18,517 nt of DNA from Candidatus Odinarchaeia archaeon (GCA_029856525.1 JAHQXC010000021.1:1-18517); one strand, 5' to 3'. Numbered from the stretch's first letter, positions 1 to 18,517 are shown. Translations and numbers: made by a program. The notes: a model not told the origin generated them from the letters alone.

Positions 1-909
1 GCTCGTGTTTCACCTAAACATAAAATGCTGATTGTTAAAGCGTTAAAGAAGAAGGGTAGTATTCTAGCCATGACAGGTGACGGTGTTAATGACGCACCGG
101 CTTTAAAGTCTTCGGATATAGGTGTCGCCATGGGAATCGCCGGCACAGATGTAGCTAAAGAAGCCTCTGATATGGTTCTAGCCGACGATAACTTTTCAAC
201 TATAGTTGCAGCTGTTGAAGAGGGTAGAATGGTTTACGATAATATTAAGAAGGTTGTTAAATATCTTATTTCAACTAATTTCGGAGAGATTCTCACCATT
301 TTCGTAGCTATTATTATAGGGTTACCTCTTCCTATATTAGCTCTTCAAATACTTTGGATAAATCTTGTAACTGACGGTTTGCCTGCTTTAGCTTTAGGTG
401 TTGAACCTGCTGAAGGTGATCTTATGGAGAGGAAGCCGAGAGATCCTAATGAAAACATATTATCTAAGGAGACTCTCGTAAACGCTTTAATTTACGGTGG
501 TATAATGTGCGCGGGTGCGTTAGCTTTATATGTTTTCGAATTATTCTCATTAGATTACTGGGGGTTTTTAGCTACTAATCCTACACCTGAGCAGATTGAT
601 ATCTTTTTAACAAGGCCTAGAACAGTGGTTTTCACAATTGTTATGCTTTTTCAAATGGTGAGCGTGTTCACTTTTAGATCTGAGAAAACATCTATTTTCA
701 GAATGAAATTTTTCGGAAACAAGTATTTAGTTATATCTGTAGCGATCTCAGTGGCTCTTCAACTGCTTGTAGTATATATACCGGTTATGCAGGTTCCTTT
801 CAAAACGATCTCCTTGAATCCGGTTGACTGGTTGCTAATTATTTCTATAACGCTGAGTCTCTTACTCTACTCTGAACTCCGTAAATGGTATATTCGGCGG
901 AACATATAA
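1..909 (+). CDS. P-type cation-transporting ATPase (type II, probably Ca2+), C-terminal part; 5'-truncated by the window edge
   Basis: Frame is open from base 1 (ARVSPKHKM...). Contains the hinge motif MTGDGVNDAPALK, GIAGTDVAKEASDMVLADDNF, M5 ISTNFGE, M6 QILWINLVTDGLPALALG and further C-terminal TM helices. Confidence 0.95.
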   Translation, partial: ARVSPKHKMLIVKALKKKGSILAMTGDGVNDAPALKSSDIGVAMGIAGTDVAKEASDMVLADDNFSTIVAAVEEGRMVYDNIKKVVKYLISTNFGEILTIFVAIIIGLPLPILALQILWINLVTDGLPALALGVEPAEGDLMERKPRDPNENILSKETLVNALIYGGIMCAGALALYVFELFSLDYWGFLATNPTPEQIDIFLTRPRTVVFTIVMLFQMVSVFTFRSEKTSIFRMKFFGNKYLVISVAISVALQLLVVYIPVMQVPFKTISLNPVDWLLIISITLSLLLYSELRKWYIRRNI

Positions 910-1017
910 ATATATATTTGACTGTAAATTATTGAATTTCTATATATTATTGATAGAATTTTTAGATTATGATATAAATATTTAAATAATTACAGTCAGA
1001 GACATAATCTGATCGTT

Positions 1018-2079
1018 ATGCTAAAAAGTTTATACAGAAAAATATCATTCAGTAAGCTGATACCTTTAAACAAAAATCTCTTAGACGAATCTACCGCAAG
1101 TATACTTGAAGCAGGCTTTAAAAAGATAAGCCCTCCATCATATAATAAGATAGCTGTGTTCACATCCGAAAGCGAGCTCTCTGAAGCAACTGATATAGTC
1201 GTGTTGAATCTTAATATTTACAGCATATTTTCAAAAGATTATACTTTAGATGAATACTCAATTAAAATTTTATCAAGCCTTTTCAGAATATTAGCTAAAG
1301 AAGATAGGGAGGTCTTGAAGCCAATAGCTTTCATCATCTGCACTAACCCGTTTACTTTAACCGAATATTTTGAAAGAGAAAAGATCAGGTTAGACAGGAA
1401 TACGCGTGTCTTACATATAGCACCTACAAGCCTTTATTTTAGCCTTTATCAAAAAAATATAACTTACCTCATATTAGAGTATAATAGCCGATTCGTTAAC
1501 AAGCATGCCTATGATAAAATATTCAGAGAGATAGTTAACACTAATATTCTACTAAACAAATCTAATAATTACCTTACCGACTACGTTATTAAAGAAGGCT
1601 TCTACGATGTGTTCACTATAGGGGGTCCTCTGCTGAAAGCTTATACACTAAAAGAAGGCGACGATAGTTTTAAAACTCCGATTTTAGTCTCTCTGGAAAC
1701 CCCGCCGTTTATAGACTCTCAACAGATAATAAGAGATTTACGGGAATCACTTAATAAAATAGATGTGACTGTAAAAGATTTTTTAGAATTTAGCAGCGTT
1801 CACATTAAACCCTTTAACTCACTTCACATAATTTTAGAGAAGGCTTACACAGAGATCATAGGAGAGCAACCGTATATTGATTGGTTTACAATACCCTCCA
1901 CGGTCGAAGTTTTTAATAAGTTTTTTAAAACTGTAAACCAGCTTATATTCGGCCCGGGTGTGTTAACTAAACCAGACGGAGGGGTGTTCAGACAGCAATT
2001 ATCAATTTTTCTTAAAATATTCAATAATTTCTTAAAAATTAAAGGTGGTGGTTTAAATGAAGGAGAACAGGGTTATTAG
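1018..2079 (+). CDS. M20/ArgE-DapE-fold protein, apparently lacking metal ligands (putative pseudo-peptidase)
   Basis: 353 aa ORF. Segments echo M20 landmarks: VVLNLNIYSI (for LLNGHxDxV), HIAPTSL..YQKN (for EPT...KG), LEKAYTEIIGEQP and IFGPG, then a C-terminal helix. Recognised by eye only. Confidence 0.55.
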   Translation: MLKSLYRKISFSKLIPLNKNLLDESTASILEAGFKKISPPSYNKIAVFTSESELSEATDIVVLNLNIYSIFSKDYTLDEYSIKILSSLFRILAKEDREVLKPIAFIICTNPFTLTEYFEREKIRLDRNTRVLHIAPTSLYFSLYQKNITYLILEYNSRFVNKHAYDKIFREIVNTNILLNKSNNYLTDYVIKEGFYDVFTIGGPLLKAYTLKEGDDSFKTPILVSLETPPFIDSQQIIRDLRESLNKIDVTVKDFLEFSSVHIKPFNSLHIILEKAYTEIIGEQPYIDWFTIPSTVEVFNKFFKTVNQLIFGPGVLTKPDGGVFRQQLSIFLKIFNNFLKIKGGGLNEGEQGY

Positions 2080-2629
2080 CAATCCTGCTTTCAAAATAGT
2101 TTTAACCGCTTTAAACATGGGCTTATACGCGGCAGTCGGTTTACTCACATATTTCGGGATCACGGTTGGTGGAATAAAATTCTGGCCGGCTGTGATCGTG
2201 CCTGCAACGTTCAGTGTATTATTTGGGCCTTTTATAGGAGGAGTGGGCGCTGCAGGGGGTATATTCATCGCCGATCTTTTAACACACGGGGATGCGTTGC
2301 TCAGTTTAAGTGTAGGTGTCACCGCTAATTTCACAGCCTTCTTTATTCTAGGCTGGCTAACCTATAACAAGTACACTTTAAAAAGATACCTGGTGTCCGC
2401 AACAGGGAGCCTTCTTATTGGAAGCGGAATAATCGGATTCGGCTTATTTTTATGGACTCAGATCTTCACGCTTCCAGGGCAGCCCTTCGCTCCATGGACT
2501 TGGATAGCCGCTTTAACATATTTCGGCTGGACTTTTCTCAGTGAAATCCCCTTCCTTTTGTTAGTAGTACCCCCTATAATAAAGACTGTGAAACATTCTC
2601 TACCAGGTATTTTCTCATCTGAAGTGTGA
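2057..2629 (+). CDS. ECF transporter S component (QueT-like) membrane protein
   Basis: 190 aa with about 5-6 hydrophobic helices. LFGPFIGGVGAAGGIFIADLL matches the S-component pattern (FGP.xG.xxxxG.xIxD). SD-like AAGGTGGTGG precedes the ATG. Substrate unknown. Confidence 0.75.
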   Translation: MKENRVISNPAFKIVLTALNMGLYAAVGLLTYFGITVGGIKFWPAVIVPATFSVLFGPFIGGVGAAGGIFIADLLTHGDALLSLSVGVTANFTAFFILGWLTYNKYTLKRYLVSATGSLLIGSGIIGFGLFLWTQIFTLPGQPFAPWTWIAALTYFGWTFLSEIPFLLLVVPPIIKTVKHSLPGIFSSEV

Positions 2630-3396
2630 GGGAAGGGTTAACAGTGTTTAAGGTAACTTTAACCAATCCTTTAAAAATAGGGTTACTCGAATTTAAACCA
2701 AATTTCGACGGTACAGGAATAACAGTTAACGGCATCCCGGTTAAACCTTCATATATCATTCATAGCCGTGATAGAATAGATATACGGGAAGGTGAGCGCA
2801 TAGTCTACTTAATAGAGCATCATATAGCAGCTTTAACTTTAACCGGCATAACAGACGCGCATATAATCTCGCATCGAAGTGACTGGAATTTCTATAGGCC
2901 TGAGGATCGTGCAGCGTATTCGACTAACGCGGAGCCTTCTATGGTTCTCGGCGATCCTAACGGAGTTATCGGCGCTGAACTAGTGGAATCCCTTTTAAAA
3001 GCGCCGAAAACCACCATTAGAAAACTACACGAGTACACTAAGCCTGGAAAACCTGTAGAAGTGGAGCTTGAAGAAAGCGGGGTTATCCGCGTTAAACCAT
3101 TAGAAGAAGATTACATCGCTATTATAAAATTATTTTTCAAAGGCTTTAAAATTAAAACAATTTTTAAAACCACGCCGCCGAATATAAGTAAACCGTTGCT
3201 TCACAAGATTTCTAATTCTATAACGCCGTTTTTATCTGACAGTGAAAATACAGTCTACCATGTTCTAGGCGATTTAATAGGTGATTTAATAGGGTTAGGC
3301 GGAATTATAGGCGTTGAAATTCAGGCCTTCTTGAAGAAGTCATATCACGCGCTAACTTTTAAACTAATTCAAAAAATTCTGTCAACTTTATCTTAA
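2626..3396 (+). CDS. LpxC-like zinc-dependent deacetylase/amidohydrolase (divergent)
   Basis: GTG start overlaps the upstream TGA (GTGA). IEHHIAALTLTGI resembles LpxC VEHLxAALxGLGI, YHVLGDLIGDL resembles RHKxLDxIGDL, and SYHALTFKLI resembles SGHALNNKLL. Confidence 0.7.
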   Translation: MREGLTVFKVTLTNPLKIGLLEFKPNFDGTGITVNGIPVKPSYIIHSRDRIDIREGERIVYLIEHHIAALTLTGITDAHIISHRSDWNFYRPEDRAAYSTNAEPSMVLGDPNGVIGAELVESLLKAPKTTIRKLHEYTKPGKPVEVELEESGVIRVKPLEEDYIAIIKLFFKGFKIKTIFKTTPPNISKPLLHKISNSITPFLSDSENTVYHVLGDLIGDLIGLGGIIGVEIQAFLKKSYHALTFKLIQKILSTLS

Positions 3397-3473
3397 CTAT
3401 ACAAGAGGAACTTATCGGTAGACTTGAGGTTTGAGTGAAGTTAATCTTAAATATCATAGAATAATATTTAGAA

Positions 3474-3563
3474 TCCGCTGCATGGTTGAATGTTCAGTCC
3501 AGTATTTCACGTTGACTTCAAGCAAAAGCTATTCCCGCTTACAGTTCAACGCGAATCAACGGA
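3474..3563 (-). ncRNA. Candidate structured non-coding RNA (unassigned)
   Basis: Intergenic. On the minus strand the ends pair (UCCGUUG/CAGCGGA, one G-U), followed by an inner stem GUUGAA(C)UGU/ACAUUCAAC. A TATA-like TTTAAATA lies about 20-25 nt upstream on the minus strand. No family recognised. Confidence 0.3.
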
Positions 3564-3590
3564 GCTGGCTTAAACCAGCTTATATTTAAA
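3563..3590. promoter_or_regulatory. Perfect inverted repeat AGCTGG-N6-CCAGCT abutting a TATA-like element (TATATTTAAA)
   Basis: Palindrome at 3563-3580 and AT box at 3581-3590, upstream of the Lrp-domain/pantoate kinase unit. Confidence 0.35.
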
Positions 3591-3652
3591 ATAGTAAGTT
3601 TTTTTAAGCAGTAGAATAGATTAACGTTTTAATGTTTAAAGGAGAAGAAAAC

Positions 3653-3883
3653 ATGGCGGTGAGATTAGCTTTCATCTTAATAAGAGCTCAAGGCGGCTTA
3701 GAATCTGAAATACTGGATCAACTTAAAACGTTTAAGCAAATAACTCAAAGCTATATGATATACGGGGAATGGGATATAATCGCAATAGCCGAATACGAGA
3801 AACTCCCAGAGCTTAATACTTTAGTTCTGCAAATTAGAGGTATTCCAGGAGTTCAACAAACGTCAACTTTAGTGGTGTCGTAG
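3653..3883 (+). CDS. Stand-alone Lrp/AsnC ligand-binding (RAM) domain protein, no HTH
   Basis: 76 aa from the ATG at 3653, which follows SD-like AAGGAG (ORF track starts at 3632). AFILI...YMIYGEWDIIAIAE...IRGIPGVQQTSTLVV is the Lrp/AsnC C-terminal pattern. Confidence 0.85.
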   Translation: MAVRLAFILIRAQGGLESEILDQLKTFKQITQSYMIYGEWDIIAIAEYEKLPELNTLVLQIRGIPGVQQTSTLVVS

Positions 3884-3889
3884 ATTAAG

Positions 3890-4846
3890 ATGAACACTGA
3901 CCTGAAAAATAATATTAGAGTATTTGTACCTGGGAGAATCTCCGGGTTCTTTAAAATCCTATATACACGGAAGGATTCTAAAATTAGCTTTTACGGTTCT
4001 CTAGGAGCCGGGCCTAATCTGGAGGTAGGCGGATGGACCTCTATTAAAATATTAGATGATACGCGTAAAAAAATAAGCGTATTCATTAACGGTAGACTTG
4101 ACGAAAACGCGGCGACGAGTTTAAACGTGGTGAAGCTTCTATTACCAGCCGGATTCGAAAAATCCATAGAAGTATATCATGATATTGATGTACCTGTCGG
4201 CTGCGGCTATGGTGCGAGCGGTATAGGCGCTTTAGGATTAGCTGCGGTGTTAAACATTGTTTTAGACTTGAAGCTAACCTATAACCGTGTTGGTGAGATC
4301 GCTCATAACGCGGAAATAATGGCTAGAACAGGACTGGGGACTGTTGGACCTCAGCTGTTAGGCGGATTCACTATTACTAGAAGAGGGGGGCCTCCCGGTA
4401 AAAATATAATCGATAAAATTTTTCTTCCAGAAGATTATACTATTATATCCGCTTCTTTCGGGCCTATAAGCACGAAGAGTATTCTAAGCAGAGAAGATAT
4501 TTTCGACGATATTAATCTATACGGCGGGAAGTGTTTGAGGAAACTATTGAAATCTCCTTCAATAATCAATTTTCTTAGGCTTTCAAGAGACTTCGCTGAG
4601 CGATTAGATTTTATCACTCCCAGAGTCTCCGAGGTGTTAGCGAAACTAGATGAGATAAACGTTAATTCAAGTATGTGTATGATAGGTGAAACTGTTTTCA
4701 CAATTGTAGAGAAAAATTTAGAATCACAGGTTGTTAATGTTTTAGAGAATTTTTTTGAAAGAAAAAATATTATTTTAACATCAGTTAATAACACTGGTTT
4801 ACGTGTTCATTACGGTGGTAGAGATGATAAAAGAATTTCAAGGTAA
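3890..4846 (+). CDS. Pantoate kinase (archaeal GHMP kinase family)
   Basis: FVPGRISGFF N-terminus, GSLGAG, GHMP ATP motif PVGCGYGASG, AHNAEI..RTGLGTV and SMCMIGETVF. Located near coaBC. Confidence 0.85.
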   Translation: MNTDLKNNIRVFVPGRISGFFKILYTRKDSKISFYGSLGAGPNLEVGGWTSIKILDDTRKKISVFINGRLDENAATSLNVVKLLLPAGFEKSIEVYHDIDVPVGCGYGASGIGALGLAAVLNIVLDLKLTYNRVGEIAHNAEIMARTGLGTVGPQLLGGFTITRRGGPPGKNIIDKIFLPEDYTIISASFGPISTKSILSREDIFDDINLYGGKCLRKLLKSPSIINFLRLSRDFAERLDFITPRVSEVLAKLDEINVNSSMCMIGETVFTIVEKNLESQVVNVLENFFERKNIILTSVNNTGLRVHYGGRDDKRISR

Positions 4847-5333
4847 AGCTCCTAGAATAGCTGAAAAAACTTTTATCTCGGAGAGCGCGCTAATAGTGGG
4901 GGCTGTAACGATAGGAGAATATTCTAGTATCTGGCCTAATGCTGTTCTAAGAGGGGATGAAGGGGAAATCACAATAGGATGTTACTCAAATATTCAGGAT
5001 AACGCTGTAGTTCACTCGGACATGAACGGCCGAGTTGAAATCGGCGACTACGTGACTGTAGGGCACGGCGCGATCATACACGGTTGTAAAATTAAAAACT
5101 ATGTGATAGTGGGCATGGGAGCGGTGGTATTAAACAACGCGGTGATAGGGGAGAACTGTATTATTGGCGCTGGAGCTGTAGTTCTCGAGAACACTGTCAT
5201 CCCTGATAATAGTCTAGTGGTAGGCGTTCCTGCTGTAGTTAAAAGTGTTGTATCAGGGGAGAAATCAGCTGTTATTAAAGATAATGCATTATTATACTGG
5301 AGGCTAGCTGAAGAATACTTATCTGAAAAATAA
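4824..5333 (+). CDS. Gamma-class carbonic anhydrase family protein (CamH/YrdA-like, hexapeptide repeats)
   Basis: LRGD, NIQDNAVVH and VTVGHGAIIHGC supply the three Zn histidines. ATG at 4824 preferred over GTG at 4803; overlaps the pantoate kinase 3' end. Confidence 0.9.
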   Translation: MIKEFQGKAPRIAEKTFISESALIVGAVTIGEYSSIWPNAVLRGDEGEITIGCYSNIQDNAVVHSDMNGRVEIGDYVTVGHGAIIHGCKIKNYVIVGMGAVVLNNAVIGENCIIGAGAVVLENTVIPDNSLVVGVPAVVKSVVSGEKSAVIKDNALLYWRLAEEYLSEK

Positions 5334-5437
5334 TCTATATATTCTAAATATTTTATATGTAAAACTATTTAGCTATATATCTTATAAACAAAAAGTATAT
5401 AGACACTCAGTTATCCCTATATTTAAAGGTGACATAG

Positions 5438-6709
5438 TTGCTTTCAACCAGTCATATATCGAAAGATATTATCGGAAGTAAAAGCACTATTTTGAAGAAT
5501 AAGAAAATAGCGCTTTGCATCACTGGAAGCGTAGCTGCGATCCAATGTCCTATACTAGCAAGAGAGTTAATGAGAAATGGTGCAGAGGTTTTCGCGGTAA
5601 TGACACCTAGTGCCTTAAACATTATCAGCGCGGATTTAATGCAGTGGGCTACGGGTAATAGGGTAGTGACTAAACTGAGCGGTTTACTTGAACACGTAGA
5701 ATTAGCTGGAACACATATAGGTCACGTTGATCTGGTTTTAATAGCCCCCTGCACCGCTAACACGATAAGTAAAATCGCATGCGGAATAGATGATACAACT
5801 GTAACTACAGTTGTTAGCACAGCTTTCGGAGCCGGGATACCGATAGCTATAGTCCCGGCTATGCATGAAAGCATGTATAATCATCCTATTGTGAAGGAGA
5901 ATATTGAAAAGCTTAAAAAACTCGGTGTAATCTTCATCAGCCCTAGATTAGAGGAAGGTAAGGCTAAAATCGCTACTATTGAAAGTATAGTTGCGAGAAC
6001 AATTAACATTTTAACTAAGCGAAACGACTACGAGGGTATTAGGGTATTAGTAACCGCAGGTGGAACTAGAGAATACATAGATCCAATCCGGTTTATAGGA
6101 AACGCGAGCTCAGGTCGCACAGGCGTTGAAATAGCGTTAGAAGCTGAGGCTAGAGGAGCCGATGTAACATTAATCTACGGGGTTGGGACCGTGGAGGCTC
6201 CTGAACATATTAAAACTATAAGAGTTGAGACAGGAGAGGAGATGCTTCAAGCGATATTAAATGAGATCACAAAAAATAAGTATGACATTATAATTCACCC
6301 TGCCGCTGTATCAGATTACGGTCCTATTAACACTGAAAAATTTAAGATACCTACAGGTAAAACCGAGCTCTCAGTTCCGTTGAAACCTTTACCTAAAATA
6401 ATTAACGAGATAAGAAAAGTAGATCAAAAAGTGTTTTTAGTCGGTTTTAAAGCTGAAACAGGTTTAAGTGAAGAGGAGCTTATAAGAAGAGCATACAATA
6501 AGCTTAGGGAATCTGACTTAGATTTAATAGCGGCGAACGATGTTTCAAAAGAGGGGAGAGGCTTCAAGTCTTTAACCAATGAGTTATATGTTGTCGACCG
6601 CGAGATGAAGGTTCATCACATTCCCTTAAGCCATAAAAGAGAGGTTGCAGCTAAACTTATGGATATAATTTTAGACTATTTTAAAAGAAGAAAGGAGAGC
6701 GACTGGTAG
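5438..6709 (+). CDS. coaBC: Bifunctional phosphopantothenoylcysteine decarboxylase / phosphopantothenate-cysteine ligase
   Basis: ITGSVAA, APCTANTISKIACG, PAMHESMY, TAGGTREYIDPIRFIGNASSG, AAVSDY, VGFKAET and ANDVS. TTG start follows SD AAGGTGA. Confidence 0.95.
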   Translation: MLSTSHISKDIIGSKSTILKNKKIALCITGSVAAIQCPILARELMRNGAEVFAVMTPSALNIISADLMQWATGNRVVTKLSGLLEHVELAGTHIGHVDLVLIAPCTANTISKIACGIDDTTVTTVVSTAFGAGIPIAIVPAMHESMYNHPIVKENIEKLKKLGVIFISPRLEEGKAKIATIESIVARTINILTKRNDYEGIRVLVTAGGTREYIDPIRFIGNASSGRTGVEIALEAEARGADVTLIYGVGTVEAPEHIKTIRVETGEEMLQAILNEITKNKYDIIIHPAAVSDYGPINTEKFKIPTGKTELSVPLKPLPKIINEIRKVDQKVFLVGFKAETGLSEEELIRRAYNKLRESDLDLIAANDVSKEGRGFKSLTNELYVVDREMKVHHIPLSHKREVAAKLMDIILDYFKRRKESDW

Positions 6710-7690
6710 ACTGCAACAACCATAATATTTTTCTATTTTAATTTTTAATTCACCAGCGTAGTGTTTTATTAAAGTTGAAGGCGATGTGATTCTATTAAAC
6801 CCTGAACGCAACGCCGCTGCTTCCATCTCTTTTTTTAAAACCCCCCTAGGTCTCATGCAGCCTAAGCTTAACTCTGTTTCTGGAAATACAAGTCTAAGTA
6901 TTGATAGAAAACGCTGTATACTATCACTGGAAGGCGGCTTAATATTTTGAAGAGGAGTACCCTTTGTGGGCGTGAATATTATAATCACTATTAAACTTAG
7001 ATTATAAGGTTCTAGTATCTTTAACGCTTTAAACTCGTTTCCTATCACGCCTTTATTTAATCCAACGCATATATGAGGTACAATATTTTTTAACCCAGAG
7101 TTTTTTAAAGCTTTAAAAGTGTTCTGATAATCAATAGAGGATTTATTTAAGTGGTAAACGTTTCGAATAACTTCATCATCCCCGGTTACATCGAAGGAGA
7201 CAACGTCGACGCCTGTTTTTGAAAGCTCTCTTATCAGGCTATTTTTTATTAAACCAGTATGCACGTTTACAACAAGTTTAGTTTCCTGTTTTATTCTAGT
7301 TAAGTCGTCTATGAAATCTTCTAAAGGCACACTTCCCTCACTGTCACAGCCGCCGCTTACTAGAATCCCTAACGCTCCTTTATCCTCCATTTTTTTAGCG
7401 AATTCGAATAGTGACCTATATTCTGATATGCAATTCATATGCTCAAGATACTTAAGATTACAGTGATCGCATTTAAGCTCGCAGGAGTGGTTTGTTAAAG
7501 ATATTACAGGGAATTTTAAACCTGGGTAGAATAGTTTAACCGTGTTTTCAAAATTCTTCTTAAAATTTTTTACCGCTGTTTCACTTAAAAGCTCATTTGA
7601 CACTTCACCTTGGCGAAAGATCTTCTCTGCTTCTGATACGCTGAGCGGTTTAACTAGTTCATCCGGGTTATAAATCGTCTCCAACTTCAT
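6671..7690 (-). CDS. lipS1: Radical SAM lipoyl synthase subunit LipS1 (archaeal type)
   Basis: CELKCDHC (CX3CX2C) plus GCMR and a C-terminal CC (YGCCS), the motifs described for the Thermococcus TK2109-type LipS1. Adjacent to lipoate ligase genes. Confidence 0.8.
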   Translation of the reverse strand: MKLETIYNPDELVKPLSVSEAEKIFRQGEVSNELLSETAVKNFKKNFENTVKLFYPGLKFPVISLTNHSCELKCDHCNLKYLEHMNCISEYRSLFEFAKKMEDKGALGILVSGGCDSEGSVPLEDFIDDLTRIKQETKLVVNVHTGLIKNSLIRELSKTGVDVVSFDVTGDDEVIRNVYHLNKSSIDYQNTFKALKNSGLKNIVPHICVGLNKGVIGNEFKALKILEPYNLSLIVIIIFTPTKGTPLQNIKPPSSDSIQRFLSILRLVFPETELSLGCMRPRGVLKKEMEAAALRSGFNRITSPSTLIKHYAGELKIKIEKYYGCCSLPVALLSSFKIV

Positions 7691-7971
7691 TTATAAGCCT
7701 CTAAACAGCTAAGCGTGACTTTAACAAAGTCTTCAGGCGAGGCGCCTATAAGTGTTATCTCCGGTTTTTTGAAAAATTCTTCTATTATATTCTTAATAAT
7801 CTCCGTTGAGGCGGCTGCGCCTGTTAGCGAATTTTCCAGTTTTTCAATATACTCTTCCGGGTGGAGGAAGAAGTCCCCTGTATATTTTATATTTTTTATA
7901 TAGCCTTCTTCAACATCTAATCTACATTTAACAAGCTTTCCGCCTTTAACTTTAAGTTCAGCTTTACTCAT
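7687..7971 (-). CDS. lplB: Lipoate-protein ligase small (C-terminal domain) subunit
   Basis: KVKGGKLVKC...IKYTGDFFLHPEEYIEKLENSL matches the LplA C-terminal domain family. ATG at 7971 follows SD GGTAGGAG (ORF track starts at 8019). Confidence 0.85.
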   Translation of the reverse strand: MSKAELKVKGGKLVKCRLDVEEGYIKNIKYTGDFFLHPEEYIEKLENSLTGAAASTEIIKNIIEEFFKKPEITLIGASPEDFVKVTLSCLEAYK

Positions 7972-7975
7972 TCTC

Positions 7976-8740
7976 CTACCTTCTGAAAACCCATTCTCTA
8001 TTACTGAACTGCTTTTCATCGTATTCTCTTGTAAGCTTCTCCTCTATAGGAGTTAAACCATTAAACGTGTAATTGAATTTTAGACTTTCTGAAAAACCTT
8101 TAATAAGCAGCTGGGATATTTTCGCGAAATCAGGTTTCACACCTGTTATACTAGTTATAGAGGTCACACGCTCCTCAACTGATTTTATAAGTTTATCTGA
8201 AATCTTCTCTTTTGACACTTTAAGGAAATTGAACATTTCTTTTATATTTAAATCTAATAATATGGTTCCATGCTGTAATATTACTCCTTTCCTTCTAGTC
8301 TGAGCGTTACCTGATATTTTCTTCCCTTCAACCGTTATATCATTCACGGGTTTAAATTCAGCTTTTAAGCCAAGCCAGTTTAAGGCTTTGATTATTCCAC
8401 CGCATATAAGCTCATAAGAGCTTATTATATCTTTAGGCATCCCCTCGTAGTCTTCAGGGATAATTACACTATAAGTTATCTCCCCTTCATATGAATGATA
8501 TACAGCCCCTCCGCCAGTTATTCTTCTAACTACATCCACCCCCATTTCTCTGCACGCTTCGATGTTAACCTCATCGTTTACGCTTTGAAAATAGCCTACG
8601 GAAACCGCTGACGGCTTCCATCTATATAATCTTAGTGTAGGGGGGCTTCTCCCAGCTGAAACTTCATCTAGTATAGCGCTGTCAACAGCCATATTAACAG
8701 AGGCCTTATTTACTGTAAGAGGTATCACTCTCCAAATCAT
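7976..8740 (-). CDS. lplA: Lipoate-protein ligase catalytic subunit
   Basis: NMAVDSAIL, LRLYRW, RRITGGGAVYH, NDI..GKKISGNAQ and LQHGTILLD. Confidence 0.92.
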   Translation of the reverse strand: MIWRVIPLTVNKASVNMAVDSAILDEVSAGRSPPTLRLYRWKPSAVSVGYFQSVNDEVNIEACREMGVDVVRRITGGGAVYHSYEGEITYSVIIPEDYEGMPKDIISSYELICGGIIKALNWLGLKAEFKPVNDITVEGKKISGNAQTRRKGVILQHGTILLDLNIKEMFNFLKVSKEKISDKLIKSVEERVTSITSITGVKPDFAKISQLLIKGFSESLKFNYTFNGLTPIEEKLTREYDEKQFSNREWVFRR

Positions 8741-9725
8741 TCAGTAATCCCCTTAACTCTCTTCTAATTTTTTGAATATCCTTCTTCACAAGCTCTATTG
8801 AAGGATAGTTGTAGATCGGCCCTGAAACTTTTTCATTGTAAAACGGTCTATTGCAACCATGGCATCCCGAGGTTAAGAAAGGTTCACCTGACTGGATTAT
8901 TCTATTAAATTTCTTCGCAGGTATTAATATTTTTTTTATCTGTTTATCTCCGTTAAATATAAAATAGCTTATATCAGCGTTTTCGTTGAAAATGATATGT
9001 CTGGCTAATTGAAGTCTTCTATAAGCTTCTATTAAAGGAGGTTTTGAATCTTCTAATTTCGTTCCTTTTAACGGAGTTAACGCGAATAAACCTACGTTAA
9101 CCCCTATCTCTCTCATTCTTATCATGAAGTCCACAGCCTCTCGCTCACTTTCACCTAAACCTATTATCAGATGTGTTGTCACATTGTATTCCCCGAATAT
9201 TTTCACAGCGTTTTCTAAACAGCTTAACTGTTTTTCAAAACTATACGGCCCGTTCACTTCTAATCCTTTAAACATGTTAAATAATCGTGGTGTCGCCGCA
9301 TCTATTGGGAAACAAATTTTTTCAACTCCTTCATCTGAAAGTGTCTTCATCTCACTTTCTTCTAAAGGTTTTATAGAAAGCGAAATAGGTAGCTTCGAAA
9401 TTTTCTTTAAATATCTTACTATTTTTAACACATCTAAAAACACGTTTTCATAATTTACGGCTTGTACACAGATTCTCTTCAAAGATTTGAAATCCATGTC
9501 ACTGTAGCCTTCAAATAATTTTTCTAACTCGAATTCAGGCCATGCTACGCGTGAAAGTTTTTCAATATTAGCTGAACTTGAACGCGCCTGGGTGCAAAAA
9601 GCACAGTTTGCTGTACACTTATTTTTATAGTATGTCATAAGATAGATGGTGGTGGGCTCTGCTGCTAGTCTCCCCTGTATTTTTTTAAGTTTTATAGCAC
9701 TGCCTAGTGAGACTCTCACCTTCAT
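8706..9725 (-). CDS. lipS2: Radical SAM lipoyl synthase subunit LipS2 (archaeal type)
   Basis: CTANCAFC (CX3CX2C), LSRVAWP and C-terminal TSGCHGCNRP, resembling the TXGCPXC(N/D)RP motif of TK2248-type LipS2. Overlaps the lplA start. Confidence 0.8.
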   Translation of the reverse strand: MKVRVSLGSAIKLKKIQGRLAAEPTTIYLMTYYKNKCTANCAFCTQARSSSANIEKLSRVAWPEFELEKLFEGYSDMDFKSLKRICVQAVNYENVFLDVLKIVRYLKKISKLPISLSIKPLEESEMKTLSDEGVEKICFPIDAATPRLFNMFKGLEVNGPYSFEKQLSCLENAVKIFGEYNVTTHLIIGLGESEREAVDFMIRMREIGVNVGLFALTPLKGTKLEDSKPPLIEAYRRLQLARHIIFNENADISYFIFNGDKQIKKILIPAKKFNRIIQSGEPFLTSGCHGCNRPFYNEKVSGPIYNYPSIELVKKDIQKIRRELRGLLNDLESDTSYSK

Positions 9726-9765
9726 ACCTACACCTTGAAGGCTGCTTTAACTGTTTTATAATAGC

Positions 9766-10128
9766 CTATATATTATTCGAGTTATTTTCGTTTTTATACC
9801 CTAAGCTTATTTTTGAAGCTTTAATCCTGTATTTAGTAGCTGAGATGAAATAATCGGTGGCTGTAGCCATATCTTTAAACCATTTCTTGTAGATTTTTCC
9901 TATACACTCTGAGCATTGAGCGGCTTCAACTAGCCTTTTAGCTTTATCATATTCTGCTATGCTTTTAATATAATATTTCACCGCTAATTTGAAGAAATTT
10001 AAAGCTGTTTTAGCATCTGTTTTGTAAAGCATTCTACCTAGTTTCTCATAGATTGAGGCAGCCTCATAATATTTTCTTAAGTTAACATTTCTTCTAGCCT
10101 CAAGGGTATAGCGGGAAATTTCACTCAA
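9766..10128 (-). CDS. Small all-helical TPR-like protein, alpha-SNAP/Sec17-like
   Basis: 120 aa, TTG start after SD AAGGTGG. Helical repeats AASIYEKLG, ALNFFKLAVKYY, AAQCSECIGKIY and ATDYFISA. The TPR call is fairly safe; the SNAP affinity is tentative. Confidence 0.55.
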   Translation of the reverse strand: MSEISRYTLEARRNVNLRKYYEAASIYEKLGRMLYKTDAKTALNFFKLAVKYYIKSIAEYDKAKRLVEAAQCSECIGKIYKKWFKDMATATDYFISATKYRIKASKISLGYKNENNSNNI

Positions 10129-10162
10129 CGAACCACCTTAACTATTTTTAATATTCTCCTAG

Positions 10163-10179
10163 TGTTAATATGGTTAACA
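10163..10179. promoter_or_regulatory. Inverted repeat TGTTAA-N5-TTAACA (candidate operator)
   Basis: Perfect 6-bp arms in the divergent intergenic region, upstream of the TPR/SNAP-like gene. Confidence 0.25.
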
Positions 10180-10230
10180 TGTTTTTAAGTTTCATCTTAT
10201 TTTTTAGTTTCCTGCAGATTTCTTGAATTG

Positions 10231-10251
10231 TTTTGTAGTCATAATACAAAA
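10231..10251. promoter_or_regulatory. Inverted repeat TTTTGTA-N7-TACAAAA (candidate operator)
   Basis: Perfect 7-bp arms about 55-75 bp upstream of the gelsolin-like gene. Confidence 0.25.
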
Positions 10252-10307
10252 AATTTAATAATATCTTAAGGAATAATTTTAATAAATATTATTTAGGAGG
10301 GGGTTTT

Positions 10308-10559
10308 ATGAAAATCTTCCAGGTGACTCAGAGCGGGCTTAATGAGATTGAACGGAAACCTGACACATGCTCTACTGCGATAATCATAGACGAAGACGCT
10401 AAGAAGATCTGGATATGGAAGGGGAACGGTTCTTCACCAAGCGATTTGTATAAGGCTAGCGCGATGGCGGTGACTCTTAGACGTGAATTTAAACTATTTA
10501 ACGCTAAGCCGGTTATCGTAGAGGAAGGGAATGAGCCGAGTGAGCTTAAGTTTAAATAA
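10308..10559 (+). CDS. Single-domain gelsolin/villin-like protein (Asgard ProGel/1DGel-like)
   Basis: 83 aa with strong SD AGGAGG. AIIIDEDAKKIWIWKGNGSS resembles the gelsolin-repeat core (FILD...IFVWxGKGAS), followed by a helix and C-terminal VEEGNEP (for VxQGxEP/S). Confidence 0.8.
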   Translation: MKIFQVTQSGLNEIERKPDTCSTAIIIDEDAKKIWIWKGNGSSPSDLYKASAMAVTLRREFKLFNAKPVIVEEGNEPSELKFK

Positions 10560-10679
10560 TAAACCTACTTGTTTATTTAAACAGATTGACTGTAATTTCA
10601 CTCTTATTTATTTTTATCCAAACCATTTTATACTGATTGATCTTTTTAAAAATGAGATGAGAATATATTATAGGAGTAA

Positions 10680-12524
10680 GTGAATACCATGGCTTCAAAC
10701 TCTGAAGGTGTTATTAAAGAAGGTAGCATAGCTCAATTTATGAGGAAGAGAACCCAGCTAGTCGGGTTCTCTATAGAGCGGCATAAACATACACAATATG
10801 TAGCTGAATTCCTAGATAACGCGTTAGACGCTATTGAAACAGCTCAATGGGAGTTTAACGTTTTTAAAAATTTAAGCTCGGAAACACCTAATATAAATTA
10901 TCGTTTCGAGCCTTGGGGTAACACGCTTAATAAAACTAAGCCTGAAGAGATTCTTTTAAGATTAAACAAGATTATCGCACCGTTAAAAGACTTAATAAAC
11001 CGGGAACCCGTCGCGTTAATCATATTGCAAAGAGTTGAGAAACCTGAAATACTCCCTGATGACATCCAGGGATCGGATATAGAGATGTACTGTTTCGAAG
11101 TCTTCGACAACGGCGTTGGAATGAAACCTGTCGACGTTGAGAAATTCGGGATATATTTAGCTTCCAGTAAATCTGAGAAGCTGAAGCAGACACGAGGGAG
11201 TCAAGGTTTCGGGGCTCCAAGCGCTTTCAGCGACGCTCAGAACACTACAGGTAAACCTATAACAGTTATAACTAAACACGTTAAAGAGAAAAAAGGTGTT
11301 CTCCAAGTTTTTTACACTACAGGTGAAAATAAGAAGAAGTACACGGTGCCCTCCATGCAAGTTTCTCTTCCATTCAACCACGGCACATACGTTCAATTAT
11401 GGTATCTTAACGTGAAATATGTGAAAGGTTACGCTGACGAATATGTGAAGCAGTCTGCGTTACTTAACAGTCATGTGAATTTAATATTCGTCGACCCTAA
11501 CGGCGAGGTATGGATTTATCCTAGAAAAGTATCAGTGTTCCCCCCTGAACCTGTTTACACTGAACCTCACCCTGAGTCTACTAGTATAGGAGACTTTCAG
11601 GAGGCTATCCGAAACACACAGGCGGTTAAGATAACAGAGTTTCTGACGAAATCATTCTGCAGGATCGGTGAGAAGAGAGCTGAAGAGATAGTTAGACTAG
11701 CTAATAAATCGCTTAAATCTAAGATCACGCCTTCCACACCAGTTAAATCTTTAACAGACGACCAGATAAACGCGTTATATAAAGCGTTTATAAGCATAAA
11801 ATACCCGGCGCCTCCTGTGAACACAGTGGTTCCAGTTGGAAGTGATGTTTTAGTGGATGTGTTAAAAAAGAGTTTAAACGTTGAGTTTGTAGCGGCGGTT
11901 ACGCGTAAACCTACTAGCAGTAAGGGTTTAGCGTTCGTAGTTGAAGCTGCTATAGCATATGACCCGAATAAACCTGAGTTAAGTGAAAACTCTGTTCTCT
12001 ACCGGTTTACTAATAGAACTCCTAAACTTCGAGATAACTCTGACTGTGCGATATGGAAGGCTGCGAGCAGCGTAAACTGGAAAAATTATAAGCTAGATAG
12101 ATATGATAACGGTCTTCCTAAAGGTCCTGTTAAACTCTTTGTAAACGTCAGCGGCCCATTCGTTCACGTTATGTTTAAGGCTCAAAGCAAACAGGCTTTA
12201 GCTGCAGACGACATACTGGTTAAAGAAATCAAGCTAGCCTTAGAAGAGCTTGGTCGAAAGCTTAAAGCCTATATTATCAAACACGAAACTGAGATAAGAA
12301 AGAAGGAGCGCTCTGAAAAACTTCTTCAACACGCTAAATTATTCACTAAATCGCTAACCGCTATTATCAACACAGATAATGAATTGGCTGAGAAACCAAG
12401 CTTCGAAGAATTATATAGTATAATAAGAGAACTGGTTGAAGGCGGTAAATCTTCCACTAAAATTCTCAGCCAGCCTGTTAAAACTGAAAATAAAGCAGTC
12501 CAGTTAACTTTAAAGAATTATTAG
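10680..12524 (+). CDS. top6B: DNA topoisomerase VI subunit B (divergent)
   Basis: GHKL motifs EFLDNALDA, FDNGVGM, SSK..KQTRGSQGFG and HGT; H2TH region (RIGEKRAEEI); transducer YRFTNRTP. Directly upstream of top6A. Confidence 0.92.
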   Translation: MNTMASNSEGVIKEGSIAQFMRKRTQLVGFSIERHKHTQYVAEFLDNALDAIETAQWEFNVFKNLSSETPNINYRFEPWGNTLNKTKPEEILLRLNKIIAPLKDLINREPVALIILQRVEKPEILPDDIQGSDIEMYCFEVFDNGVGMKPVDVEKFGIYLASSKSEKLKQTRGSQGFGAPSAFSDAQNTTGKPITVITKHVKEKKGVLQVFYTTGENKKKYTVPSMQVSLPFNHGTYVQLWYLNVKYVKGYADEYVKQSALLNSHVNLIFVDPNGEVWIYPRKVSVFPPEPVYTEPHPESTSIGDFQEAIRNTQAVKITEFLTKSFCRIGEKRAEEIVRLANKSLKSKITPSTPVKSLTDDQINALYKAFISIKYPAPPVNTVVPVGSDVLVDVLKKSLNVEFVAAVTRKPTSSKGLAFVVEAAIAYDPNKPELSENSVLYRFTNRTPKLRDNSDCAIWKAASSVNWKNYKLDRYDNGLPKGPVKLFVNVSGPFVHVMFKAQSKQALAADDILVKEIKLALEELGRKLKAYIIKHETEIRKKERSEKLLQHAKLFTKSLTAIINTDNELAEKPSFEELYSIIRELVEGGKSSTKILSQPVKTENKAVQLTLKNY

Positions 12525-12579
12525 ACGGGAAACAGTATTAGAGAATGATTTGAACTGGAAAAGAAGCTGGGATGGTTTT

Positions 12580-13740
12580 ATGACAGCTAGGTTCGAAAAG
12601 TTAAATCATCTGAAAGAAGAATTAAGAGAAAGGAAGCGTTCAAAGTTCACACCGCCAAGCGGAGCAGTGGTAGTTGAGGAGCTTCCAGCGGAGGAAGTGC
12701 ATAAAAGAATTCATTTAACTGCGCGTGAACTACTTAACCAATTAAAAAATAAGACTCCGCCTGTATTATCGATACCTCAGCGAAGCGGGGATAATATTAT
12801 ATACGACGAGGAGAATGATCTTCTCCTCCTCGGTGGAAAGAAGAGTTCGCGCGCTCTTTTAAGTCTAGCAACATCTTTAGATGTAACCAGAACTATGAGA
12901 GTTCTTGAAATCATTCATACACTAGTTGAAAAAGATATTCACGCTACTAAAAGGGAGATCTTTTATAACGATGTGAATCTCTTCGGCGATCAAGTTAACA
13001 GCGATAAGATTATAGATGACATCCCTCCTTTACTTAACACTACCCGCGACTCCACTCACATAGTTGCTAGCGCTAAAGGCATGGCCATCGGCAGGCTTGT
13101 AATCGAGGATAGCGGTGATGTTATCGATTTAACTAAGCTCGGAAGCGGCGGCTGGTCTATAACCCCCTTCTTAGATAAAATTAAAATAATTGAAAGTGAC
13201 GCTGAGTTTATTTTAGTCGTTGAAAAAGACGCTGCTTTAATAAGGCTTAGCGAAGCTAAATGGTGGAATAAATATCCTTGTATTATAATAACCGGGAAAG
13301 GCTCAGCTGACATAGCGACTAGAAGCTTTCTACGAAAACTTGTTAAAACACTGAAGATTCCCGCTTTCGCTTTAATGGATTCAGACCCCTACGGATATTA
13401 TATTTACAGCGTTTATTTACGCGGTAGTAAGCGTTTAAGCTATGAGTCACCGTTTCTAGCAACTCCGGAGTTGAAGCTTCTAGGCGTTTTAAGCCGTGAC
13501 CTAGACAGTTATAAGATACCTAAAGAATGCTGGTTGAAGATGAGTGAAACTGATATAAAGCGGGCTAAGGAACTTTTAAGAGAGCCGTTCGTGCAGAAGA
13601 ATAAAAATTGGGTGGAGGACTTAAAGCTTATGATAGAGCTTAAAAGAAAAGCGGAGATTCAAGCTCTCAGCAGCCACGGATTCGAATTCTTAACTAACAC
13701 TTATCTACCTCAGAAACTTTCCACAGGAGACTGGATTTAA
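12580..13740 (+). CDS. top6A: DNA topoisomerase VI subunit A (Spo11 family)
   Basis: Winged-helix catalytic Tyr in TKREIFY; TOPRIM VVEKDAA, ITGKG and DSDPYG; C-terminal KAEIQAL. ATG at 12580 chosen; TTG at 12550 is possible. Confidence 0.95.
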   Translation: [386 protein letters not shown]

Positions 13741-14744
13741 CTCCATTCGATGACATTTAATTTATATCCGCAAAACGGGCATAATCCGTTTTTAAGTTTA
13801 TTCTCTCTGAGAAATATACTGTAGCGTTCAATAACCATGTTTCCGCATCTCGGGCAGTAGGTGTTCTCGTTTCGGTGACCTGGAATATTCCCTGCATATA
13901 CGTGTTTTAAACCCTCGTTTTCAGCGATTTTTATCGATTCATCTATTAATTTTACCGGTGTAGCTGAGATATCTGTTATCTTATAATTCGGGTGGAAGGC
14001 TAGTACATGTAGCGGAGTCTCCTCGCCTAGTTTTTCAACTATCCACCTACATAATTTCTTAAAATCATCTTTAAAATCACCGATCTCCGGTATGATTAAA
14101 TTCGTTATCTCAATGAATATTTTTTTCTCTTTACATGCTTCTAACGTTTTAAAAATCGGGTTAACATCGTAAACCTGACAGTGTTTACGGTAAAAGTCAG
14201 GGTTACCTGAACCTTTAAAGTCGACTGTAACAGCGTTCAAATACGGGGCTATGGTTTCAACAGCTTCAACCGTCATATAACCGTTTGTTACAAACATATT
14301 ATATAATCCACGCTGTTGAGCTATCTTCGCAGTATCATATGCTAGCTCGAAGAATATAGTCGGCTCAGTATAAGTGTAGGACATCCCCTGGCAGCCTGAG
14401 TCTATCGCCATTTGAACGAGCTGCTCCGGTGGTATACTCTCCCCTATAATGCTTCGGCTCTGGCTTATAACCCAGTTACAGCAGAAATCGCATCTAAAAT
14501 TACAGCCAGGGGTTGCTATTGAAAAAGCCATTGAACCTGGTGCGAAATGAAATAATGGTTTTTTCTGAATAGGATCCGGGTTAGCTGAAACCACTTTATC
14601 GTATACGAGGGTGTAAAGTTTCCCGTTTAAATTCTCTCTAACTCTGCAGAACCCTAGCTTTCCAGATGGAATCTTACAGTATCTTGAACATAAATAGCAG
14701 TGTGCTTCCCCGTTTACAGATTTATATAACATAGCCTCCTTCAA
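13737..14744 (-). CDS. AmmeMemoRadiSam-type radical SAM enzyme (PflA-related)
   Basis: N-terminal CX2CX3CX9C, DPIQKKPLFHF, GCNFRCDFC, YTYTEPT and C-terminal CPRCG...CPFCG. TTG at 14744 (MKEAMLY) follows SD AGGTG; ORF track starts at 14762. Confidence 0.85.
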   Translation of the reverse strand: MKEAMLYKSVNGEAHCYLCSRYCKIPSGKLGFCRVRENLNGKLYTLVYDKVVSANPDPIQKKPLFHFAPGSMAFSIATPGCNFRCDFCCNWVISQSRSIIGESIPPEQLVQMAIDSGCQGMSYTYTEPTIFFELAYDTAKIAQQRGLYNMFVTNGYMTVEAVETIAPYLNAVTVDFKGSGNPDFYRKHCQVYDVNPIFKTLEACKEKKIFIEITNLIIPEIGDFKDDFKKLCRWIVEKLGEETPLHVLAFHPNYKITDISATPVKLIDESIKIAENEGLKHVYAGNIPGHRNENTYCPRCGNMVIERYSIFLRENKLKNGLCPFCGYKLNVIEWS

Positions 14745-14793
14745 ACTGAAGCACCTGTTCAAATATTTAATACATTTATATGTATGTGAACCA

Positions 14794-14847
14794 GCTTATT
14801 TAATTTAAAATATCTAGAATGCTTATTTAATTTAAAATATCTAGAAT
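14794..14847. repeat. Perfect tandem duplication of a 27-bp unit (GCTTATTTAATTTAAAATATCTAGAAT x2)
   Basis: Copies at 14794-14820 and 14821-14847 are identical and lie between the dnaJ stop and the radical SAM start. Confidence 0.97.
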
Positions 14848-14850
14848 ATT

Positions 14851-15924
14851 TCATAACCCCATTTCCCGTAGTTTAAGCAGTAGCTCCTCTGCTTCCCTAT
14901 TTATTCTCTCAGGTATTTTTATATTTACTTTAACAAGCTCATCGCCGAATCCCCCGCCTTTAAACCTGGGCATACCCTTAGCCTTTATTCTAAACACTGT
15001 TCCACTCTGTGTACGCGGCGGGATATTCAACTCAATTTTTTTGTCATCTAGGGTTGGAACCAGTATGGTACCACCTAAAACCGCGGTGGTGTATGGAACT
15101 TGAACTTCACAAATAATGTCGTCTCCTATTCTCTCGAAAACAGGGTCTCTTTTAATATTTATCACTACATATAAGTCTCCGGGTGGTCCTCCACGCTCGC
15201 TTTGCTCTCCTTTACCTCTTATAACTAAACTGTAGCCTTCGTCAACCCCTTTAGGCACGTTAACTTTTATCTTCGTCTCTAAGACTGTAACACCTGTCCC
15301 CTTGCATTTTTTACACCGTTCTTTTATGAAGACACCTGTTCCATTACAGTCGGGGCATGTTATGATTTGAATGAACTGAGTGTTACCTGAGACACGTATA
15401 TTTTGCACCTGTCCAGCTCCCTTACACGTCTTACACTTTATTAAAGCTGATTCAGAGGCTGCTCCTGTTCCATTACACTCCACGCATTTAGCACGTCGCG
15501 GCACAACTATCTCTTTCTCAGCTCCGAAAGCAGCCTCCCTTAGTGTTATTTCAAGATTATATTGAATATCCGCGCCTTTAACATAATCAGCTCTACGCCT
15601 ACCTCTGCCGAAGAATATGTCGAAGATACTGTCACCGAATCCGAAGTCCCTGAATATGCTCTCGAAATCGACATCTCTGAAAATATCCTCCTGAGTGTAT
15701 CTGCTATCTATTCCAGCATGACCGTATGCGTCGTATGCTCTCCTCTTCTCAGGGTCTGATAGAACAGCGTAAGCTTCTGATATTTCTTTAAACTTTTCCT
15801 CCGCGTCAGGTGATTTATTTCTGTCCGGGTGGTATTTCAACGCTAACTGTCTGTACGCTCTCTTTATTTCGTCTAGTGTAGCGTTTCTATCAACGTTGAG
15901 GACTTCATAGTAGTCTCTTTTCAT
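14851..15924 (-). CDS. dnaJ: Chaperone DnaJ (class A)
   Basis: J domain with HPD, G/F region and four CXXCXGXG repeats ([32 protein letters not shown]). ATG at 15924 follows SD AGGTGA; ATG at 15948 is possible. Confidence 0.97.
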
Positions 15925-15948
15925 CGAGGAATTTTCACCTTTCCTCAT

Positions 15949-17799
15949 TTATTTTTTCTCTTTTTCATCAACAACCTTGTAGTCTGCGTCCACTACTTTC
16001 TCATCTTTTTTATTTCCGCTCTGAGCTGACTGTTGTTGAGCGTATTGCTGAGCCGCTTGCTGGTATACTTTTGTCCCAGCCTCTTGAAGTAGGTTAGTTA
16101 ACTCTTCTATTTTGGTTTTAACAACAGGTATGTTTCTCTCTTTAACCGCTTTTTCAAGCTCTTTCGCCAGACTGTCGAGTCTTTGACGGTCTGTTTCAGG
16201 CATTTTTTCACCTAGATCTTTGAGTGTTTTATTCGTGGTATAGATTAGGTTATCCGCTTTATTAAGCAGCTCAGCTTCCTCTTTCTTAATTCTATCCTGC
16301 TCCGCGTATTGCTCAGCTTCTTTTATCATCTTCTTGATCTGCTCATCTGTAAGCTTTGTTGAAGCTGTTATCGTTATCTTCTGCTCGTTGCCTGTAGCTA
16401 AATCTCTAGCTGATACATGGAGTATTCCGTTCGCGTCTATGTCGAATGTGACCTCTATTTGCGGTACACCTCTAGGAGCAGGCGGTATCCCGACTAGATT
16501 GAACATTCCTAATGATATGTTATCAGCAGCCATCGGGCGTTCACCCTGTAAGACGTGAATGGTTACAGCTGTTTGAAAGTCGGATGCGGTTGAGAATATT
16601 TGACTTTTCCTAGTCGGTATCGTTGTATTACGCTCGATTATTTTAGTCATTAAGCCTCCTACTGTTTCAACACCCAGTGATAACGGGGTTACATCTAATA
16701 GTAGAAGATCTGTGATCTCCCCTGCTATGACACCTGCTTGAATAGCCGCGCCCATGGCTACGCATTCCATCGGATCAACACCGGTCTCCGGTGGTTTACC
16801 CATAACCTCTTCGATGAATCTTCTCACAATAGGCATCCTGGTAGGGCCGCCTACTAGTATTATCTTATCAATGTCTTTCACCGTTAGTTTAGCATCAGCT
16901 AACGCTTGTTTTATAGGACCTCTGCATCTTTCTATTATAGGCATTACAAGCTGCTCTAGTTTAGATCTTGTGATAGTCATTTGAAGATTTTTAGGACCTG
17001 TTTGATCACTGGTTATGAAAGGTAGGTTAATCTCCGTTGATAGGACTGTTGATAATTCGATCTTCGCTTTTTCAGCTGCTTCTCTAATTCTCTGCATCGC
17101 TGTTTTATCATTTCTAAGATCTATCCCCGTCTCCTTTTTGAACTCTCCTACGATGTAGTCTATTAACGCGTTATCCATATCTGTTCCGCCTAGTTGTGTG
17201 TCACCGCTCGTAGCTTTTACTTCGAACACGCCTCCACCGAACTCCATTATGGTGACATCTAATGTTCCACCGCCTAAGTCGAAAACCATTATCTTCATTT
17301 CTTTATCCGATTTATCTAAACCATAGGCTAAAGCCGCGGCTGTAGGCTCGTTTATTATTCTAACCACATCTAATCCGGCTATTAACCCTGCATCCTTTGT
17401 AGCCTGTCTTTGATTGTCGTTGAAGTAGGCTGGGACGGTGATAACCGCTTTCTCCACTTTCTCGCCTAGATAAGCCTCCGCGTCTCTCTTTATCTTTTGA
17501 AGTATAAACGCTGAAATCTGCTGAGGAGTGAACTCTTTATCGAATATTTTAACTTTATAATCTGTTCCCATCTTTCTTTTTATACCGTAGACTGTTCCCT
17601 CCGGGTTAGTGACAGCCTGCCTTCTAGCCGGTTCACCTACTAGGAGAGTACCATCTTTTGTGAACGCGACGTATGATGGAAAGGCTTTACCGCCTAGTGT
17701 AGGCCCATCTGAGCTTGGTATAATTTTAGGCTTACCGCCTTCTAAAACAGCGGCTGCAGAGTTGCTTGTACCTAAATCAATTCCTATTATCTTACCCAT
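15949..17799 (-). CDS. dnaK: Chaperone DnaK (Hsp70)
   Basis: [39 protein letters not shown] and [10 protein letters not shown]; prokaryotic-type C-terminus VDADYKVVD. Confidence 0.99.
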
Positions 17800-18337
17800 T
17801 ATTCTTCACCCCCTCCTCTACATGTTTACAAACAATAACCATGCTCGGTCTTATTACCCGTTCATTTAAGCGATAACCTTTACGTAACTCGCATATTACA
17901 TAATTGTCAGGATGATCCCGGCTCTCTTGGAATTGAACAGCTTCGTGAAACGCTGGATCGAACATCTTACCTTCAGCTTCTATTTCAGTAACACCCTCCT
18001 CGGTTAAAATATTCTTAAACTTCAAGCTGATCATTCTAATACCTTCAATAAACTTATTCATATCACAATTCTCCTTGCAGCTTGCTAAAGCCAAATCCAA
18101 CTCCTCTATAGGGGTAATAATTTTTCCAATAAGTTTACAAGTATATTGGAGTCGACTGTTTTCAATATCTTTTATCATACGTTTCTTCATATTCTCGAAT
18201 TCAGCTTGAAGATATCTCAGTTTATTTAAATATTCCTCGGAGTGTTTCTTCTCCTCTTCAAGCAGGCGTCTGCTCTCTTCTAGAGATTCCTCTAACTGTT
18301 TAATTTTACTTTCATAATCCTCATTACTCTCCGGCAT
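17792..18337 (-). CDS. grpE: Nucleotide exchange factor GrpE
   Basis: [23 protein letters not shown] and [22 protein letters not shown] at 18337 follows SD AAGGTGG; overlaps the dnaK start by 8 nt. Confidence 0.95.
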
Positions 18338-18420
18338 GAAACCACCTTGTTTAAAAAGCATTGTAAAAAGTAATTACATGGAAACCTATCAGAGAATATA
18401 AGGTGAACGTGTGCCGCAGA

Positions 18421-18448
18421 TTTTTTAAATATCATACTTAAATATAAA
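18421..18448 (-). promoter_or_regulatory. Possible TATA-box region for grpE-dnaK-dnaJ
   Basis: Minus-strand TTTATATTTAAG and TTTAAAAAA upstream of grpE. AT-rich context, so weak evidence. Confidence 0.25.
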
Positions 18449-18517
18449 TTTTATCGATGATTTTTAATTTCACCGGGGAGAAGCTGAGAGCTGATAGTCT
18501 TATAAGTAGGTATATGT

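Follow-up and report, generated by a model that had tools for sequence, protein, structure and literature searches.

LpxC is the UDP-3-O-acyl-N-acetylglucosamine deacetylase, and to our knowledge archaea do not synthesise lipid A. Neither do we know of a gene assigned to pantothenase. The archaeal route to 4'-phosphopantothenate through pantoate kinase (PoK) and PPS has been described in Thermococcus kodakarensis (PMC6650551). The window analysed here is a whole stretch of 18,517 nucleotides from a Candidatus Odinarchaeia archaeon, an Odinarchaeum of the Asgard group (GCA_029856525.1, JAHQXC010000021.1:1-18517), in which an LpxC-like gene is found in one array with an M20-like gene, a gene for an ECF-type S component, and PoK and CoaBC. 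As judged from sequences and structural models, the M20-like and LpxC-like genes encode a hitherto undescribed pair of proteins, an enzyme and its partner, with a link to coenzyme A (CoA) synthesis; a keyword search of the literature found no description of it. To the reading that the array as a whole would be a CoA precursor salvage operon, made up of import by the S component, a heteromeric amidase, a PoK-type kinase and CoaBC, we give a probability of roughly 0.55.

Layout of the array and start sites of its genes

The features of the array are the following:

1018..2079, + strand: M20-like gene (M20-peptidase fold, predicted pseudoenzyme), 353 aa; predicted non-catalytic partner of the LpxC-like enzyme
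2057..2629, + strand: S gene (ECF-type S component, membrane substrate-capture protein), 190 aa
2626-3396, + strand: LpxC-like ORF as first read, 256 aa, from an in-frame alternative GTG at 2626
2644..3396, + strand: LpxC-like gene (proposed short LpxC-fold Zn amidohydrolase), 250 aa with the conserved GTG as start
3397..3595, no strand: window-specific insertion of 199 nt in the LpxC-like/RAM spacer, missing in three other Odinarchaeum genomes
3654..3883, + strand: RAM gene (stand-alone Lrp/AsnC ligand-binding domain), 76 aa; PF01037, E 1.3e-11
3890..4846, + strand: PoK, pantoate-kinase-type GHMP kinase; NF041122, E 4e-51, under the curated cut-off
4803..5333, + strand: LbH gene, left-handed beta-helix, gamma-carbonic-anhydrase/PaaY-like; Hexapep, E 1e-20; NF050158, E 5e-44
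5438..6709, + strand: CoaBC, phosphopantothenoylcysteine synthetase/decarboxylase; TIGR00521, 389.5 bits against a cut-off of 219.7

The M20-like, S and LpxC-like ORFs of the earlier note on this DNA were recovered at the stated positions (1018-2079, 2057-2629 and 2626-3396), all on the + strand. The 23-nt overlap that the note described between the first two is present in the window, where AAAGGTGGTGG lies immediately 5' of the S-gene ATG at 2057, but it is due to a window-specific 1-nt indel: the window reads GGTGGTGG at a site that reads GGTGGTG in the three other Odinarchaeum genomes, so that the stop of the M20-like gene is lost and the overlap is created. In those genomes the M20-like TAA abuts the S-gene ATG (gap of 0 nt). 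The GTGA at 2626-2629 was also found in the sequence, but the conserved start of the LpxC-like gene is the GTG at 2644 and not that at 2626. MFKV, which corresponds to GTG 2644, is the N-terminus in all the LpxC-like homologues, and in the relatives an in-frame stop precludes a start upstream of it; this GTG is located 14 nt past the S-gene stop and 6 nt past GAGGGAAGGG. Whichever reading of starts and overlaps is taken, the tight coupling of the three genes holds. As for their having been placed just upstream of PoK and coaBC, the order is correct, but the RAM gene intervenes before PoK and the LbH gene before CoaBC. The LpxC-like gene is separated from the RAM gene by a spacer of 257 nt in the window vs 54 nt in the three other Odinarchaeum genomes. 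A partial copy of the 199-nt insertion (82 nt, 79% identity) is found on contig C14, and the insertion itself rendered no fold signal (z -1.0) and no match to Rfam or to tRNAs.

The array from a P-type ATPase gene to CoaBC is syntenic as a whole in three further Odinarchaeum genomes, and the same array is found in a deeper Odinarchaeia lineage, with proteins 44-74% identical; the RAM orthologues, of 76 aa, show 91-100% identity within Odinarchaeum and 64% in the deeper lineage. The trio of M20-like, S and LpxC-like genes, whose synteny the earlier note had proposed to check, is thus co-conserved in Odinarchaeia. The conserved unit is the M20-like/LpxC-like pair rather than the trio, the S gene being located between both genes only in Odinarchaeia. 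The order in the corresponding cluster of the sister family is PPS-PanB-PoK-LbH-CoaBC, with the LbH slot between PoK and CoaBC likewise filled and its PoK syntenic with that of Odinarchaeum; in Odinarchaeum the M20-like, S, LpxC-like and RAM genes precede the same PoK-LbH-CoaBC. By gene order, the Odinarchaeum trio has displaced PPS-PanB in situ, ahead of PoK-LbH-CoaBC.

The M20-like/LpxC-like pair and the S component

The model of the LpxC-like protein (pLDDT 93.4) rendered LpxC in all of its first 50 Foldseek PDB matches (best E 4.5e-13, TM 0.66-0.74). Residues E58, H59, H206, D210, D214 and H235, invariant in 33 divergent members (21-66% identity), align with VEH, HxxxDxxxD and GH of Aquifex aeolicus LpxC. 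On this sequence basis the complete set of Zn and catalytic residues is kept, in agreement with the previous reading of the protein as a Zn enzyme, and we propose that it is an active Zn amidohydrolase. It falls below both curated cut-offs (PF03331, 26.4 bits vs 27; TIGR00325, 19.6 vs 187). The insert II region comprises 44 profile positions in the family vs 72 residues in A. aeolicus LpxC, and the model has there a single helix, without the beta-alpha-beta insert. The family is nearly limited to Asgard archaea.

The M20-like protein of the window matched no Pfam and no NCBIfam model. Its structural model, of moderate quality (pLDDT 66), matched DapE, ArgE, carnosinase and LysK (E 7e-11 to 1e-8), and distant relatives pass the cut-offs of PF07687 (M20_dimer) and PF01546 (Peptidase_M20). 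None of the 19 invariant columns across eight family members is His, Asp or Glu, so that the family keeps no conserved metal ligand, as the "pseudo" label given to it earlier had implied; the segment that follows FGPG, with the last His ligand, is apparently missing (at an hhalign probability of only ~2%). The protein is predicted to be a catalytically dead partner of the LpxC-like enzyme. For the complex of both proteins, ipSAE was 0.89, 0.87 and 0.89 (best of three controls, 0.00), a mark attained by 58 of 80 solved complexes and by 2 of 110 mismatched pairs. Partner pLDDT was at least 90 in these runs, which had at least 84% of contacts in common. Family-invariant residues are enriched at the predicted interface (7/19, p 6e-4, and 8/34, p 6e-3), although the same alignments also underlie the complex prediction, so that this enrichment and the prediction are partly dependent. 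The two proteins are predicted to bind through their most conserved residues.

The S protein matched models of S components weakly (PF12822, 19.0 bits, cut-off 30.7; PF07155, 16.9, cut-off 26.7), and an Asgard relative that is 46% identical is over the PF07155 cut-off (29.4 vs 26.7). Both Pfam families are present in many of the 157 relatives, and the Atlas feature score of the S protein to ECF S clusters is 0.92, its ten best matches all being S components. An EcfA-EcfA'-EcfT module, in which two genes for ABC ATPases and a T gene of the CbiQ family overlap at their ends, is found elsewhere in the genome (G000:C104 6313-8749), and a separate CbiMNQO on contig C30. Among Asgards, the S family is present only in Odinarchaeum (4/4 genomes) and in family f16 (3/5), both without PPS and PanB, and the f16 gene abuts PoK. 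Relatives overlap or abut PoK homologues (L025, L055); outside the Asgard families just named they overlap a PoK homologue or face a Fumble-type (type II) pantothenate kinase gene (L023). The import of an amide-containing precursor, as had been suggested, is consistent with these kinase neighbours, but nothing points to the 7-deazaguanine (QueT-type) substrates that had been considered as well. Gene context argues that the S component likely imports a pantothenate-family compound. A further point in favour is that on a bacterial-looking contig the M20-like/LpxC-like pair comes after a symporter gene (best specific match PanF, 163 bits, under the cut-off).

The two genes of the pair are neighbours in five lineages or more (Odinarchaeia, Sifarchaeia, Atabeyarchaeia, another Promethearchaeota lineage and a bacterial-looking contig). 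The pair could be an N-deacylase of a general kind with no relation to CoA, whose substrate would be, e.g., an N-acetyl amino sugar or a derivative of an amino acid, in which case its proximity to CoA genes would be meaningless. The N-deacetylation of a GlcNAc derivative is indeed the only LpxC chemistry known to us; moreover, the Atabeyarchaeia pair lies among unrelated genes, 25 kb from a PoK-PPS-KPR-ADC cluster, and the distant member L060 has a defence-like gene neighbourhood. On the bacterial-looking contig the neighbourhood also includes genes for an RpiR-type regulator and for a protein resembling sugar isomerases, which could indicate an N-acetyl sugar substrate. However, the pair is at most 4 kb from PoK in four of the five archaeal lineages: two Odinarchaeia lineages have it in the same array as PoK-LbH-CoaBC; in Sifarchaeia, represented by one genome (80% complete), its overlap with PoK is 4 nt; and in another Promethearchaeota lineage it is near PPS, PoK, aspartate decarboxylase (ADC) and KPR, all within 9 kb, being located between PPS, 2 kb away, and PoK-ADC-KPR in locus L059, and 3 kb from PoK-ADC-KPR in locus L040. 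The linkage to CoA genes that was to be checked is therefore found outside this genome, in the latter two lineages. Since, in addition, an S component of a pantothenate-kinase-associated family is inserted between both genes and the trio takes the place of PPS-PanB, we consider a function unrelated to CoA unlikely.

Coenzyme A genes and the proposed salvage

As far as gene content tells, the genes that usually serve to make the vitamin B5 moiety of CoA have been lost in Odinarchaeum. PPS was not found in four Odinarchaeum genomes (G000-G003, one of them closed), in G000 not by phmmer even at E<=10; PanC was not found in the three genomes searched (G000, G001 and G002), nor were PanB, KPR and pantothenate kinases of types I, II and III in Odinarchaeum. 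CoaBC (in the window) and DPCK are present. The PoK scores 174 bits with NF041122 (cut-off 500) and matches T. kodakarensis pantoate kinase 6JBC with an E of 1.2e-36 over 268 residues; in an alignment of 12 PoK sequences no residue was found to track PPS status.

Folds, catalytic residues, gene order, phyletic patterns, the predicted complex, CoA linkage and the displacement of PPS-PanB together support the salvage reading. The S component would dock on the shared EcfAA'T module and bring in a pantothenate-family compound. The LpxC-like Zn amidohydrolase would act as a heteromer with the dead M20-like protein, which would probably contribute part of the substrate site, and would cut an amide of the imported or a recycled compound, the product then being phosphorylated by the PoK-type kinase and handed to CoaBC. 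In Odinarchaeum, such a salvage module would replace PPS and PanB ahead of PoK-LbH-CoaBC.

The substrates of transport, of amide cleavage and of the kinase are those that we infer for this scheme. In lineages with PPS, the simplest reaction would be that of a "pantothenase", from pantothenate to pantoate and beta-alanine, by which a PoK/PPS organism could use vitamin B5. For the window itself, the earlier suggestion that the LpxC-like enzyme releases pantoate for pantoate kinase is at odds with the gene content of Odinarchaeum, where PPS, PanC and every type of pantothenate kinase are missing: the reaction would be a dead end there because PPS, needed to rejoin beta-alanine, is absent, so that the cleavage product must retain beta-alanine. 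It is possible that in this PPS-less organism the distal amide is cut (e.g. pantetheine to pantothenate), or else that a PPS substitute of another kind is present. The distal-amide version would require a PoK-type kinase that accepts pantothenate, a putative activity, and this counts against it.

Alternatively, the heteromer could replace a biosynthetic step, either that of PPS (4-phosphopantoate and beta-alanine) or that of PanB (ketopantoate), with the S component importing pantoate. The trio stands in the exact place of the sister family's PPS-PanB; PPS, present in 213 of the 251 Asgard genomes sampled, is missing from Odinarchaeum and also from Sifarchaeia, and PanB, present in 192, was found in none of the eight pair-carrying genomes searched. 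Besides, the neighbours of the pair in L040 and L059 (PoK, ADC and KPR) are all the de novo enzymes but PanB. However, the invariant residues are of the hydrolase type, with a Zn-bound water, and neither protein has a nucleotide-binding domain, so that amide ligation would have to proceed without an energy source. Atabeyarchaeia also have PPS along with the pair, and in L059 the two are close together; families f16 and f17 are without PPS yet also without the pair, and a PanB substitute would still require KPR and PPS, both missing in Odinarchaeum. A biosynthetic role is, in our opinion, quite improbable. The poorest candidate, and a very improbable one, is the supply of beta-alanine from an N-acyl, N-carbamoyl or beta-alanyl compound (N-acetyl-beta-alanine, 3-ureidopropionate or a carnosine-type dipeptide), to which the match of the M20 fold to carnosinases and deacetylases, the M20 nature of yeast beta-alanine synthase and the proximity of the pair to PoK and an MfnA-type decarboxylase in L040 and L059 would point, but no metal site is left in the M20-like subunit, these two loci already encode a decarboxylase able to make beta-alanine, and in Odinarchaeum beta-alanine would be of no use for CoA because PPS and PanC are both absent.

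The salvage reading admits a bolder version, which we put forward tentatively and regard as doubtful. The heteromer might represent a new type of enzyme, a Zn amidase with a dead M20 specificity subunit, that opens vitamin B5-type compounds to PoK-pathway archaea, and the "pantoate kinase" of PPS-less Asgards might act as a pantothenate kinase; or, more radically, the heteromer might itself make the bond between pantoyl and beta-alanine without ATP. If true, the heteromer would be the missing link between the PoK pathway and the use of vitamin B5-type compounds, and the PoK of PPS-less Asgards a third, GHMP-type solution to the pantothenate kinase step.

Comparison with known systems

With the T. 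kodakarensis PoK/PPS route, Odinarchaeum shares a PoK homologue, CoaBC and DPCK; it differs in that PPS, PanB and KPR were not found and in that the trio occupies their place in the cluster. The proposed hydrolysis of one or other amide in the pantothenate/pantetheine skeleton would be analogous to the reactions of pantothenase (EC 3.5.1.22) and pantetheinase/vanin (EC 3.5.1.92); vanins are members of the nitrilase superfamily, and their likeness to the heteromer would be by function only, with no homology expected. Like the solitary vitamin S components of ECF transporters (e.g. PanT), the S protein is small and polytopic, a shared EcfAA'T module is encoded at another place in the genome, and its gene has a context of enzymes for the same vitamin, but it matches general models only, weakly, and no substrate-specific one; its family is archaeal and linked to PoK-type kinases, and its likely substrate is read from gene context.

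The M20-like protein has the catalytic-plus-dimerisation fold and the FGPG motif of M20 metallopeptidases and deacylases (DapE, ArgE, LysK, carnosinase; PF01546, PF07687), but neither the ligands of the di-metal site (2 His, Asp, Glu) nor the catalytic Glu are conserved, and it is predicted to bind the LpxC-like enzyme instead of acting alone. Finally, the LpxC-like protein resembles LpxC (EC 3.5.1.108; PF03331, TIGR00325) in its predicted two-domain beta-alpha-alpha-beta fold (TM about 0.7) and in the Glu-His, His-x3-Asp-x3-Asp, His set, which corresponds block for block to that of A. aeolicus LpxC. It differs from LpxC in sequence (~17% identity), in having ~28 residues fewer where insert II of LpxC forms the acyl tunnel for the 3-O-acyl chain, and in ~22 additional residues after the Glu-His helix (W-x-F-x-R-P-x-x-R-x-A-Y), a predicted docking surface for the M20-like protein; it occurs in archaea, and its gene is always paired with an M20-like one.

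The pair and its gene array

Homologues assign the window to the Asgard archaeon Odinarchaeum. Its plus strand carries, in order:

Upstream of 1018, +: end only of a P-type ATPase gene, first in the array
1018-2079, +: M20-like gene, 353 aa, no family match
2057-2629, +: S gene, 190-aa membrane protein with weak ECF S-component matches
2644 (or 2626) to 3396, +: LpxC-like gene, 250 (or 256) aa, sub-threshold LpxC match
3654-3883, +: RAM-domain (Lrp/AsnC ligand-binding) protein, 76 aa
3890-4846, +: PoK, pantoate-kinase-type GHMP kinase
4803-5333, +: LbH (left-handed beta-helix) protein
5438-6709, +: CoaBC

The entire array was syntenic in three other Odinarchaeum genomes and also in a deeper Odinarchaeia lineage (44-74% identity), so that the trio singled out in the earlier note is co-conserved in both. 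The overlaps described there are literally present in the window sequence, and the observation is upheld, two of its details being corrected. The 23-nt overlap is absent from the three other Odinarchaeum genomes, in which a TAA is followed directly by the ATG of the S gene; it results from one extra G (a 1-nt indel) at 2045-2052, which reads GGTGGTGG as against GGTGGTG in the relatives, costs the M20-like gene its TAA stop and extends it by 8 codons. The indel may be genuine, or it may have arisen by misassembly of a homopolymer-like run. In the LpxC-like gene, the conserved start is not 2626 but the GTG at 2644 (protein MFKV), 14 nt past the S-gene stop and preceded by the Shine-Dalgarno-like run GAGGGAAGGG; an in-frame stop bars the earlier start in the relatives. 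The LpxC-like/RAM spacer holds a 199-nt insertion (3397-3595), absent from the three other Odinarchaeum genomes, of which an 82-nt partial copy (79% identity) lies elsewhere in the same genome (G000:C14:6947-7027). It gave no structure signal and no RNA family match, and may be what is left of a small mobile repeat. Scanned for Rfam families and tRNAs, the window rendered no matches. On the minus strand, at 6671-9725, a lipoate cluster convergent with CoaBC, comprising a LipS1-type lipoyl synthase, an LplB small subunit and two more genes (probably LplA and LipS2), lies in synteny across all Odinarchaeum genomes.

The M20-like gene also adjoins the LpxC-like gene in Atabeyarchaeia (L012, L013, L015, L061), in Sifarchaeia (L014), in a further Promethearchaeota lineage (L040, L059) and, with the order reversed, on a bacterial-looking contig (L042, L043). 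The S gene sits inside the pair only in Odinarchaeia, and the pair itself is the conserved unit. Another locus, L058, has a putative adjacent pair and also a canonical M20 gene. Three overlapping genes lie at L058:60-2928: one for a 420-aa canonical M20 peptidase (PF01546, PF07687), one for a protein of 278 aa that matches no family and occupies the place of the 279-aa weak M20-like gene of L043, and the LpxC-like gene. Here the pair may be joined by an active M20 enzyme.

The AlphaFold model of the LpxC-like protein, built from nine sequences, has a pLDDT of 93 and matches LpxC structures only (E 4.5e-13, TM about 0.7). The only side chains invariant in 33 members (21-66% identity) are E58, H59, H206, D210, D214 and H235, plus one Gly. 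A PDB profile search aligned these residues with the VEH, HxxxDxxxD and GH blocks of A. aeolicus LpxC, on which basis the protein is predicted to be an active Zn hydrolase. The model of the M20-like protein is moderate (pLDDT 66) and matches DapE, ArgE, carnosinase and LysK, and its remote relatives exceed the M20_dimer or Peptidase_M20 cut-offs. No His, Asp or Glu was found among the 19 invariant columns of eight members, and the segment after FGPG, which would hold the last His ligand, seems to be missing in a low-probability hhalign alignment; comparison by hhalign of the family with a single canonical M20 sequence was uninformative except for the C-terminal block. Judging from these sequences, the M20-like protein is best read as a pseudoenzyme.

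Complex prediction for the two proteins gave ipSAE values of 0.89, 0.87 and 0.89, the best of three controls reaching 0.00; the ipSAE mark used is attained by 58 of 80 solved complexes and by 2 of 110 mismatched pairs. The partners had a pLDDT of 90 or more, and at least 84% of the contacts were common to the runs. The predicted interface comprises a family-specific segment of the LpxC-like protein (W81-F83-R85-P86-R89-Y92) and residues F199, G202, P229, P230, P265, F266 and W289 of the M20-like protein, and is enriched in invariant residues (p 6e-4 and 6e-3, values that are not fully independent, since the prediction used the same alignments). No comparable solved complex is known to us, and the prediction is therefore unlikely to reproduce one; the modelling supports binding of the two proteins.

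Displacement of CoA-precursor genes

Linkage of the pair to CoA genes, which the earlier note had pointed out in the window, is not limited to this genome. The LpxC-like gene of Sifarchaeia shares 4 nt with PoK; at L059 the pair lies between PPS (phosphopantothenate synthetase) and a PoK/MfnA-type decarboxylase/KPR cluster, all inside 9 kb, an arrangement repeated on the shorter contig of L040; and two Odinarchaeia lineages have the pair and PoK-LbH-CoaBC in one array. Only in the Atabeyarchaeia type does the pair stand apart from CoA genes, 25 kb from a PoK-PPS-x-KPR-ADC cluster (ADC, aspartate decarboxylase). Proximity to PoK is thus a repeated feature of the pair. The sister family in the same order (G005) has PPS-PanB-PoK-LbH-CoaBC, while the M20-like, S, LpxC-like and RAM genes precede the same PoK-LbH-CoaBC in Odinarchaeum: PPS-PanB has been replaced in place.

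PPS, PanB (the ketopantoate-forming enzyme), KPR and PanC were not found in the Odinarchaeum genomes searched (one closed, 98% complete), apart from one marginal 24-bit match for KPR, nor were pantothenate kinases of types I, II and III; CoaBC (in the window) and DPCK are present. A divergent hidden copy of PPS in the window's own genome was excluded, as phmmer searches with the relatives' PPS, PanB and KPR against all six-frame ORFs rendered nothing at E<=10. PPS was detected in 213, PanB in 192 and PoK in 235 of 251 Asgard genomes, and several Asgard families retain PoK without PPS, families f1, f10, f16, f17 and f22 among them. The published picture of archaeal CoA synthesis does not cover such Asgards (PMC6650551). 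The papers that were keyword-checked did not mention Asgards or Odinarchaeia, and a keyword literature search rendered no paper describing the pair or PPS-less Asgards.

No PoK residue was found to distinguish lineages lacking PPS from those that have it, and the Thr that takes the place of D143 of T. kodakarensis is general in Asgards. No signal emerged when the divergence of PoK between the sister family and Odinarchaeum was set against that of CoaBC and LbH, and the MfnA/ADC family search did not discriminate. In one Odinarchaeum genome PoK is broken into two frames, with an internal stop (L011, G003:C13:21738-22665), either as a pseudogene or through an assembly error.

Other genes were observed around these clusters. 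A FAH-family (fumarylacetoacetate-hydrolase) gene is conserved by the PoK-ADC-KPR cluster on two related contigs (L040:4508-5209, L059:8281-8961). On the bacterial-looking contig, a sodium/solute symporter (best specific match PanF, 163 bits, below cut-off) lies downstream of an RpiR-type regulator gene and is followed by an unknown gene of 202 aa, then by the LpxC-like gene and a short M20-like one (L042:4883-7753). An Atabeyarchaeia genome without PanB carries, between PPS and KPR of the PoK-PPS-x-KPR-ADC cluster, a 446-aa protein in which an OMPdecase/HUMPS (hexulose-phosphate-synthase-like) domain is fused to an RraA-like aldolase domain (L051:4844-6184; G027:C1, about 994.8-996.2 kb), a candidate for a PanB-independent route to ketopantoate by formaldehyde release and aldol addition.

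Substrate and proposed working

The S component has 157 relatives and resembles ECF S components by protein features; no match to solved structures was found. Its genome carries an EcfA-EcfA'-EcfT module and CbiMNQO. Among Asgards the family is confined to Odinarchaeum (4/4) and family f16 (3/5, including two 100%-complete genomes), and PPS and PanB were found in neither (0/5 in f16, two 100%-complete genomes included). An f16 S component, 46% identical to that of the window, abuts PoK with no gap (L055:6723-8264, G024:C196). Where PoK occurs without PPS, either pantothenate is accepted by the PoK-type kinase or something else stands in for PPS. The S gene overlaps a PoK homologue by 8 nt on another archaeal contig and faces a Fumble-type pantothenate kinase on a third. 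The family is tied to pantothenate/pantoate kinases, and this distribution and these neighbours point to a pantothenate-family substrate. A 7-deazaguanine (QueT-type) substrate, also considered in the earlier note, was rejected, no context supporting it.

Most likely, the S component would import a pantothenate-type compound, the heteromer of predicted hydrolase and dead M20-fold partner would cleave one of its amides, and the product would be phosphorylated by the PoK-type kinase and passed to CoaBC. The earlier salvage proposal, with the LpxC-like enzyme freeing pantoate for PoK as its example, is supported in part. In lineages with PPS the simplest reaction would be cleavage of pantothenate into pantoate and beta-alanine. 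This fails in Odinarchaeum, which lacks PPS, since no enzyme would take 4-phosphopantoate further; there, either a distal amide (of a pantetheine-type compound) would be cut, with pantothenate accepted by the PoK-type kinase, or PPS would have a substitute. The former option is favoured by the S-PoK modules of f16, a family without PPS; no sequence signature of a changed kinase substrate was found.

It could also be that the heteromer itself substitutes for PPS or PanB, which fits the displacement in place and the absence of PanB from all pair-carrying genomes; however, the residue set is that of a hydrolase, the pair has no nucleotide-binding domain, and it co-occurs with PPS. An N-deacylase unrelated to CoA would suit the contexts in Atabeyarchaeia and on the bacterial-looking contig, but the recurring linkage to PoK does not fit it. 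A hydrolase that frees beta-alanine would be pointless in Odinarchaeum, with neither PPS nor PanC.

To our knowledge, organisms of the PoK/PPS route have no means of using vitamin B5. Pantothenate hydrolysis by the pair, if true, would let those without pantothenate kinase do so, and the pair is a concrete candidate for this role. Pantothenase is an orphan activity, and the pair is possibly its gene. The proposed working makes a clear hole in Asgard CoA synthesis testable and indicates vitamins needed by an Odinarchaeum culture.

Comparison with LpxC and M20 enzymes

A motif-based locus search with a 9-sequence LpxC-like alignment and strict patterns rendered only 6 loci. Among 1.84 billion representative proteins, searched exhaustively with a profile, only 39 clusters matched at E<=1e-10, ordinary LpxCs surfacing only above about 1e-9. 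Named members belong to Odinarchaeia, Sifarchaeia, Atabeyarchaeia and other Promethearchaeota, with further records labelled Njordarchaeum and, in one case, Bathyarchaeota; the protein occurs in only three families of the 251 sampled Asgard genomes.

The M20-like partner does not appear to be a functional M20 peptidase. The LpxC-like protein shares fold and mechanism residues with LpxC; nevertheless, we would not place it in the curated LpxC family, because it scores under both curated cut-offs, has a reduced insert II and, being archaeal, lacks a lipid A context. The aligned blocks are separated by 44 positions in the LpxC-like family and by 72 in LpxC, in the region of insert II, which makes up the acyl tunnel, and about 22 additional residues follow the Glu-His helix in the LpxC-like family. 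One reaction is known for the LpxC fold, a step of lipid A synthesis in bacteria; the pair would give it a predicted second job, in an archaeal enzyme with an obligatory pseudoenzyme partner.
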